A DNA stretch of 64,000 nt from Bacilli bacterium (lineage in GTDB: Bacteria > Bacillota_I > Bacilli_A > RF39 > UBA660). Below the pieces are notes generated by a model that did not search any database, was not told the origin of the DNA, and saw nothing but the letters and a program-made list of their open reading frames with translations. Positions 1-64,000 of the stretch are shown here, in pieces; position 1 is the stretch's first letter, and every line of letters begins with the position of its first letter. The stretch is taken from the NCBI GenBank assembly GCA_035392025.1, contig DAOPMC010000001.1, positions 68 through 64,067 on the forward strand. Reading direction: 5' to 3'. The translations under genes were made by a program, and so were the position numbers.

Positions 1-13
1 GTCTACTATCAAA

Positions 14-42
14 TTGACAAGTTTGTTTAATTCTAATATACT
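14..42 (+). promoter_or_regulatory. Sigma-A type promoter for the rubrerythrin gene
   Basis: TTGACA at 14-19, 17-nt spacer, TATACT at 37-42; RBS AGGAGTG about 8 nt before the ATG at 64. The AT-rich palindromic-ish TAATATACTAATTAT over the -10 could be a PerR-type box, but that is speculative. Confidence 0.5.
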
Positions 43-63
43 AATTATGAAGGAGTGATATAA

Positions 64-603
64 ATGAAATTAAGTGGATCAAAAACGTGGGAAAATTTAC
101 TAACGGCATTTGCTGGAGAGTCGCAGGCACGAAATAAATATGATTATTATGCATCACAAGCCAAAAAAGATGGTTATGAGCAGATAGCAGGTATTTTTGA
201 AGAAACCGCCAGAAATGAAAAGGAACATGCAAAAATTTGGTTTAAAATATTACACAATAATAGTATGCCAAATACAAAAGATAACTTACTTGATGCTGCT
301 AAAGGGGAAAACTATGAGTGGACAGAAATGTATAAAGAGTTTGCTGAAGTTGCCAAAAGTGAGGGATTTGATGATATAGCAAAATTATTTAGTGAAGTTG
401 CTAACATTGAAAAAGAGCATGAAGAAAGATATTTAAAATTACTTGATAATGTCGATAAAGGCACAGTATTTGATAAAAATGAAGAAATAGTTTGGGTTTG
501 CAGGAATTGTGGATATGTCCATAGAGGAGCTGAAGCGCCAACTGTTTGCCCAGTTTGTTCTCACCCACAATCTTTCTTTGAACAAAAGAATAATAATTAC
601 TAA
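64..603 (+). CDS. rbr: Rubrerythrin (ferritin-like diiron domain plus C-terminal rubredoxin-like CxxC...CxxC)
   Basis: Translation has the E..EH diiron motifs twice and a C-terminal CRNCGY...CPVCSHP rubredoxin fold; length 179 aa is typical. Confidence 0.9.
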
Positions 604-628
604 AAAAATCGCTTAGCGATTTTTTTTA
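603..628. terminator. Bidirectional Rho-independent terminator between rbr (+) and truA (-)
   Basis: Perfect hairpin AAAAATCGC-TTA-GCGATTTTT flanked by A-run and T-run. Confidence 0.6.
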
Positions 629-1362
629 TTAAAATATATTTTATTTAAATATAATCCTTCACCAAGTACACTTTTTGAATTTCTTTTTTCACTTCCCAAA
701 AATATATTTGTTATATAATCTATTTCTTTTCTACCAATGCCAATATCTATTAATACCCCTACTATATTTCTAACCATATGACTTAAGAACCCATCTCCAA
801 CAAATGTCATTTTTATAGTGTCACCTTTTTTGTATATCGTGCACTTCAAAATTGTCCGAACACAATTGCTTTTTTCAATCTGATTGGTTGTAAAATTTCT
901 AAAATCATGTTTGCCTAATAACAATTTACTGGCTTTTCTCATTCTAATAATATTGATAGGTTTATTAAACTGATAAATATATTTATTTTTAAAAGGGTTA
1001 TATTCACCAACATTTATTAAATATATATATTCCTTTTTTATGCAATTATATCTAGCATGAAAGCTATTATCAACAATACTAACATTTTTAATACTAATAT
1101 CTTTATCAATCAGATTATTAATAATATATTTAAATTTGTCTGGATCATATTTTTGATTAATATCAAAATGAGCATATTGATTTATTGCATGAACTTTAAC
1201 GTCGGTTCTACTAGTAGCATGAATCATTATTTTTTCTTTTGCAATTATGGTTAAAACTTTTTCTAATTCACCTTGTACTGTTTTTCCCGCTTTTTGTCTT
1301 TGATATCCTAAAAAAGTAGATCCATCATAGGAAAAATTAATTAAATACCTCATATCACTCAA
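613..1362 (-). CDS. truA: tRNA pseudouridine(38-40) synthase TruA
   Basis: N-terminal YDGS.F.GYQRQ and TSRTD.KVHA motifs characteristic of TruA; 249 aa. Confidence 0.85.
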   Translation of the reverse strand: MSDMRYLINFSYDGSTFLGYQRQKAGKTVQGELEKVLTIIAKEKIMIHATSRTDVKVHAINQYAHFDINQKYDPDKFKYIINNLIDKDISIKNVSIVDNSFHARYNCIKKEYIYLINVGEYNPFKNKYIYQFNKPINIIRMRKASKLLLGKHDFRNFTTNQIEKSNCVRTILKCTIYKKGDTIKMTFVGDGFLSHMVRNIVGVLIDIGIGRKEIDYITNIFLGSEKRNSKSVLGEGLYLNKIYFNKKNR

Positions 1363-2128
1363 TACTCCTATATATATCTTTTATTAAATCTTTTACATTG
1401 TCTCTGGCATGAAATTTTATTCCTTTTTTACTATAAACCAATCTGCTAAATTTTACTATTTGTGGGCCATCTATCCCATTTTCTTCCAATTTTTCATAAT
1501 TATCATTAAAGATATCTTTACTACCTTGTAATAATAATTCGCCTTTTTTAATTACAATATATTTATCACCAAATGTATATGAAAAATCAGTATCATTTAA
1601 TAATATTACTATTGTTTTACCATACTTAGTTTTTAACATCATAACAACATTCTTAACCATTTCTTTGGCATCATCATCTAAATATCCAAATATATCATCC
1701 AAAATTAATAGCTTAAAATGCCTAGATATTGCCATTGCAAATTTTAACAATATCTGTTCACCAAATGATAAATCACCTATAAACTTACTTCTTTTATCTT
1801 CTAAACCTACTATTTTTAAAGATTCTTTAATTCTTTTTAATATGGTATCTTTATCATAACCAGCCTGTTCTAAAAATGATACGAATTCTGCATTTATGGT
1901 TTTATATCTAAATGTATCTTTACTTGAAATATGTGTTATTTCACAAATTTGAAAATTTAAATTTCCATTTATATAAATGGAACCATCATAATTAGTATCA
2001 CATGTTAAAAGTTTATAAACATCATATTTAGATTCATCGCCAATAATACAATTAATTTTATTGCCAAATATTTTAAAAGACAAATTTTTAAGTTTATTGT
2101 AATTAATATTTTTAAATTCTATTTCCAT
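1355..2128 (-). CDS. ABC-type ATPase, EcfA2-like, with degenerate Walker A
   Basis: LSFGEQ signature-like and LLILDD Walker B. Position upstream of truA matches the ecfA-ecfA'-ecfT-truA arrangement in Firmicutes, but the Walker A is degenerate (IGDESKYD) and there is no ecfT. Confidence 0.5.
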   Translation of the reverse strand: MEIEFKNINYNKLKNLSFKIFGNKINCIIGDESKYDVYKLLTCDTNYDGSIYINGNLNFQICEITHISSKDTFRYKTINAEFVSFLEQAGYDKDTILKRIKESLKIVGLEDKRSKFIGDLSFGEQILLKFAMAISRHFKLLILDDIFGYLDDDAKEMVKNVVMMLKTKYGKTIVILLNDTDFSYTFGDKYIVIKKGELLLQGSKDIFNDNYEKLEENGIDGPQIVKFSRLVYSKKGIKFHARDNVKDLIKDIYRSIE

Positions 2129-2826
2129 ATATAATAGACCATCCTATCCATATCAGTAACTATTTTATTTACCAAGCCGTATGACCTAAGTTTTAAAGAT
2201 AAATCTACCATAAAGGGCAATCTCAAACCAATACTATTTATTATTTTTTCATTTTTAAAAACTTCCATAGTTTTATCAAAAAATAAAATATTATAATTAT
2301 TCATCACAAGTACATAATCACTAAAAAGACAATAATCTAACTTATAAGTAGAAAATAAAACTGTCATACCTTTGGCACATTGCTTTTTCAAATATTTCAA
2401 GATTTCTTCCGTTTCACTTCTTGAAAATTCTGCAAATAGATTGTCAATTATTAAAACATCTGGATTGGTAACTAAAGCATTTGCTAACAAAAACCTTTTA
2501 AAATCAATATCACTTAAAGTTTTCACATCAGTATAAATATAATCGTAAATATTAAACTGCTTTAAAACTCTTTTTATTCGTGATTTAGTCTCCTTATTAG
2601 TAACACCATAAGAATATAAAGTATTATATAATTCTTCTTTAATAGAACTATTAAATTTTTTTTTATCATTGACACAGCTTAGTATAAATTTATTATCAAT
2701 ATTTTTTGATATTTCATCTAGTAAAAAAGTCTTTCCACAACCAATAGGACCAATTATAGATATAAATGATCCTTTTTCAATACTTATCTTAAAATTATTT
2801 AAAACTTTACTGTCAAAAATAGTCAT
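2119..2826 (-). CDS. ABC-type ATPase, EcfA1-like
   Basis: Walker A GPIGCGKTFL, Walker B LIIDN; short (235 aa); overlaps the downstream ATPase by 10 nt as in ecfA pairs. Confidence 0.55.
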   Translation of the reverse strand: MTIFDSKVLNNFKISIEKGSFISIIGPIGCGKTFLLDEISKNIDNKFILSCVNDKKKFNSSIKEELYNTLYSYGVTNKETKSRIKRVLKQFNIYDYIYTDVKTLSDIDFKRFLLANALVTNPDVLIIDNLFAEFSRSETEEILKYLKKQCAKGMTVLFSTYKLDYCLFSDYVLVMNNYNILFFDKTMEVFKNEKIINSIGLRLPFMVDLSLKLRSYGLVNKIVTDMDRMVYYIWK

Positions 2827-2879
2827 GCTTTTCTCCTAAATACGTTATATTATAACAAACTATAATTAAAAAAGATAGA

Positions 2880-3641
2880 TTATTTTCTATCCTTTCTCTT
2901 CTGTGAATTATATGTTATTTTCAATAACTGCTTCCGTGATAAAAATTTACTCATGAATGCCACTATCTTTATATCAAAACCCGGAATAATCATAAATTTA
3001 TTTTTATCAAGTGCCATATCAATAGCATATTTTGCTACTTTTTTGCTAGAAATTTGATTTAGGCTAAATTTTACTCCAGCAACATTGTCAAAGTTCGTTG
3101 CAACTGGTCCTGGACAAACAACTGATATTTTTACATTTGATTTATTTCTACGCAATTCCTCATAAATTGCAGAAGAAAAACTTACAACGTAACTTTTGGT
3201 TGCGTAATATGTTGACATCAAAGGCCCTCCAGGTAATAATCCCGCAACAGATGCAATATTAATTATATGCCCACTGCCTTTTTCTTCAAAATCCTTTAAA
3301 AACATTTTAGTTAAAATATGGACTGCTCGAATATTGACATTAATCATATCAGTTTCTTTGAATACATCTGTAGACCTATAATCGCCAAGCGATCCAAAAC
3401 CAGCACAATTAATCAAAACATCTATATTCTCTTTTTGAGTCACCAAATATAAATCTTTAATGGATTTTTCTACCGATAAATCCATTATTGCTAATTGTAT
3501 ATTTGTTTTTAACTCCCCTTGTAATTCCTCTAGTTTTTGCTTATCTCTTGCGACAAGAATTAAATCATAGCCTAGATTGCTTAAATATCTCGCCATATCT
3601 CTGCCTATCCCAGAAGATGCACCCGTGACTAAAGCTTTCAT
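2880..3641 (-). CDS. Short-chain dehydrogenase/reductase (SDR) family oxidoreductase
   Basis: N-terminal TGASSGIGR Rossmann motif and the SDR catalytic Y..K region. Confidence 0.8.
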   Translation of the reverse strand: MKALVTGASSGIGRDMARYLSNLGYDLILVARDKQKLEELQGELKTNIQLAIMDLSVEKSIKDLYLVTQKENIDVLINCAGFGSLGDYRSTDVFKETDMINVNIRAVHILTKMFLKDFEEKGSGHIINIASVAGLLPGGPLMSTYYATKSYVVSFSSAIYEELRRNKSNVKISVVCPGPVATNFDNVAGVKFSLNQISSKKVAKYAIDMALDKNKFMIIPGFDIKIVAFMSKFLSRKQLLKITYNSQKRKDRK

Positions 3642-3656
3642 AAAAACCTCCTATTT

Positions 3657-4925
3657 TTATATTATTTCATTTAGGCAAAAAACAGCGTAGAAAGGAATAT
3701 ATTTAATGCCATTCTTTACCATAAAATTATCTTCACCAACTCTAATTGCCTCTTTCAATTCATATTTATTCATCACAAGTTTCAAGCTTTTTGACTTTGC
3801 CATATTTTTTCTAACAATTTCAATTGGAATAATCTTTCCCGATCTAGCTTGAATTAAAAAATCAATTTCTGACTTGCCGCCAGATTGATGATAATATAAA
3901 TTAAAACCGCTATTTTTAAGTGTCGTTGCTAAATCATTTTCATATAATAAATATAATGTGTGCGAATCCGTAAGCAACTTATTATAACTTATTCCCAATT
4001 TTTTAAATAAAATCCCTGAATTAGTATAATATAGCTTAAAGCTATCATCATCTCTATGCTTACTAAGTGGGGGGGTTATATCCTCAACCTTATAACTTCT
4101 TAAGACTATATCATTATTTATCATATAATTAATGGCATTATCATATTCCTTGGATCTTCCACCTTGCTTCAACAAACCATATTGAAACTTTTTATTATCT
4201 TTTGACAGTTGTAAAAAGATATTATCATACACTTCTATACCACGCTTTATATCGATTAAATTATCTAATAATAATAACATCCCTTTTTGTAAATTTGAAT
4301 TATTTTGATGATGTGCATTTGTTATGTTTATATCTTTGCATTCTGCGTTTGTAATTATCTCTGGATATCCTCCTGTTAATATATAATCATTATATATTTC
4401 AAATGCCATTGTATGAAAGGGCATTTGTACATTTGTTTTAAATGAATCAACAATAAAATCTATTAGTTGCTCTTTGCCCATATATTTTAGATATTCGCTA
4501 AAGCTTACTAATTGCATATTTTTGATTACTATATCATCAAATTTTTTATCAATGAAAATATTTTTCTGATTTGTAATCATAATTATGTGATATAAACTAT
4601 TTCCTAAAAATAATTTTTTTATTTTTTCCAAAACATTTACAGTCACATTATCAAATATAATTAAACTTTCCTCTTGCAAAATAGTTTCTAGTGAAATAGC
4701 AGATAAACCTCTAATAACTTTATCCACCGTATTATTTTTTTCTAGGACATAATTAAGTTCAATATTTTCTATACATTCAAAATATATAGTATTCTTATAC
4801 TCTTTTTTGCCGAAATCCAGCACGCTATATGTCTTCCCACAACTATTTGGGCCATATAATAACATTGGTTTTTTAATTTTATCTTTCTTCCACTGTAAAA
4901 GAGTATTGAATATTTTTCGTTCCAT
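3657..4925 (-). CDS. Predicted AAA-superfamily ATPase (AAA_14 / DUF4143-like)
   Basis: P-loop LLYGPNSCGKTY near the N-terminus; about 420 aa, typical of the 'ATPase (AAA+ superfamily)' DUF4143 proteins in Firmicutes. Confidence 0.5.
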   Translation of the reverse strand: MERKIFNTLLQWKKDKIKKPMLLYGPNSCGKTYSVLDFGKKEYKNTIYFECIENIELNYVLEKNNTVDKVIRGLSAISLETILQEESLIIFDNVTVNVLEKIKKLFLGNSLYHIIMITNQKNIFIDKKFDDIVIKNMQLVSFSEYLKYMGKEQLIDFIVDSFKTNVQMPFHTMAFEIYNDYILTGGYPEIITNAECKDINITNAHHQNNSNLQKGMLLLLDNLIDIKRGIEVYDNIFLQLSKDNKKFQYGLLKQGGRSKEYDNAINYMINNDIVLRSYKVEDITPPLSKHRDDDSFKLYYTNSGILFKKLGISYNKLLTDSHTLYLLYENDLATTLKNSGFNLYYHQSGGKSEIDFLIQARSGKIIPIEIVRKNMAKSKSLKLVMNKYELKEAIRVGEDNFMVKNGIKYIPFYAVFCLNEII

Positions 4926-5038
4926 AAAAAGTAATCACCTCACATTTATTAATAATTTAATTATAAATTATTAATAATAATAAGTCAACAAGGTGTAAAT
5001 GAATAATTATACAAAATAAAAAAGACCTATACAAGCGT

Positions 5039-5812
5039 CTATTTACTTCCTACTTTATGAAACTCCAATCGTAATTTATCTGCTACTGTTACTATAAATT
5101 CTGAGTTAGTTGGCTTTGCTTTATCAATATCAACACTATGGCCAAATATCTCTTCCATTAGATCCCAATTACCGCGATTCCAACTAACCTCTATTGCATG
5201 TCTAATAGCTCTTTCAACTCTAGAAACAGTTGTATCAAATTTGGTAGCAATTTCAGGATATAATTCCTTAGTTATTCCACCAACAACTTCAGGCCTACTA
5301 TAAATAATTGATATGCCTTCCCGTATATATTGATATCCTTTAATGTGCGATGGTAATCCTAACTCATGTAATATCTTTGTAATTGATATCTGCAAATTGT
5401 TATGATAAAGATTGATAGATTTGTTATCATAATTTTTATCATCTACTGCCTCTAGAATTCTTCTTTCAAGTTCTGCAAGTTCAAACGGTTTTAGTAGAAA
5501 ATAATCTACTCCCATCTCCGAAACCTTTCTAATAATATCTGGTGAATTATAAGAAGTCAGTACAATAACTTTCTTATCAATGTTAAACCGCTTCATTTGC
5601 TCCAATACATACATACCATCTCTTTTAGGCATAACCAAATCTAAAATAATAACATCATAGTCATCTACCCTAGATTTAATCATTTCAAAACCCTCTTCCC
5701 CATCTTTAGCATCTAATACGACCTCAATGCTTTTGTGACTGCTAAAATATTCTTTAACCATTGTTACTAGTTGAATATTGTCATCAATCATCAGTACATT
5801 CGCATTTTTCAT
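5039..5812 (-). CDS. spo0A: Stage 0 sporulation master regulator Spo0A
   Basis: Receiver domain (IDDN...D...K) plus the Spo0A-specific C-terminal domain ([42 protein letters not shown]). The ORF-track start at 5944 is read-through; the likely start ATG at 5812-5810 is preceded by GGGAGAG. Confidence 0.9.
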
Positions 5813-6016
5813 ATTCTCTCCCTTCAGTACTGCCGTATAATCATATTCTACTACACATTTAAAAAAGAGTATAGAGCAAAAAAACACTAATTTTGTCGAA
5901 CAAATTAATTTATACTTTGTTATCTCTAAATTTTTGTATTTCACATTTAAATAAATTATCTTTTATGGTTACGTTTTCTGTCGTTATTTCATTTGCTTTA
6001 GTACATGGATATTCAC

Positions 6017-6439
6017 CTACTTTATATAATACATAATTATATATATCCCATCTTTTTTATTTATTTTTACAACTATAGTATCTTGATTATTTTCTTTTTC
6101 TAGACTTTTGCTAAATTCGTTATCTTCAACAATAATATACTTTTCTGCCAATAAACTAAGCATATAATTATCTATATCTTTACTAGTTACATATTTATAT
6201 ATAATAGTTACATTCTTATTATACTTATTGTCTATGCTTTCAATTTTTCTAATTCCAACTACATTATATATTGATATAACATCATTTCCAGCAATTGATA
6301 TCCATAATTTTTCTTCATACTTTCTAACCATAATATATGTTATTGTAATATAAGTAATTATTGTAATCGCTGTTAAACTTAATAATAGTGATGCAACTTG
6401 ACATATTATATTTGACCTTTTACTAATCATAATTACCAC
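6017..6439 (-). CDS. Hypothetical membrane-anchored protein
   Basis: N-terminal hydrophobic segment, then a 100-aa extremely AT-rich Lys/Ile/Asn-rich domain; no motif recognised. Confidence 0.35.
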   Translation of the reverse strand: MVIMISKRSNIICQVASLLLSLTAITIITYITITYIMVRKYEEKLWISIAGNDVISIYNVVGIRKIESIDNKYNKNVTIIYKYVTSKDIDNYMLSLLAEKYIIVEDNEFSKSLEKENNQDTIVVKINKKDGIYIIMYYIK

Positions 6440-6450
6440 CTTTATTGTAA

Positions 6451-7164
6451 CTATATAACTTTAAATATTTGTTGTACTTTTTTATAATCTGTACTAGCAC
6501 TGCCGACTAAAACTCCATCCACGCATTGCAAATTAAATATCTGTTCAATATTTGTTTCATTAACACTACCGCCATATAATACCTTTATGTTAACATTATA
6601 TAATTTTAGCACTATCTCTTTTATAGTATCAATAGTCTCTGCTATCTCTTTAACACTAGCTGCATTCTTGCCTATTGCCCATATCGGCTCATAGGCTATT
6701 GTTATAGCCGAATCTATTACTACTTCTTTAAAACATTCTTTTATTTGTTTTAAAAGTACTATGTCAGTTTTCCTTAGCAATCTCTCTTCTTTAGTTTCCC
6801 CAACACAAACTATTGGGTTTATTCCAAAGTTTAATGCACTTTTAATTTTTAAGTTTATGTCACTCGTAGTCTCATTAAATAACTCTTTTCTTTCGCTATG
6901 CCCAATTATTGCATATGATACCCCCAGAGACTTTAACTGTTTCGCACAAACTTCTCCAGTTACTGCACCCATATCTTTGTAAAATAAATTTTGTACGCCT
7001 AACTTAAAATCATATCTGCCATCAAAATATGGTAAATATATATTACTTGGGCATACAACGACATTAATATCTTGAGGAATTCTATCTTTTATTTCAATAA
7101 TATATTTATTTATTTCCTCTTTTGTTAAAAACATTTTATGGTTTAAAACTAACATCTTTTTCAT
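6451..7164 (-). CDS. tpiA: Triosephosphate isomerase
   Basis: NHKM (NWKM-like), GHSERK and AYEPIWAIG motifs. Confidence 0.85.
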   Translation of the reverse strand: MKKMLVLNHKMFLTKEEINKYIIEIKDRIPQDINVVVCPSNIYLPYFDGRYDFKLGVQNLFYKDMGAVTGEVCAKQLKSLGVSYAIIGHSERKELFNETTSDINLKIKSALNFGINPIVCVGETKEERLLRKTDIVLLKQIKECFKEVVIDSAITIAYEPIWAIGKNAASVKEIAETIDTIKEIVLKLYNVNIKVLYGGSVNETNIEQIFNLQCVDGVLVGSASTDYKKVQQIFKVI

Positions 7165-7171
7165 AAAATCA

Positions 7172-8344
7172 CTACTTTTCCCTAATATTCTTTAGACCAG
7201 GCAAATCTTTAGACCCGATATATTCTAATGCAGCTCCACCACCAGTAGATAAAAATGACAATTTATCTGCAAAACCAAATTGGTTGGCACAAGTAACAAT
7301 ATCTCCCCCACCAATTATGCTATACGTTCTTGAATTTGCAACAAACTCCAATATCTTTATTGTTCCCTCTTGATAATTTTTAAATTCATATACGCCTAAA
7401 GGCCCGTTCCAAAATAAAGTTTTGGCATCTGCTAATTCTTTTTTGAAAAATTCAACTGTTTTTGGACCAATATCAAGTCCCATTTGATATTTTTTTATTT
7501 GATCAGTCATAAGTGCTGGAGAATCAACAAATTCATTGCCTACTTTAAAATCAATTGGCAAAATAATTTTATCGTTATAATTATCTAAAATATTTTTACA
7601 AAATTCAATTTGATCATATTCTACTATTGATTTTCCAATTTCAATACCTTTTGCTTTTAAAAAAGTAAATGCCATTCCTCCACCTATTAATATTTTATCT
7701 GCCTTTACAACTAAATTTTCTATTACTTTAAGTTTGTCTGATACTTTAGATCCACCCATAATAACCATAAATGGTCTCTCTGGATTATCTAGTTTGTCTA
7801 ACTCATGCAATTCTTTTTCTACTAAAAATCCTATTGCACTTGATAAAAATGAAGATATCCCAACATTTGATGCATGTTCCCTATGTAGTGTGCCAAAAGC
7901 ATCATTAATAAATAATTCACCAAGACTAGCCCAATATTTAGCCAGTTCTTGATTATTTTTGCTTTCTTTTGAACCATCAATATCTTCAAACCTAGTATTT
8001 TCTAATAATAATGCTTCACCATATGGTAATGATTTAATAGCATTTTCTACTGCTAATCCTGTTGTTGCATTAACGAAATGTACTTTACCATTAAGAAGTT
8101 CATCCAATCTCTCGGCAACCGGTTTTAAACTATTGCTTTTAGCATCACTATAAGTCTTAACTTTTCCAAGATGTGATAAAATGATTGCTTTGCCACCATT
8201 ATCAAGAACATATTTAATAGTTTCAACACTCGCAATTATCCTACTATCATCAATGATTTTACCATTTTTAAGAGGTACATTCAAATCTGATCTAACTATT
8301 ACTGTTTTACCTTTTACATTAATATCCTTAACATTTACTTTCAT
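7172..8344 (-). CDS. pgk: Phosphoglycerate kinase
   Basis: 390 aa; conserved RSDLNVP N-terminus and the C-terminal GGGA/STGGGA motifs. Confidence 0.9.
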   Translation of the reverse strand: MKVNVKDINVKGKTVIVRSDLNVPLKNGKIIDDSRIIASVETIKYVLDNGGKAIILSHLGKVKTYSDAKSNSLKPVAERLDELLNGKVHFVNATTGLAVENAIKSLPYGEALLLENTRFEDIDGSKESKNNQELAKYWASLGELFINDAFGTLHREHASNVGISSFLSSAIGFLVEKELHELDKLDNPERPFMVIMGGSKVSDKLKVIENLVVKADKILIGGGMAFTFLKAKGIEIGKSIVEYDQIEFCKNILDNYNDKIILPIDFKVGNEFVDSPALMTDQIKKYQMGLDIGPKTVEFFKKELADAKTLFWNGPLGVYEFKNYQEGTIKILEFVANSRTYSIIGGGDIVTCANQFGFADKLSFLSTGGGAALEYIGSKDLPGLKNIREK

Positions 8345-8420
8345 TTAGTATCACCAATTATATTTTATCATATATTTTATTAAATAAAAGTGTTAAAATA
8401 TATTTAAGTGAGTTGATATT

Positions 8421-9599
8421 ATGAGAATTGGTTTGTTTTCTGAAGTATATTATCCATCAATTGGCGGTGTTGCAACTGCGATTACGACTTTAAAAAGAGG
8501 TTTAGAAGAGTTAGGACACGAAGTATACATCATAACAACTTCATACAATGATTTTAGATATTGTATAGAAGATAATGGTCATTTGATCAGGCTTTCTGGA
8601 ATGAAAAGCAATTTGTATGATTTTAGAATTACTGGCCCTATGCATCATAAAGCCTTTACATACTTAAAAAGTTTAAATCTAGATGTTATTCATATTCAGA
8701 CAGAATTTGGCGTTGGCATGTTTGGTAAGTCCGTTGCAAAATCTCTTAAGATTCCTCTAATTCATACCTTTCACACCTTATATACAGATGATGCATACTT
8801 AAACTATGTTCTCGGTGGTAATTTTAAACCACTTACTAAAAAAGCAATAGAAAAATACATCAAACTTTTTTGTAGCAAAAGCATAAATGCAATAACTGTT
8901 CCTTCAGAAAAAACCAAAGAAATTCTGGAAAACAAATATAAAATTAAAAGAAATATTTATGTCATATCAAACGGCATAGATTTAGAAAAATTTAATAAAT
9001 CTAACTTTTTAGAATCAGATATTAATAGTTTAAAGAAAATTTACGGCATTAGTAAAAATGATTTTATTCTTCTTTTTGCAGGTAGAGTTGCAGATGAAAA
9101 GAATATTGACTTTCTTATTAAGAATCATACTTCGATAATAAAAAAGAATAAACATGTAAAACTTTTAATTGCAGGCGGTGGTCCTGCACTTGATAAGTTA
9201 AAAGATTTAGTTAAAACCTTAAAATTAGAAAAAAATGTTATTTTTACAGATCGTATTGATCCTAAAAATATGAATAGATATTATCAATTAGGGAATGTCT
9301 TTGTCACTGCATCAACCAGTGAAACACAAGGATTGACAACAGTCGAGGCATTAGCTTCATCACTACCTGCTTTTTGTATTAATGACGATAGTTTTAAGAC
9401 AACAGTTATCCCTAACTACAATGGAGATTTGTTTATTGATAATATGGATTATATAGAAAAAATCATTAATATTGTAAATAACAAAAAATTGTTGCGACAA
9501 ATGGTGCTAAATTCAAGGATGAGCGTTGATAACTATAGTGCTAAAGGTTTTGCTAGCAATATGATAAAAGTATATGAATCATGCAAGAAAAAAAGATAG
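8421..9599 (+). CDS. GT4-family glycosyltransferase (diacylglycerol glucosyltransferase-like)
   Basis: YYPSIGGV N-terminal motif and the C-terminal E..G...EA GT-B motif; 392 aa; sits on the opposite strand between pgk and gap. Confidence 0.7.
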   Translation: MRIGLFSEVYYPSIGGVATAITTLKRGLEELGHEVYIITTSYNDFRYCIEDNGHLIRLSGMKSNLYDFRITGPMHHKAFTYLKSLNLDVIHIQTEFGVGMFGKSVAKSLKIPLIHTFHTLYTDDAYLNYVLGGNFKPLTKKAIEKYIKLFCSKSINAITVPSEKTKEILENKYKIKRNIYVISNGIDLEKFNKSNFLESDINSLKKIYGISKNDFILLFAGRVADEKNIDFLIKNHTSIIKKNKHVKLLIAGGGPALDKLKDLVKTLKLEKNVIFTDRIDPKNMNRYYQLGNVFVTASTSETQGLTTVEALASSLPAFCINDDSFKTTVIPNYNGDLFIDNMDYIEKIINIVNNKKLLRQMVLNSRMSVDNYSAKGFASNMIKVYESCKKKR

Positions 9600-9611
9600 T
9601 TGTCTATCTTT

Positions 9612-10631
9612 TTAAATTGTGTCTATTTCTTTTAAATTGCACCAATATTTGGCTGTTCTTACCATTTGTGCACTATAACCCATTTCGTTATCATACCAAG
9701 CCACCACTTTGGCCATCTGTTTTCCATCAACATCAAGAACTGAAGTACATTTTAAATCAACAACTGCACCATACAATTCACCAATAACATCACTCGATAC
9801 TATCGGATCATTAGTGTAAGTAATTGTGTTGTTTACATTTTCTTTATATAAATTATTTATTTCTTCTACTGTTGCATTCTTTGATAATTCTAATACCAAA
9901 TCAACAACAGAACCCGTTGTTACCGGAACTCTAAGCGCAGTCCCAGATAACTTATTATCTAATTTAGGAATTACCTTACCAATTGCTTTAGCAGCCCCTG
10001 TTGAGGTTGGTACTATATTTGCAGCTGATGCTCTACCTCTTCTAGATTCTATTCCCTTTTTATGAGCAACATCTAAGTTTGCTTGATCATTGGTATACGC
10101 ATGCACCGTGGTCATATATCCTTTTACTATACCAATATTGTCATCCAGTACTTTAAGTACTGGCGCTAAACAATTTGTAGTACAACTTGCTGCCGAAATT
10201 ATTTTTTCATCACCATTTAAAATATTTTCATTAACATTATAAACGATAGTTTTAGCATCACCTTTTGCAGGTGCTGATATTATTACTTTCTTAGCACCAG
10301 CAGAAATATGTGCTCTTGCTTTTTCAACATCAGTGAATGCTCCTGTACATTCAAATACAACATCTACGCCTAATTCTCGCCATGGTAAATTTAATGGATC
10401 TTTTTCTGCAAATATTTTTATTTCCTTATTCCCTACTATCAACAAGTTTTCCTTAAAATCAATATCTTCCTTACGATATGAGCGATAATTAGTATCATAC
10501 TTTAATAAATATGCTAATTGTTCTGCATCAGTTAAATCATTAATCGCTACAACATTTATATCGTTATCTTGATCCATTAACCTAAAAACTAATCTTCCTA
10601 TTCTTCCAAAACCATTTATTGCTACTTTCAT
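9612..10631 (-). CDS. gap: Glyceraldehyde-3-phosphate dehydrogenase
   Basis: INGFGRIGR NAD-binding N-terminus and the catalytic SCTTNCLAP motif. Confidence 0.9.
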   Translation of the reverse strand: MKVAINGFGRIGRLVFRLMDQDNDINVVAINDLTDAEQLAYLLKYDTNYRSYRKEDIDFKENLLIVGNKEIKIFAEKDPLNLPWRELGVDVVFECTGAFTDVEKARAHISAGAKKVIISAPAKGDAKTIVYNVNENILNGDEKIISAASCTTNCLAPVLKVLDDNIGIVKGYMTTVHAYTNDQANLDVAHKKGIESRRGRASAANIVPTSTGAAKAIGKVIPKLDNKLSGTALRVPVTTGSVVDLVLELSKNATVEEINNLYKENVNNTITYTNDPIVSSDVIGELYGAVVDLKCTSVLDVDGKQMAKVVAWYDNEMGYSAQMVRTAKYWCNLKEIDTI

Positions 10632-10649
10632 ATATTTCTCTCCTTCTAT

Positions 10650-12302
10650 TTAATTGTGGAAAAATCCACCACCAATAAATTCCTTTAATATTGCATCATC
10701 TGGTACATATCTATCCGGTATTACTAAAAATATTTTTAATAAATTCATAAGCCTTTTGGCATCATCATAATGTTTTGAATCAGGTGACACAGTATATAAG
10801 AGTGATTCTGCAAACATCTTTAATACACCCATTTCGTATAACATTGCAGTATTTAATACATAATCTGCCTCATCCTGATATGGAAAAACATATTCCTCTT
10901 CTCCTGCTCTTACCTCCCCCCACATATCAAATACTTGATCAACACTATATCCTCTAGTTCTATGATCTCTAACCATCCTTCTCAAAAATCTATTATCAGA
11001 AGATGATAATCTATTATATTTATCAATATTCAAATTTGTTAAAGGACACACATATATCTTAAATTTTTTATTTCGAGGAATAGATTTAGTAAGTTCTTCA
11101 TTGAGACAATGTAACCCTTCTATAATCATTACATCATTTTCATGAAGTTTTAAATTTTTCTCAAATGATTTTGTTCCAGTTACAAAATTAAATGTTGGCA
11201 CTGTAACTTCTTCTCCAGCAAGCAACTGATTCATCTGCTTATTAAATAATTCCAAATCTACCGCTCTTAATGCCTCAAAATCATATTTACCGTTTTCTTT
11301 TTTAGGTGTTTCTTCTCTTTCAACAAAATAATCATCAAGAGAAATCACAACTGGATTTACACCAAACGTTTTAAGATAAAGTGACAGTTTTCTTGCAGAT
11401 GTTGTTTTCCCTGATGATGATGGTCCTGCTATTAAAATCATTTTAATCTTATCTTTTTCACGATTAATTTTTTTGGCTAAACCTAATAGTTTACTGTCAT
11501 AAGTAAGTTCATTCATACGAATTACATCTTGTATCTTGTCATCCATAATAAGTTTATTGACATCTGCAACATATCTAATGTTGAGCATATTACCCCATTC
11601 TTTTAGGTCATCAAATGCTTCAAACATCTTCTCATGATGAACATACTCAGGTACTTTACCATCTAAATAACTTACCGGCGTTTGCAAAATAAATACTCTA
11701 TCTCGCATTAATTGCAATCTAAATTTTGTAAATACACTAGTATTTATAGGCATTTTGCTGTAAAAATATTCATTTAATCCGCCAAGTTTATATATATTTA
11801 TATATGTGTTCGTATTATATAAAAGAGAATCAGCTTTAACTTCGTTGCCTTTTGATTTATAATATTCGATTGCTTCTTTTCGCTTGACAACTATTTTATC
11901 TATTGGTAGGTTAGCTTTGACTACTTCATTCATTTTATCAGTTATTTTTTTTAATCCTTCTTCATCAACATCAAAATTAGTCTCAACATATAATCCTTTA
12001 TCAATTGCATGACTAATCTCTATATCCTTGTCTTCCCCAAAACACTCTTTAATAGCATATACTAAAAGATAGATAAGCCCCTTTTGATAAACTCTATTAC
12101 CTATCCGTCCAGAGCAATCATAAAATTCAACAATACTATCTTTTTCTATCTTATTATTTAATTCCATTAAATCATTATTAACTCTTGCAACTAAAATTGG
12201 ATATTTAAAATCTCCTTTAAAATCTTGTGCAATATCAATAAGCCTAATACCACTATCGTAGGCATATTTTTTACCATTATATTCAATATTTATTTTTGCC
12301 AT
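10650..12302 (-). CDS. Fusion protein: ThrRS-like N-terminal (TGS/second-additional-domain-like) region plus uridine-kinase/PRK-family P-loop nucleoside kinase domain
   Basis: The N-terminal about 250 aa resemble the threonyl-tRNA synthetase N-terminal region; the C-terminal domain has IAGPSSSGKTT Walker A and a DDYF-type uridine kinase family signature. Confidence 0.55.
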   Translation of the reverse strand: MAKINIEYNGKKYAYDSGIRLIDIAQDFKGDFKYPILVARVNNDLMELNNKIEKDSIVEFYDCSGRIGNRVYQKGLIYLLVYAIKECFGEDKDIEISHAIDKGLYVETNFDVDEEGLKKITDKMNEVVKANLPIDKIVVKRKEAIEYYKSKGNEVKADSLLYNTNTYINIYKLGGLNEYFYSKMPINTSVFTKFRLQLMRDRVFILQTPVSYLDGKVPEYVHHEKMFEAFDDLKEWGNMLNIRYVADVNKLIMDDKIQDVIRMNELTYDSKLLGLAKKINREKDKIKMILIAGPSSSGKTTSARKLSLYLKTFGVNPVVISLDDYFVEREETPKKENGKYDFEALRAVDLELFNKQMNQLLAGEEVTVPTFNFVTGTKSFEKNLKLHENDVMIIEGLHCLNEELTKSIPRNKKFKIYVCPLTNLNIDKYNRLSSSDNRFLRRMVRDHRTRGYSVDQVFDMWGEVRAGEEEYVFPYQDEADYVLNTAMLYEMGVLKMFAESLLYTVSPDSKHYDDAKRLMNLLKIFLVIPDRYVPDDAILKEFIGGGFFHN

Positions 12303-12408
12303 AATACCACACCTTTATTCTCTTACTATTTATATAATATCATATTTTGGGGATTTTTAATATGAATATTTATTGTTTTTTTATCTAATATAATTATAGG
12401 TGATAACA

Positions 12409-12978
12409 ATGAATTTAGTACCAGTAGTTGTCGAAAAAGAAACAGATTTTGAAAGAACTTATGATATATATTCCAGATTATTAAAAGATAGAATCATTAT
12501 TTTAAGTGGTGAAATAACAGATAATAGTGCCAATTGCATAGTAGCACAGCTTTTATATTTAGATTCTTTAGATCATAATGATATTAATCTATATATCAAT
12601 TCCCCTGGAGGATCAATTACCGCAGGCATGGCAATATATGACACTATGAATTTTATTAAAAGCGATGTGTCAACAACTTGCATTGGTATGTCTGCCTCTA
12701 TGGCAGCATTTCTATTATCAAGTGGTCAAAAAGACAAAAGATATATTCTTCCTAATGCTGAAGTTATGATTCATCAACCATTAGGCGGCGCAACAGGTCA
12801 GGCTACTGAAATAAAAATAGCAGCCGAACGAATTATAAAATTAAAAGAAAAAATTAATAATATTCTTTCAAATAATACTAATCAAACACTAGAAAAAATA
12901 GAGAGTGATACCGAAAGAGATTATTTTTTAGATGCAAAAGAAGCAAAAGAATATGGTATTATTGATAAAATATTATAA
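12409..12978 (+). CDS. clpP: ATP-dependent Clp protease proteolytic subunit
   Basis: Near-identical conserved core ([18 protein letters not shown], catalytic S/H/D). Start set at ATG 12409 (MNLVP...) with an AGGTGA RBS; the GTG at 12400 given by the ORF track is probably read-through. Confidence 0.9.
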
Positions 12979-13004
12979 TTTGTTATAATATAGTTGGTGA
13001 TTTT

Positions 13005-13922
13005 ATGAAAAAATGTGCAATTATATGCAATTTGCATAGTGGCCGAGGTATAAAACAAGAAACTATCAGTAAATTAATTGTAATTTTAAATAACTCAGGA
13101 TATGAAGCAACTACTTATATTACTCAAAAAGAGCAAGATGCTATTCACATGGTAGAAAACTTACCACATGTAGACTTGGTTATATCTATGGGTGGAGATG
13201 GTACATTTAGTGAAGTTATTACCGGTAATTTTAAACGGGAAGATCAGTTAACACTCACTCACATACCAATTGGTACCGCTAATGATATAGGTGCTATGTT
13301 TGGGTTAAGAAAAAATAATCCTGTTAACAATTTAAATGAAATTTTAGCAGGTGAAATTAAAAATTTAGATATTTGTTTCATTAACGGCCAACCCTTTGCA
13401 TATGTTGCTGGATTTGGTAAATATATTCAAATATCATGTGATACACCCAAAAAATATAAAAAAATATTTGGCTATCTTGCATACGCAGCACAAGGAGTAA
13501 TAGAATTTTTTAAACCAACCAAATTATATGAATTAGAATATACCGTTAACGGAGAAACATATAAAGGTTTATTTTCTATAATATTAGTATCAAATGCTAA
13601 CAGTATTGCAGGATTTAATAATATCTATAAAAATATTAAGCTCGATGATAAAAAGTTTGAAGTAATGTTTTGCTCAATTAATAAGAGAAAAAATATAATA
13701 AGAAGTTTTTATTTTTTAAAAACAACTGATATTCATAATGTACCAGGAATATATTTCCATCAAACAAATAAATTAGAAATTAAATTTAAAGAAAAGCCTA
13801 AAAAATATTGGACCATTGATGGAGAGAAGTTTAAACCAAATAGTAAGATAATTACATTTGATACTAAATACAGTATTAAAATGTTAGTTCCAACTAAAAA
13901 TATTAAAAATTTATTCAAATAA
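13005..13922 (+). CDS. Diacylglycerol kinase / YegS-like lipid kinase
   Basis: DAGK_cat motif MGGDGTFSEV and typical length of about 300 aa. Confidence 0.75.
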   Translation: MKKCAIICNLHSGRGIKQETISKLIVILNNSGYEATTYITQKEQDAIHMVENLPHVDLVISMGGDGTFSEVITGNFKREDQLTLTHIPIGTANDIGAMFGLRKNNPVNNLNEILAGEIKNLDICFINGQPFAYVAGFGKYIQISCDTPKKYKKIFGYLAYAAQGVIEFFKPTKLYELEYTVNGETYKGLFSIILVSNANSIAGFNNIYKNIKLDDKKFEVMFCSINKRKNIIRSFYFLKTTDIHNVPGIYFHQTNKLEIKFKEKPKKYWTIDGEKFKPNSKIITFDTKYSIKMLVPTKNIKNLFK

Positions 13923-13925
13923 ACA

Positions 13926-13958
13926 AAAAATCTAGGAATTTCCTAGATTTATTTTTAT
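13926..13958. terminator. Bidirectional Rho-independent terminator
   Basis: Hairpin AAATCTAGG-AATT-CCTAGATTT with A-run upstream and T-run downstream. Confidence 0.6.
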
Positions 13959-14572
13959 CTTGTTGGGCCTTCTTGAGATTGATTACGTACTTGCTCAACT
14001 GCATCTACAAGAAGAGATGGATTTTTAAAAATTTCATTCACCTGTTCCAAAGGTGACTTTCCTGGATCTAATTCAACAGTAGCTGTCACATCGGGTGCTA
14101 TGGCAAGCGCCTGAAATGTAGGTTTAACACCTTCGTGTGCCTGTTTATATTTGTCTAAATATTCACATGCTTCTTGATCATAAAAGCAAACTTGTATTTT
14201 ACCACTTTCATCAACTCTTGGCATATAGATCCCATCTGCTGTTTTTATTTTCCCATAAACTCTAGACGGCGTAACGCTATCATCAACTGTCTTACCAAGC
14301 AAATTAAACACGACTGATATTACAGCATTATCTGGGGCTCCTGATTTTACAACAATGTTGATGTCGTCGTGAAAAAACCAAATTGAATATATTCTTTCAC
14401 CGTCATTATATTCGAAAAAAGTTTTACTTGGACGTTCTAAATTACCCGGTTTTGCAGGTAAATCCTTAAACAATTCTCTTATTGATCTACTATATAATTC
14501 TTTTTGATCTTTAAAATACAAAGAACAGTTATCCGTTCGTTGCAAAAAATCTTCAGCTATATCATACTTCAT
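13955..14572 (-). CDS. Hypothetical protein (compositionally atypical, GC-richer)
   Basis: 205-aa ORF downstream of tuf; no recognised motif; visibly higher GC than neighbouring accessory genes. Confidence 0.45.
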   Translation of the reverse strand: MKYDIAEDFLQRTDNCSLYFKDQKELYSRSIRELFKDLPAKPGNLERPSKTFFEYNDGERIYSIWFFHDDINIVVKSGAPDNAVISVVFNLLGKTVDDSVTPSRVYGKIKTADGIYMPRVDESGKIQVCFYDQEACEYLDKYKQAHEGVKPTFQALAIAPDVTATVELDPGKSPLEQVNEIFKNPSLLVDAVEQVRNQSQEGPTR

Positions 14573-14643
14573 ATATATACCTCCTTTCTACCGTCATTAT
14601 ATATATATGTCAAGTATATCAAGCAAAGTTTACATTACTTGAC

Positions 14644-14672
14644 ACAAAAAAAGATCTCAGTGAGATCTAATT
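14644..14672 (-). terminator. Rho-independent terminator downstream of tuf
   Basis: Perfect 8-bp hairpin AGATCTCA-G-TGAGATCT followed on the minus strand by an 8-T run. Confidence 0.55.
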
Positions 14673-14676
14673 TTAA

Positions 14677-15861
14677 TTATTTAATAATTTCTGAAACTAC
14701 ACCAGCACCAACTGTTCTTCCACCTTCACGGATTGAGAACTTAGTACCTTGTTCAATTGCAATTGGGTGAATTAATTCAACAGTCATTGCAACATCATCA
14801 CCTGGCATAACCATTTCAACACCTTGAGGTAACTCAATAATACCAGTTACATCAGTAGTTCTGAAATAGAATTGTGGACGATAGTTTGCAAAGAATGGAG
14901 TATGTCTTCCGCCTTCTTCTTTTGATAGAACATATACTTGTGCTTTAAACTTATTATGTGGTGTAACAGATCCTGGTTTAGCAAGAACTTGTCCTCTTTC
15001 AACCTCTTCACGAGAAATACCACGTAATAATACACCAGCATTATCTCCTGCTTCAGCATAATCAAGTGACTTCTTGAACATTTCAATACCTGTAACAACA
15101 GTTTTCTTAGTTGGTTTAATACCAATAATTTCAACTTCGTCATTAAGTTTTAATTGTCCTCTTTCAACACGACCTGTAACAACTGTTCCACGTCCAGTGA
15201 TTGTAAATACATCCTCAATACTCATTAAGAATGGTTTAGCATTGTCTCTTTCTGGAGTTGGAATCCATTCATCAACAGCATCCATTAATTCATTAATTTT
15301 TTCAACATAAGCAGCATCTCCTTCAAGAGCCTTTAATGCTGAACCACGAATAATTGGAGTATCATTGCCTTCAAATCCATATTCGTTTAACAAATCACGA
15401 ACTTCCATTTCTACTAAGTCTAATAACTCTTCATCATCAACCATATCACATTTATTTAGGAATACTACCATTCTTGGTACTCCAACTTGACGTGATAATA
15501 GAATATGTTCACGAGTTTGTGCCATAGGCCCGTCAGTTGCTGCAATAACTAAGATTGCTCCATCCATTTGAGCTGCACCTGTAATCATATTTTTTACATA
15601 GTCAGCATGTCCTGGACAGTCAACGTGAGCATAATGACGCTTATCTGTTTCATATTCAACGTGTGATGTATTAATAGTAATCCCACGTTCCCTTTCTTCT
15701 GGAGCCTTGTCAATATTTGCATAATCAGTAAATTGTGCATGTCCTTTTTCTGATAATACTTTTGTAATAGCTGCTGTTAAAGTTGTTTTACCATGGTCTA
15801 CGTGACCAATTGTACCAACATTAACATGTGGCTTATTACGATTAAATTTTTCTTTAGCCAT
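14677..15861 (-). CDS. tuf: Elongation factor Tu
   Basis: [22 protein letters not shown] GTPase motifs; 394 aa. Confidence 0.95.
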
Positions 15862-15939
15862 TTTATTTCCTCCTTTTTTTATTTACTATATTATTTTATC
15901 TAACAATTGAAGATTTTTCAACTGTTTAGGCTAATTTTC

Positions 15940-18009
15940 TTAATTGCCGCTTCTTTTAATAATTTCTTCAGCAATTGATTTTGGAACTTCTTCATAATGA
16001 TCTGGTACCATTTGGAATGTTCCTCTTCCTTGAGTATTTGATCTAATGCATGTTGCATAACCAAACATCTCTGATAATGGAACCATTGCTGCAAATGCAA
16101 TTGCATTGCCACGTGATTCTTGTGATAGTGGTCTACCACGTCTTCCAGTAATATCTCCCATAACTGTTCCAAAGTTTTCTTCAGGAACAACTATGTCAAC
16201 TTTCATAATTGGTTCAAGTAATACTGGTTGACATTTATTTTTAGCTTCCTTCAAAGCCATAGATGCTGCAATTTTAAATGCCATTTCTGATGAGTCAACA
16301 TCATGATATGATCCATCAAATAATGTTGCTTTTACATCTATCATTGGGTATCCTGCTAAGACACCGGTTTGTAATGCTTCTTGCAATCCTTTATCGACTA
16401 CCGGAATATACTCTCTTGGTACTATTCCACCTACAATTGCATCTACAAACTCATAACCCTTATCAGGATTTGGTTCAAATTTAACCCATACGTGACCATA
16501 TTGTCCGCGGCCACCAGACTGTTTAATATATTTACCTTCACAATCTGCTGAACCTTTAATAGTTTCACGATATGCAACCTGTGGCTTACCAACATTAGCA
16601 TCTACACTAAACTCTCTTCTCATTCTATCAACTAAGACATCTAAGTGTAATTCTCCAATACCTGCAATAATTGTTTGTCCTGTTTCAGTATCAGTATGTA
16701 CTTTAAATGTTGGATCTTCTTCTGCAAGTTTTTGAAGTGCAATTGCCATCTTATCTTGATCTGCTTTTGATTTTGGTTCAATTGCAAGTTCAATAACTGG
16801 TTCTGGTACAACAATTGTCTCAAGGACAATTGGCTTTTTCTCATCACATAATGTATCTCCAGTACCAGTATTTTTAAGTCCTACTGCTGCTGCAATATCG
16901 CCAGTCCATACCTCAGATATTTCAGTACGATCATTAGCATGCATTTGAAGAATACGACCAATTCTCTCTTTAACATCTTTTGTAGAGTTTAGAACATAAC
17001 TACCAGCTGATAGATGCCCTGAATATACTCTAAAGAATGTAAGTCTTCCAACAAATGGATCAGTCATAACTTTAAACGCTAATGCACTAAATGGTTCATT
17101 ATCTGATACATCTCTTACATCTTCATCACCATTTAACTTTGTTCCTTTTACTGATGGAACATCAATTGGCGATGGTAAATAATCTATGACCGCATCAAGT
17201 AATGCCCTGACACCTTTATTGCTAAGTGCATCTCCACACATTACTGGGAAAAATTTAGCTTGAAGAACTCCATTTCTAATTGCCTTTTTAATAAGTTCAA
17301 CTGAAACTTCTTCTCCCTCAAGATATTTTTCCATTAATTCATCATCAAATTCTGCTATTGCTTCTAATAAATCATTATGCTTTTCCTCACAAAGATCTTT
17401 TAAATCTGATGGAACTTCAATTTCAGTAAGATTCTCTTGCTCAGTTGCATCAAATTCATAAGCTTTCTTAGTAACAATATCAACATATCCTGTAAAATTA
17501 TTTTCTGCTCCTATTGGCCACTCTATTGGTTTTGCATTAACTGCAAATCTTGAATCAATAGATTTTAAACTATATTGGAAATCTGCTCCCATTTTAGTCA
17601 TTTTGTTTGCAAAAATAATTCTTGGAACATGATATTCACTAGCTTGTCTCCAAACTGTTTCAGTCTGTGGTTCTACACCAGCTTGTACATCTATTAATGT
17701 TACAGCTCCATCTAGAACTCTTAAACTTCTTTGAACTTCAACAGTAAAATCTACGTGCCCTGGGGTATCAATTATATTATAACGATATCCTTTCCAAAAA
17801 GCTGTTGTTGCTGCCGAAGTAATGGTAATACCTCTTTCTTTTTCCTGCTCCATCCAATCCATTTGGGAAGCTCCATCATGAGTTTCACCAATTTTATGAA
17901 TTTTCTTAGTTAAGAATAAAATACGTTCAGTACAAGTAGTCTTACCGGCATCAATATGTGCCATAATACCAAAATTTCTAGTTTTGTCTAGTGATGTTTC
18001 TCTTGCCAT
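15940..18009 (-). CDS. fusA: Elongation factor G
   Basis: [17 protein letters not shown] motifs; 689 aa; str-operon position. Confidence 0.95.
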
Positions 18010-18025
18010 ATTATTTTACTCCCTT

Positions 18026-18493
18026 CTACCATCTATAATGTGCAAATGCTTTATTAGCCTCTGCCATTCTATGAGTTTCTTCTCTTTTCTTAACTGCTGC
18101 TCCTGTATTATTTGAAGCATCAATTATCTCATTTGCAAGATTCTCTGCCATACCACGGCCACCTCTTAATCTTGCATAGTTTATTAACCATCTAAGTGCC
18201 AATGCTTGACTTCTATCGTCATTAATTTCAATTGGTACTGGATAGTTAGCTCCACCAACACGACGAGTTTTAACTTCAAGCGCTGGTTTAATATTTTCAA
18301 GTGCTTTGTCGAAAACTTCCATTGGATTTTGTTCAGTTTTCTTCTTTATTAGTTCAAAAGCATCATAAAGTATGGTTTGTGATTTACCACGTTTGCCATC
18401 TAACATCATGCTATTAACTAATTTAGTAATGATTTTTGAATTATATATTGGATCTGGTAAAACATCTCTTTTTACCGCACGTCTTTTACGCAT
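18026..18493 (-). CDS. rpsG: 30S ribosomal protein S7
   Basis: 155 aa; conserved S7 sequence; operon position. Confidence 0.95.
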
Positions 18494-18520
18494 ATTTATC
18501 CTCCTTCCGTTATTTTATTA

Positions 18521-18931
18521 TTATTTAGCTCTTTTACTTCCGTATTTTGAACGCCCTTGTTTTCTGTCCTTAACTCCTTGTGTGTCCATAGTTCCACGAA
18601 CTATATGATAACGAACACCAATTAAGTCTTTAACACGTCCTCCACGTAATAATACTACACTATGTTCTTGTAGATTATGTCCTTCACCAGGAATATATGC
18701 ATCTACTTCTTTTCCGTTGCTTAGACGAACACGTGCATATTTTCTTAATGCAGAGTTTGGTTTTTTGGGATTTTTAGTTCCTACACGCACACACACTCCA
18801 CGTTTTTGTGGTGAAGAATGATCAACATTAACTCTTTTAATAGTGTTTAGACGAGTTTGTAAAACTGGTGCTTTACTCTTTCTAACTTTGTTAGTTCTTT
18901 TCTTTCTTACAAGTTGATTTATTGTTGGCAT
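18521..18931 (-). CDS. rpsL: 30S ribosomal protein S12
   Basis: 136 aa; PTINQLVRK...KKPNSALRK hallmark. Confidence 0.95.
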
Positions 18932-19026
18932 AATTGCTCCTTTCTATACACATACCCAGGTGTATCTTTTTTGTAATTTTATTAAGGTCTCTAAAAAGAA
19001 ACCTTTCAATAAAAACAAACATTGAT

Positions 19027-19055
19027 AATATAACATCATATTATATGATTGTCAA
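19027..19055 (-). promoter_or_regulatory. Candidate sigma-A promoter of the str operon
   Basis: Minus-strand TTGACA (19055-19050), 17-nt spacer, TATATT (19032-19027), about 95 nt upstream of the rpsL start. Confidence 0.35.
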
Positions 19056-19186
19056 TAATTTTAATGCTTAAAATATTAATTTTGACTGCCAATAGACAAA
19101 TAAAAGCATGAGTACTAAAACTCCTAAAAGTATTAAAAATACATTTAATCCCCAACCACGATTATTTAACTTCATAAAACCACCTA

Positions 19187-20095
19187 TTATTTTAAACTTC
19201 TCATGCACGATATTGCCGCAAGTGCTCCATCAGATGCTGCTGTTACAATTTGAAATGCATCTTTATAAACTATATCGCCTGCTGCATATATTCCTTTTAT
19301 GTTTGTTTGCATGCCTTTATCTACTATAATATACCCTTTTTCATCTAAAATATCAAAGTTTTTTACTAATTCGTTTGCTGGTTTGTAGCCAATGAAGGTA
19401 AAGCATCCAGAAACAACAATATTTCTGATACTGCCTTCTTCATCTATATCAATTGATGATAGTCTGTCATTTTCTTCATTAAATTTGATTATTTGGGCAT
19501 TATATATTACTTCAATGTTATCTTTTTCTTTAATTTTTGATACTAACATCTTTTCACCACGAAGAACATCTCTTCTATGAATTATATAAACTTTCCTACA
19601 TAAGTTTGCTAAATAAAGTGATTCTTCTAAAGCACTATTCCCCCCACCTACTACGCAAACATCTTTATCTTTATATAACGCTCCATCGCAAACAGCGCAA
19701 TAGCTGATTCCTCTTCCAGTTAATCTATCAACATTATCTAGTTCAAGTTTAATTGGGCCTCTTCCCATACATAATATAATAGATTGGCAAGTTATTTCAC
19801 CATCAGTTGTAACCAATACTTTTTTATCTTCTAAACTTTTTATTTCTTTAATTTCTGTACTTCTAAATGGAATATTTAAACTCATTACTTGTTCATACAT
19901 ACTAAATGCCAAATCAACACCTGCTGTTTTTTTTATACCAGGATAATTTTCAATATCAGATGATAAATTAATTAGTCCTCCTGGCGTACCTTTTTCGGCA
20001 ATACAAACATTGGCATTCCCTCTTTTTAAATATATAGCCGCTGTCATTCCCGCAACGCCTGCACCAACTACTACTACATCAAAATCTAATTTCAT
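19187..20095 (-). CDS. trxB: Thioredoxin-disulfide reductase
   Basis: FAD-binding GAGVAG N-terminus and CAVCDG redox-active disulfide. Confidence 0.85.
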   Translation of the reverse strand: MKLDFDVVVVGAGVAGMTAAIYLKRGNANVCIAEKGTPGGLINLSSDIENYPGIKKTAGVDLAFSMYEQVMSLNIPFRSTEIKEIKSLEDKKVLVTTDGEITCQSIILCMGRGPIKLELDNVDRLTGRGISYCAVCDGALYKDKDVCVVGGGNSALEESLYLANLCRKVYIIHRRDVLRGEKMLVSKIKEKDNIEVIYNAQIIKFNEENDRLSSIDIDEEGSIRNIVVSGCFTFIGYKPANELVKNFDILDEKGYIIVDKGMQTNIKGIYAAGDIVYKDAFQIVTAASDGALAAISCMRSLK

Positions 20096-20891
20096 CTTTT
20101 TCTACCTCATTGTACAAGCGATCAAATCTTGAACCTTTCCTTAATAATATGAACATTAATAATCCAACTATAAATAATATAATAGATATTAGCATAGCAA
20201 CTTTTATGCTTCCCAACATCAAACTATCCGTTCGAAGCATTTCTATAAAAAATCTACCAAATGAATACCACATCAGATAAAATCCTGTTATTTGTCCTGT
20301 TTTGCGATATTTATTTCTTTTTAAAATTAAAATTATTATAAATCCTATGATATTCCAAACAGATTCATATAAAAATGTTGGATGATAATAAACTCCATTA
20401 ATATACATTCCATCTATTATAAATTGTGGTATAGGAAGCTTTTGTAAAAATTCAAGAGACACTATACCCCCATGAGCTTCTCCATTAAAGAAATTACCCC
20501 ATCTTCCAATTGCTTGTGAAAATAGCATACCGGTTGCGGCAATATCAAGAATCTTCAAAGTTTTAACTTTATACTTTCTAGTATAGTACCAAATCCATAA
20601 GACTCCTGCAATAACGGCGCCATGAATAGCAAGTCCACCATTCCAAATTTTAAGTATTTCTACTGGATTCTTTAAATAATACTCTAGATTAAATAGTACA
20701 TAATATAATCTTGCACCAATTATTCCAAAAATAATTGTCCAAAACAACATATTTATAAAAAAATCCATTGAAATATTTTGTTTCTTTACTTCAATATATG
20801 CGATTGTTGCACCCGCTATTATTGCCAGTAACATACATATAGAATACCAATATATTTGAATAAATCCTAAATCAAGTGCTATGCCATCCAT
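20079..20891 (-). CDS. lgt: Prolipoprotein diacylglyceryl transferase
   Basis: Polytopic membrane protein with the Lgt signature GRWGNFFNGEAHG. Confidence 0.85.
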   Translation of the reverse strand: MDGIALDLGFIQIYWYSICMLLAIIAGATIAYIEVKKQNISMDFFINMLFWTIIFGIIGARLYYVLFNLEYYLKNPVEILKIWNGGLAIHGAVIAGVLWIWYYTRKYKVKTLKILDIAATGMLFSQAIGRWGNFFNGEAHGGIVSLEFLQKLPIPQFIIDGMYINGVYYHPTFLYESVWNIIGFIIILILKRNKYRKTGQITGFYLMWYSFGRFFIEMLRTDSLMLGSIKVAMLISIILFIVGLLMFILLRKGSRFDRLYNEVEKDEIRF

Positions 20892-20902
20892 TTAATCATC
20901 TC

Positions 20903-23710
20903 CTACAATACTTTTTTTAAATACTCTCCAGTATATGATTTTTTGCAATTTGATACTTCTTCCGGAGTTCCTACACAAATTACTTCTCCGCCACGATCTC
21001 CACCATCTGGTCCTAAATCAATTATGTAATCTGCAACTTTTATTATATCTAAGTTGTGTTCAATTACTATTACACTATCTTTATTATCTACTATTTTATT
21101 CAAGATTGCAATAAGCTTCTTTACATCTGCTGAATGTAATCCAGTAGTTGGCTCATCTAAAATAAACATAGTTTTGCCTGTTGGCTTTTTCTGAAGTTCC
21201 TTTGCAAGTTTTACCCTAGCAGCTTCTCCACCAGATAATGTTACTGCATTTTGGCCTAGTTTAATATATCCTAGCCCTACTTCATCTAATACCTTAAGTT
21301 TGTTTTTTATTTTAGGCACATTTTCAAAAAATGTTAAAGCTTCAGTAACTCTCATTTCAAGTACATCATATATACTTTTACCCTTAAATTTTATTTTTAA
21401 TATTTCAGTATTATACCTTGTACCATGACATACTTCGCATGGAACATAAACATCTGGTAGGAAATGCATTTCAATTTTCTTAACACCATCTCCACGACAA
21501 GCTTCACATCTGCCACCTTTTACATTAAATGAAAATCTTCCTTTGTCATAACCCAATATTTTTGATTCTTTAGTGGTTGCAAATAAATCTCTAATATCAT
21601 CAAACACTCCAGTATAAGTTGCTGGGTTACTTCTAGGAGTTCTTCCAATTGGAGATTGAGATATATAAACAACTTTATCAATATTGTCTAATCCAATCAT
21701 TTTTTTATGTGGTCCTGGTTTAACTTTGCTATGATAAATACTTGATGCTAAAGCTTTATAAAGAGTCTCATTTACTAGTGTTGATTTACCACTTCCAGAC
21801 ACCCCAGTTACGCAAACAAACTTGCCCAAAGGAAATTTGACGTCAATATTTTTTAAATTATTAGCGTTTGCACCCCTTATTTCTACGTACTTGCCAGTTC
21901 CTTTCCTCCTGATTTTGGGCACTTCAATACATTCTTTCCCACTTAAGTATCTGCCAGTAATACTCTTATCACATTTCATTACCTCTTCCGGTGTTCCTGC
22001 TGATACTACATATCCACCTGCATCTCCAGCACCTGGGCCTATATCAATTAAGTAATCTGCCCTTCTCATTGTATCTAAATCGTGTTCAACAACAATTAAG
22101 GTATTACCTAAATCTCTCATTTTTATAAGAGCATCAATTAGTTTGTCATTATCTTTTTGGTGAAGACCAATACTAGGTTCATCAAGGACATATAAGACAC
22201 CTGTTAGTTCACTGCCAATTTGAGTCGCCAACCTAATTCTTTGCAATTCCCCGCCAGATAATGTCTCTGCTGAACGCGCAAGTGTCAAATAATCAAGACC
22301 AACGTTAATTAAAAATGTCAAACGCTCTTTAATGTTTTTTATGAGCAAACATGCTATCTGTTCTTTCTCTTTTCCTAATTTTAAATTATCTAAAAATCTA
22401 TACAAATTACCTATACTCATCTGTGTCATTTCATAAATATTTTTATCATCAATTAAGACTGATAAGACATCTTCATTTAATCTTGCACCATGACAAGTTG
22501 GACATTCATATTCAACCATAAAACGTTCTAGCCATTCTCTAACCCAAGTACTTGTTGTTTCCATATATCTTCTTTGAATATTATTTATTATTCCTTCATA
22601 ATAATCTACTTTGTTTGATATATTCCCACTTTTACTCGTTATACTAAATTTTATAGATTTTTTAGATCCATATAAAATAATATCCATCTGATCAGATTTT
22701 AACTTATTAACAGGCTTGTTCATATCTATTTTATAATATTTGCAAACCGTCTCTAACCTTTTATAATCTAAACTCTCTTGATCATCGCTTAAAACTGTAA
22801 TTGCACCTTCATTTAAACTGAGTTCTTTATCAGGTATAACTAAATCAGGATCCATTACCATTTTTACACCGAGACCCTTACAATCAGGACATGCACCATA
22901 TGGTGCATTAAAACTAAAAAGTCTAGGCTCCAATTCCGGAAGTGAGAAGTTACATTGTGGACACGCAAAAGCTTCAGAAAAAACTATTTCTTCTTTTCCA
23001 ATAACATCAATAACAACTTTACCATTTGCAAGTTTTGTGGCAGTCTCAATTGATTCATATAATCTACTTCTAATGTCTTCTTGAATCACTAATCTATCAA
23101 TAACAACTAATACAGAATGTTTTTTATTTTTATCTAAAATAATGTCTTGGTCTAAATCATAATTTTCTTTATCAATAATAACACGAACATAGCCATCTTT
23201 TCGAAGAGATTCAAATAAATCTTTGTGCGTCCCCTTCTCCCCATAGATGATTGGACTAAGGACCATTATCTTTGCACCCGATTCGAGTTCTAAAACTTTG
23301 TTAGTCATTTCCTCAATACTTTGTCTTGATATTGGAGTATGATGAATTTTACAATATGGGATACCAATTCGCGCATATAATAATCTTAAATAATCATATA
23401 TTTCAGTAACTGTCCCTACCGTTGATCTTGGATTTTTGCTAGTTGTTTTTTGATCAATACTTATGGCAGGTGAAAGACCGTCTATTGAATCTACATCTGG
23501 TTTTTCTGTCCCACCTAAAAATTGTCTAGCATATGAAGATAGACTTTCAAGATATCTTCTTTCCCCTTCTTTATAAATAGTATCAAACGCTAAACTACTT
23601 TTCCCAGAACCTGACACTCCAGTCATTACAACAAGTTTATTCTTGGGAATTTCTATATTAATATTTTTAAGATTATTTTCACGTGCTCCTTTTATAATTA
23701 TTTTATCCAT
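20903..23710 (-). CDS. uvrA: Excinuclease ABC subunit A
   Basis: 935 aa, duplicated ABC ATPase (two GVSGSGKS Walker A) and zinc-finger CxxC motifs. Confidence 0.95.
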
Positions 23711-23798
23711 AATATCACCTAATTTCTGCTAGATATTGTATCATAAAAATTTAAATTAATACACCTAAATATGTTATAATTGTTAAAAGAGGTGTAAC

Positions 23799-24257
23799 AT
23801 GACTAAAGATGATATATTAAATGAATTCCCAAATTTTGAAGAAAACATTAGAAACCTAACTAGTTTAGATGGAGTTAGATATTTTTATCATATAACTCCT
23901 AATAATGCCGAAGACATTATTAATGAAGGCTTATTTTTAAAAGAAAATAGGTTATCTTCTACAACAATTGAGTTACCAGATGAATTCTATGATGACCCTA
24001 TTTCATATTGTTTAGGTGAAAGAGGCCATGGTTATAGAGAAAATGCTAGTATTGTTCTTTTGGGTATACCAGAAGACGAGGTAGATTATGCAATTGAGCA
24101 AAACTACTCTGAGAGAGGTCACTGGAATGAATTTGACGATCCTAATTTTGTCATACCAAGCCAGTATATAATTGGTTACATTGACACTAATGATTTTAGC
24201 ATTAATTTAAATAGTGATTATATTCTAGCAAATGAGTATGATGACTTAAAATTATAA
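23799..24257 (+). CDS. Hypothetical protein
   Basis: 152-aa ORF with an upstream AGAGG RBS; acidic; no recognised motif. Confidence 0.4.
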   Translation: MTKDDILNEFPNFEENIRNLTSLDGVRYFYHITPNNAEDIINEGLFLKENRLSSTTIELPDEFYDDPISYCLGERGHGYRENASIVLLGIPEDEVDYAIEQNYSERGHWNEFDDPNFVIPSQYIIGYIDTNDFSINLNSDYILANEYDDLKL

Positions 24258-24263
24258 AAATAA

Positions 24264-24296
24264 AAACGAGTTGTATAAACAATTCGTTTTTTTTCT
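24264..24296 (+). terminator. Rho-independent terminator of the 23799 gene, abutting the ssrA 3' end
   Basis: AACGAGTTG-TATAAA-CAATTCGTT stem (one G-U pair) followed by an 8-T run. Confidence 0.45.
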
Positions 24297-24298
24297 TT

Positions 24299-24642
24299 TG
24301 GTGGAGCTGAGGGGAATTGAACCCCTGTCCAAAAATACAAATATTTAACTATCTACAAGTTTAGTTAATTAGTTAAATTCGCCATATAACTAATAATTAA
24401 CAAATATCATATGACTAGCTTATGGTTAATTTCTCTACTTCTTATAAGCACAAAAGTAGTATAGTTCACTTTAATTAGCCCTTAATATCTCTCGTGAACT
24501 AAGAGATAAGAAGAGCTTGCCTCTATATTAAATTAGGCAAATGCTAAATTTCTGTTTCCAGTTATTTAATTTGTTTGCATATAACGAGTGCCCCCGACTT
24601 GCAAATTAAACTTAATATCTCTGTCGAAACCAAATCAGCCCC
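24299..24642 (-). ncRNA. ssrA: tmRNA (transfer-messenger RNA, SsrA)
   Basis: Minus strand starts GGGGCTGATTTGGTTTCGACAG and ends ...GGGGTTCAATTCCCCTCAGCTCCACCA (tRNA-Ala-like T-arm plus acceptor/CCA); 5' GGGGCUG pairs with 3' CAGCUCC. An internal reading frame ends ...AAT TTA GCA TTT GCC TAA (tag ...NLAFA-stop). Confidence 0.85.
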
Positions 24643-24650
24643 GTTAGCAA

Positions 24651-24679
24651 ATTATAGCATATTTTTGCTAATTTGTCTA
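24651..24679 (-). promoter_or_regulatory. ssrA promoter embedded in the 3' end of the upstream TasA-like gene
   Basis: Minus strand TAGACA(-35)-17 nt-TATAAT(-10), then 8 nt to the tmRNA 5' G at 24642; the -35 overlaps the last codons and stop of CDS 24683-25288. Confidence 0.5.
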
Positions 24680-24682
24680 TGT

Positions 24683-25288
24683 TTAATGGTCCTGTGTCCC
24701 CGTTGCCTCTAACTTAGCACAATATACTTTACCAACATTATTCGTATAAACATCACTATTTATTGCAGTATCTGCTATCCAAATATATAGTTGATAGCTA
24801 TCAGTATCATTTAACCCACCATCTGCTGTTAATGTCTTATCAGATGCCAGCATATTAGCATTAGGATTAACGCTTATCGTATTAGTAGAATTATCAACAT
24901 CTACTAATTTATATCTTAATATGTCTGAACTTAGTGTATCGTCAGTACAAACTCCATCAACAAGCGCTGTGCAGCAGACAGAGGTCATTTTAAAGTTATA
25001 ATCTACTGCAATGCCAGATGTATTTTTTATAGTAAAAGAATAAGGTGTCCCAGATGATCCGTCGGTATCTGTCGTGGGTAGTGCACTTGTTAGAGATAAT
25101 ACATTACTTTCCCCAGAAAAAGTCAAAGTTAGTACACCTGATGTAACAGTATATGTCTTTGTTCCTGTAAAAGATCCTGCATAAAATGCATATGTAGTAT
25201 ATGATAATACCATTATAATTGCTACTATCCATAAGATAATACCTAATTTAGTAAACTTTAATTTACTTTCCTTTTTCTTTTTTACCAT
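24683..25288 (-). CDS. TasA/camelysin-like secreted protein, paralog P1 (SipW-cognate-type signal anchor)
   Basis: N-terminal Lys-rich segment plus TM, then YAFYAGSFTGT...VTSGVLTLTF...LTSALPTTD motif block shared with the other paralogs and resembling the TasA N-terminal domain; C-terminal Y.LYIWIAD motif shared with P4/P5. Confidence 0.55.
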   Translation of the reverse strand: MVKKKKESKLKFTKLGIILWIVAIIMVLSYTTYAFYAGSFTGTKTYTVTSGVLTLTFSGESNVLSLTSALPTTDTDGSSGTPYSFTIKNTSGIAVDYNFKMTSVCCTALVDGVCTDDTLSSDILRYKLVDVDNSTNTISVNPNANMLASDKTLTADGGLNDTDSYQLYIWIADTAINSDVYTNNVGKVYCAKLEATGTQDH

Positions 25289-25296
25289 ATTTCCTC

Positions 25297-25737
25297 CTAA
25301 TTATTTCCTTTAATTTGTCTTTTGATATCTATTTTTATATCTCGCTCTTTCATAGTTTCTCTCTTATCAAAATTCTTCTTGCCCTTACATAATCCTAATA
25401 ATATTTTAACCTTATTTTTGTTTAAATATACCTTAAGTGGTATTAGGGTATATCCTTCTAATTCCAGTTTAATATTTAATTTCTTTATTTCTTTTTTATG
25501 CATCAAGAGTTTTCTAGTTCTTGTTTCTATATGATTAAATGTTCCTGCTTCTTGATATTTTTTTATATACATATTAAGAATAAATAATTCATTATTTTTT
25601 ATAATTGCATAACTATCTTTAATATCACAAGATCCTTCTCTTACTGATTTAATCTCTGTTCCTTCAAGAACTATTCCACACTCATATTCTTCTTCTATGA
25701 AATAATTAAATTTAGCCTTTCTATTTAATATTTCCAT
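25297..25737 (-). CDS. smpB: SsrA-binding protein
   Basis: 146 aa; conserved SmpB core (GIVL.GTEIKS...) and basic C-terminal tail. Confidence 0.9.
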   Translation of the reverse strand: MEILNRKAKFNYFIEEEYECGIVLEGTEIKSVREGSCDIKDSYAIIKNNELFILNMYIKKYQEAGTFNHIETRTRKLLMHKKEIKKLNIKLELEGYTLIPLKVYLNKNKVKILLGLCKGKKNFDKRETMKERDIKIDIKRQIKGNN

Positions 25738-25738
25738 A

Positions 25739-27841
25739 TTAAACTACTCTCTTTCTTTCTAGTACCGGTTCAAAATCAATAAGCCTTTCTTCTTTATTAG
25801 CATTTACTAGTTTTACTTTTATATCATCACCTAAGTAATAAATTTTCTTATTATTTTTACCTTGAATTGTTTGATTTTCTTCATTTAATGTATAGAAGTC
25901 ATCCATCGTACTAAAATCCGCTCTACCTTCTATTGCATTATCTAAAGCTACAAACATTCCATTCTTAGTAAATCCTGAAATCATTCCTTCATACTCTTCG
26001 CCTATAAAGTTTTCCATATATTCTGCCATTTTCATTTTGTCAACTTCTCTTTCACAGTCAACTGCATCACGCTCTTTTAATGATGATTGAATAGCGATTA
26101 TTCTTAATTTTTGTAAATATTCTTTGCTAGTTACTTTAGCAATGTTGCCATCTAATATCTCATGGATTATTCTATGAAGTGATGTATCAGGATACCTTCT
26201 AATTGGAGATGTAAAATGAGAATAGCCTTCTTTTCGTTCAGCATTAACTGCAATACCATAGTGTCCATAATTGACAACATCATATTTAGCTTTTTTCATA
26301 CATCTCAAAAGATAACTTGATAGAATTGAAAACTTTTTAGAATCTTTCATCTTATTTAGTATACTTTGAATACATTTTGGCTTAACAGAAATATTTCCAT
26401 CTGGTGCAAACCCTTGGGCCCTCATAACGGTAATACCTTCGGTTAGTTTTTCTAAATCAGGTTCCTCATGTACACGATATATGTTGTGTGCTCCTAAATT
26501 AGTTACAAAGTTTGCGACTGCTTCATTAGCGGCAATCATAAAGTCTTCAATTAAGTTTTCTCCAGTTCCTTGAACTCTATTTTCAACGCCAAGAACTTTG
26601 CCATCTCTATCAACTAATATTTTAGGTTCATTTGTTTGAAACTCCAGCATGCCTCTTTTTCTTTTCATTTCTCTTAATATTATTGCAAGATCATTCATTT
26701 TCTTTAAGATATCTGCAAACTGTCCATAGCCTTCTGGAACTTCATTATTATCTAATATTTTATTAACATTTTTATATGTCATCTGCTTTTTAGAGTGAAT
26801 TACGCTTTTAAATACCTCTGTATTTATTGTTTTCCCATTTGGTGTTATTTCCATACGACAAGTAAGTGCCAATCTATCAGCTTCTGGATTAAGCGAACAT
26901 ATCCCATTTGATAGTTCTCTAGGATACATTGGCGATACTCTATCTGCTAGATAAACACTTGTTCCTCTTTCATATGCTTCTTTGTCTAAAGCAGAACCTT
27001 CTTTAACATAATGGGTAACATCTGCAATATGAACACTAAGAAGGAAATTACCATTATCAAGTTTTTTCATAGAAATAGCATCATCTATATCTTTAGTATC
27101 GTCTCCATCAATTGTAAATATTTCTTCGTTTCTTAAATCAACTCTACCCTTCATGTCAGATGCATCTACTGTTTGTTTTATATACTTTATTTCTTCTAGT
27201 ACTTCATCTGGAAATACATCATCGAAATTGTATTTATACATTACTTGTAGTATGTCATTACCTGGTTTTGTTTTATGTCCTAGGTCTTTCTCTATTTCTA
27301 AACTAAAACCATGTTTTTCTCTTCTAGTACCAAGTTTAACTAACAATAGTTCACCATCTACCATATTTAGCGGTGCATCACATTTTATCTTATTAAACTC
27401 ATCAAACTTAAAATATCTAATATTATTTTCCGTTATAATTTCTGCAATGTGATTAGATCTTTCAAGTACTTCCTTAATACCTGCCTCTGTTGGATTATTT
27501 CTATCTAGTTTGACAACAACACTATCTCCTAGAAGTGCCCCATTAATCTTAGTTGCAGGAATATATACATCTTCTTCACCCGGAATCCTTACAAAACCAA
27601 ATCCATTTTTAACAGAAATTAATTTGCCTTCTTTAAATGGACTAAGTTGAAAAGCTCCTGCCTTAGAGTTTGTGCAATAAATAACTTTATCATATAATAA
27701 CTCTCTTATTGCTTCCTCTACTTCTGCCTGCTTTTCAGGACTATTTTTAAATCCCATTTTCTTGACAATATCTATTACTCTAATAGAATTTGTACCAATT
27801 TTTTTAAATATTTCTAATATCTGTTCCTTCACAATTACCAC
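25739..27841 (-). CDS. rnr: Ribonuclease R
   Basis: 700 aa; RNB catalytic domain (DIDDAIS...) plus C-terminal S1 domain; secG-rnr-smpB synteny. Confidence 0.9.
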   Translation of the reverse strand: MVIVKEQILEIFKKIGTNSIRVIDIVKKMGFKNSPEKQAEVEEAIRELLYDKVIYCTNSKAGAFQLSPFKEGKLISVKNGFGFVRIPGEEDVYIPATKINGALLGDSVVVKLDRNNPTEAGIKEVLERSNHIAEIITENNIRYFKFDEFNKIKCDAPLNMVDGELLLVKLGTRREKHGFSLEIEKDLGHKTKPGNDILQVMYKYNFDDVFPDEVLEEIKYIKQTVDASDMKGRVDLRNEEIFTIDGDDTKDIDDAISMKKLDNGNFLLSVHIADVTHYVKEGSALDKEAYERGTSVYLADRVSPMYPRELSNGICSLNPEADRLALTCRMEITPNGKTINTEVFKSVIHSKKQMTYKNVNKILDNNEVPEGYGQFADILKKMNDLAIILREMKRKRGMLEFQTNEPKILVDRDGKVLGVENRVQGTGENLIEDFMIAANEAVANFVTNLGAHNIYRVHEEPDLEKLTEGITVMRAQGFAPDGNISVKPKCIQSILNKMKDSKKFSILSSYLLRCMKKAKYDVVNYGHYGIAVNAERKEGYSHFTSPIRRYPDTSLHRIIHEILDGNIAKVTSKEYLQKLRIIAIQSSLKERDAVDCEREVDKMKMAEYMENFIGEEYEGMISGFTKNGMFVALDNAIEGRADFSTMDDFYTLNEENQTIQGKNNKKIYYLGDDIKVKLVNANKEERLIDFEPVLERKRVV

Positions 27842-27885
27842 CTACAAAAATTATATCATAAAAAAAAGTTTCTTACGAAACTATT

Positions 27886-28101
27886 TTATAAAAATGACAT
27901 CACTACACAAATAATAAAGAAAGATAATCCTAAAACTAATGTTACTCTAGATATGAATAATTCACTACCTCTTTCTTTTCTATTACTAAACAAATCATCA
28001 TTGCCACCTGTAATTACTTTTGATGCTCCTTCTGCTTTACCACTTTGTAATAATACAATAGTGATTAATAAACATGATATAACTATTAATACTGTTTGCA
28101 T
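27886..28101 (-). CDS. secG: Preprotein translocase subunit SecG
   Basis: 71 aa, two TM segments; LLQSGK motif. Confidence 0.8.
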   Translation of the reverse strand: MQTVLIVISCLLITIVLLQSGKAEGASKVITGGNDDLFSNRKERGSELFISRVTLVLGLSFFIICVVMSFL

Positions 28102-28159
28102 AAAGTCCTCCTTGTTACTACATGTATTTTAATACATTTAAATAAAAATTGCAATATTA

Positions 28160-29104
28160 TTATTTAACGACTCCTATAATCCAAAAATAAATGTATACCC
28201 CCACTATTAAAACTGATGGGATTATATAAAATAATTTATATTTTGTTTGTTTCTTTAAACTTTGAATGAAACTAAGTGAAGTTATAACAAGGGCTATTTT
28301 TATTAAAAATAAGCTATCACTATCCATAAATATATATATTGGATTGTTTTTTATTAAGAGATCACTTATGCCAAGTACAAACAAATTAAATATGTTACTA
28401 CCTAATATATCAGTTAATGCCATATTATAATTTTTAAGTTTTATAAGCGTAATAAATGTTATTACTTCTGGTAGTGATGTTGTTATTCCTAGAAGTATTG
28501 CTCCAATAATACTTCCCGATACTCTAGGATATTCAAGTGATATTACATTAACTATCTTAGTTAAAAAAATACTACTTGCTATTAATAATATGGCGCATAT
28601 TATCATTTTAGTAATTATACCTTTTTTAGGTTTTTCATCTTGTACTATTGTGTTTTTGGTTTTTGATATTTTAGCTATATAGAAAGCATAGGATAAAAAC
28701 AATAAAATTGTTGGAATTCCAATACTTCCAAAAGATGAGTTGTCACTTAAAAAAAAGATTGATAAATAGCATACAATCATTGCTAAATATTCGTAAAAAT
28801 AATTCTTTGATACTTTTGAAAATATAAACTCTTTGATAATAAATATATCAATTACTGCCATCATAAATAAATTAAATATGTTACTACCTAAAACATCCCC
28901 TATTGCTAAATGTGGATTATTCATCTTTACTGCCGTTAACGTGGTAACCAGTTCGGGCAAACTGGTTATTGCTGCTAGTAACAGCCCCGATATGATAAAT
29001 CCCATTTTTTTACTACTTTTGCTCAAACTATCAGCATAATGAGATATTTTAATGCTAAGTATCACAGTTATTGCTGCTAGCAAGAAAAAAAATATAACAT
29101 TCAC
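28160..29104 (-). CDS. Ca2+:cation antiporter (CaCA / YrbG family) membrane protein
   Basis: Two internal alpha-repeats: GDVLGSNIFNL... and TDILGSNIFNL... Confidence 0.75.
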   Translation of the reverse strand: MNVIFFFLLAAITVILSIKISHYADSLSKSSKKMGFIISGLLLAAITSLPELVTTLTAVKMNNPHLAIGDVLGSNIFNLFMMAVIDIFIIKEFIFSKVSKNYFYEYLAMIVCYLSIFFLSDNSSFGSIGIPTILLFLSYAFYIAKISKTKNTIVQDEKPKKGIITKMIICAILLIASSIFLTKIVNVISLEYPRVSGSIIGAILLGITTSLPEVITFITLIKLKNYNMALTDILGSNIFNLFVLGISDLLIKNNPIYIFMDSDSLFLIKIALVITSLSFIQSLKKQTKYKLFYIIPSVLIVGVYIYFWIIGVVK

Positions 29105-29140
29105 AGTATCACCTATCTAACTATATTCTTTCTAATTTTT

Positions 29141-29635
29141 TTATTGCCTTATTCTTACATAAGGAGTATATCTATAATCTTCTTCTTCATATGTTTGTAA
29201 AAGATCATAATCTATTTCATAGCCTGCGTTTGTTGCACTTTTTATTGATGCAATATTATCCCATTTGATGTCTAATCCTATTTTTTGATAGTCATAGTTT
29301 TCAAATATATAATCAGATATGCTAGTTAGAACATATGTGCCTATTCCTTTTTTATGTTCTTTAAAATCTGATCTATATGGTTTGGTCAATCCTGCTGATA
29401 ACATTAGTCTATCCTGCCACTTTATCATTTGCGGTAACTCAATCAAATAATAATAACCTGCATATTTATTATCATATTTTAACAAGTATAAAAAGTTTGT
29501 AGCGTATAAATATGGTTCTAGTTCTTCATCTTTACGATATGAAGCAAGAATTAGGCTATAGCTAAAATGTGAATATTTGTGTAATGATAGGTGTGGATTT
29601 ATAATATGCGTATTTTCTTCGCCTATTTTTTTCAT
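29141..29635 (-). CDS. GNAT-family N-acetyltransferase (RimL/RimJ-like), tentative
   Basis: Motif-A-like HKKGIGTYVL and C-terminal ...ATNAGYE; 164 aa. Confidence 0.45.
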   Translation of the reverse strand: MKKIGEENTHIINPHLSLHKYSHFSYSLILASYRKDEELEPYLYATNFLYLLKYDNKYAGYYYLIELPQMIKWQDRLMLSAGLTKPYRSDFKEHKKGIGTYVLTSISDYIFENYDYQKIGLDIKWDNIASIKSATNAGYEIDYDLLQTYEEEDYRYTPYVRIRQ

Positions 29636-30843
29636 AAATCCTCTTCTATTTCCATTAACCTATTATATTTAGCAATTCTCTCTCCTCTAGTTATTGAACC
29701 CGTCTTAATATAATCAGTCATTAATCCTACCGATAAATCACTAATAAATGTATCTAGTGTCTCACCACTTCTATGAGACATTATTGTCTTGTATCCTTTT
29801 TCTTTTGCAAGTTTAATAGTCTTAATTGTTTCTGTAACGCTACCTATTTGATTGGCTTTTATTAAAATTGCATTACATACTTTCATGTCTATTCCTTTTT
29901 GTAATAGTTTTTCGTTTGTCACAAAAAGATCATCACCTACAAGTTGAACATCTGCTCCTAGTCTTTCAGTAATTAGTTTAAATCCTTCCCAATCATTTTC
30001 ATCTAGTGGGTCTTCAATTGAAATTATTGGATACTTATTAATCATTTCTTTATAGATTTCAATCATTTGCTCTGTTGTCTTACTACCATAATATTCATAT
30101 GTTTTCTTTTCCTTGTTATAAAAACTGCTGGCTGCTACATCAAGTGCTAGTTTTACATTTTCTTCATCATAACCAGATTCTTTGATAGCCTGTATTATAA
30201 CATCGAGCGCTGCACAATCATTTTCTAGATTAGGGGCAAATCCTCCCTCATCTCCAACATTAGTTGCCATATTTTTGATCTTTAATATTTTTTTTAATGT
30301 ATGAAATATTTCCGATGCCATTCTAACTGATTCTTTAATGCTATCACCTAGAGGTATTATCATAAATTCTTGACACAAGATATTATTATCAGCATGCATT
30401 CCACCATTTAAAATGTTTAACATAAGACGTGGCAATCTAGGGTTTTTCCCAACATATTGATATAGTTCTTGATTATTTTCTTTAGCACATGCCTTTAAAA
30501 ATGCTAATGATACCGCTAGTATGCTATTAGCACCAAGTTTTGATTTATTCTCAGTACCATCAAGTTCTATTAAAAATTTATCTAATTCTTCTTGAGTAAA
30601 ATCTTTATTAAGAATTTCAGGGGCAATAACTTTTTCTACATTATATACTGCTTTTAATACACCTTTACCATGATATCTTAGATCATTATCTCTAAGTTCT
30701 AGTGCTTCGTGCTCTCCTGTAGATGCTCCGCTTGGTACACTTGCCCTGCCTAACGATTTATGGTTTATCTCCAATTGGACTTCAATTGTCGGATTTCCCC
30801 TTGAATCTAATATTTCTCTTGCTAAAATTTTGGTTATTCTCAT
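29632..30843 (-). CDS. eno: Enolase
   Basis: N-terminal REILDSRGNPT...PSGASTGEHEALELRD motif; 403 aa. Confidence 0.9.
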   Translation of the reverse strand: MRITKILAREILDSRGNPTIEVQLEINHKSLGRASVPSGASTGEHEALELRDNDLRYHGKGVLKAVYNVEKVIAPEILNKDFTQEELDKFLIELDGTENKSKLGANSILAVSLAFLKACAKENNQELYQYVGKNPRLPRLMLNILNGGMHADNNILCQEFMIIPLGDSIKESVRMASEIFHTLKKILKIKNMATNVGDEGGFAPNLENDCAALDVIIQAIKESGYDEENVKLALDVAASSFYNKEKKTYEYYGSKTTEQMIEIYKEMINKYPIISIEDPLDENDWEGFKLITERLGADVQLVGDDLFVTNEKLLQKGIDMKVCNAILIKANQIGSVTETIKTIKLAKEKGYKTIMSHRSGETLDTFISDLSVGLMTDYIKTGSITRGERIAKYNRLMEIEEDL

Positions 30844-30844
30844 A

Positions 30845-32182
30845 TTATAACTCCTTTACAATATTTTTAAATTCTTCTCCACGCACTTCATAACTTTCAT
30901 ATTGATCCCATGATGCTGCCGCTGGTGATAATAATATTATATCACCAGATATACTATTTTCATTTGCTAAAATGGTTGCTTCTCTTAATGTATTGACACT
31001 TAGAACTGGAATATTTAGATTGCTTATAATATCAACAATCCTACTTTTACATTCGCCATATGCAATTACTAATTTAGTGTAACCTAAATAATCCTTTAAT
31101 TCGTTAAAATCTTGCATTCTCTCAAGCCCTCCAAGTAGTAAAACCACCGGTTTCTTAAATGCTGATAGGGCTATTTGAGTAGATGTTATATTAGTTGCTT
31201 TAGAATCATTATAAAAATCTTTACCATCAATGGTTTTTACATACTCAATTCTATGTTCTACACCATTAAAATCCTTCAAAACTCCCACAATTACATCTGT
31301 TGGAATGTTAAACTCTTTAGAGATCATAATTGCGCACATAATATTTTCATAGTTGTGAATACCTTGTAATTTTATATCTTTAGTATCTATTATTTTTTCA
31401 TTATAGTAATAAATTGCATCGTTTGAGAGATAGCATCCATTAACTTTTTCCTTACTAGAAAATATCTTTAAAGTAGAATTAATACCTTCTGCTACTTTCA
31501 CAGCATCGCTATTCCCAGCATTAACAATTGCCACATCATCTTTTGTCTGATGATTAAATATTCTTTTTTTATTTTCATTATAGTACTCTCTAGTTTTAAA
31601 CATATCTAAATGCGCTTCAAATATATTTGTTAATACTGCAATATTAAATTTAAAATCGTACATATCATGTAACTGAGGAACTCCAATTTCCATAACAATA
31701 ATATCGCCCTCTTTTACATCATCAATTACACTACATAATGGAAATCCAATGTTTCCTGCTAGATGAACTTTTTTAGGACAATAATTTTTAAATATTTCAT
31801 AAGTTAGTGTTGTTGTTGTTGTCTTACCATTAGTACCCGTGATACCAATTAATTTGACATCTTTAGGTAATAGGTGATATGCCATCTCTACTTCATTAAT
31901 TATTGGAATATTATTTTTTTCTGCATATTCTAAATATTTATGATCAAAATGAACACCAGGATTTTTAATTAAATAATCAAAACTACCATCTAGCAGGTCA
32001 TCAGGATGACTGCCTAAAACTACATCTACTCCTAAACCTTCTAATTCTTTAACTTTAGTTATATCTTGTTTATCATTTTTATCATTCACAACAATATAAT
32101 TATCTCTTTTAGCTAATATTTTGGCACACTCATAACCACTTCTTGCCATTCCTAGTATAAATATTTTTTTATTTTCAAACAT
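30845..32182 (-). CDS. murD: UDP-N-acetylmuramoylalanine--D-glutamate ligase
   Basis: Mur ligase P-loop GITGTNGKTTTT; 445 aa. Confidence 0.9.
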   Translation of the reverse strand: MFENKKIFILGMARSGYECAKILAKRDNYIVVNDKNDKQDITKVKELEGLGVDVVLGSHPDDLLDGSFDYLIKNPGVHFDHKYLEYAEKNNIPIINEVEMAYHLLPKDVKLIGITGTNGKTTTTTLTYEIFKNYCPKKVHLAGNIGFPLCSVIDDVKEGDIIVMEIGVPQLHDMYDFKFNIAVLTNIFEAHLDMFKTREYYNENKKRIFNHQTKDDVAIVNAGNSDAVKVAEGINSTLKIFSSKEKVNGCYLSNDAIYYYNEKIIDTKDIKLQGIHNYENIMCAIMISKEFNIPTDVIVGVLKDFNGVEHRIEYVKTIDGKDFYNDSKATNITSTQIALSAFKKPVVLLLGGLERMQDFNELKDYLGYTKLVIAYGECKSRIVDIISNLNIPVLSVNTLREATILANENSISGDIILLSPAAASWDQYESYEVRGEEFKNIVKEL

Positions 32183-32286
32183 TATTTCACCTTCATATTT
32201 ATTATACTATGTTATTTTGATAATTTGAACTTTTTATTGATTTTTTGCTATATAAAAGTTATCATTATTATAGAGAGTTGATTAAG

Positions 32287-32628
32287 ATGTATGTAAAGAA
32301 ATCTACAATTGATTTATATATTTCTCTTTTTTCTATAGGAGTTGTTTTGTGTGCATGCTATCTTCTAGTCACAAAGGTTTTAGTGCATGAAAAAGAGGAG
32401 ACAACTTTAAAAGAAAGACAGTCACTACTGCTTAGTGGAAAAAAGTATATAATCAATAATTCTACTAATTATGTGAATTTGGAAACATTATATAATAGTG
32501 GTTATATTAGTAATGATATTCCAAATGTATGTGATAAAAAAAACTCTACTATAGAATATAAAGATAAGAAATTAATAATTAATCTTGTTTGTAATAATAA
32601 AATTGAAAAGCTGACAATTGCTAAGTGA
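32287..32628 (+). CDS. Small membrane-anchored hypothetical protein
   Basis: ORF (frame open from 32245) with one N-terminal TM segment; start uncertain; 4-nt overlap-style coupling with the downstream femAB-like gene region. Confidence 0.3.
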   Translation: MYVKKSTIDLYISLFSIGVVLCACYLLVTKVLVHEKEETTLKERQSLLLSGKKYIINNSTNYVNLETLYNSGYISNDIPNVCDKKNSTIEYKDKKLIINLVCNNKIEKLTIAK

Positions 32629-32638
32629 AGGTGAAACT

Positions 32639-33877
32639 ATGAAAATAATTAATTTAACTGATGTACAATTTGATGAGTATTCTAAGAACCATCCATTACA
32701 TACATATTTTCAAACATCTGCGTATGCTAAGGTTATGAATAAATGCGGTTACGGAATCAAATTTTGGGGATTCATGGAAAAAGACAATATGATAGGTGCT
32801 GCCATGATTTTATGTGGTAAACTATTTGCAAATTACAAATATGCCTATTCTCCAAGAGGAATGCTTATTAATTATGTAAATGAAGAAGAAGTAAGAATAA
32901 TAACAAGCGCTGTTAAAAACTCTTTAGCACATGAAGGATTTGTGTTTTTAAAAATAGATCCTCCCATTATGGATTATAAACACGATCAAGATGGCAATGT
33001 TATCGCTAAAGCGAATGTATCTTCACATCAAATTTTATTAAAGAATAATTATACCCATTTTGGCAATAATCTTTTCTTTGAAACATTAAAACCTAGATGG
33101 AACGCCATCATCAATTTGAGTGAAGAAAAGCCAACCGTATTAGATAGTTTTAATAAATCAACGAGAAATAAAATTAAAAAGGCAACTTCAAGGGGAATAG
33201 ATGTAACTAAGTTAGATGTAAATAGTCTGCCAAGATTTTATAACTTCGTTGCTAAAAAGCATTATCGACGAATCAACTATTATTCTGATATGTGTGCTTT
33301 TTTTGGAGATAATTTTGAGATGTATGTAGCGCAACTTGATACAAATTCTTATTTGAAAAGTGTTCAGAAAATCTATGACAAGGGTCAGGCAAAAAATGAA
33401 GAACTAAATTATAAAATCCAAACTATTCCAAATAATAGTGATTTAATTACTAGGAAAATGGAATCAGATAAAATTATTAATGCCAATAAAGAAGAACTAA
33501 AGAAAGCGACCGATTTATTGGCAAAATTTCCTGATATGCTAGATATAGGAGCTATTGCAATAATTAAAACTCCTAAAGTAATTTATCTATTAATCGATGG
33601 CTTTGATAAATCATATTCTTTAATATATCCATCATTTTACTTAAAGTGGTTTATTATTGATAAATATGTAAGCCTAGGATATAAAGTATTTAACTTAAAT
33701 GGTATCTCAGGAGAATTTAATAAAATTAATAAATTCAGTGGATTAACAGACATGAAATTAGGTTTTAATGCTGAAGTTTGCGAATATATTGGTGAATATG
33801 ACTTAATAATTAACCCCACTATATATAAGCTCCATGCTAAAACGGGAAATGCTATAATGAAAAAAAATTATAAGTAA
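32639..33877 (+). CDS. FemAB-family peptidoglycan interpeptide-bridge aminoacyltransferase
   Basis: About 410 aa with FemX-like N-terminus (...HP.H.F.QT..WA...) and conserved C-terminal block (G.S...KFG......EYIGE.DL). Start taken at ATG 32639 with an AAGGTGA RBS. Confidence 0.7.
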   Translation: MKIINLTDVQFDEYSKNHPLHTYFQTSAYAKVMNKCGYGIKFWGFMEKDNMIGAAMILCGKLFANYKYAYSPRGMLINYVNEEEVRIITSAVKNSLAHEGFVFLKIDPPIMDYKHDQDGNVIAKANVSSHQILLKNNYTHFGNNLFFETLKPRWNAIINLSEEKPTVLDSFNKSTRNKIKKATSRGIDVTKLDVNSLPRFYNFVAKKHYRRINYYSDMCAFFGDNFEMYVAQLDTNSYLKSVQKIYDKGQAKNEELNYKIQTIPNNSDLITRKMESDKIINANKEELKKATDLLAKFPDMLDIGAIAIIKTPKVIYLLIDGFDKSYSLIYPSFYLKWFIIDKYVSLGYKVFNLNGISGEFNKINKFSGLTDMKLGFNAEVCEYIGEYDLIINPTIYKLHAKTGNAIMKKNYK

Positions 33878-33883
33878 ATTATA

Positions 33884-33912
33884 AAAGATGCAAAATTTGC
33901 ATCTTTTATTTT
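33884..33912. terminator. Bidirectional Rho-independent terminator between the femAB-like gene and whiA
   Basis: AAAAGATGCAAA-T-TTTGCATCTTTT perfect hairpin with flanking T/A runs. Confidence 0.55.
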
Positions 33913-34823
33913 TATAGCATTCCTTTTATTTTTCTAAAACGATGATTAAGCCCAGATTTCGTTATTTCTTTTCCCGTTTCAAAAGACATAATTTTACTAA
34001 GTTCCATAAGGGAAGCCTCTGGATATTTTTTCCTATAATCTATTATCTCTTTTATTTTTTCATCTAATGCATCATATTCATATTTTTCAAGTAATTTATC
34101 TATATCATCTATCTGTTTATTAGCACTTTCTATCACTTTATCAATATTAGCTTGTTCACAATTGTTTAATCTATTAGTCATATTTTTATGATCTCTATAT
34201 ATCCTTATATCTTCAAAATATAATACCGCTCTATTAGCTTCAATAATTCTAAGAAAATCAGCAATTTTTTCAGCTTTTTTGACATAGACCATATATCCAT
34301 TTTCACGATATAGAGCCTTTGATTTAATATTAAAATAGTTCAATAATTCAATAACATATTCCGCTTCTTCTTTTTTATCAATCATAAGTTCTAAATGATA
34401 TCTAGCCGTTTTAGGATCATTAATACTTCCTGTTTTTAAAAATACGCCTCTTAAATAAGCTCGTTTTTCTTCTTCTGTTTCCACAAAATAATCTTTTGGT
34501 TTAACTAAATATGCATCATTTTCAACTATATTTAGACTCGATAAAATATCAGACACATTATCTGTTATGGTTAACGTATAATATCTTCTTTTTAACAATC
34601 TATGGCTAATATCATTATCCATGATACATGTTACATCATATAATGACTTAAACAATAAATATATTCTTTTAGCCACTTTAGGATTTTCTGTTAATAATTC
34701 TATCTTATTTGATGTTACTTTGGAATAATCATTTCTAATAAAAGCTGATAATTCTACTAATGATTCCATTCTGTTCTTATCCAACTGGCATATTTCATTT
34801 TTTATTTCTGTTGTAAATGGCAT
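33912..34823 (-). CDS. whiA: Sporulation/cell-division transcription regulator WhiA
   Basis: 303 aa; degenerate LAGLIDADG-like middle domain and C-terminal HTH (...SGLNHRFRKI); downstream of yvcK as in Firmicutes. Confidence 0.85.
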   Translation of the reverse strand: MPFTTEIKNEICQLDKNRMESLVELSAFIRNDYSKVTSNKIELLTENPKVAKRIYLLFKSLYDVTCIMDNDISHRLLKRRYYTLTITDNVSDILSSLNIVENDAYLVKPKDYFVETEEEKRAYLRGVFLKTGSINDPKTARYHLELMIDKKEEAEYVIELLNYFNIKSKALYRENGYMVYVKKAEKIADFLRIIEANRAVLYFEDIRIYRDHKNMTNRLNNCEQANIDKVIESANKQIDDIDKLLEKYEYDALDEKIKEIIDYRKKYPEASLMELSKIMSFETGKEITKSGLNHRFRKIKGML

Positions 34824-34824
34824 A

Positions 34825-35772
34825 TTACCACCTCATTAGATAAGAGAAAAATACAGTTGCAAGTTTCAAACTATCATGCCTAATCATATCATCTTCAAGT
34901 GTTAATATATCTCCTAAAATAAGTTTGCAGTCTAATCTTGCTATTTCTTCTTTATCTATTTTTACTAATCCTTTTTGTTCTTCATTGCTATATTTTGCTA
35001 GTATTTTATCAGATATTTTAGTATTTGCTGCAAGTACTGTATCAACTTTCCTTTTCTTTAAATATTTATTTAATATTTTTAAATGATCCGATACAGAAAA
35101 GTCTTCTGTTTCACCAAATTGGGTCACTGCATTACACAAATATATTATTTTAGCTTTTGACTTAGATATTTCATCTATTAAGTCTTTGCACAATAAGTGA
35201 GGTATTGTACTGGTATATAAACTACCCATACTAAATACTATGGCATCTGCGCATTTAACGGCATCAAGCACTTCCTTTAATACTTTAGGCTTTTCTTTAT
35301 AAAATATTTTTTTATATTTTTTACCTGACAGTGGAATGTTGCTTTCTCCTTCAACAATTTCACCATCTATAGTTTCTCCCATAAGTGTTAAATAATCTTC
35401 TGACAATGGTAATACTCGTGCATCAACATCCAAAAGTTTAGAACACATATCAATGCTTTCTTTTAAACTGCCTGTCATATTATACATTCCTGTGATTAAC
35501 AAATTACCAATAGGATGACCATTTAAATCACTATATGTGTTAAAACGATATTGCATAACATCTTTAATTGACGAATCTATTTTAGCAAGAGATACTATAA
35601 CATTTCTAAGATCTCCTACTGCCGGCATATTAAATTCTTCACGAAGTTTTCCCGTTGACTTACCATTATCGCAAACAGAAATTACTGCTGTTATTTCAAC
35701 TGGAAATAATTTAATTCCTTGAAGGAAATAATTCATACCATGTCCTCCACCAAAAACAACAATCTTTTTCAT
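34825..35772 (-). CDS. yvcK: Gluconeogenesis factor YvcK (UPF0052/CofD-like)
   Basis: N-terminal VVFGGGHG motif; 315 aa; yvcK-whiA synteny. Confidence 0.85.
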   Translation of the reverse strand: MKKIVVFGGGHGMNYFLQGIKLFPVEITAVISVCDNGKSTGKLREEFNMPAVGDLRNVIVSLAKIDSSIKDVMQYRFNTYSDLNGHPIGNLLITGMYNMTGSLKESIDMCSKLLDVDARVLPLSEDYLTLMGETIDGEIVEGESNIPLSGKKYKKIFYKEKPKVLKEVLDAVKCADAIVFSMGSLYTSTIPHLLCKDLIDEISKSKAKIIYLCNAVTQFGETEDFSVSDHLKILNKYLKKRKVDTVLAANTKISDKILAKYSNEEQKGLVKIDKEEIARLDCKLILGDILTLEDDMIRHDSLKLATVFFSYLMRW

Positions 35773-35834
35773 TAAATCACCTACTTAATTATATTGTACT
35801 ATATTTGAAATATAAAAAAAAGACTAAAACTAGT

Positions 35835-36257
35835 CTACTTAACTATTGGAAAAATCATCACACATACCATTGCAACAACTGCAATCAGTGCAATTATGGC
35901 AAGGAGAGTCACTATATTAATAAATGCATTTTCGCGGTATTGATTCGTTTCCATATTTGCGCCACCATAAGTCATTGGTGCTGGTGATTGATAGTCTTCA
36001 TAACCATTACCTGCTGATATACCTGGTTTTGTTAGGGTCCTGGCAAGTCCAACTCCTAGTGATTGTTGATTAGACTGTGTGTTAGAATTATTAGATAAAG
36101 AATTTATTTCATCAGCAATAACTCCATCTACTTTCCCCAGAACAGCATCAGCAGTATCTAGTACCTGTTGCTCTAAATTTCCTTTGTTTGATCCTGCAGT
36201 AGCCTCTTGGAAATAACGAGTGAATAAATTAACATATCCTTTTTCTATATTATTCAT
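35835..36257 (-). CDS. Hypothetical C-terminally membrane-anchored (tail-anchored) protein
   Basis: 140 aa, Gln/Asn/Ser-rich with a single C-terminal TM segment; terminator hairpin AGACTA-AAAC-TAGTCT overlaps its stop. Confidence 0.4.
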   Translation of the reverse strand: MNNIEKGYVNLFTRYFQEATAGSNKGNLEQQVLDTADAVLGKVDGVIADEINSLSNNSNTQSNQQSLGVGLARTLTKPGISAGNGYEDYQSPAPMTYGGANMETNQYRENAFINIVTLLAIIALIAVVAMVCVMIFPIVK

Positions 36258-36796
36258 TAAGCGATCATCTCTTTCAACTTATTTATATGCATATCTATTT
36301 TTTTATTAAGTTCACCAATAAAGTAAACATCATAAAAATCATGAAAATTTATGTCACTATTCATTTTTCTAAATATTTCATTAAAATATGGTCTTATCCA
36401 AATAGGAACTTTTTCAATATATAAATTATAATTTTCATTAACTTCTAAATCACTTTTAATAGCAGACTGATCCTCATTTACATACCATCCCATTATCATT
36501 AATGCAAATGATATCTTGTTATGCTCTCTTGATGACTTTCTATCTGCAAGAACACTTACACCAGTCATAGAACTAGCAATTGTTTTCTCAAGAGGATCAT
36601 ATAAATTATGTATTGGAAAGCCTATTTCTTTAGTGTCGGTATCAATGTTTATCTGATTTAAGTTAATGTCTATTAATACTAAGCCTTCTTTGTATTTTTT
36701 ATCCATTGCAATATCAACTTTTTTCATAATATGTAAAAAGCTATCATTTTTAACATTATCAATATACTCTTTTAATGATACTATTGCCATAAACAA
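36257..36796 (-). CDS. Hypothetical protein
   Basis: 179-aa ORF translationally coupled (1-nt overlap) to the downstream gene; no motif recognised. Confidence 0.4.
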   Translation of the reverse strand: MFMAIVSLKEYIDNVKNDSFLHIMKKVDIAMDKKYKEGLVLIDINLNQINIDTDTKEIGFPIHNLYDPLEKTIASSMTGVSVLADRKSSREHNKISFALMIMGWYVNEDQSAIKSDLEVNENYNLYIEKVPIWIRPYFNEIFRKMNSDINFHDFYDVYFIGELNKKIDMHINKLKEMIA

Positions 36797-36824
36797 TCCC
36801 TCTACTTTAACTTAATTATATCAT

Positions 36825-37427
36825 TTATTTTAAGGCTTTCAAATAGTTTTTAAGTAATTTTCTAATACTTAACAGTGCGTTGTCTACTTGCTTTTCACTA
36901 ATTTCTAATATCGCTGCTATGTCTTTGTAACTAAAAAAATTGTATCTAAGTTCAAATATATATGATTTTGATAGATCTAGGGAATGTTTGAACATTATTA
37001 TTTCTCTTTCAAACAAACTGTCTTCTACAGTTTCAACAGATGAATTCTTTTTGTTACTAACAGCATTGTATATCATTTCTTCATTAAATCCTTCATCTCC
37101 TAGTGTAGCATTGTTTAAAACATCATTTTTCTTACTACTTGCTTTTTTCAAAGATTTAAGAATTTGTTTTTCTATACAAATATTGGCAAATGTATAAAAC
37201 ATTGATCTATCTCCATTAAATCCTTCTATTGCTTTTGAAAGACCAATTCTGCCTTCTTGAACCATATCTTGATATTCTAATCCTTTTTGATATCCATAAG
37301 AAAAGTATTTAGTTGCATACTTATAGATTATTGGCTGATACTTTTTATATATAGTACTACTCGCCTCTTCATCATTTTCAGAAACTAAATACATTAATTC
37401 ATAATCATTATATTCTTCATATTTCAT
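36825..37427 (-). CDS. sigH: RNA polymerase sigma factor SigH (sigma-30) family
   Basis: Sigma-70 region 2 (DMVQEGRIGLSKAI) and region 4; sits downstream of cysS-mrnC-rlmB exactly as sigH does in Bacillus/Clostridia. Confidence 0.7.
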   Translation of the reverse strand: MKYEEYNDYELMYLVSENDEEASSTIYKKYQPIIYKYATKYFSYGYQKGLEYQDMVQEGRIGLSKAIEGFNGDRSMFYTFANICIEKQILKSLKKASSKKNDVLNNATLGDEGFNEEMIYNAVSNKKNSSVETVEDSLFEREIIMFKHSLDLSKSYIFELRYNFFSYKDIAAILEISEKQVDNALLSIRKLLKNYLKALK

Positions 37428-37437
37428 GTATCCTCCA

Positions 37438-38133
37438 TCAGTTGCTTCTTTGTTTTATCACCTCATATATTAATATTCCTGCGGCAACAGAAGCATTTAG
37501 ACTATTTATTTTTCCTGCCATAGGAATTGATACAACGAAATCTGATTTTTCTTTTACTAGTCTACTTATGCCAAGACCTTCACTTCCAATTACTAAACAT
37601 GTGCTCATATTATAATCACATTTAGAAAAGTCGGTGCCATCCATATCAGAAGATACTATCCAGTAATCTTTCTTTTTCAAATACTCGATAGTACTGCATA
37701 AATTAGCCACTTTAGCAATTTTTACATTCTCTAAAGCTCCAGCTGAAGTTTTCATAACAGTCCCAGTAATGTCCACACTTCTATCTTTAGGAATAATTAT
37801 TCCATCAACTCCAGCAGCTTCACATGTTCTTAAAATTGCACCAAAGTTATGTGGATCTTCTAAATGATCTAGCATGACTATTAAACCATTTTCTTTAATC
37901 ATATCGTCAACTTGACAGTACTCATAATCTCTTATATCGATGATTATACCCTGATGATTCTCATTTGCAAGTTGATCTAATCTCCTTTTGTCTACATTTT
38001 CAACTGCTAATTTGTGCTTTTGTATAGCACAAATTACATCTTTATCATTAAAATTGTCCCATAAATATATTTTTTTGACACTTTTTGGATTTTTTAATAT
38101 TTCTTTCGCCACATTTTTACCTGATACTAGCAT
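37438..38133 (-). CDS. rlmB: 23S rRNA (guanosine-2'-O)-methyltransferase RlmB (SpoU/TrmH family)
   Basis: SpoU methylase motifs (NFGAILRT, ...LVIGSEG.G, S.N.S.AA). Confidence 0.8.
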   Translation of the reverse strand: MLVSGKNVAKEILKNPKSVKKIYLWDNFNDKDVICAIQKHKLAVENVDKRRLDQLANENHQGIIIDIRDYEYCQVDDMIKENGLIVMLDHLEDPHNFGAILRTCEAAGVDGIIIPKDRSVDITGTVMKTSAGALENVKIAKVANLCSTIEYLKKKDYWIVSSDMDGTDFSKCDYNMSTCLVIGSEGLGISRLVKEKSDFVVSIPMAGKINSLNASVAAGILIYEVIKQRSN

Positions 38134-38504
38134 TTTACTTCCTCCTTTATAAAATTAAATATTTCTTCTATCCTATCTTTTTTATTTTTTAAGTATAAAT
38201 AACCAAACAAAGTTTCAAACGCTGTTGCATGTTTATATGTTAAAATATCGCAAGACTTTGGTTTGGAATTTATTTTAGCATTTCTTCCTCGTTTAATTAT
38301 TTCTTGTTCTTCTAACGTTAGTTTACTAATTATCTTATTTAGGATATCTGACTGACTCTTAGCGGTTACAAATTTTAAAGACTCTTTTTGTAAAAGATTA
38401 ACATTGTTTATCCCTTTTGATATTAAATAATTTCTTACCAATAATTCATATACGCCGTCTCCCAAATAAGCTAGTGCAATCGTATTAACCAAATCTGTAT
38501 TCAT
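38127..38504 (-). CDS. mrnC: Mini-ribonuclease 3
   Basis: 125 aa with the RNase III signature ALAYLGDGVYEL.VR. Confidence 0.8.
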   Translation of the reverse strand: MNTDLVNTIALAYLGDGVYELLVRNYLISKGINNVNLLQKESLKFVTAKSQSDILNKIISKLTLEEQEIIKRGRNAKINSKPKSCDILTYKHATAFETLFGYLYLKNKKDRIEEIFNFIKEEVKC

Positions 38505-38558
38505 AATTTATACCTCTAATTCATTATATCATCTATTTTGCAACTAAAAAAGAGACTT

Positions 38559-39230
38559 TTAGTCTCTTCTCCCTCTTGCCATTAAAAGTAATCTTAAAAT
38601 TTGTAAAATTGTTGTCAACACTGATGCTACATAAGTAAATGCTGCGGCATTTAAAACTTTTTTAGAAAATTTTTGCTCTGAATTAGTAAGTATTCCTAAC
38701 TTTCCTAAGTTTTCACCCGCTATTTTAGATGCCCCAAACTCTACTGGAAGAGTTGCGATTTGAAATAGTAAGACGAAGCAAAGTAAAATTACACCAAAAT
38801 ATAGCATATCCAACCATCCTAAGACTAGCCCAATAATAACAGCAATATATCCTAATTTTGATCCCAAACTTGCAAGTGGTAATATGAATGATCTAAATCT
38901 CATAGATCCATCTTTATTTTTATCTTGGATTGCATGTCCTACCTCATGAGCTGCAACTGCGGCTGATGCAATTGATTCTCCATTATATATATCAGTCGAC
39001 AATCTTACTACCTTTGTCCTAGGATCATAATGATCTGTTAAATTACCACTAGTTTCAACTACATATATATTATTAATACCATTTGCTTTCAATATTGTTC
39101 TTGCTACTTCTCCACCATTTATTAATTTCTTGTTTTTTACTTGTTTATATTTGTTAAATATAGATTGAACATATATTTGGGCTATAAGTGTTATAACAAA
39201 ACCAATAATTGCTAAATAATAATAGTACAT
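38559..39230 (-). CDS. Membrane zinc metallopeptidase (YpfJ / Zn-peptidase-2-like)
   Basis: HEVGH zinc-binding motif flanked by TM segments; terminator hairpin AAGAGACT-TTT-AGTCTCTT overlaps the stop. Confidence 0.7.
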   Translation of the reverse strand: MYYYYLAIIGFVITLIAQIYVQSIFNKYKQVKNKKLINGGEVARTILKANGINNIYVVETSGNLTDHYDPRTKVVRLSTDIYNGESIASAAVAAHEVGHAIQDKNKDGSMRFRSFILPLASLGSKLGYIAVIIGLVLGWLDMLYFGVILLCFVLLFQIATLPVEFGASKIAGENLGKLGILTNSEQKFSKKVLNAAAFTYVASVLTTILQILRLLLMARGRRD

Positions 39231-39233
39231 ATA

Positions 39234-40622
39234 TTACCCTCTTTCGTATTTGGTACCTTCGTTAGTATCAATTAATTTAATTCCTTTTTGTAAAAGCTCA
39301 TCTCTTATCTCATCTGCTTTTTTATAATCTTTATTTGCTTTTGCTATGTCACGTTCTTTTATTTTGTTAAGTATCTCTTCATCTACATTAAATTCTTCTT
39401 CTTTTGTTAGATCAAGTCCTAAAACTTTATCAAAATCTTCAATAACCGTTAATTTTGTGCATTCATTTAATTCATCATCTTTTAACAAATCATATATTGT
39501 AGTAAGCATCATCGCTGTATTTAAGTCATTTGCTATGGCATTCTCAAACTTAATAAAATATTTCTTTGCTAGTGCATCATCATACTCTCCAACATTCTTA
39601 TTAAGTGATAAAATTCTTTTTTTAAGTTTAAAGTATGTATTTTGTGCTATATCCAAAGACTCATATGAAAATACTAAATTATTTCTATAATGAGAGTTTA
39701 AACACATATATTTATAACTTAATGGATTATAATCTTTAGCCTTTAATAAATCAAGTGTTAAAAAATCTCCTTTTGATTTGCTCATTTTACCTGATTTATC
39801 ATTTAAATGATTAGAATGAACCCAATAATTACACCACTTGTGTCCAAATAAAGCTTCCGATTGTGCTATTTCGTTAGTATGATGTGGAAATATATTATCA
39901 ACACCACCACAGTGAATATCTAAATATTCTCCTAAATACTTAGATGCTATTATGGAACACTCTATGTGCCATCCAGGATATCCTATTCCCCAAGGAGAAT
40001 TCCATTTTTGTTCTTGATCATCAAACTTTGATTTAGTAAACCAAAGCCCAAAATCAAATGGATTTTTCTTTAATTCATCTTTTGTGACACTATCTCTAAC
40101 TCCAACAATCAAATCTTCTGCTTTTTTGCCCGATAATTTGAAGTATTCATTAGCTCTCGTTATATCAAAATAAATGTTACCGCCAGATTGATATGCATAT
40201 CCTTTATCAAGCAAAACTTTAATAGCTTCTATATAATCATTAATATGATCTGTTGCTTTTTCAACTATCTCAGGCCATTTTAAATTCAAATTATTAAAAT
40301 CTTCCCTAAAACATTTTGTATAAAAGGAAGCAATCTCTTGTGCGCTCTTATGCTCTCTTTTAGCACCTTCTACCATTTTATCAAGTCCAATATCAGCATC
40401 CCCAGCATTATGCCCAACATCAGTAATGTTCATAACTCTTTTTACTTTATATCCTAAATAGTTTAATCCTTTTTCAAATATATCTTCAAAAATATAACAT
40501 CTAAGATTACCTATATGAGCATAATGATAGACTGTAGGCCCACATGTATACATTGAAACCTCCCCATCATTATGTGGAATAAACTCTTCTTCTTTTTTCG
40601 TAAGTGTATTGTATATTTCCAT
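39234..40622 (-). CDS. cysS: Cysteine--tRNA ligase
   Basis: Class I HIGN and KMSKS motifs; 462 aa. Confidence 0.9.
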   Translation of the reverse strand: MEIYNTLTKKEEEFIPHNDGEVSMYTCGPTVYHYAHIGNLRCYIFEDIFEKGLNYLGYKVKRVMNITDVGHNAGDADIGLDKMVEGAKREHKSAQEIASFYTKCFREDFNNLNLKWPEIVEKATDHINDYIEAIKVLLDKGYAYQSGGNIYFDITRANEYFKLSGKKAEDLIVGVRDSVTKDELKKNPFDFGLWFTKSKFDDQEQKWNSPWGIGYPGWHIECSIIASKYLGEYLDIHCGGVDNIFPHHTNEIAQSEALFGHKWCNYWVHSNHLNDKSGKMSKSKGDFLTLDLLKAKDYNPLSYKYMCLNSHYRNNLVFSYESLDIAQNTYFKLKKRILSLNKNVGEYDDALAKKYFIKFENAIANDLNTAMMLTTIYDLLKDDELNECTKLTVIEDFDKVLGLDLTKEEEFNVDEEILNKIKERDIAKANKDYKKADEIRDELLQKGIKLIDTNEGTKYERG

Positions 40623-40675
40623 ATTGCCTCCTTAACCTAGTTATATTATATTCTAATAATATATAAAAATCAAAC

Positions 40676-40703
40676 CAAGAAAAAAGATAGATTTTTCTAT
40701 CTT
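40676..40703 (-). terminator. Rho-independent terminator of the large TasA-like fusion gene
   Basis: AAGATAGA-TTTT-TCTATCTT hairpin followed (minus strand) by a T-run. Confidence 0.55.
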
Positions 40704-40721
40704 TAAAAACATAATTTATAT

Positions 40722-43133
40722 TTAATAATTTAAGTATAAATTAGTGCTGCCATCAAAATAATCTAAATTTGCATCGCACCAAGTCTGTGTAGGCTCATTA
40801 CCAGCACCAAATGTTTTCGTTAAGTCTACTAGCAGAGCCCCATCGGCGTATGCTAGAAAACTTCCTTCCATCCCGTCGGACGCTGCCGATTGCCACCTGC
40901 CATGTGTCATTTCAAAATAAGTCATATCGCTATAATCATCAGTATCAACAACCACACTCTTTTTGACCCAACCACTACTTAATTCTGTTGATGTTAGCGA
41001 TGTAGGAAGATTCTGTGTGCTTGCCGTCCTTACTTTGAATTCCAGCGTATACGTGCCAGTTGTATTTGTAACTAATTTGTGATCTATTTTATAATAATAA
41101 ATATGCCCCGCCTCAAATGTATATGTTTGGTAGATATATGAAGAATATAAATTACTAGCCATATTCGTACAAATAGAATTACTTCCAAATCTTGAATATG
41201 AAGAAGACGTTGCTGTGTAACTTCCAACAATACTCCATCCTGTCGTACTGTCTTCAAAGCTACCATTTGTAACTATATTAGCAACCGTATATTGGATTCC
41301 ATCATCCCAGGCAGTCACTCTCTGCCCAAGAGATGTTTCGGGTCCCTCAGTGTGTATTACAGTTACATATGTACTTCCATTACTTGAAACACTTGTTACA
41401 TTATTATAATACGTTCTGCCATCTGCCCAATAATGCCATACCGCTATTTCATCTAAATTGTATGAAGATCCTAAATCGATAACTACACATTGATTACCCG
41501 TTGTGCCCTTTGCATAATTTGCACTTGTTATATCACCGTCTGTTATATTTGATATTGGATATGTTGCATCGTTTGTTATCCCTGTTGCTGTTAGTCCTTT
41601 TGCTATATTTTCTCCTTGATATATTGCCTGAAATTCTACCCACTGATTATATGTACTAGTGCTGTTACCGTTTATACAATTCTTAATATATCTAACATTA
41701 TTTAACCTTGTGTTTAATCTAGTTGGGGATGTTGTTCCTACATATGTGATTGTTGCTTTGCCATTACCAGTATTTGATTCTGAAACCATCTCAGTATCTA
41801 TAAAATATTTATTACTATAATGAATGATATCATCCGATGCCACAGTTGATGTTGAGGAAGTTATTGCATTTGCTCCTGCATATCCACTTATGAATGACGA
41901 TCCGCCAGCTGCTGAACCTACCACTGAACTTGATACATTTCCAGAAGCGCCTCCATAATATCCACCGCCTCCGCCAGCAATATACATCCATTCAGCTGTA
42001 AAGGTTGGATAATATCCACCTATTCCAAACGAACCATTATATCCAGTACCATCAGCGATAACACCTCCTAGAGTTTGAGTACCTCCGCCTGATGGCGTCA
42101 AGGTAGTTGAACCAAGTTGGGTAACGTTTCCAGAACCGCCGTAAAGGCCCCCAGCGATACCACCATTATTGAAATAAGTATTTCCATCGGATATATTGGC
42201 TCCTCCTCCTCCTCCAGCCACCATTATTCTTGAATTAAGCCCTAATTCTGAATTCCACGCTAATTGATCTGACGTTGGAGTAGTTACCCCAAAATATCTT
42301 ATATCTGTCGCTCCACCACCATTTGAATTAGTCGAAACAGTCGCTCCACTTCTAACTGCTAGTGTCCCTCTTCCGCCACCATTAAAACTTAGCGCATCTT
42401 TCGCACCAGTATAATTTTCGCCAATATATATGTATAATATTTCACCAGCATCTAGAAAAATTTTACCATTGGTATATCCACCCAGACCTCCAGTTTTTGT
42501 TAAATCACCATATGTGCTATTTCCACCTTGTGCTCCCCATGCTTCTATATTATAATATCCAGTTTTTGGCACTATAAATTGATTATAACTTCCAGTATAT
42601 GCATATTCTATATTTGAACTACTTGTTGATACGGCATAAGTATTAGCTCCTAGACTTGGAAATGAATAATCTGTTGGCAATGCTTCAACGCTAAATGTAA
42701 CCGTCGTTGATGAATCTCCCGTATTTTTTAATATTATTACTACTTGTTTTTCAGTTGTTGCCCCAATATTTCCTGATGCTATATCAAAATTAGTTAGATA
42801 TTTAGCTGTTACTGTGCCTGTTGTTGTATATATAGTCCTATATTTTAATTCCCATGGTGCATTGTTTTCAACATCTAGGCTTAAAACAATAGTTTCTCCT
42901 GCTGCAATCGTAAGACCGGTTGTTGCAGATGAAATATTTGATGTTAACGTTATTGGATTAGAAGAAATTAAGATTGCAACAGCAGCGTTTTTTTGTGTCT
43001 GCACCTCTAAAATAGCATAAGAAAAACTTGAAATTATTATTAATAATCCCAATATTATTGTCATATACATATATAAACTTTTAACTTCTTTGGTTAAAAA
43101 TTTGGCAATTTTTTTCTTCATATTTATAGCCAC
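40722..43133 (-). CDS. Large secreted/surface protein P2: TasA-like N-terminal module plus glycine-rich domain plus discoidin (F5/8 type C)-like plus CBM4/9-like domains
   Basis: N-terminal basic segment and TM (SipW-cognate-like); then a TasA-like block (ITLTSNISS...LTIAAGETIVLSLDVEN...); the 190-620 region is rich in GGGG/GGxGG runs; then a W..F.....QCVVIDLG..Y.LDEIAVWHYW segment (discoidin-like); then NGSFEDS..GW (CBM_4_9-like start). Confidence 0.55.
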   Translation of the reverse strand: MAINMKKKIAKFLTKEVKSLYMYMTIILGLLIIISSFSYAILEVQTQKNAAVAILISSNPITLTSNISSATTGLTIAAGETIVLSLDVENNAPWELKYRTIYTTTGTVTAKYLTNFDIASGNIGATTEKQVVIILKNTGDSSTTVTFSVEALPTDYSFPSLGANTYAVSTSSSNIEYAYTGSYNQFIVPKTGYYNIEAWGAQGGNSTYGDLTKTGGLGGYTNGKIFLDAGEILYIYIGENYTGAKDALSFNGGGRGTLAVRSGATVSTNSNGGGATDIRYFGVTTPTSDQLAWNSELGLNSRIMVAGGGGGANISDGNTYFNNGGIAGGLYGGSGNVTQLGSTTLTPSGGGTQTLGGVIADGTGYNGSFGIGGYYPTFTAEWMYIAGGGGGYYGGASGNVSSSVVGSAAGGSSFISGYAGANAITSSTSTVASDDIIHYSNKYFIDTEMVSESNTGNGKATITYVGTTSPTRLNTRLNNVRYIKNCINGNSTSTYNQWVEFQAIYQGENIAKGLTATGITNDATYPISNITDGDITSANYAKGTTGNQCVVIDLGSSYNLDEIAVWHYWADGRTYYNNVTSVSSNGSTYVTVIHTEGPETSLGQRVTAWDDGIQYTVANIVTNGSFEDSTTGWSIVGSYTATSSSYSRFGSNSICTNMASNLYSSYIYQTYTFEAGHIYYYKIDHKLVTNTTGTYTLEFKVRTASTQNLPTSLTSTELSSGWVKKSVVVDTDDYSDMTYFEMTHGRWQSAASDGMEGSFLAYADGALLVDLTKTFGAGNEPTQTWCDANLDYFDGSTNLYLNY

Positions 43134-43183
43134 ACATTCTACTATTCTAAAATAATCTTATCACGATATTAACCTTTTGGCAA

Positions 43184-45427
43184 TTACTTAATCACCTTTA
43201 ATTCATCAATTTTAATGTCTTTTTCTCCATCTAATAATTTCCCAAGAATGACAGAATCAATATAGTTGTCAATTATTTTATTTATCTTTCTAGCCCCATA
43301 GATGTTATATTCTGACAATCTAATTATTTCACCAACTAGTTTATTATTAAATTTAATGTTTAATTCTTCGCCCTTATAACTGTTTATTAGTAAGTTTAAA
43401 CTGTCTTTTACTATATCACTTATTATATCTTCAGTCATGTTATTAAAATATGATATATAATCCAGTCTGTTCAATATTTCAATACCTATTTTATTTTTTA
43501 AAATTTCATAATATTTTTCTTCATTAGTACTATTAAATCCTACTTTATTAATATTATTTTTAATATTAAATGTCATAATTATTATATTATTATCAAACCT
43601 TATCTCTTCCCCTTTGGAATTTTTAATTTTGCCATCATCAAGAATTTGCAAAAAAAGCTCTATAACATTTCTATGTGCCTTATCTATTTCATCCAAAAGT
43701 ATTACTGAATGTGGTTTCTCTTTTATCTCTTCTAATATATTTTTATTATCGCTATATCCAATATATCCTGGAGGAGATCCTATTATTTTGCTAATACTGT
43801 GTGCCTCTTTATATTCGCTCATATCAATTTTAATAAAATTATTTATGCCTAAAAATTCTTTAGTATATTCCTTAGCTAAAAATGTCTTGCCTGTTCCGGT
43901 TGAACCAGCAAATAAAATTGAAATTGGTTTGTTTTTTGTTCTAATATTTAAACATACTTTTTTACTTATATTTATAAGTTTATCTATTGTTGCTTCTTGC
44001 CCCTTGACCTTATCTAATAAATGTCTTCTAAGTTTAGTGGTATCATATATCATTTCATATACCGGGATCTTTGACTTGGCTTTTATCACATCCATTATAT
44101 CTTGTTTAGTAACTTCTTTAATAGTTTTATTATTGACCATTAAAATTTCTAAATTATTTATTTCATCTTCTATTTTTATTTCTTGCTCTTTATACATTGT
44201 TGCTTCTTGAAAATTATTATTAATAATCGCTTTGTTTTTCTTGTCTTTAACTAGGGCATGTTCTAAATTTAATTCTCTTATCTTGTTATTGTCTTCATTA
44301 TTTGATAATGCTACTTTTGACGATGCCTCATCCATAACATCTATTGCTTTGTCAGGCATTTTCCGATCATACAAAAATTTATCTGATAAGTAAATAATAT
44401 CGTTAATTGTATCATTACTTATTCTTACTTGGTGGAAGTTTTCATATATTGGTTTTATTTTAAGTAAAATGTCTTTCGTTTCTTCTATAGTTGGTTCACA
44501 TATATCAATTATTTGAAACCTTCTATCAAGTGCTTTATCTTCCATTATAGTTTTTTTATATTCTTCTTTAGTCGTAGCTCCGATCACTTTTATTTTGCCT
44601 CTGGCTAGTGCTGGTTTAAATATATTAGAAGCATCTATTGCGCCCTCTGCTCCTCCAGCTCCAACTAATGTATGGATTTCATCTATGAAAATGATAATAT
44701 TATTATTATTTTCTAGTTCTTTTATAATTTTGCTTACTCTATCTTCAAATTCACCTCTATACTTGGTTCCCGCTACTAAATTTGACATTGAGATCGAAAT
44801 AATTTTCTTGTTCTTTAAATTTGCGCCTACCCTATCTTCTACAATTCTTCTTGCAAGTTCTTCTACTATTGCAGTTTTCCCTACCCCTGCTTCTCCTAAT
44901 AATAGTGGATTATTTTTAGTTCTTCTGCCTAATATTTCCATTATTCTATCTATTTCTTTTTCCCTGCCTACAACAGGATCTATTTCCTTATTTATAACCT
45001 TTTTATTCAAATCAACGCCAAAAGTTTCTACATATAATTTATTATGTGTTTTAGGTTTATTAAAATCACTAACAAATTCATTATATATATCATTAATTTT
45101 AATATTCATTCCCAACATAAGTCTAATAGCGATTCCTTCTCCTTCATCAAATAATGCCAGCAAAAGATCATCAACTTCAACATAATCTTTATTTTTATCT
45201 TCACTATCACATATTGCATTATATATTATATTTTTTAGAAGAGGAGTATACAAAAAGAATTCACTTTTGATTTTTCCTAACCCAATAACTTTGATTAATT
45301 CGTTTTTAAACGTTGTATATGTAACTCCATATTTCTTAAGTTTTACTACATATTCATTGTCTTTATTCTTCAATATTGCTAGCATCAAATGCTCACTTCC
45401 AACATACGGATGGCATAATGCTTGCAT
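43184..45427 (-). CDS. clpC: ATP-dependent Clp protease ATP-binding subunit ClpC/ClpE-like (N-terminus disrupted by a frameshift; the true start is probably ATG at 45483)
   Basis: Two AAA modules (GEAGVGKTA; GSTGTGKTF) and a Clp_N repeat. The ATG at 45483-45481 with an AGGAGG RBS gives MFRNLVKKQKRF-stop, but a +1 shift at the AGAAATTT homopolymer gives MFRKFSEEAKKILINAKKEMQALCHPYVGSEHLMLAIL, which is collinear with the ClpC N-terminus. Confidence 0.8.
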   Translation of the reverse strand: MQALCHPYVGSEHLMLAILKNKDNEYVVKLKKYGVTYTTFKNELIKVIGLGKIKSEFFLYTPLLKNIIYNAICDSEDKNKDYVEVDDLLLALFDEGEGIAIRLMLGMNIKINDIYNEFVSDFNKPKTHNKLYVETFGVDLNKKVINKEIDPVVGREKEIDRIMEILGRRTKNNPLLLGEAGVGKTAIVEELARRIVEDRVGANLKNKKIISISMSNLVAGTKYRGEFEDRVSKIIKELENNNNIIIFIDEIHTLVGAGGAEGAIDASNIFKPALARGKIKVIGATTKEEYKKTIMEDKALDRRFQIIDICEPTIEETKDILLKIKPIYENFHQVRISNDTINDIIYLSDKFLYDRKMPDKAIDVMDEASSKVALSNNEDNNKIRELNLEHALVKDKKNKAIINNNFQEATMYKEQEIKIEDEINNLEILMVNNKTIKEVTKQDIMDVIKAKSKIPVYEMIYDTTKLRRHLLDKVKGQEATIDKLINISKKVCLNIRTKNKPISILFAGSTGTGKTFLAKEYTKEFLGINNFIKIDMSEYKEAHSISKIIGSPPGYIGYSDNKNILEEIKEKPHSVILLDEIDKAHRNVIELFLQILDDGKIKNSKGEEIRFDNNIIIMTFNIKNNINKVGFNSTNEEKYYEILKNKIGIEILNRLDYISYFNNMTEDIISDIVKDSLNLLINSYKGEELNIKFNNKLVGEIIRLSEYNIYGARKINKIIDNYIDSVILGKLLDGEKDIKIDELKVIK

Positions 45428-45602
45428 TTCTTTTTTGGCATTAATTAGAATCTTTTTTGCTTCTTCACTAAATTTCTAAACATAAACTAATTCCTCCTAT
45501 TATATAGTTTATGTTTATTATGAGTTTTTTATAGAATATTGATTCAACAAAAAAAGAGTTTTTAAATGAACTTGTCAACAAAAAGTGGACACTAAAAAAA
45601 TA

Positions 45603-46424
45603 TTATTTAAACCCTAGTTGAGTTCTATACTCGACTGGGGTTTTATAATTTAATGCAAAACTTGGGCGATAATTGTTATTATCCCAAACAATATTATCAA
45701 TAAATTCCTGAACTGTGTTATAATTATTCTTGTCAAAATCAATATGCATTTCTTTCTTCATCCAGCCATTTTTTGATTCGATGACTGGATTATCAGTAGG
45801 AGTTCCAGCTCGCGACATAGACCTGGTTATTTTATAAGAATTAAATATATTGTTGAATGACACTGAGGAATATACGGCTCCTTGATCTGTGTGGACAATA
45901 GTCTCAAGGTTTTCATATCCTCTTTTTATTTTACTATCTAGCATATTATTTAATGATTTCTTATGATTTAAAATGCCGTTTCCATGCATTGATTCTCTTA
46001 CGTCATAACCAACAATTTCATTATTAAAAACATCCAAATAAAAAGTCCAATCGTATGGTTTACCCTTAAAACCTATTGTTGTTGTATCAGATACAATTAT
46101 TTCGAATGGCCTTGACGTAGACCAATTACCTAAAATTATATTCTTAAATTTAATGGATTCATCTCCTGCAGGTTTATATTTATAATGTTTAGCTTTTGAT
46201 TTTATTTTTAATATTTTACATAATTTATGAACTAAATTGTTTGATACATACCATCCTGTTTCCCTTCTTATTATTGCATTAATTCTTTTATAACCATAAC
46301 TAGGTTTCCTCTTATGAATTTCTTTTATTAATTCTCCTAAATCTTTTCTGTTAATTTCATAATTGTTTAATATATCTTTATTCTTCATCCATTTATAATA
46401 TCCTGATCTTGAAACTTTTAACAT
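45603..46424 (-). CDS. IS3-family transposase OrfB (integrase catalytic core); the frame continues upstream to the frameshift site at about 46540
   Basis: rve-domain motifs (HTDQGAVYSS; D...E spacing). Upstream in the same frame reads ...EVTQIKYEIIELLSKEYNIKSLCIMLKVSRSGYYKWM, the typical OrfAB junction. Confidence 0.85.
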   Translation of the reverse strand: MLKVSRSGYYKWMKNKDILNNYEINRKDLGELIKEIHKRKPSYGYKRINAIIRRETGWYVSNNLVHKLCKILKIKSKAKHYKYKPAGDESIKFKNIILGNWSTSRPFEIIVSDTTTIGFKGKPYDWTFYLDVFNNEIVGYDVRESMHGNGILNHKKSLNNMLDSKIKRGYENLETIVHTDQGAVYSSVSFNNIFNSYKITRSMSRAGTPTDNPVIESKNGWMKKEMHIDFDKNNYNTVQEFIDNIVWDNNNYRPSFALNYKTPVEYRTQLGFK

Positions 46425-46489
46425 TATACATAAAGATTTAATATTATACTCTTTACTTAGTAATTCAATTATTTCATACTTTATCTGTG

Positions 46490-46837
46490 TTACTTCATGA
46501 ATTTTACAATTGAACCATCTCCTTTCGTTAGGTATCCTTTTTTTAATAATTCATTTTCGATTCTTAATTTCATATTTTCATATTCTAATTGTTCTTCCTT
46601 CGTTAACTCTTTTTTTCTAGAATATTTCATCAAAGGATTACCAGGCTTAGTTTTATTTTTTAAGCCTTCAATGCCAGATTCATTATACTTTTTTACCCAA
46701 TTGAAAATTAATCCAATATTAATGCCTGTTTCTCTAGAAACCTGTGATTGACTCTTTTCATTATTAATAATTGGTTTAATTATTTCATACTTTTCGTTTT
46801 CCGTTCTAATCATTTGTTTTTGACCTTTTTTAGCCAT
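46490..46837 (-). CDS. IS3-family transposase OrfA (HTH plus leucine zipper)
   Basis: 115 aa; N-terminal HTH (SQVSRETGIN), C-terminal heptad Leu repeats; ends just past the AAAAAAAG slippery site. Confidence 0.85.
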   Translation of the reverse strand: MAKKGQKQMIRTENEKYEIIKPIINNEKSQSQVSRETGINIGLIFNWVKKYNESGIEGLKNKTKPGNPLMKYSRKKELTKEEQLEYENMKLRIENELLKKGYLTKGDGSIVKFMK

Positions 46838-46932
46838 TTCATCATCTCCTTTATTAAATTATATCAAATAAAAAGTGGAAACACTTTTTTGTGTGTCCAC
46901 TTTTATATTACTACTTCATTTTTAAACTCTTT

Positions 46933-48471
46933 TTAAATTAAATACATTAATGTAAATAATATCAAGCAAACTACCAATATGCCAACAAATACTTTCCAAA
47001 TATATTTGATCCAATCTAGATATGAAGTATCTGTATATGATAATGTTGCAATTAATAATAATCCTGTAGGCATTATTAATGACATTAAACTAAATAAGCT
47101 TGTAAACATCATACCTATAAGTGGATAAATGGTAGAATCTGCAAATATTCCAGAAATGAATGTTAATTCATTTTGTGCAAAATAACCAATTTCAACATTA
47201 AATATACTATTAATCATAATTGCAAAACTTGTTGTTAATACATTAAATTTTTCAGTAATAGTTAAGAAGAAATTAGAGATATTTAAAAATACTGGATTAT
47301 AAACTGTAATAATTAGAATTGCATAAGCTACCGCAATTAATAATGCTGGTAATAATGCCTTTTTAGCACCATCTAACATTGATTTTAAATAATCACTAAA
47401 TTTGACTTTATAAATTATTGCAATAAGTATTGATGCAAGAGCGATAAGAATTGCATAGGCATCAAAACTTGCATAGCCATATGAATCAATTCCCCATGTT
47501 CCAAATGCTGGAAAATTTCCAAAAATTTTACTAAATATAGCAAAACCGCCTATTTTTACATTCATGATCTTAGTATATATGTCTTGAAACCATGTTATGC
47601 CAGCAGCTCCAGACCAATCAAATGATCCAATAATCATTATTACTAAAACTAAACTAAATACTACAATTAGTGGCCAAAGCGGAGTTTTCTTATTTTTGTC
47701 TTTCTTTTCTTTAACTCCATCATTAATAATTTTAATTCCACAATGAGGACATATCTTTGACTTGTCATCAATCTTTTTGCCACATTCTTTGCACTTAATT
47801 AGTTCTGCCTTTTTACTTGAATCTTCTTTTACTAATGCAGGTGAAGACTGTTTCTTTGCTTTTTTACCTTTTCTTACATATAGCATAGTAAATAACACTA
47901 ATAATCCTATGCCAAGTATTAATAAAATACATTTCATCAATGTTTCTGTTGCATAATTTAATGAAAGTGTAGAATTTACATTTGAGAACATACTTGCTGA
48001 ATATAATGAACCAATCATACCAACAATTGTTCCACCTAATGTTGCACCTACTGCTACGATTTTATCATAACCCATTGCCATAATTAAAGATATTAAGAAT
48101 GGGAAGAATGCAAACATCGCAAACTCTAATCCAACAAAAGATGATAAAATTGCTAATATTGCAATTATTGCAACCAAAACTAATTCTTTTCTCTTTTTAA
48201 ATTTGTTGGCAATTGCTTCAATAAACCTTTCATATACTCCTGTTGCTCCTAATACTCCATATAATGCTCCTGTTAATAAAACAAAAACCATTATGCCAGA
48301 GAAAAATCTAAATGAATAGAATACATATTGAATCATGTCATATAGCCCAAGCTGTGCTCTATCTCCTAATGATATCTCTCCAGAGTAACTAGCAGTTTTA
48401 AATACCCAGGTTAGGATAACTGCTACCAAAAATGTGATACCTAAAATTTTGAATAAACTGTTTTTCTTCAT
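46933..48471 (-). CDS. YfcC/DcuC-like family membrane transporter with an inserted cytoplasmic zinc-ribbon
   Basis: About 12 TM segments with YfcC-like blocks (...LTWV..; ...LISLIMAMGYDKI...); a central loop carries CKECGKK...CPHCG (4-Cys zinc ribbon). Confidence 0.6.
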   Translation of the reverse strand: MKKNSLFKILGITFLVAVILTWVFKTASYSGEISLGDRAQLGLYDMIQYVFYSFRFFSGIMVFVLLTGALYGVLGATGVYERFIEAIANKFKKRKELVLVAIIAILAILSSFVGLEFAMFAFFPFLISLIMAMGYDKIVAVGATLGGTIVGMIGSLYSASMFSNVNSTLSLNYATETLMKCILLILGIGLLVLFTMLYVRKGKKAKKQSSPALVKEDSSKKAELIKCKECGKKIDDKSKICPHCGIKIINDGVKEKKDKNKKTPLWPLIVVFSLVLVIMIIGSFDWSGAAGITWFQDIYTKIMNVKIGGFAIFSKIFGNFPAFGTWGIDSYGYASFDAYAILIALASILIAIIYKVKFSDYLKSMLDGAKKALLPALLIAVAYAILIITVYNPVFLNISNFFLTITEKFNVLTTSFAIMINSIFNVEIGYFAQNELTFISGIFADSTIYPLIGMMFTSLFSLMSLIMPTGLLLIATLSYTDTSYLDWIKYIWKVFVGILVVCLILFTLMYLI

Positions 48472-48539
48472 AGAAAAAACCTCCTTGTAATTTAATTATG
48501 ACACTTTTTAGATATAAAATAAAGTGAAAGTTGTGTAAA

Positions 48540-48567
48540 AAGAAAAAAAGATACAAAAAATGTATCT
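48540..48567 (-). terminator. Rho-independent terminator of lysS
   Basis: AGATACA-AAAAA-TGTATCT hairpin overlapping the lysS stop, followed on the minus strand by TTTTTTTCTTTTT. Confidence 0.5.
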
Positions 48568-50044
48568 ATTTTAGTTTCATTGTTGGAAATAAGATAACCT
48601 CTCTTATAGTTTCAGAACCAGTTAACATCATAACTAACCTATCAATTCCAATACCCATACCACCTGCTGGAGGCATGCCATACTCTAGTGCTTCTACATA
48701 ATCAAGATCCATCTCATTAGCTTCTTCATTGCCTAATTCTTTTTCTTTTATTTGAGATTCAAATCTTTCATATTGATCAATTGGATCATTTAATTCAGTA
48801 AATGCATTAGCATATTCTCCTCCAACAATAAACAACTCAAATCTTTGAGTAAATCTTTCATCTTTTGGATTTTTCTTAGCTAGTGGACTAATCTCAATTG
48901 GATAATCATATACAAATGTTGGCTCAATTAAAGTTTCCTCTACATATTTTTCAAAGAAAGCACTAATTATATGTCCCCATTCAAAGTGATCTTCTATTTC
49001 AACATTATGCTCTGCTGCTAATTTCTTGGCCTCTTCTGTATCTTTAACTTTTAGAAAATCAATGCCAGTTTGTTCTTTAATTGAATCTACCATTGAAATC
49101 CTTTTAAAACCTTTAGCAAGAGATATATTATGCCCTCTCCAAGATATTTCAGTTGTACCTAATAGTTCCATTGCTGTTGTTGAAAGAAGCCCTTCAGCAA
49201 CATCCATCATGCCCTCTAAATCACTATATGCTTTATATAACTCAATTGTAGTGAATTCTGGATTATGATTTTTATCCATTCCTTCATTTCTAAATAATCT
49301 TCCTATTTCGTAAACTGCATCCATTCCACCAACTAATAATCTTTTAAGTGGTAATTCTGTTGCAATTCTCAAATACATATCAATATCAAGTGTATTGTGA
49401 TGAGTAACAAATGGTCTAGCATTAGCCCCTCCTAGTATTGTACCAAGTACTGGAGTTTCTACTTCAACATATCCTAAGTCATCTAAATACTTTTGAATTA
49501 ATCTAATAATCTTTGGTCTCATAAAAGCGACTCTTCTGGCATCATCATTAACTATTAAATCAACATATCTTCTTCTAAATCTTTCTTCTGTATCAACTAA
49601 ACCATGATATTTTTCCGGAAGTGGTCTTAAAGCTTTAGATAGATGAGTATACTCTGTTGCTCTAATACTTAATTCTCCCATATGTGTTCTCATAACTGTT
49701 CCTTTGATACCTACTATATCACCAAGATCACCTTTATCAAACACTTCATATGCATCTTCACCAATATTGTCTATTTTCACATATATTTGAATTTGGCCAT
49801 ATTTGTCTTGAATATTAATAAATCCTGCTTTACCTTTACCTCTTTTAGTCATAATTCTTCCTGCGATAGAGACTTCGATACTTGCTTCATTTAATGCTTC
49901 TGCATCCATATCTTGATACTTTTCTTGTAGTTCTTTTGTTGTTACATCAACATTAAAACTATGACCAAATGGATCAACCCCTTTTTCTTTTAGAAAATCT
50001 AACTTTTCTCTTCTAATCAGTTCTTGTTCTGAAAAATTTCTCAT
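48566..50044 (-). CDS. lysS: Lysine--tRNA ligase (class II)
   Basis: Class II LysRS motifs ([15 protein letters not shown]). Start set at ATG 50044 (MRNFSEQE...) preceded by GAAGGAGG; the ORF-track extension MIEGGKI is a read-through of the RBS. Confidence 0.9.
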
Positions 50045-50045
50045 A

Positions 50046-50300
50046 ATTTTTCCTCCTTCTATCAATAAAAAAACAACTCTTCCAAAGGACGAATTGTTCG
50101 TGGTACCACCTTAATTATATATTTAAAAATATATATCTCATATCTTTAACGGAGACTCCCGAAATATCTTATATACAATATTTAGCTCCAAGTCTTTATT
50201 CAGATAATTATCACTGTTATTTTTCACCCACCAATAACTCTCTACTAGCTAAAACTATCTTACTTGTCTCTTCTTTGCTTTTGCATGTATAGATAATAGC
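50046..50300 (-). promoter_or_regulatory. T-box riboswitch leader (Lys specifier) controlling lysS, with a candidate promoter at its 5' end
   Basis: Minus strand carries the T-box sequence AATTAAGGTGGTACCACG (plus 50100-50117) followed by a T-run terminator before the RBS; upstream stem I has an AGAGAG K-turn motif and a loop ...GGTGGGTGAAAAATAAC exposing AAA-A (Lys codon plus purine). TTGCAA-17-TATTAT promoter at about 50284-50312. Confidence 0.6.
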
Positions 50301-50325
50301 ACAAAAGATTTAATTTTGCAAGAGT

Positions 50326-51306
50326 TTAATTATCATATAATTCTTCTTCTTTAAATTCTTCTAATATTTTTTTTATTTCTTCTAAATCTCTTGTTTTAAA
50401 AATTTTATTTTTAATTTCATTGGATCCAGTTATCCCTTTTAAATACCAACCTATATGACTTCTTATTTCAAGCGATGTTTCTTTATCAGATTTAAAATCT
50501 TTTAGATATGATAAATGTTTTAATGCCATATTTACTTTATCTATATCTGTTGATTTATCTATTATTTTGTTATTTTCTAAATATTCATTTATTTCTTTAA
50601 ATATCCAAGGATTCCCAAGAGAAGCTCGTCCTATCATAATAAGATCACATTTAGTTTCAGCAAGCATTTTTTTAGCATCATAAATGGTCTTAATATCACC
50701 ATTACCTATCACTGGAATATTTACACTTTCCTTAACTTCTTTAATTATATTCCAATCAGAGTGTCCACTATATCCTTGTGATCTTGTTCTTGGGTGAATT
50801 GTTATGGCGCTGGCGCCAGCTTCTTCACAAGCAATCGCTACCTCTTTAGCATTTATACTTTTTTCATCCCAACCACTTCTTATTTTAACCGTTACAGGGC
50901 ATGGTACAGATGCCACTACTGCAGAAACTATCTCTTTTATTTTGGAAATATCTTTTAATAATGCTGATCCCGCTTGGGCTCTCACTGCAACTTTTGGCAC
51001 AGGGCAACCCATATTTATATCAATAATATCTGGTTTCATAGTTTTATAAATATATTCTGCTGCTATAACAAAAGATTCTTTGTCGCTCCCAAATATCTGT
51101 TGCGCAATGGGTCTTTCCATTTCTGTCATATATAGCATATCTATTGTTTTTTTATTACCATAAAATATTGCTTTGTCACTGACCATCTCTGAATATATCA
51201 AAGAACATCCCATTTCTTTAACAATCCTACGAAATGCGCTGTTAGATATTCCTGCCATAGGTGCTAAAACTGTTTTACCATTAATTTCTATATTACCTAT
51301 TCTCAT
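50326..51306 (-). CDS. dusB: tRNA-dihydrouridine synthase (DusB-like)
   Basis: LAPMAG..N..FR N-terminal FMN-binding motif and catalytic Cys region (MGCP). Confidence 0.85.
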   Translation of the reverse strand: MRIGNIEINGKTVLAPMAGISNSAFRRIVKEMGCSLIYSEMVSDKAIFYGNKKTIDMLYMTEMERPIAQQIFGSDKESFVIAAEYIYKTMKPDIIDINMGCPVPKVAVRAQAGSALLKDISKIKEIVSAVVASVPCPVTVKIRSGWDEKSINAKEVAIACEEAGASAITIHPRTRSQGYSGHSDWNIIKEVKESVNIPVIGNGDIKTIYDAKKMLAETKCDLIMIGRASLGNPWIFKEINEYLENNKIIDKSTDIDKVNMALKHLSYLKDFKSDKETSLEIRSHIGWYLKGITGSNEIKNKIFKTRDLEEIKKILEEFKEEELYDN

Positions 51307-51489
51307 AATTTCACCAATTTAATTGTATCAAACCATTACTAAAAAATCTATGTCTTATATACGAACATTAATGATTTGTAGTGTATACTATTATATTCTT
51401 TGCATATAATAGTATTGATAATATATTGAAAATGTATTGACATCAATGTGTTAGTATGATATTTTAATTTTATTAGAAGAGGTGATGTT

Positions 51490-51774
51490 ATGTCTAATAT
51501 ATCAAATGCCATTAATATGAGTTTCAGGGTTGACAAAAATTTAAAAAAGCAAGCCGATGAATTGTTTAAAAACCTAGGAATGAATACAAGTGTTGCTTTA
51601 AACATGTTTCTAACGCAAAGCGTTAGAGAACAAAGTATACCTTTTATTTCTACAATGGATATTCCCAATAGAAGATTGCTTAACGCTTTAGAAGAAGTTG
51701 AAGCTATTGAAAGCGGGAAAATCAAAGCAAAACATTACGCAAGTTTTGATGAAGTACTAAAGGATGTTGATTAG
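51490..51774 (+). CDS. dinJ: Type II antitoxin, RelB/DinJ family
   Basis: 94 aa; N-terminal RHH-like SFRVDKNLKKQADELFKNLGMNTSVALNMFL typical of DinJ; stop overlaps the start of the downstream toxin gene. Confidence 0.7.
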   Translation: MSNISNAINMSFRVDKNLKKQADELFKNLGMNTSVALNMFLTQSVREQSIPFISTMDIPNRRLLNALEEVEAIESGKIKAKHYASFDEVLKDVD

Positions 51775-52055
51775 TGAAATATAAGATAATCATAACTGGT
51801 TCTTTTAAAAAACAATTGAAATTGATCAAAAAGAGAAAAAAGGATTTGGAAAAATTAACTATAGTAATTAATAGTTTGGCAAGCAATAAAAAACTAGACA
51901 AAAAATATAGAGATCACGCACTAACTAATAATATACAATTTAAAGATTGTAGAGAATGTCATATAGAACCGGATTGGCTCCTTGTTTATAAAAAGAATGA
52001 TAATGATTTAATTTTATTTCTAATTGAAACAGGCACCCATAGTGATTTATTCTAA
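51774..52055 (+). CDS. yafQ: Type II toxin, YafQ/RelE family mRNA interferase
   Basis: 93 aa; conserved ...KKY.DH.LTNN...CRECHI.PDWLLVYK...L.L..TGTHSDLF pattern of YafQ; GTG/ATG start coupled to the dinJ stop. Confidence 0.7.
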   Translation: MKYKIIITGSFKKQLKLIKKRKKDLEKLTIVINSLASNKKLDKKYRDHALTNNIQFKDCRECHIEPDWLLVYKKNDNDLILFLIETGTHSDLF

Positions 52056-52087
52056 ATGAAAAGACGCTTTAAAAAGCATCTTTTCAT

Positions 52088-54046
52088 TTATTTTAATTTT
52101 GCTATTATTTCTTCTTTTGTTAGAGTACTATATCCTTTAATTCCTTGTTGCTTTGCTAAATCTTTTAACTCAGTCAGGGTCATATTATCAACTTTCTCTT
52201 CTTCAGGCATTTCTCCATGCTCTAATAGATAGTCAATCTGTTCTTTTGTCAGAGTTTCATACTTAAGCAAGTTTTCTGCTATCAAGTCTACATCTTTCAT
52301 ATTTTTATTAATTATCTTTTCTGACTTATCATAGCACTCATCAATTATTTTTCTCATCTCATTATCTATTTCAAACGCTACTTTATCAGAGAAGTTTCTT
52401 GACTTATTATAATCTCTTCCTAAGAAAATACTTGATTCAGGTTGTTCTAATTGCATTGGTCCTAAATCACTCATACCATACTCAGTAACCATTGCTCTTG
52501 CTATTTTTGTAGCTCGTTCTATATCATTAGAAGCCCCTGTTGTTATTTCATTAAATACTATCTTTTCAGTCACCCTACCGGCAAGAAGTGTTGAAATCGT
52601 TTCTATAAGCTCAGTTTTCGTAACATGAGCTTTCTCTTCTTCACTTTGAATATTAGTATATCCTCCTGCCATGCCGCGAGGTATGATAGTTACTTTTTGA
52701 ACTATATTAGAATTTTCTAATTTGATTCCTACTATTACATGACCTGCTTCATGATATGCAGTGATTTTTTTATCATCATCACTAATTTGTCTTGATACTT
52801 TAGCTGGACCCATAAGGACACGATCGTGTGCTTCGTCAAGTTCACTCATAGTAATCATTTGTTTGTTTCTTCTTACTGCAAGAAGTGCTGCTTCGTTTAA
52901 TAGATTCTCTAAATCAGCTCCTGAAAAGCCTACTGTTCTTTTTGCTAAATTATGTAGTTTAACGTTTGGTGATAAAATTTTATTTTTAGCATGCACTCCA
53001 AGAATTTCTTCTCTTCCTTTAACATCTGGTAAATTAACAGTAATTTGCCTATCGAATCTACCTGGTCGAAGAAGTGCTGGGTCTAAAACATCTGGTCTAT
53101 TAGTTGCTGCAATAATAATTATTCCTTCATTTACTCCAAAACCATCCATTTCAGTTAACAGCTGATTAAGAGTTTGTTCTCTTTCATCATGGCCTCCACC
53201 TAGACCTGTTCCACGTTGTCTACCAACAGCATCTATTTCATCAATAAATATTAAACATGGTGCTGTTTTTTTAGCCTCTTTAAACATATCTCTAACACGA
53301 GATGCCCCAATACCTACAAATAATTCTACAAAGTCAGAGCCACTAATATAATAAAATGGTACATTAGCTTCTCCTGCAACAGCTCTTGCAAGAAGAGTCT
53401 TACCTGTTCCTGGAGGCCCTACTAATAATACGCCCTTAGGAATTCTAGCACCTAATTTTTGAAACTTCTTAGGATTTTGTAAGAAATCAATAAGTTCGCT
53501 TACTTCTTCTTTTTCTTCATCTAATCCAGCTACATCCTTAAATGTTACTTTATCTTTATCATTTCCATTACTTAGTTTTGCCTTGCTTTTGCCAAAATCA
53601 AATGATTTCCCAGCACCACCAACTTGTTTATTTAAAAATACGATAACAAGTATTCCTAATAGTAAGAAAGGTACAACATTAATTAAGATAGTTAAAAATG
53701 AAGAAGATGATGGATCTTTTTCAACATTTACTTCAATATCATCTGTATTAGAATAAGAAAGTATTTCATCAAGTGCTATCTCGGAATATGGAATTTTAAC
53801 TAAATATGTTTCATTTTCTTCATATCCTACAAGTTTTCCTTTAATCTCATATATTTGCGAACCGTATTTAGGAGTAATCTCCATAGTAGTTACTTCTTTT
53901 TTATCTAAATATCCCACAAATTCATTATATGTGAATGTATTTACTTTTTTATTTAATATATTCACTGCGAAATATATTCCTGCAAATAAGCAAAAAATTA
54001 TTATATATGGCAGTATTCCTTTTATAATTGAGTTTCTTTTTTTCAT
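52088..54046 (-). CDS. ftsH: ATP-dependent zinc metalloprotease FtsH
   Basis: N-terminal TM, AAA module (GPPGTGKT), HEAGH zinc site; 652 aa. Confidence 0.95.
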
Positions 54047-54061
54047 TGTTTTTCTCCTTCT

Positions 54062-55393
54062 TTAGTAATATTTTAGTATTATATCACACTTATCTGTTTT
54101 TGAAACATCTAAATTAGATTTTTTTAGTCCCGGTAGCCATACTATTGTTTCGTTAGAGTCAACGACTACTGGCCACATATCTCTCTCATGCATTGGTATT
54201 TTAGAATTAATAAAGATATCATTTAATTTCTTATGTCCCATCATACCTTTAACAATCATTTTATCACCATTTTTTCTAGTTCTAACATGAAGTGGAATAG
54301 ATACATCCTTACTATTTAATCTACATATAAAGTTATCATTAATTTTACTTTCTTCAATAAACTTAATAAATTTGCCATTAGGAAGCGCAACATATTCATC
54401 TATTTCAATATCATAATTAATTGATTCTTCTGTCTCCTTTATAACATTTAGGGTATCATAGCTTTTAATTATTTTAATATTATTAGGTAAATAAATATAG
54501 CTATTGGCCTTTCTAGAATTAATAAGTTTTAAAATTAAATCTACATGAACATCAGAAATTAAGAATAAATCATCTTGATATATATCCTCTAACATTAAAT
54601 AAATGACTTTATTTTGAAAAATCTTTTCTAATTTTAAAAATTCTTCTATATTTAAACACTTTTGACTATAAACCTTCTTTATTATCTTACTCATTTCTTT
54701 ATCAATGTAGTCATTATATTCTAATAATGTATTGCTAAACTTTAAAAATTTTTGATGAACTAGAGGATCTTCACTTTTTAAAAATGGTAATGCTACTTTA
54801 CGATATCTATTTCTAGTATATTTATCTTTTACATTAGACGAATCAATAACATATGGTATTTTTTCCTTTTTATCATACTCTGCTATCTCTTCTTTTGTAA
54901 CGTTGATTAGTGGTCTAACAATTGAATAATTTTTCATTTTAACTATCTTACTAAATCCACTATATCCTTTCAAGGTAGATCCACGAACTATTCTCATTAG
55001 TATAGTTTCCATCAAATCATCACCATGATGTGCTGTCATTAAATATTTAGCATTATATTTTTTAACTATATCATTAAAAAATGTATATCTAATTGTTCTA
55101 GCCTCGTTATGAAAATTATCATCACCATAGTTTTTAATAGTCATCGCTTCAAATTCTACACCATGATTAAGACAATATTTTCTTAAAAACTCCATCTCGG
55201 TAATACTTTCTTTTCTAACATTGTGATTAACATGACAACATATAATAGCGATATCCATCTCTTTTTTAATCTTTAAAAGTAGATGCAACAGTGCCATAGA
55301 ATCTGGTCCCCCAGAGCATCCAACAACGACTGTGTCTCCATATCTAAGAATTTCTTTTGTTAAAAAATTATAACTATCGATCATAAAAATCAC
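54062..55393 (-). CDS. tilS: tRNA(Ile)-lysidine synthetase
   Basis: PP-loop GCSGGPDS N-terminus; 443 aa; directly upstream of ftsH (no hprT between). Confidence 0.85.
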   Translation of the reverse strand: MIFMIDSYNFLTKEILRYGDTVVVGCSGGPDSMALLHLLLKIKKEMDIAIICCHVNHNVRKESITEMEFLRKYCLNHGVEFEAMTIKNYGDDNFHNEARTIRYTFFNDIVKKYNAKYLMTAHHGDDLMETILMRIVRGSTLKGYSGFSKIVKMKNYSIVRPLINVTKEEIAEYDKKEKIPYVIDSSNVKDKYTRNRYRKVALPFLKSEDPLVHQKFLKFSNTLLEYNDYIDKEMSKIIKKVYSQKCLNIEEFLKLEKIFQNKVIYLMLEDIYQDDLFLISDVHVDLILKLINSRKANSYIYLPNNIKIIKSYDTLNVIKETEESINYDIEIDEYVALPNGKFIKFIEESKINDNFICRLNSKDVSIPLHVRTRKNGDKMIVKGMMGHKKLNDIFINSKIPMHERDMWPVVVDSNETIVWLPGLKKSNLDVSKTDKCDIILKYY

Positions 55394-55456
55394 CTATTAC
55401 AATTATATCAACTAAATACTTAATAACAAGTGAAAAATTCATAAAAAAAGAATTAA

Positions 55457-55750
55457 TTACTTAATTCTAATTATATATTCATTCTTTCCACTATATAATC
55501 TTTTCTCCCTAGCATACTTTGCCATATACTCAGGATCGTTTAGTTTTTCAACTGTTGTCTTTAAGTCTTTTTTATCTTCCTTTAAAGTTTCAAGCTGTTG
55601 TGTTAACACACTACTTTCTTTCTTTTTGGCATAAATTTGTCCCCAGGTACTAGCATAAGCGTAGATAATGGCACAATCAATAAGTACAAATATTGTTCCA
55701 AATAGTAAAATTCTTTTTAGTCTTTTTTTTCTATTTTTAGAATTTGCCAT
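55457..55750 (-). CDS. divIC: Septum formation initiator DivIC/FtsB-like
   Basis: 97 aa: basic N-terminus, one TM, then a coiled-coil (LTQQLETLKEDKKDLKTTVEKL); position after yabP-yabQ. Confidence 0.6.
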   Translation of the reverse strand: MANSKNRKKRLKRILLFGTIFVLIDCAIIYAYASTWGQIYAKKKESSVLTQQLETLKEDKKDLKTTVEKLNDPEYMAKYAREKRLYSGKNEYIIRIK

Positions 55751-55819
55751 ATCACACCTACTCTCCTACGATAAGTATATCTCACACCTTAAAATGAAGT
55801 CAATCGTAAAGTTTATACT

Positions 55820-56077
55820 TTACGTCAATTTTTTAGAAAATATATAACCAAGAAGAAAAAAAATTAAAAAATAAGTATGAATCATTCCACTATTAATAAA
55901 ATAGTTAACTATTAAAAAGAAAAATATAAAAAAGAAATAAAAAAGCAAATTATTTATTATTATGAATATTCTTTTTCCCAAAAATAATTTGTCTTTAAAT
56001 ATATTTTTAAATATTCTAAATAGCATCCCATAAAAAAAGCAAAAGAATATAGATAGTATTTGTTCTAATAAACTCAC
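55820..56077 (-). CDS. yabQ: Spore cortex biosynthesis protein YabQ-like (small polytopic membrane protein)
   Basis: 85-aa hydrophobic protein overlapping the yabP stop by 4 nt; assignment rests on synteny yabP-yabQ-divIC. Confidence 0.45.
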   Translation of the reverse strand: MSLLEQILSIFFCFFYGMLFRIFKNIFKDKLFLGKRIFIIINNLLFYFFFIFFFLIVNYFINSGMIHTYFLIFFLLGYIFSKKLT

Positions 56078-56385
56078 TTAAACATCTTAGAAAAAATGCT
56101 TCCTTCTTTAGCATTCTTTTTTATTTTATCTACATAACACATACTAATAATTAATCCTTTTAAACAGACTACCCCTTCTTTGGTATCAAGTTTCACTATT
56201 TCTAATCCTTCTCCTTTTACTACTAAATATCCCATAGTTGTTTCCATAAAAAATTCTTCATCATCAAAACTTTCTATTTTATTAACACCAGTAACATTAA
56301 GTGTTTTTCTCTCTAAAATAGATATTCCATGATTTATGTTATTAAGACTAATATTATCATTTTTTTCCATATTTCCTCCTAACAA
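56074..56385 (-). CDS. yabP: Sporulation protein YabP
   Basis: 103 aa with the YabP pattern ...LTGV..V.SFDDEE...ETT.G.L.V.GE.L.I..L... Confidence 0.6.
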   Translation of the reverse strand: MLGGNMEKNDNISLNNINHGISILERKTLNVTGVNKIESFDDEEFFMETTMGYLVVKGEGLEIVKLDTKEGVVCLKGLIISMCYVDKIKKNAKEGSIFSKMFK

Positions 56386-56420
56386 ACGATATGCTAGAAA
56401 GATTATATTTATACTAAAAA

Positions 56421-56446
56421 AATCCCTTAAGGGATTTCTTAAACTA
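56421..56446 (-). terminator. Rho-independent terminator of spoVG
   Basis: Perfect palindrome AAATCCCTTAAGGGATTT followed on the minus strand by TTTTTTT. Confidence 0.55.
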
Positions 56447-56448
56447 AA

Positions 56449-56706
56449 TTATTCAGCAGTCTTGTATGCTTCTAAGATAGCTTCTTCAAACATTGTACGT
56501 GTTTCTGGATTAATTGGATGTGCTATATCACGATATCCTCCAGTTGCTGTTTTTCTACTTGGCATTGCGATAAACAACCCATTGTCTCCTTCAATAATTC
56601 TAATGTCATGAACTGCAAAGCAATCATCAATAAGTACTGATGCAATTCCTTTCATACGAGAAGATTCTTTTTCAATCTTACGTACATTAACTGATGTTAT
56701 TTTCAT
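56449..56706 (-). CDS. spoVG: Septation protein SpoVG
   Basis: 85 aa; strong identity to the SpoVG consensus (...[46 protein letters not shown]...). Confidence 0.9.
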
Positions 56707-56788
56707 CTTATGTCCTCCTTTAAAGCAAACCGCTTCTACTTAAATAATATACCAATAATTAACAAAAATCAATTGTTTTTATATATAT

Positions 56789-58366
56789 TTACATCTCAGT
56801 TACAACATATGGATCAGCACTAGTTCCAGTACCTGTCACTTTAACTGTTGGTGCTAAATTTATTACAGGATATACATCCATAGAAGTGCTAGTAGATGTG
56901 CTGATAACTTCACCAATACTATTTGTCGATAACATATATGAAACACTGTTACTATATCCATAGGCAGACATGGTAAAATATGATGAAGTTTGTCTTAATA
57001 TATTAAATTTATTGATAACTCCAAGTTTTAATCCTGCGTATATTAGTTCATCACTTGATAACAATCCTATTTTTACATCATATAGATATGAATTAGAACA
57101 GGCATATGATGGAGAACCACTATTTGCCCTAGTATATGCTGAAGATGTATCATTACAGAAACTAGCTGATGATACAAATTTATCATAGTTTGATAAAGTA
57201 GAATCATACCATGATTCTAAACTCGTTTTAATCGCTGAATCCTCTGTTCCACTTCCACCATCATAAGTATACCCCAAATACGTAGATGCATTTGATAGAG
57301 CGTTATATGTACTTGCAGTTCCTGTTGCTGTTGTTTTAACTAATCTTATAGTATCATCTTCATTAACCCTAACAATTCGCCAATTTGAACCTGCAAATAA
57401 AACATAATTATTTATAATGTTTCCTCGATAAAAATATGTATCCTTACTATCTTGCCCAGTTACTTTATATACCCCGTTTTCCACAGTATATAATGATTGT
57501 GCACCATTATTATTATAATAACTCGTACATGTCGTTAAATTATAGTTTGCATTGTTTGAATCACAATATTGGCAATAATCACTGACATAATAATTACCCA
57601 TTGTGTCACACACTTTAGTTTGATAGTCTGAAACTGATGTTGGGGCATTATCATAATATGTTGAACTTGCAGCAGCTTTGGTAGTTGTAATTGCAGTTGT
57701 AATAACATTTTCTTCATCTTCTCCAATTATCAAATCTTTTAATAATAATGGTGTCTCCTGAGAAGAAGATACTATTAACTTTTTATGAAAATGTCTTCCT
57801 ACTATGCTACTTGGTGCATCTGATTTTATCCAAGTATTTAGTGAATATGTAACAGATGCTCCTACATTTAATGATACTCTTAATATTTGTCCTCCTGTAG
57901 TTAGTTCCATAGGTTCATAAGTAATTGAGTTTGTCTCATCTATTAACTGATATCTAACATTATTATTATCAAGCAGATTAGAATTACATCCACAAGTCGT
58001 AATTGCATCCGTATCGTTTTCTAAAGTTAAAGTTACGATTGCTTTTACATTGCCACTATTTGTTACTCTAAATTTATATGGTGTTTGTAATATTCCTTCC
58101 GCATCACTTTTAGGAAGTGCATTGGTAAGTGATATTGTGCCGCCTAGACCAGTTGCTGTATCATCAAAAGTAACACTAAGAGAACCAACAGTTACCGTAT
58201 TATGCCCAGTTCCTTCATCTAAATCAGTAAATATGGCAAAACTAGAACCCGCAATTAAAAATACTAACACAAAAATTGATATGAAACTTATAATTGCTTC
58301 CTTACCATATTTTTGTATTAATCTTTCTTTTTTTAATTTTAAGTATCCTAGTCTTTCTTTTTCCAT
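56789..58366 (-). CDS. TasA/camelysin-like secreted protein, paralog P3 (525 aa, extended C-terminal region)
   Basis: Basic N-terminus plus TM, then AGSSFAIFTDLDEGTGHNTVTVGSLSVTF...ISLTNALPKSD...YKFRVTNSGNVKAIVTL, which aligns with the SipW-cognate signal region and N-terminal domain of B. subtilis TasA (AFND...TFASGTLDL...NLSNLKPGD...FQFENNGSLAIK). Confidence 0.65.
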   Translation of the reverse strand: MEKERLGYLKLKKERLIQKYGKEAIISFISIFVLVFLIAGSSFAIFTDLDEGTGHNTVTVGSLSVTFDDTATGLGGTISLTNALPKSDAEGILQTPYKFRVTNSGNVKAIVTLTLENDTDAITTCGCNSNLLDNNNVRYQLIDETNSITYEPMELTTGGQILRVSLNVGASVTYSLNTWIKSDAPSSIVGRHFHKKLIVSSSQETPLLLKDLIIGEDEENVITTAITTTKAAASSTYYDNAPTSVSDYQTKVCDTMGNYYVSDYCQYCDSNNANYNLTTCTSYYNNNGAQSLYTVENGVYKVTGQDSKDTYFYRGNIINNYVLFAGSNWRIVRVNEDDTIRLVKTTATGTASTYNALSNASTYLGYTYDGGSGTEDSAIKTSLESWYDSTLSNYDKFVSSASFCNDTSSAYTRANSGSPSYACSNSYLYDVKIGLLSSDELIYAGLKLGVINKFNILRQTSSYFTMSAYGYSNSVSYMLSTNSIGEVISTSTSTSMDVYPVINLAPTVKVTGTGTSADPYVVTEM

Positions 58367-58419
58367 GATACACCTACTATATATTATACCATTTTTATTA
58401 TAACATATTTTTTATAGAT

Positions 58420-58638
58420 TTAAACCCCTTTTATAACCAAATTTTTGATTAGAACATCGTTATAAGAAAAAGATTTAATTGATCTTGTATTTATTTCTTT
58501 AACCAAAAAAACTCTATTGTAAGTCTCTACTATAACCCCTTCAAACTCTTCTATTTGATTTCTGCTACCATTTATCCTAAAAGATAGACTTTTCCCAACA
58601 TTAGATTTTATATATTCTTTTATATGTTCTAAACTCAT
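58420..58638 (-). CDS. veg: Veg family protein (DUF1021, biofilm-stimulating)
   Basis: 72 aa; matches Veg (...IK..L..NLGK.L.....GGR......G.L.ETY.SVF...). Confidence 0.7.
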   Translation of the reverse strand: MSLEHIKEYIKSNVGKSLSFRINGSRNQIEEFEGVIVETYNRVFLVKEINTRSIKSFSYNDVLIKNLVIKGV

Positions 58639-59420
58639 CTAGGATACCCCGTATACATCATTCCCTCTGTTATTATTCCACCCATGCCATTTGCACCATA
58701 CTTAGTTTTATTTAATATTTTTAATAATTCTATATCTCTTCCTTTTTGAGATAAACTTACACTCGATGCAATTATCGCTGGATCTAAGGCGTGAATATTT
58801 ATTCTTTTAGGACTAGATGCAAAATTTGATCCTGACTTTATTAATTCTTCATAATTTGATTGACATGCACCTGCTATAATAACTAACTTTTCGTGAGACT
58901 TTTCATATTTCCTAGCTTCTCTTACTGCCTTTATAAAATTATCGCTATTTTTATAATTGGTAGAATCATTTATATCATCTTGTCTTTTATAATAGGCATC
59001 ATGTCCTGTTATTACAACAATATCTGGATTTATATCTTCTAATTGTTTTCTTATATTTAGATGAACTACATTTTCTTTTAGTAATATCCCATATGCTAAA
59101 ATATCCATCTTTTTATAAAAATCCATACATCTTTTTAAATAGTCTTCGTCAGCATCAATATGAAGAATCTTCCCGGGTAAATAAAAATATTCACTACGAT
59201 CTAATTCATCGCTTTTGATTCTATCATACGCTTCTTCATCATCTAAGATATCATCATAGCAATTATCGCACTTTTTTAAATCATCGATCTTACTATCTGC
59301 AACAAGTCTGACATTAACACCCTTTAATATGACCATCTCATCTTTTAAATCAATAATTTTAAATACAATATCATTATTATAAGAATTTCTAGTAACCAAA
59401 TCCCCTATATTAAAAAGCAT
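58635..59420 (-). CDS. yabG: Sporulation-specific protease YabG (peptidase U57)
   Basis: Collinear with B. subtilis YabG: MLFNIGD.V.R.SY..D..F.II..., VITGHDAY, AGACQS..E.L...G.NFASSP.R.NIHALDP. Confidence 0.8.
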   Translation of the reverse strand: MLFNIGDLVTRNSYNNDIVFKIIDLKDEMVILKGVNVRLVADSKIDDLKKCDNCYDDILDDEEAYDRIKSDELDRSEYFYLPGKILHIDADEDYLKRCMDFYKKMDILAYGILLKENVVHLNIRKQLEDINPDIVVITGHDAYYKRQDDINDSTNYKNSDNFIKAVREARKYEKSHEKLVIIAGACQSNYEELIKSGSNFASSPKRINIHALDPAIIASSVSLSQKGRDIELLKILNKTKYGANGMGGIITEGMMYTGYPR

Positions 59421-59593
59421 ATAATCATCTCCAAATAATTATATGCTCTATTCTAATAAAATATTATTTATTTAAATATATCCATGAATACATTTAAACC
59501 AATCATATATATCAATAATTTCAAATAGTCAAGTTTTGAAAATATTTTTTCAAAACTTTGCTCTTTGTCTACTTTAGGAAAAATATTTCCAAA

Positions 59594-60394
59594 TTAAGAC
59601 AATTTATTTGCAATATCACAAAATATATTGACACTTAATACTTCACTTCTAGTATTTAAATCATATCCATGTTCTTTTAATACTTCTTCAATTCTATTTA
59701 AATCATACTCTTTTAAATTATTTCTAATAGTTTTTCTTTTATATCTAAAGCTATCTCTAACTAATTTAAAAAACAAGTCTTCATTCTTAACAAATATTCT
59801 ATCCTTGCTCTCTAATTTGATGATTACACTGTCAACATTAGGCTTAGGTATAAAACACGTTCTATTTACAACAAATAGCTTCTTAATGTCATAAAAATAA
59901 TTTAAAAATACTGTAATAGATCCATAATCTTTAGTACTTGGTTTAGCACAGAATCTATCTCCTACTTCTTTTTGAACCATTAAGACAACGCTTGTAGTAT
60001 TAATACCGCTGTTTATAATATGTTCTATTATTGGGGTTGTTATGTAATAAGGAACATTGGCAATTACATAAATATTTTTATAATTATACTTATCAACATC
60101 CCTGTTAATATCTCTTTTTAGAAAATCATCATAGATTATTTCATAATTAGCATAGGATTTTAAATTTTTGTTTATGTGTTTTTCTAGAAATTTATCTATC
60201 TCATATCCAATAACAAAAGATGAACTTTTACATAAATATTTAGTTAAATTAGCAGAACCCACTCCTATTTCAATAACTAACGACTCATCCATAATATTAC
60301 TTTCTCTAACTATTTTTTCTATTACATTATTATCTACTAAAAAGTTTTGACCAAATTTCTTTTTAAATTTAAAATCCATATTATCACCACTCAT
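59594..60394 (-). CDS. rsmA: 16S rRNA (adenine1518/1519-N6) dimethyltransferase
   Basis: KsgA motifs (FGQNFL.D, EIG.G.G.LT, NLPY); ksgA-yabG-veg order as in Bacillus. Confidence 0.9.
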   Translation of the reverse strand: MSGDNMDFKFKKKFGQNFLVDNNVIEKIVRESNIMDESLVIEIGVGSANLTKYLCKSSSFVIGYEIDKFLEKHINKNLKSYANYEIIYDDFLKRDINRDVDKYNYKNIYVIANVPYYITTPIIEHIINSGINTTSVVLMVQKEVGDRFCAKPSTKDYGSITVFLNYFYDIKKLFVVNRTCFIPKPNVDSVIIKLESKDRIFVKNEDLFFKLVRDSFRYKRKTIRNNLKEYDLNRIEEVLKEHGYDLNTRSEVLSVNIFCDIANKLS

Positions 60395-60415
60395 ATAATA
60401 TCATAAAAAAAACTG

Positions 60416-60940
60416 TTATGCATTAACAGTTTCTTCAGTTTCTATCTTTTCTACAACTTCTTCTTTAGGCAATTCTTCAACTACTTCTATAACTTTCTCT
60501 TTTACTACTTTTTTTTCTCTAAAGATTCTATAATTTATTACAAGCACAAGATCTGATATAAACAATAAATAAATAAGTAATTTAATAGTACCTAAGTTAT
60601 CAGATAAATAAGATGGACTATAATTAATACCATACTTGTAATATAGCATCATATTAGTATCAAATTTAGCACGATAACCAATATATACTATTGCACCAAG
60701 TACAATTACTGCTGTTATGTTATAGAAGAAATTACGATTAATTATTTTTTGGCGTCCCATAAGATTAATAATATACATAATTAGTAAAAGTACAAATGGT
60801 AACATAATAGGGATTGAATCTGTTACTGATTTATCAAGTCTTGTATAAGTCAGCAGTAATCCATAAAATATTAAACCCATAGCTACAAGTAATAAAAGTA
60901 TTCTTAAAACTACAAATAAGCCATTTATTAACTGCTTCAT
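60416..60940 (-). CDS. Hypothetical polytopic membrane protein (last gene of the SipW locus)
   Basis: 174 aa, about 4 TM segments, acidic/Lys-rich C-terminal tail; 4-nt overlap with the upstream gene. Confidence 0.4.
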   Translation of the reverse strand: MKQLINGLFVVLRILLLLVAMGLIFYGLLLTYTRLDKSVTDSIPIMLPFVLLLIMYIINLMGRQKIINRNFFYNITAVIVLGAIVYIGYRAKFDTNMMLYYKYGINYSPSYLSDNLGTIKLLIYLLFISDLVLVINYRIFREKKVVKEKVIEVVEELPKEEVVEKIETEETVNA

Positions 60941-61668
60941 TGTGTCACCTCCCCAGTTGTTGCTGTTGCTCTTACTTCTTCTAAATAATCAACAATTTCA
61001 TCAAGTATATTTGCTGATTGTTCATAATTATCTAAAAGTCTTTCATAAATAACTTTTGTTGGATTATATATGGTATTTCTAGTATCAACTGTAGTATAGC
61101 TGTAGGAACTATTTCCCATTAGCCAATTTTCTAACACTGTATTACTAGCTGTTATTTGATAAATAACCGGTTGATGCATTGCTAGCGTGCTAACCATTTT
61201 TTCATCTTCATATAAGTCAGATGATGCCGTTGTTCTTATTACTCCCATTTGATAAGCTAAACATTCTCCTCTAAATGAATTGAAATCTTTATAATAAGTG
61301 TAATTAGTAAAAGCATCTGCTGTTTCGATAGGTGTCTTGTAAAGTTCCATTTTTTTAAATTCATCAGTACATATTTTTAGTCCTAATCTAATTTTTTCAT
61401 AATATATAGCTTTATTATTAACACCAAATACAGTAAAACTAATTGTTGAAAGTCTATTATCAGCATCATCTATTTTTTTTACAATGTTTTCTCTTTTTGT
61501 TTTTCCTTCGTCATTAATATAATAATCATATTGCAGTTCTTGTGCATGATAGACATTAGCAAATATTAAATACCCTGCCATAAGCAAAGAGATAATTAAA
61601 ATTGCACCAACTAATAAATTAATTAATTCCCCAAAAGTCTTCTTCAGCATCTTCTTCCCTCTTTTCAA
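60937..61668 (-). CDS. Hypothetical membrane-anchored protein with a large extracytoplasmic domain (SipW-locus associated)
   Basis: 243 aa; basic N-terminus and a single TM, then a Tyr/Thr/Asn-rich domain; the start overlaps the sipW 3' end, so the true start may be an internal Met. Confidence 0.4.
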   Translation of the reverse strand: MKRGKKMLKKTFGELINLLVGAILIISLLMAGYLIFANVYHAQELQYDYYINDEGKTKRENIVKKIDDADNRLSTISFTVFGVNNKAIYYEKIRLGLKICTDEFKKMELYKTPIETADAFTNYTYYKDFNSFRGECLAYQMGVIRTTASSDLYEDEKMVSTLAMHQPVIYQITASNTVLENWLMGNSSYSYTTVDTRNTIYNPTKVIYERLLDNYEQSANILDEIVDYLEEVRATATTGEVTQ

Positions 61669-62341
61669 TTCTTTTTTCTTCTATTATAACTTTTTTCTCA
61701 GGTTCTTTATGTTCTACTTCTACAGGAGTGGTAATTGTTTTAACATTATCTATATTAGTAGTTTCTTGTAGATTTCTTTTTCTTTCTAGTAATTTCTTTC
61801 TCCTGGTAAATATTTTTACGAAGTCAAATATAATTATACCCATACACGGAACTACTATCGCAACTAGCCAACCAAATTTGGTCGCTAAGAATTGTTGAAT
61901 ATATCCTATCTTTGGTATTTTTAAAATAACTTTACCCATTATATTTTTAGTAAGTACTGCTGGAGAATCTTCGGTATTATTAGCATCACCTTTTGTAACA
62001 TAAGCTGTCTCTCCATCACGAAGTGTTATTTTGACAATTCTGTGAGTAACAGTAATACCTTGTGTATATGTTCCATCCGATATATATGTTACAACATCAC
62101 CTATTGCATATACATCATCTTTCGTTTTAAAAGTTATTATCATATCCCCAGCTTTAATCTTAGGGGACATGCTTTGGGTTAGGATAACATACATATTAAA
62201 AGGAACTTTATCTAATTTATCTTGTTTTTGCATTACTTTGATATATACTACATACGCTGCAAGAAGTACTATTAAGATAAGCAAAAGCGTAAGAATAGTT
62301 TTAGATATTATTCTTAAAATTAATGCTATTTTTTTCTTCAT
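61619..62341 (-). CDS. sipW: Signal peptidase I, SipW / Sec11-type (Ser-His, S26B)
   Basis: N-terminal TM, ER/archaeal-type SPase boxes: TQSMSP (catalytic Ser), GDVVTY, THRIV (catalytic His), KGDANNTEDS; C-terminal TM plus charged tail. Confidence 0.7.
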   Translation of the reverse strand: MKKKIALILRIISKTILTLLLILIVLLAAYVVYIKVMQKQDKLDKVPFNMYVILTQSMSPKIKAGDMIITFKTKDDVYAIGDVVTYISDGTYTQGITVTHRIVKITLRDGETAYVTKGDANNTEDSPAVLTKNIMGKVILKIPKIGYIQQFLATKFGWLVAIVVPCMGIIIFDFVKIFTRRKKLLERKRNLQETTNIDNVKTITTPVEVEHKEPEKKVIIEEKRIEKREEDAEEDFWGIN

Positions 62342-62353
62342 AATTTCACCCTT

Positions 62354-63127
62354 TTATTCTACATATCCTATAACATTTACAATACATTTAAAAGTTCTAG
62401 TTGTATTATCTAATTCATAATTATTGGCAACCCAAAGTCTAAGACGATATGAATTTGTTTGAGTTGTGGTAAGTTCTTTTGTATATAATTTTTTAGCATT
62501 TGAGGCATGAGTGCTATTATCTAAATTTGTATATGTTGGAATTACTCCCGTAAAACCAGATGCTGCTGCTCCATTTTCCTCTAAATAAACTTTAATATAT
62601 GCTGGATCTAATTTTAAACCACTTATTAATGCTTCTGTAAGATATATTTCATATGTTACTTTTTTAACTTTAGGATTATTATTTAAGTTAAAAGTAATTT
62701 GAAAATCAAAGTATTCGTTTGTCCCAGATAACGCTTTACCAAGTTCATCAGTCATAGGATAAGCATTTACTATATCAATAGCTGAATCAGCTTCGCTATA
62801 AGAAAATAGTACCATTCCAACATCAATATTGTTAGAGCCTCCCGTTGAACCACCATTATTAACATAATCTGTTATAGAAAAGGTGATAAATGATGCTCCT
62901 GCAATTAATGCTACTAACATAACAATTAGTAACCAAATGGGTACTATTCCTCTATTTGGTTTTATATATAACTGTTGTCCTACTACTATATTAGTATCTT
63001 CAAGTTCATTAATTTTTATGATAGACTTTTCAGTTACATCATATTTATCTGCAATAGATGCTAAAGTATCATTTTCTTTTACTATATATATAATATATCT
63101 TAAATTGTCATTCTTATCTTTTACCAT
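62354..63127 (-). CDS. LysM-domain pro-region plus TasA/camelysin-like secreted protein, paralog P4
   Basis: Residues about 12-56 form a LysM motif (DTLASIADKY.V....I...N.L....I..GQ.L.IP). A TM follows with ALIAGASFITFSITD, nearly identical to the P3 cleavage region LIAGSSFAIFTDLDE. C-terminal SYRLRLWVANNYELD motif shared with P5 and P1. Confidence 0.6.
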   Translation of the reverse strand: MVKDKNDNLRYIIYIVKENDTLASIADKYDVTEKSIIKINELEDTNIVVGQQLYIKPNRGIVPIWLLIVMLVALIAGASFITFSITDYVNNGGSTGGSNNIDVGMVLFSYSEADSAIDIVNAYPMTDELGKALSGTNEYFDFQITFNLNNNPKVKKVTYEIYLTEALISGLKLDPAYIKVYLEENGAAASGFTGVIPTYTNLDNSTHASNAKKLYTKELTTTQTNSYRLRLWVANNYELDNTTRTFKCIVNVIGYVE

Positions 63128-63194
63128 AAAATACTAGCATCCTCTCTTACACTATCTCTATTATTGATAATAACATAAATTTTAATAAAAATAA

Positions 63195-63223
63195 ATAAAA
63201 AAGACTTATTTTTCATAAGTCTA
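63195..63223 (-). terminator. Rho-independent terminator between P5 and P4
   Basis: AGACTTAT-TTTTCA-ATAAGTCT hairpin followed on the minus strand by a T-run. Confidence 0.5.
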
Positions 63224-63238
63224 ATCATATTAAATAAA

Positions 63239-63904
63239 TTATGCTGTTGCTTGAACATTTACTTTGAATGTATATGTTGCTGCTGTTGTTGTATTTGAAA
63301 TTGTATCATTTGATGTAGTATTATCATTTGTTGTTAAATCATATTCATCATCTACCCAAAATTGAATACGGAATGTTTCATTTGCTGCTGTTGTAATTTG
63401 CCTTGAAGCAAAATAGTTAGTTGCTGACATATAACTACCAAGTACTTTTGGTGCTAATGTCCATGTTCCTGATGCAGCAAGGCACGCTGCCTCTGTGTCT
63501 CCGGTTCCTGAGCAACTTCCATATCCTTCAACTGCTTTACCATTAGCATCTACTTCAACAAAGTTAATTTTAGTTTCATCTAAATCACCTGTTTGAGATA
63601 CTTCAGTAAAGTATAGTACATATGTAAAAGTAACTCCAGATGCAAGTGTTGGTACTACAGTAAATGTATAATAATTAGTGTTAGTACTGTGGCCTTTATC
63701 ATATGTCATTGGATATTGATTTGTTAAAGTTGCTACAGTTTCATCACTAAATGCTATAGATAACTGTGAAGTAGAGATAGATGATGTTCTTGTACCAGTA
63801 GCACTAAAGCTATACATTGCATAAGATACTCCAACTACTGCAATAACTAGTACTAAAACAGCTACAATAGAAAGTATTATTTGCTTTGAATTATTTTTTT
63901 CCAT
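63239..63904 (-). CDS. TasA/camelysin-like secreted protein, paralog P5 (221 aa, TasA-sized)
   Basis: Basic N-terminus, TM, YAMYSFSATGTRTSSISTSQLSIAF... block; C-terminal FRIQFWVDDEYDL motif. Size and position (first gene, own terminator) resemble a major fibre subunit like tasA. Confidence 0.6.
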   Translation of the reverse strand: MEKNNSKQIILSIVAVLVLVIAVVGVSYAMYSFSATGTRTSSISTSQLSIAFSDETVATLTNQYPMTYDKGHSTNTNYYTFTVVPTLASGVTFTYVLYFTEVSQTGDLDETKINFVEVDANGKAVEGYGSCSGTGDTEAACLAASGTWTLAPKVLGSYMSATNYFASRQITTAANETFRIQFWVDDEYDLTTNDNTTSNDTISNTTTAATYTFKVNVQATA

Positions 63905-63951
63905 TTGTTCCTCCTTTATATATTTTTAATAGCTAATTAAATTAAGCTGGG

Positions 63952-64000
63952 TCATGGTTTATTGATAAAAGTGCCAAGTGGACTTGCTACTGCTTGAACA
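63952..64000 (-). CDS. 3' end of a partial ORF running off the window
   Basis: The minus strand reads ...VQAVASPLGTFINKP-stop, with stop at 63954-63952. The tail resembles the P5 C-terminus (...VNVQATA), so it could be another TasA-like paralog. Confidence 0.2.
   Translation of the reverse strand, partial: VQAVASPLGTFINKP

Follow-up and report, generated by a model that had tools for sequence, protein, structure and literature searches.

Dedicated signal peptidases of the SipW type have been described together with their substrates in several Firmicutes. In the tapA-sipW-tasA operon of Bacillus subtilis, TasA, originally known as a spore-associated protein (PMC9674648), is processed by SipW at a site with W at P2 and F at P2', positions that impede LepB (PMC10269814). 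In the loci sipW-bsaABCRSD of Clostridium perfringens and sipW-tasA-bc1280(capP)-calY of B. cereus, the peptidase is required for the export and polymerisation of matrix proteins, and in the sipW-bsaA region of the former the terminator that follows the gene of the major subunit permits read-through (PMC7395162). The closest known systems also include the bundling pili of archaea (AbpA, PDB 7ueg) and the cannulae of Pyrodictium (CanX, PDB 9h8b). We describe here a comparable locus found in a stretch of 64,000 nucleotides (the window), with the following features:

60416..60940, minus strand: P174, membrane protein with four transmembrane (TM) segments (hydropathy; gene family of 51 clusters)
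60937..61650, minus strand: P243, single-pass membrane protein, probably 237 aa (start ATG 61650 from homologue alignment and external gene callers)
61619..62341, minus strand: ER/archaeal-type signal peptidase I, SipW-like, 240 aa (TIGR02228, catalytic residues)
62354..63127, minus strand: P4, 257 aa, N-terminal LysM, one TM segment (60-78) and SUB domain (see below), orthogroup of operon position -1
63186..63222, minus strand: hairpin (63202-63222) plus U-tract, likely a partial intrinsic terminator after P5 (folding energy)
63239..63904, minus strand: P5, 221 aa, secreted beta-sandwich SUB protein (predicted), operon position -2, the highest-scoring type
63952..64000, minus strand: 3' end (last 15 codons and stop) of a P6-type paralogue, operon position -3, truncated where the window ends
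56789..58366, minus strand: P525, 525-aa paralogue between veg and spoVG (SUB HMM, 118 bits)
24683..25288, minus strand: P201, 201-aa SUB paralogue remote from the locus, adjoining smpB and rnr (SUB HMM, 115 bits)

The whole locus lies on the minus strand, and an ORF check of the window recovered the five open reading frames where the first-pass annotation had placed them; the LysM domain, the Ser-His boxes and the ksgA, yabG and veg flanks that it had read also proved real in the ORF and HMM checks (ksgA, TIGR00755, 247 bits; yabG, TIGR02855, 285 bits; veg and spoVG were confirmed as well). The genes of the proposed five-gene block are thus real, but the block is larger, with P6 at the window end and further paralogues at 56789-58366 and 24683-25288. 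A locus starting at P5 is ruled out, as P6 precedes P5 and runs past the window end; it is intact in near-identical contigs (L004, 864-1523, 219 aa), matches the SUB family HMM and belongs to the position -3 orthogroup. The terminator assigned to P5 corresponds to an AT-rich 8-bp hairpin followed by a U-tract (-10.3 kcal/mol; z = -2.45; 1 of 200 shuffled sequences folded as well), which escaped a consensus terminator scan because it is GC-poor, with fewer than three G-C pairs. The host, taken at first for a Clostridia/Erysipelotrichia-type organism, belongs instead to an uncultured 'Mycoplasma sp. CAG:611'-like lineage of Bacilli.

The peptidase reaches 96.3 bits against the archaeal-type signal peptidase I model TIGR02228 (cut-off 51.85, residues 12-175) and stays below the cut-off of the bacterial P-type model TIGR02227 (22.5 versus 47). 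Its closest sequence matches in the PDB are human SEC11C and SEC11A; the alignments span all three catalytic boxes (Ser, His, Asp), with S57 (SMSP), H100 (THRIV) and D119 (KGDAN) facing SGSMEP, VHRVI and KGDNN of SEC11C. SMSP, HRIV and GDANN are recognisable in the protein by direct inspection. Among the orthologues that cover these residues, Ser57 is kept in 28/28 and His100 and Asp119 in 34/34 each. Kyte-Doolittle windows give two hydrophobic segments, N- and C-terminal, and the protein ends in a charged tail of ca. 60 aa. These sequence features show a peptidase of the active ER/archaeal type, and the earlier reading of a Ser-His enzyme, as opposed to LepB, stands. Against the SipW equivalog NF046067 it scores 98.1 bits (cut-off 190), aligned over 2-185 of 189 positions; judged by NCBI's rule it is SipW-like and no SipW orthologue. 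No P-type peptidase was found in the 64-kb window or in the fetched loci, a negative that carries no information on the genomes as a whole.

P4, P5, P525 and P201 are paralogues of one another and represent an un-annotated family of secreted surface proteins, predicted to be beta-sandwiches, for which we have coined the name SUB. The description of P4 and P5 as paralogous, signal-bearing proteins is therefore upheld, each with one hydrophobic segment in Kyte-Doolittle windows. P5 would be cleaved after G-V-S-Y-A29. P4 carries a LysM domain (PF01476, 51.8 bits, cut-off 20.9, residues 14-56; PDB LysM proteins match at E 1e-6) on the predicted cytoplasmic side, a poor fit to a wall-anchoring role; among P4-type orthologues this domain is limited to the window lineage and one other locus (L013), the others having a different N-terminal extension. 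The cleavage motif of P4 is degenerate (G-A-S-F-I), so P4 is probably a membrane-anchored member. P525, which has a counterpart in L013, combines a signal (G-S-S-F-A|I-F-T-D) and a SUB domain with a C-terminal region of ca. 320 aa rich in Cys and Tyr and has no Pfam match. An exhaustive search retrieved 7131 SUB representatives (clusters at 50% identity) at E <= 1e-3 and 3981 at E <= 1e-10, and no Pfam or NCBIfam model covers the domain. Long members are fused to LRR_5/BspA, Big_2, DUF285 or Cadherin-like domains; an LPXTG followed by a hydrophobic tail was found in 0/29 of them and is absent from P525 too. Many species also have a membrane-anchored mini-paralogue (mini-SUB), which, like the P4-type members, looks like an uncleaved anchor. 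The first-pass annotation had overlooked both the great size of this multi-paralogue substrate family and its frequent adhesin-type fusions.

A cleavage motif follows the hydrophobic region in 208/212 top SUB members, the near-invariant form being G-x-S-[FY]-A. Among these proteins the counts are 200 for G at -5, 199 for S/T at -3, 199 for F/Y at -2 and 191 for F/Y at +4. The mature N-terminus, x-[FY]-[TS]-[FY]...N-x-I-x-T-G, is highly conserved and appears unstructured in the monomer model. By eye, G-x-S-[FY]-A|x-[FYW] is analogous to G-T-W-A|A-F of TasA. The predicted SUB cleavage site thus resembles that of TasA, yet the SUB proteins are not recognisable as TasA family members. Neither PF12389 (Peptidase_M73) nor TIGR04088 (SipW-cognate signal) matched P4, P5 or P525 at E <= 0.1; PF12389 gave nothing for 10 more members at E <= 1 and matched 1 of 51 SUB members (E 0.0048), compared with 129 bits for the control, a B. 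subtilis TasA sequence. For the same 51 members NCBIfam, TIGR04088 included, gave nothing at E <= 0.01. TasA was not found when the SUB family profile was searched against the PDB, hhalign gave a probability of 1.6% for SUB versus TasA, a Foldseek search gave nothing significant, and the predicted fold is a generic Ig-like/jelly-roll sandwich, with a small margin for TasA. As a statement of family membership, the label 'TasA-like' given earlier to P4 and P5 is thus not supported by the HMM, profile, hhalign and Foldseek searches. The absence of a recognisable TapA was borne out, no protein of the locus having a Pfam or NCBIfam match of that kind.

In the compared loci the genes of P243 and P174 invariably come straight after that of the peptidase, with frames overlapping or abutting. 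The longest ORF of P243 extends over 60937-61668 with a TTG start at 61668; the single TM segment and large extracytoplasmic domain described for a 243-aa protein were retained, but the start is probably the ATG at 61650, which gives 237 aa. The extracytoplasmic part is predicted to be an all-helical bundle; the protein has two invariant Cys and, following the TM segment, a conserved N-x-Y-H. In P174, R34, P48, R90, D114 and Y124 are invariant, and the loop RAKFDTNM...YNPxYLSDN is conserved. Hydrophobic segments number one in P243 and four in P174 (Kyte-Doolittle windows). In the window the P243 gene overlaps that of the peptidase by 32 nt, and the start of P174 overlaps the stop of P243 (ATGA). 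Both proteins were said to be unrecognised, and indeed no Pfam model matched either of them, nor any NCBIfam model P174. A word-indexed search, which is less sensitive, gave families of 14 clusters for P243 and 51 for P174. The SUB family, with its 7131 representatives, outnumbers and out-ranges both, and therefore P243 and P174 cannot be generally required for SUB function.

The order tatD-(3D)-paralogues-peptidase-P243-P174-ksgA is repeated in 41 fully covered loci besides the window, among them those of 17 of the 18 species-level genomes retrieved (the contig of the 18th is truncated), at protein identities of 22-45%. The spacing between P243 and P174 is -8 to +3 nt in 30/30 loci measured, and that between peptidase and P243 -32 to +16 nt, except where an extra mini-SUB gene intervenes. 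The SUB genes at -1, -2 and -3 are positional orthogroups (15/16 each), and the triad of peptidase, P243 and P174 is kept in L010 without an adjacent SUB gene. Co-conservation as a unit, suggested beforehand, is thus seen in many species, although it is confounded with vertical inheritance, since the block always sits at one chromosomal site inside a tatD...spoVG region whose synteny all these genomes share; the loci examined yielded no relocated copy. The operon is conserved among uncultured gut Bacilli of low GC content. Of the original proposal, the ER-type peptidase and the co-conserved block have been kept; its own refuting case, the absence of HMM or structural similarity of P4/P5 to TasA, applies by half.

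We consider, with a probability of about 0.5, that the locus is a dedicated system for the export, processing and display of SUB surface proteins. By analogy, it probably helps to assemble or anchor a multi-paralogue set of surface proteins or fibres, polymerisation being inferred. SUB precursors (P6, P5, the 201-aa and 525-aa proteins and the other paralogue arrays of relatives) would enter the membrane through their N-terminal signal and be cut by the peptidase after G-x-S-[FY]-A; a dedicated enzyme may have been kept beside its substrates because aromatic P2/P2' residues, as in TasA, are reported to hinder P-type peptidases. The new N-terminus could then serve, as in TasA, as a donor strand through which beta-sandwich subunits are joined into a fibre or an array on the surface. 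Distinct roles might fall to the three positional orthogroups, with P6-type and P5-type proteins as polymerising subunits, P5 being the candidate major subunit because the leaky terminator comes after it, and P4-type proteins, with their cytoplasmic N-extension and decayed cleavage motif, staying in the membrane as a base. Long paralogues that carry LRR/BspA, Big_2 or similar domains would present their adhesive modules with no LPXTG anchor, and P243, P174 and the peptidase may act together in the membrane as a complex linking cleavage with assembly or anchoring. In its most ambitious version, which we hold to be unlikely, the triad would be an ER-type signal peptidase of several subunits and at once an assembly platform of uncultured RF39-like gut Bacilli, handing new SUB N-termini to donor-strand polymerisation on a P4-type or mini-SUB base, and the product a sortase- and chaperone-independent pilus displaying LRR/BspA, Big_2 and other adhesin modules, with the SUB family of ca. 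7000 clusters as an un-annotated pilin superfamily.

Display could also come about without polymerisation, if the cleaved SUB domain were a monomeric N-terminal stalk or wall-binding module of a variable surface-antigen or adhesin family, and P243 and P174 partners of the peptidase or unrelated envelope proteins. This we regard as somewhat improbable, although it would agree with the generic fold and its small TasA margin, with the many members that are N-terminal modules of long multidomain adhesin-like proteins, with the numerous fast-diverging paralogues per genome, which resemble a variable surface-protein family, and with the lack of sequence homology to any fibre protein in the PDB profile, hhalign and PF12389 searches. 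A cleaved protein with no LPXTG, lipobox or C-terminal anchor has, on the other hand, no evident means of retention on the cell; the first ca. 20 mature residues are strictly conserved though unstructured in the model, which calls for a function such as strand donation; and the three fixed positional orthogroups, together with the anchored variants, recall a division into major, minor and base subunits.

Two further readings appear quite improbable to us. The SUB proteins might belong to the spore, at its surface, in association with its coat or as appendages, being produced by the mother cell or forespore and processed by the SipW-type enzyme, as the history of TasA (PMC9674648) and the embedding among yabG, veg, spoVG, yabP, yabQ and spoVT could suggest; the LysM of P4, moreover, scores best against SpoVID (TIGR02907, E 1.4e-9), and its location on the cytoplasmic side would be in keeping with a protein of the mother cell. 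However, tatD, ksgA, veg, spoVG, tilS and ftsH make this a general Firmicutes housekeeping region, so adjacency to sporulation genes says little, the restricted distribution of LysM among P4-type orthologues is at odds with such a role, and LRR/BspA and Big_2 fusions are typical of vegetative cell surfaces. The single chromosomal site of the block, the lack of a P-type peptidase within the fetched DNA and the apparently uncleaved P4-type and mini-SUB members would fit, instead, SUB N-termini that are uncleaved signal anchors, a peptidase that is the general one of the lineage, and P243 and P174 as unrelated neighbours held by frozen synteny. Yet in ca. 95% of top members G-x-S-[FY]-A conforms to the -3/-1 rule and has a helix breaker at -5, and the motif decays precisely in the members with cytoplasmic extensions. 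Overlaps of -32, -8 and -4 nt have, moreover, been kept at 22-45% protein identity, which indicates translational coupling and not mere neighbourhood.

If our preferred reading of a dedicated export and display system is true, it would provide a unifying logic for a very large family that has no Pfam or NCBIfam model and many adhesin-type members, and would describe how gut Bacilli that have reduced genomes, are related to Mycoplasma and have been seen in metagenomes alone display surface proteins devoid of LPXTG motifs. With P243 and P174, membrane partners would be proposed for the first time for a SipW-type peptidase of bacteria. The site, strictly aromatic at P2 and P2', provides a ready-made set of substrates on which to compare the specificity of ER-type and P-type peptidases. 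Should its conservative part alone be true, this would be one more lineage-specific SipW-plus-substrate locus, useful for annotation and unsurprising.

With the B. subtilis operon the locus shares an ER-type Ser-His peptidase with N- and C-terminal TM segments encoded beside its substrates, a cleavage site small at -1 and -3 and aromatic at P2 and P2', modelled beta-sandwich substrates of ca. 200 aa, a conserved mature N-terminal segment that aligns in register with the donor strand region of TasA, and, as with TasA and TapA, at least two paralogous substrates that seem to differ in role. It differs in that PF12389, TIGR04088 and TapA are not matched and the SipW equivalog is below cut-off, in that substrates come first, in the number of substrate paralogues (3-5 in the operon and more elsewhere, some with adhesin fusions), and in P243, P174 and, in many species, the membrane-anchored mini-paralogue, which have no counterpart there. 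The C. perfringens and B. cereus loci also contain lineage-specific accessory genes within the operon (BsaB/C; CapP), and the sipW-bsaA terminator is paralleled by the hairpin after P5; their accessory proteins are secreted or soluble, whereas those of the present locus are integral to the membrane and coupled in translation to the peptidase, no two-component regulator is present in the window locus and no sequence similarity was detected. SipA/LepA of Streptococcus pyogenes (PDB 4n31, 4k8w; weak PDB sequence match, E 0.006) likewise places a signal-peptidase fold inside a surface-fibre operon. SipA is a P-type-derived chaperone of a sortase pilus locus and is described as lacking the catalytic residues, whereas the peptidase here is ER-type, retains all three (Ser, His, Asp) and acts beside substrates devoid of LPXTG. 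P243, predicted to be all-helical, and P174 match no Pfam model and showed neither sequence nor fold similarity to SPC3/SPC22-23, SPC1 or SPC2 of the eukaryotic signal peptidase complex. The analogy is only architectural: in that complex a SEC11-type catalytic subunit goes together with a type-II protein that crosses the membrane once and has a large extracytoplasmic domain, and with a small polytopic membrane protein (SEC11, SPC3 and SPC1/SPC2), a set of parts mirrored in the peptidase, P243 and P174.

The locus lies on the minus strand at the high-coordinate end of the window, where the five open reading frames claimed by the first-pass annotation were read directly in the sequence. The locus had been described as holding two substrates, and the genes for P4 and P5 are indeed there, but the count of two does not stand, as P6, P525 and P201 also belong to the same un-annotated family, here called SUB.

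Features of the locus and SUB paralogues elsewhere in the window
63952-64000, minus: 3' part only of P6, a SUB protein (the window ends inside the gene)
63239-63904, minus: P5, a secreted SUB protein
62354-63127, minus: P4, a SUB protein with a LysM domain, probably membrane-anchored
61619-62341, minus: signal peptidase
60937-61668 (longest ORF), minus: P243, a membrane protein without family assignment
60416-60940, minus: P174, a second such membrane protein
56789-58366, minus: P525, a SUB paralogue of 525 aa between veg and spoVG
24683-25288, minus: P201, a solitary SUB paralogue of 201 aa directly downstream of smpB and rnr

After P174 the order on the minus strand is ksgA, yabG, veg, the 525-aa ORF and spoVG. 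The flanks named in the first annotation were all matched in Pfam/NCBIfam (ksgA, TIGR00755, 247 bits; yabG, TIGR02855, 285 bits; veg), and the identity of spoVG was likewise upheld. P6 is complete in near-identical contigs, where the 219-aa gene follows tatD and a 3D-domain (YabE-like) gene. The hairpin proposed as the terminator of P5 does exist, but it is AT-rich and only weakly stable (-10.3 kcal/mol, z = -2.45). A promoter scan remained at background (55 found vs 54 expected), and base composition gave no foreign-DNA signature. By hydropathy, P5, P4 and P243 each have a single hydrophobic segment, P174 has four and the peptidase one at either end, in agreement with a single-pass P243 and a polytopic P174. 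The start of P243 is most likely the ATG at 61650, giving 237 aa and an overlap of 32 nt with the peptidase gene, and the ATG of P174 overlaps the P243 stop. P201, located ~35 kb from the locus, holds several Cys (CCTALVDGVC). A YafQ/ParE-type toxin and RelB-type antitoxin pair was found on the opposite strand just past ftsH in two homologous contigs (L001 12300-12736; L002 12209-12645), and the same pair occurs within the window near 51.3-51.8 kb.

The peptidase had been assigned to the Sec11/SipW Ser-His type, of which the ER/archaeal-type part holds (TIGR02228, 96.3 bits vs a cut-off of 51.85) and the narrower SipW part does not (98 vs 190 for the NCBI SipW equivalog). A match to LepB instead was not what we found, the model for P-type enzymes (bacterial LepB/SipS) scoring 22.5 against a cut-off of 47. 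Among solved structures, human SEC11C and SEC11A match its sequence best, in alignments that span the SMSP, HRIV and GDAN boxes. Since Ser57, His100 and Asp119 are kept in every orthologue covering them, it belongs with the active-type enzymes rather than the pseudo-peptidases. With SipS as query no P-type peptidase was detected in the window or in the fetched loci, a search that is uninformative for whole genomes.

P4 and P5 share 25% identity over ~200 residues, and together with the other paralogues they align over a domain of ~190 aa with an invariant Trp near its end. A word-indexed search returned 72 clusters of relatives, none with a name, and an exhaustive HMMER search 7131 cluster representatives at E <= 1e-3 (3981 at <= 1e-10); the ten representatives looked up carried no name either and all came from metagenomes or MAGs. 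Long members invariably have the SUB domain at the N-terminus, followed by LRR_5/BspA, Big_2, DUF285, Cadherin-like or CBM domains, and an LPXTG tail was seen in none of 29. The LysM domain reported in P4 was recovered (PF01476, 51.8 bits); it lies within residues 1-56 (62960-63127, minus), ahead of the sole transmembrane segment, and scores best against the LysM of SpoVID. K56 and R59 lie on the N-side of that segment, and the positive-inside rule accordingly predicts a cytoplasmic location for this peptidoglycan-binding domain. P525 has a camelysin-like start (GSSFAIFTD...GSLSVTF) and a long C-terminal region rich in Cys, Tyr and Asn that ends in ...YPVINL...GTGTSADPYVV; no Pfam model covers this ending, and a similar one (RPVVxL...G.G...PY) appears in several unrelated long SUB members (P0190, P0214 and P0247).

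Among the 212 top-scoring members of the family, 208 carry A-x-[FYW] after the hydrophobic segment, at median position 29, with G at -5 in 200/208, S or T at -3 and F or Y at -2 (199/208 each), T or S at +3 in 172/208 and F or Y at +4 in 191/208. These residues make up a classical signal peptidase site by the -3/-1 rule, with aromatics at P2 and P2', strictly conserved and cognate-looking across a co-located paralogue family. The sites are GVSYA|MYSF in P5, GSSFA|IFTD in P525 and TTYA|FYAG in P201, with a decayed version, GASFITF, in P4. In TasA, which SipW cuts, P2 is Trp and P2' is Phe, and these positions reportedly impede the P-type enzyme LepB (PMC10269814).

The claim that P4 and P5 are TasA-like, in the sense of family membership, is not supported. 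Neither protein matched Peptidase_M73/TasA, camelysin or TIGR04088 in Pfam, NCBIfam and PDB sequence searches, no SUB member tested matched the Peptidase_M73/TasA or SipW-cognate signal models, and PF12389 was absent from the ten most TasA-like members. By sequence no solved structure was found for SUB, a 51-sequence profile giving only noise against PDB. AlphaFold2 (51 homologues, pLDDT 82) models P5 as an N-terminal helix, low-confidence residues 27-42 and a beta-sandwich, for which Foldseek returned nothing from PDB below E 0.09, and hhalign gave 1.6% probability for SUB against TasA. With phmmer, TasA reached 19.4 bits at best against 215 SUB members, in a recurring register (signal, A-F, then TasA ATFASGTLDLS against SUB N-T-I-x-T-G-T-L-x-x-S). 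We do not take this similarity for homology, given that 20 shuffled controls reach up to 13.2 bits and the mature part alone (12.4 bits) falls inside the shuffle range. On these results it is plausible that SUB works like TasA, whereas SUB membership of the TasA family is not supported.

Pfam gave nothing meaningful at E <= 10 for P243 and P174, and word-indexed searches found only small families of 14 and 51 clusters, respectively, without names or Pfam matches. In P174 the invariant R34, R90 and D114 fall in two loops that the positive-inside rule would place outside. Homologous loci were gathered by exact-protein look-ups and by genome (18 species-level genomes) and metagenome (15 contigs) scans with a P174 profile, and annotated with purpose-built HMMs. 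Wherever a contig covers the region the order is tatD-(3D)-SUB x2-5-peptidase-[extra gene]-P243-P174-ksgA-yabG-veg-spoVG, bearing out the predicted conservation of the five-gene block as a unit, even at identities of only 22-24% (P243), 34-40% (P174) and 36-45% (peptidase). P243 and P174 are translationally coupled, with a spacing of -8 to +3 nt in 30/30 loci, and the peptidase-P243 spacing is -32 to +16 nt, or ~500-600 nt where the extra gene intervenes. That gene (~150-210 aa, e.g., L008 12093-12614; also L014-L020, L024, L029, L030, L033, L036, L037, L041-L044, L046 and L048), present in many species but absent from the window, encodes a SUB paralogue that is short, truncated and divergent (hhalign 91.8% probability, E 7e-7). 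The protein is membrane-anchored, and its cytoplasmic N-extension is acidic. Counted from the peptidase, the SUB genes at -3, -2 and -1 form positional orthogroups (15/16 each). The -1, or P4, type has a cytoplasmic N-extension and a decayed cleavage motif; the extension is LysM in the window lineage and L013 alone, and elsewhere an unrelated acidic ADKVADEIL-type motif. In the L010/L011 lineage no SUB gene adjoins the peptidase-P243-P174 triad. Between ksgA and yabG, L010 encodes an unrelated, N-terminally anchored, Asn/Ser-rich, Cys-containing protein of 198 aa (9283-9879). Four SUB genes make up a second array in L031 (765-3822; GCA_947625575.1, the genome that also contains L030). It is well separated from the peptidase locus, and its immediate neighbours are a sigma factor, an integrase-family gene and mur ligases; its two subtypes alternate A-B-A-B, a pattern suggestive of recent tandem duplication of two adjacent genes.

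Cleavage of SUB precursors by the peptidase at the motif has, in our estimate, a probability of about 0.75. One rival is that SUB N-termini are uncleaved anchors and the block mere synteny. Co-conservation is confounded with vertical inheritance, because every block copy occupies the same chromosomal site, the genome and metagenome scans with the P174 profile having found none relocated; against mere anchoring stands the motif itself, kept in nearly all top-scoring members. P243 and P174 are somewhat more likely than not to act together with the peptidase.

Beyond cleavage we venture a more tentative scheme, which we consider rather less likely than not: the freed N-terminus, conserved and aromatic-alternating, might serve as a donor strand, P6/P5-type subunits might polymerise on a membrane-anchored P4-type base, and the long adhesin-bearing paralogues might be incorporated or displayed likewise. 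SUB proteins could instead be surface proteins that do not polymerise. A further rival is a role at the spore surface; yabG, yabP and spoVT genes are present here, whereas the adhesin-type fusions are more typical of vegetative cells.

Genomes carrying the block, sampled from Hadza gut, rabbit and other sources, are recorded as Mycoplasma sp. CAG:611, uncultured Tenericutes, uncultured Mycoplasma sp. and uncultured Bacilli. GTDB places family CAG-611 within order RF39 (PMC8035907), and from its name the NCBI Mycoplasma sp. CAG:611 would belong to that family. Two MAGs labelled "uncultured Muribaculaceae bacterium" (L013, L023) carry this Bacilli-type locus, among them the closest relative of the window, with 61% P174 identity and the same LysM-P4; mis-binning or mislabelling in public records is the probable cause. 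Our literature searches found no paper tying SipW-type systems to RF39, Tenericutes or Mollicutes-like lineages.

Among known systems, the nearest are B. subtilis tapA-sipW-tasA, the resemblance originally proposed, B. cereus sipW-tasA-capP-calY and C. perfringens sipW-bsaABC. Like them, the locus combines a dedicated ER-type peptidase with multiple paralogous substrates and with accessory genes specific to the lineage, and its cleavage sites follow the same logic. Unlike them, and as already anticipated for gene order, it has a different arrangement, substrates that fail the sequence tests for TasA membership in a very large and often adhesin-fused family, and two integral-membrane partners, P243 and P174, without counterpart. 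That the system is a real conserved unit is well supported, while the assembly mechanism is put forward as a proposal. The locus is best seen as a variant of the SipW-plus-substrate systems.

Follow-up and report, generated by a model that had tools for sequence, protein, structure and literature searches.

LysM domains are generally assumed to bind the wall from outside the cell, and the few intracellular cases, SpoVID and SipL, revealed unexpected checkpoints that sense wall precursors from the inside. The LysM domain of SpoVID binds lipid II in the cytosol (PMC11513918), and SipL has a LysM region that is needed for its function and binds SpoIVA (PMC6436350). Among export systems, those related to the locus described here are the TapA-SipW-TasA system of Bacillus subtilis, the BsaA/SipW system of Clostridium perfringens (PMC7395162), and the archaeal bundling pilin AbpA (PMC9245690).

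We analyzed a 64,000-nt stretch of Bacilli DNA (the window; G+C content, 29%) in which a gene for a protein that we call P4 lies directly before a gene for a SipW-like signal peptidase (Table 1). With a probability of roughly 60%, we propose that P4 is a specialized subunit of a SipW-like assembly, in which a cytoplasmic LysM positions the precursor and the peptidase processes it. All the evidence on P4 comes from sequences of uncultured gut and rumen Bacilli.

Table 1. Features of the P4 locus, with positions in the window and the basis of each assignment
Feature	Position	Strand	Basis
P4 coding sequence, 257 aa plus stop	62354..63127	-	ORF list; orthologs with 41-64% identity; in-frame stop 3 codons upstream
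Shine-Dalgarno-like, purine-rich AGAGAGGA	63140..63147	-	read from the sequence; 12-13 nt before the P4 ATG
LysM domain, residues 14-56, pI 4.5, predicted cytoplasmic	62960..63088	-	Pfam PF01476
Single hydrophobic segment, residues 60-84, putative signal anchor with LIAGASFITFS	62876..62950	-	hydropathy, flanking charges
Gly/Asn-rich linker, residues 85-103	62819..62875	-	alignments; length variable between orthologs
Predicted exported beta-sandwich domain, residues 104-257, uncharacterized family	62357..62818	-	
Archaeal/ER-type (SipW-like) signal peptidase I, 240 aa	61619..62341	-	TIGR02228; starts 13 nt after P4
DFWGIN motif, C-terminal, peptidase cytoplasmic tail	61622..61639	-	only in LysM-bearing lineages
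Conserved 243-aa protein, one N-terminal membrane segment	60937..61668	-	syntenic homologs in L001, L005, L009
Conserved 174-aa polytopic membrane protein	60416..60940	-	syntenic homologs in L001, L005, L009
525-aa protein, same signal anchor and first strands (LIAGSSFAIFTD) plus C-terminal extension	56789..58366	-	BLASTP to P4 residues 51-130, E = 7e-5
Paralog, 221 aa, short ordinary signal peptide (VGVSYA|MY)	63239..63904	-	BLASTP, 28% identity to the P4 C-domain, E = 2e-6
Terminator-like hairpin, weak (GACUUAU-GAAAA-AUAAGUC), with U-run, between the 221-aa gene and P4	63186..63221	-	RNA fold

The initial annotation had read a LysM-like motif at the N terminus of P4, followed by a membrane segment with the LIAGASF region. 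Both the domain and this order were borne out by a Pfam match and a hydropathy scan. The match to PF01476 covered 43 of the 43 profile positions and scored 51.8 bits (gathering score, 20.9); its E value of 7.7e-14 disposes of the reservation, raised with that reading, that the motif might not reach significance. The core motifs (G/N)DT, IN.L, and VGQ.L.I were present, and the core and ligand-loop residues D20, T21, I39, N40, L42, V49, G50, L53, and I55 were invariant in five orthologs. The LysM portion had low confidence in both AlphaFold models because few LysM-bearing sequences were present in the alignments, and we therefore base the LysM call on the HMM rather than on structure.

A search with full-length P4 against 5.8 billion proteins returned only five relatives besides P4 itself. 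Four of these (P0002-P0005, 43-64% identity) kept the LysM, and the fifth (P0006) carried an acidic, non-LysM extension. Two more LysM-bearing orthologs (L008 and L009, 41% identity) were found by a metagenome scan in which a 6-sequence alignment was the query. The comparison of orthologs that had been suggested as a check thus came out in favor of the N-terminal LysM, which is kept in P0002-P0005, L008, and L009. In these searches, LysM-bearing P4 came from a single small clade of uncultured Bacilli that have a low GC content and live in gut and rumen. In codon alignments, pN/pS was 0.17-0.37 for the LysM versus 0.54-0.65 for the exported C-terminal domain, with a pS in the LysM of 0.73-0.92, i.e., near saturation. 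By this measure, purifying selection is stronger on the LysM than on the exported domain. The conservation of the domain and its low pN/pS at near-saturated synonymous sites indicate that the LysM is translated and selected and is not a chance motif. At the level of sequence, we consider a LysM ahead of the P4 signal anchor to be confirmed as real and conserved.

The family members closest to P4 also had N-terminal extensions before the membrane segment; these were acidic and 30 to 45 aa long, and an [IV]ADxVADEIL motif was common to ten acidic extensions. We traced the contigs of two N-extended proteins, P0013 and P0008. Both genes directly precede the peptidase gene in the tatD...ksgA-yabG-veg-spoVG-yabP locus, which makes the two proteins positional orthologs of P4. 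Every related locus that we examined encoded a cytoplasmic N-extension at this place, in most cases of the ADxVADEIL type. What is both unusual and conserved is thus that the protein encoded ahead of the peptidase extends into the cytoplasm, with the LysM as the version of one clade.

The gene order around P4 was tatD, a 3D-domain protein, two to three paralogs with short signal peptides, P4, the peptidase, two membrane proteins, ksgA, yabG, veg, spoVG, and yabP. It recurred in L001/L004, L002, L009, L011, and L012/L013, with a Gly-rich family member between veg and spoVG in some loci. The sporulation genes in the window were yabG, yabP, yabQ, and spoVG. The 221-aa paralog next to P4 has orthologs in L001 and L009 and is the probable major subunit. 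The hairpin between the two genes was not significant against shuffles (z = -1.2), and a promoter/terminator consensus scan, uninformative at 29% GC, missed it. Neither the 243-aa nor the 174-aa membrane protein matched any Pfam or NCBIfam model. The ortholog of the 525-aa protein in L001 was 549 aa long and had a glycine-rich PF12810 domain.

The C-terminal domain of P4 belongs to a large family. Its profile retrieved 2,799 cluster representatives at an E value of ≤1e-3 from a library of 1.84 billion proteins, and no Pfam or NCBIfam model for the domain was matched in P4 or in 61 relatives. We examined 154 family sequences, made up of the best 150 of the 2,799 profile matches plus earlier relatives, and found the hydrophobic segment to begin within the first 20 residues in 126 of them; as these have short, ordinary signal peptides, the P4 C-domain should likewise be an exported domain. 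With a 61-sequence alignment, AlphaFold returned a confident beta-sandwich (pLDDT of >90 for residues ~120-257; mean, 82.5), whereas an earlier model (6 sequences; pLDDT, 63) had the spore appendage protein Ena3A as a weak top match, which the better model did not reproduce and to which we give no weight. The pLDDT was about 50 at residues 91 to 100, within the linker, which in L009 was about 50 aa of Gly, Thr, and Asn.

Structural likenesses of this domain were weak and generic. The Foldseek neighbors included the TasA-like archaeal bundling pilin 7ueg (E = 7e-3), and a profile search of the PDB gave marginal matches to archaeal pilins (6nav, E = 0.0035), for which the hydrophobic helix was responsible. 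We do not assign P4 to the type IV pilins; the adjacent peptidase is of type I and not a prepilin peptidase. An hhalign comparison with B. subtilis TasA, with the TasA sequence checked against 8aur and 5of1, aligned the signal peptide and first strands only (E = 1.2e-3; probability, 20%), with the P4 segment falling on the signal peptide/cleavage region of TasA. The Pfam model for TasA/camelysin, Peptidase_M73, was matched by neither P4 nor the 61 relatives, and the TasA/camelysin model NF046066 was matched by 2 of the 61 relatives (E = 0.011). For want of a profile match, membership of P4 in the TasA/camelysin family was rejected. Since the likeness to TasA is weak and generic, we describe P4 as part of a TasA/SipW-like system and keep it out of the TasA family.

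The neighboring peptidase scored 96.3 bits against the archaeal/ER-type model TIGR02228 (cut-off, 51.85), and the orthologous neighbors scored 97.8 to 110.3 bits. The catalytic Ser of the enzyme is that of its TQSMSP motif. Its score against the SipW equivalog NF046067 was about 98 bits (98.1), below the cut-off of 190, so the enzyme is SipW-like and not a strict SipW equivalog. The description of P4 in the initial annotation as a SipW-type substrate therefore stands only in part: an archaeal/ER-type peptidase is indeed the neighbor, but it falls short of the SipW equivalog, and P4 gave no match at E ≤ 1 to TIGR04088, the model for SipW-dependent signal peptides, which 3 of 61 family members matched weakly (best E = 0.017). 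The peptidase gene lay directly downstream of a P4-type gene in seven loci (the window, L001, L002, L005, L009, L011, and L012). Two candidate cleavage sites of the small-x-small type were found in P4, AGAS79|F and TFS84|I. A cut at S79 would leave an h-region of about 16 residues, similar to that of TasA.

On these data, we lean slightly toward cleavage of P4 by the neighboring peptidase, after AGAS79 or TFS84. A rival reading, which we hold to be doubtful while taking it seriously, is that P4 is never cut and remains in the membrane for good as a type II protein. Its LysM would then face the cytoplasm, and a transmembrane helix and a stalk through the wall would carry the beta-sandwich on the outside, so that P4 would anchor a structure made of the cleaved paralogs and couple it to a cytoplasmic ligand. 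Several features are consistent with this: the hydrophobic stretch spans 25 residues and was modeled within one continuous helix (64-92), the low-complexity linker after it ranges from 18 to >100 aa, as would suit a stalk, and purifying selection acts on the cytoplasmic extension, which is unexpected for a discarded leader. Furthermore, the segment ended in [ST][FYW]A, which is typical of sites for signal peptidase I, in 105 of 132 canonical family members versus 11 of 20 N-extended ones, and P4 has Ile81 at the position of the canonical -1 Ala. Against permanent anchoring, a small-x-small site persists in every ortholog of the LysM clade (AGAS|F, SGTS|Y, TFA|I, or TFS|I), P4 is translationally adjacent to a dedicated peptidase in all loci, and the h-region left by a cut at S79 would have a TasA-like length.

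The peptidase itself differed between loci with and without the LysM. An acidic run plus a [DE]FWGI[ND] motif at the C terminus of its tail was invariant in 4 of 4 LysM-bearing lineages (the window, L001/L004, L002, and L008/L009) and was absent from the peptidases of three non-LysM loci (L005, L011, and L012); the remainder of the cytoplasmic tail was not conserved. This co-occurrence could reflect a docking pair or shared ancestry. In a more specific proposal, which we regard as unlikely, the cytoplasmic LysM would be a targeting or docking module for the dedicated peptidase, acting via lipid II or the DFWGI[ND] tail, and would gate the processing or release of an initiator in space or time. 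The LysM with its transmembrane remnant, 79 to 84 aa, might then persist after cleavage as a functional membrane micro-protein. If this were true, the P4 leader would be the first bacterial signal peptide with a folded ligand-binding domain as its n-region.

Whether P4 is cleaved or not, both readings place the LysM inside the cell. The hydrophobic segment (IVPIWLLIVMLVALIAGASFITFS) reached a 19-residue Kyte-Doolittle mean of up to 2.6, and the hydropathy scan of P4 gave no second hydrophobic peak, which rules out a reading in which a further membrane segment brings both domains to the outside. A single segment means that the LysM faces one side of the membrane and the C-terminal domain the other. 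The flanking charges were K56 and R59 on the N-side and D87 on the C-side, and the N-side flank was positive in every ortholog (KPNR, KRSN, KKSK, or KKKK). We place the LysM in the cytoplasm because of the single segment, the exported family of the C-domain, and these N-side charges. The N-in topology considered in the initial annotation is thus the best-supported one, given the flanking charges and the secreted relatives of the C-domain, and the LysM is almost certainly cytoplasmic by these sequence-based indications.

The inverted topology offered alongside it, in which the LysM would be outside and bind peptidoglycan, as in FimV/HubP, and the C-terminal domain would be cytoplasmic, is very unlikely. 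It would accord with the usual extracytoplasmic location of LysM domains and with FimV/HubP, in which a LysM precedes the single transmembrane segment. However, FimV/HubP require an N-terminal signal peptide, whereas P4 has 13 hydrophilic residues before the LysM and an in-frame stop three codons upstream of its ATG, which leaves no room for a signal peptide before the LysM and rules one out. The N-tail of P4 also contains 9 Lys/Arg residues, the N-side charges are positive in all orthologs, and the same C-domain follows ordinary signal peptides in >100 relatives (the 126 of 154 above), including the adjacent paralog.

The start codon of P4 was likewise well delimited. In-frame stops were found 6 codons upstream of the ATG in L002 and 1 codon upstream in L009, and purine-rich elements also precede the ortholog starts; the spacing of the Shine-Dalgarno-like element in P4 is near the upper limit of what is usual. 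Met70 was the only other in-frame ATG, GTG, or TTG in the first 90 codons of P4, and it lies inside the hydrophobic segment without a Shine-Dalgarno sequence. A true start near Met70, the other reservation raised with the initial reading, is excluded by these features together with the conservation of the LysM. That the LysM is an artefact (a chance motif, an untranslated leader, or a pseudogene remnant with the true start downstream) has a negligible probability, for the rather long Shine-Dalgarno spacing and the plainly over-extended start of one database ortholog (P0003), which would speak for it, are opposed by the LysM E value, the position of the sole downstream start, and an intact LysM in five independent orthologs with saturated synonymous sites and low pN/pS.

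The preferred reading, a specialized subunit positioned by its LysM and then processed, can be laid out as follows. P4-family proteins are encoded in a conserved operon between tatD and ksgA, together with the SipW-like peptidase and two membrane proteins, and in one small clade the LysM, which resembles the intracellular LysM of SpoVID and SipL, has replaced the ADxVADEIL-type extension. The predicted P4 precursor is N-in/C-out: its LysM stays in the cytoplasm, the segment at residues 60 to 84 crosses the membrane, and the linker and beta-sandwich lie outside. The LysM would hold or position this precursor at a particular membrane site; its ligand may perhaps be a lipid-II-type wall precursor on the inner leaflet, as for SpoVID, or a protein partner, as for SipL. 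The neighboring peptidase would then cut P4 at one of the two candidate sites, and the freed ectodomain could conceivably serve as a minor subunit that initiates or anchors the paralogous major ones. That a cytoplasmic extension is always kept at this gene position suggests that the export, processing, or placement of the subunit may be controlled from the cytoplasm, which to our knowledge has not been described for TasA/SipW-type matrix or fiber systems. The locus also draws attention to a family of about 2,800 sequence clusters with a conserved operon and without a Pfam or NCBIfam model.

Among known arrangements, the leader of P4 is reminiscent of extended signal peptides with post-targeting functions, such as the stable signal peptides of viruses and the ESPR of autotransporters. 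In both, an unusually long n-region precedes a cleavable h/c region, and the leader may function before or after cleavage. The known extensions are, in contrast, short peptides or eukaryotic/viral cases, and we know of no bacterial n-region that is a recognized folded domain such as LysM.

The order of a LysM followed by a membrane segment appears to be rare. A profile of the LysM plus membrane region, built from 5 sequences, retrieved 99 LysM proteins, none of which had this order except P0155, a truncated fragment of the L008 ortholog; 15 of the 99 had a hydrophobic segment, and in all 15 it preceded the LysM. The closest of the 99 were small multi-LysM proteins without a signal peptide, e.g., P0184 from a Bacilli MAG, which has YIVKENDTL in common with P4. 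A narrow literature search found no described bacterial precedent for the LysM-then-membrane order. FimV/HubP and the animal proteins LysMD3/LysMD4 have the same linear order with a single transmembrane segment, but in FimV/HubP the LysM is exported via a preceding signal peptide and the C terminus stays inside. The topology of LysMD3 is unsettled, since the protein is classed as type II while its LysM is said to be extracellular (PMC8344708). Unlike P4, these proteins have no link to a signal peptidase and no secreted beta-sandwich. YneA, the SOS division inhibitor of B. subtilis, is also a small protein with one transmembrane segment and one LysM, but it is the mirror image of P4, with the transmembrane segment first and the LysM outside (PMC13396833).

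For the LysM of P4, the best curated LysM-containing family was SpoVID (TIGR02907; 38 bits over the LysM segment only), followed by YneA (25.8) and MltD (23.7), and the SafA model was matched by three P4 orthologs. Membership in SpoVID/SipL was rejected, as the match was limited to the LysM segment, with 38 bits versus the 169.85 bits of TIGR02907, and there was no match to SipL/SPOCS (PF12673). A scan of 185,579 species-representative genomes with a narrow peptide pattern, which provides no ranking of all LysM domains, gave LysM matches only in two clostridial SipL proteins (PF12673 plus LysM), in which the LysM is C-terminal and 52% identical. P4 shares with SpoVID, SipL, and SafA an acidic LysM; theirs acts in the cytoplasm of the mother cell, and that of P4 is predicted to be cytoplasmic. 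In those soluble, non-membrane proteins, however, the LysM is C-terminal (SpoVID and SipL) or N-terminal (SafA), whereas in P4, which lacks the SPOCS domain of SpoVID/SipL, it stands directly before a signal anchor and an exported domain in the same chain.

On the export side, P4 differs from the TapA-SipW-TasA system in lacking a TasA/camelysin match, in its weak fold likeness, in a peptidase below the SipW cut-off, and in a locus with two extra conserved membrane proteins. We know of no TasA-family protein with a folded cytoplasmic domain before its signal sequence. LysM domains inside the cell were already known, as were secreted beta-sandwich proteins linked to SipW; what appears to be new in P4, as read from its sequence, is their combination in this order.

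We found that the C-terminal end of the SipW-like signal peptidase encoded directly downstream of P4, the 257-aa protein with an N-terminal LysM, consists of an acidic run and an invariant DFWGI[ND] motif, and that this end was present only in lineages with a LysM-bearing P4. The motif was missing from the peptidases adjoining non-LysM extensions (loci L005, L011, and L012). Outside the acidic run and DFWGI[ND], the approximately 50-aa cytoplasmic tail of the peptidase showed no conservation.

In one subfamily of P4-related proteins (P0008, P0012, P0013, P0015, P0019, P0021, P0022, P0032, P0033, and P0112), the cytoplasmic N-extension carried a conserved acidic motif, [IV]ADxVADEIL, ahead of the membrane segment. 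This motif matched no known family, and the genes of the subfamily share the gene position of P4. In P4-related proteins more broadly (P0012, P0032, P0112, and the P4 ortholog at L009, which carries a LysM), the linker joining the membrane segment to the β-sandwich was hypervariable. In P0012, the linker (residues ~65 to 165) had CDxNxDGxC repeats, which look calcium-binding; those of P0032 and P0112 had long acidic or Pro-Glu stretches, and that of the L009 gene (5001-5858) had a (Gly-Thr)n run.

Two membrane proteins, of 243 and 174 aa, were kept 3′ of the peptidase in every locus. Neither belonged to any Pfam or NCBIfam family, and they are candidate assembly factors. Upstream of P4, a weak AT-rich hairpin with a U-run lacked statistical support; it would fit attenuated read-through after a highly expressed major subunit.

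Features of the window and related loci
Feature	Coordinates	Strand	Remark
803-aa protein	40722..43133	-	window; similar signal anchor at start
115-aa and 273-aa ORFs, adjacent	45603..46837	-	resemble an insertion-sequence transposase encoded as orfA and orfB
525-aa protein	56789..58366	-	window; similar signal anchor at start
174-aa polytopic membrane protein	60416..60940	-	window
243-aa membrane protein	60937..61668	-	window; one N-terminal segment
DFWGI[ND], peptidase C-terminus	61622..61639	-	window; also L001, L002, L008/L009
Hairpin and U-run	63186..63221	-	after 221-aa paralog, before P4
[IV]ADxVADEIL subfamily genes	L011 1612-2286; L012 4372-5040		position as for P4

The signal anchor and first strands of the P4 family were also detected by BLASTP in the 525-aa protein; the 803-aa protein had no significant match to P4. 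After the signal anchor, both large proteins continue into Gly-rich or other extensions, and the 525-aa protein has an ortholog in L001 that contains a PF12810 glycine-rich domain. Members of the wider family reach 1561 aa. Elsewhere in the window, the transposase-like ORF pair is flanked by a membrane protein gene and a clpC-like gene.

The record containing L004/L001 (CAZNQV010000002.1; GCA_964575655.1) is titled “uncultured Muribaculaceae bacterium.” It carries the Bacillota sporulation genes yabG, spoVG, and yabP together with the locus of the window; this MAG has probably been mislabelled or binned wrongly. The annotated start of its P4 ortholog, P0003, lies ~26 codons too far upstream.

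Beyond its own family, the nearest LysM relatives of P4 were proteins of ~149 aa from Bacilli MAGs (P0184, P0189, P0193, and similar), which have three LysM repeats and no signal peptide; such proteins are a possible origin of the LysM recruited by P4.
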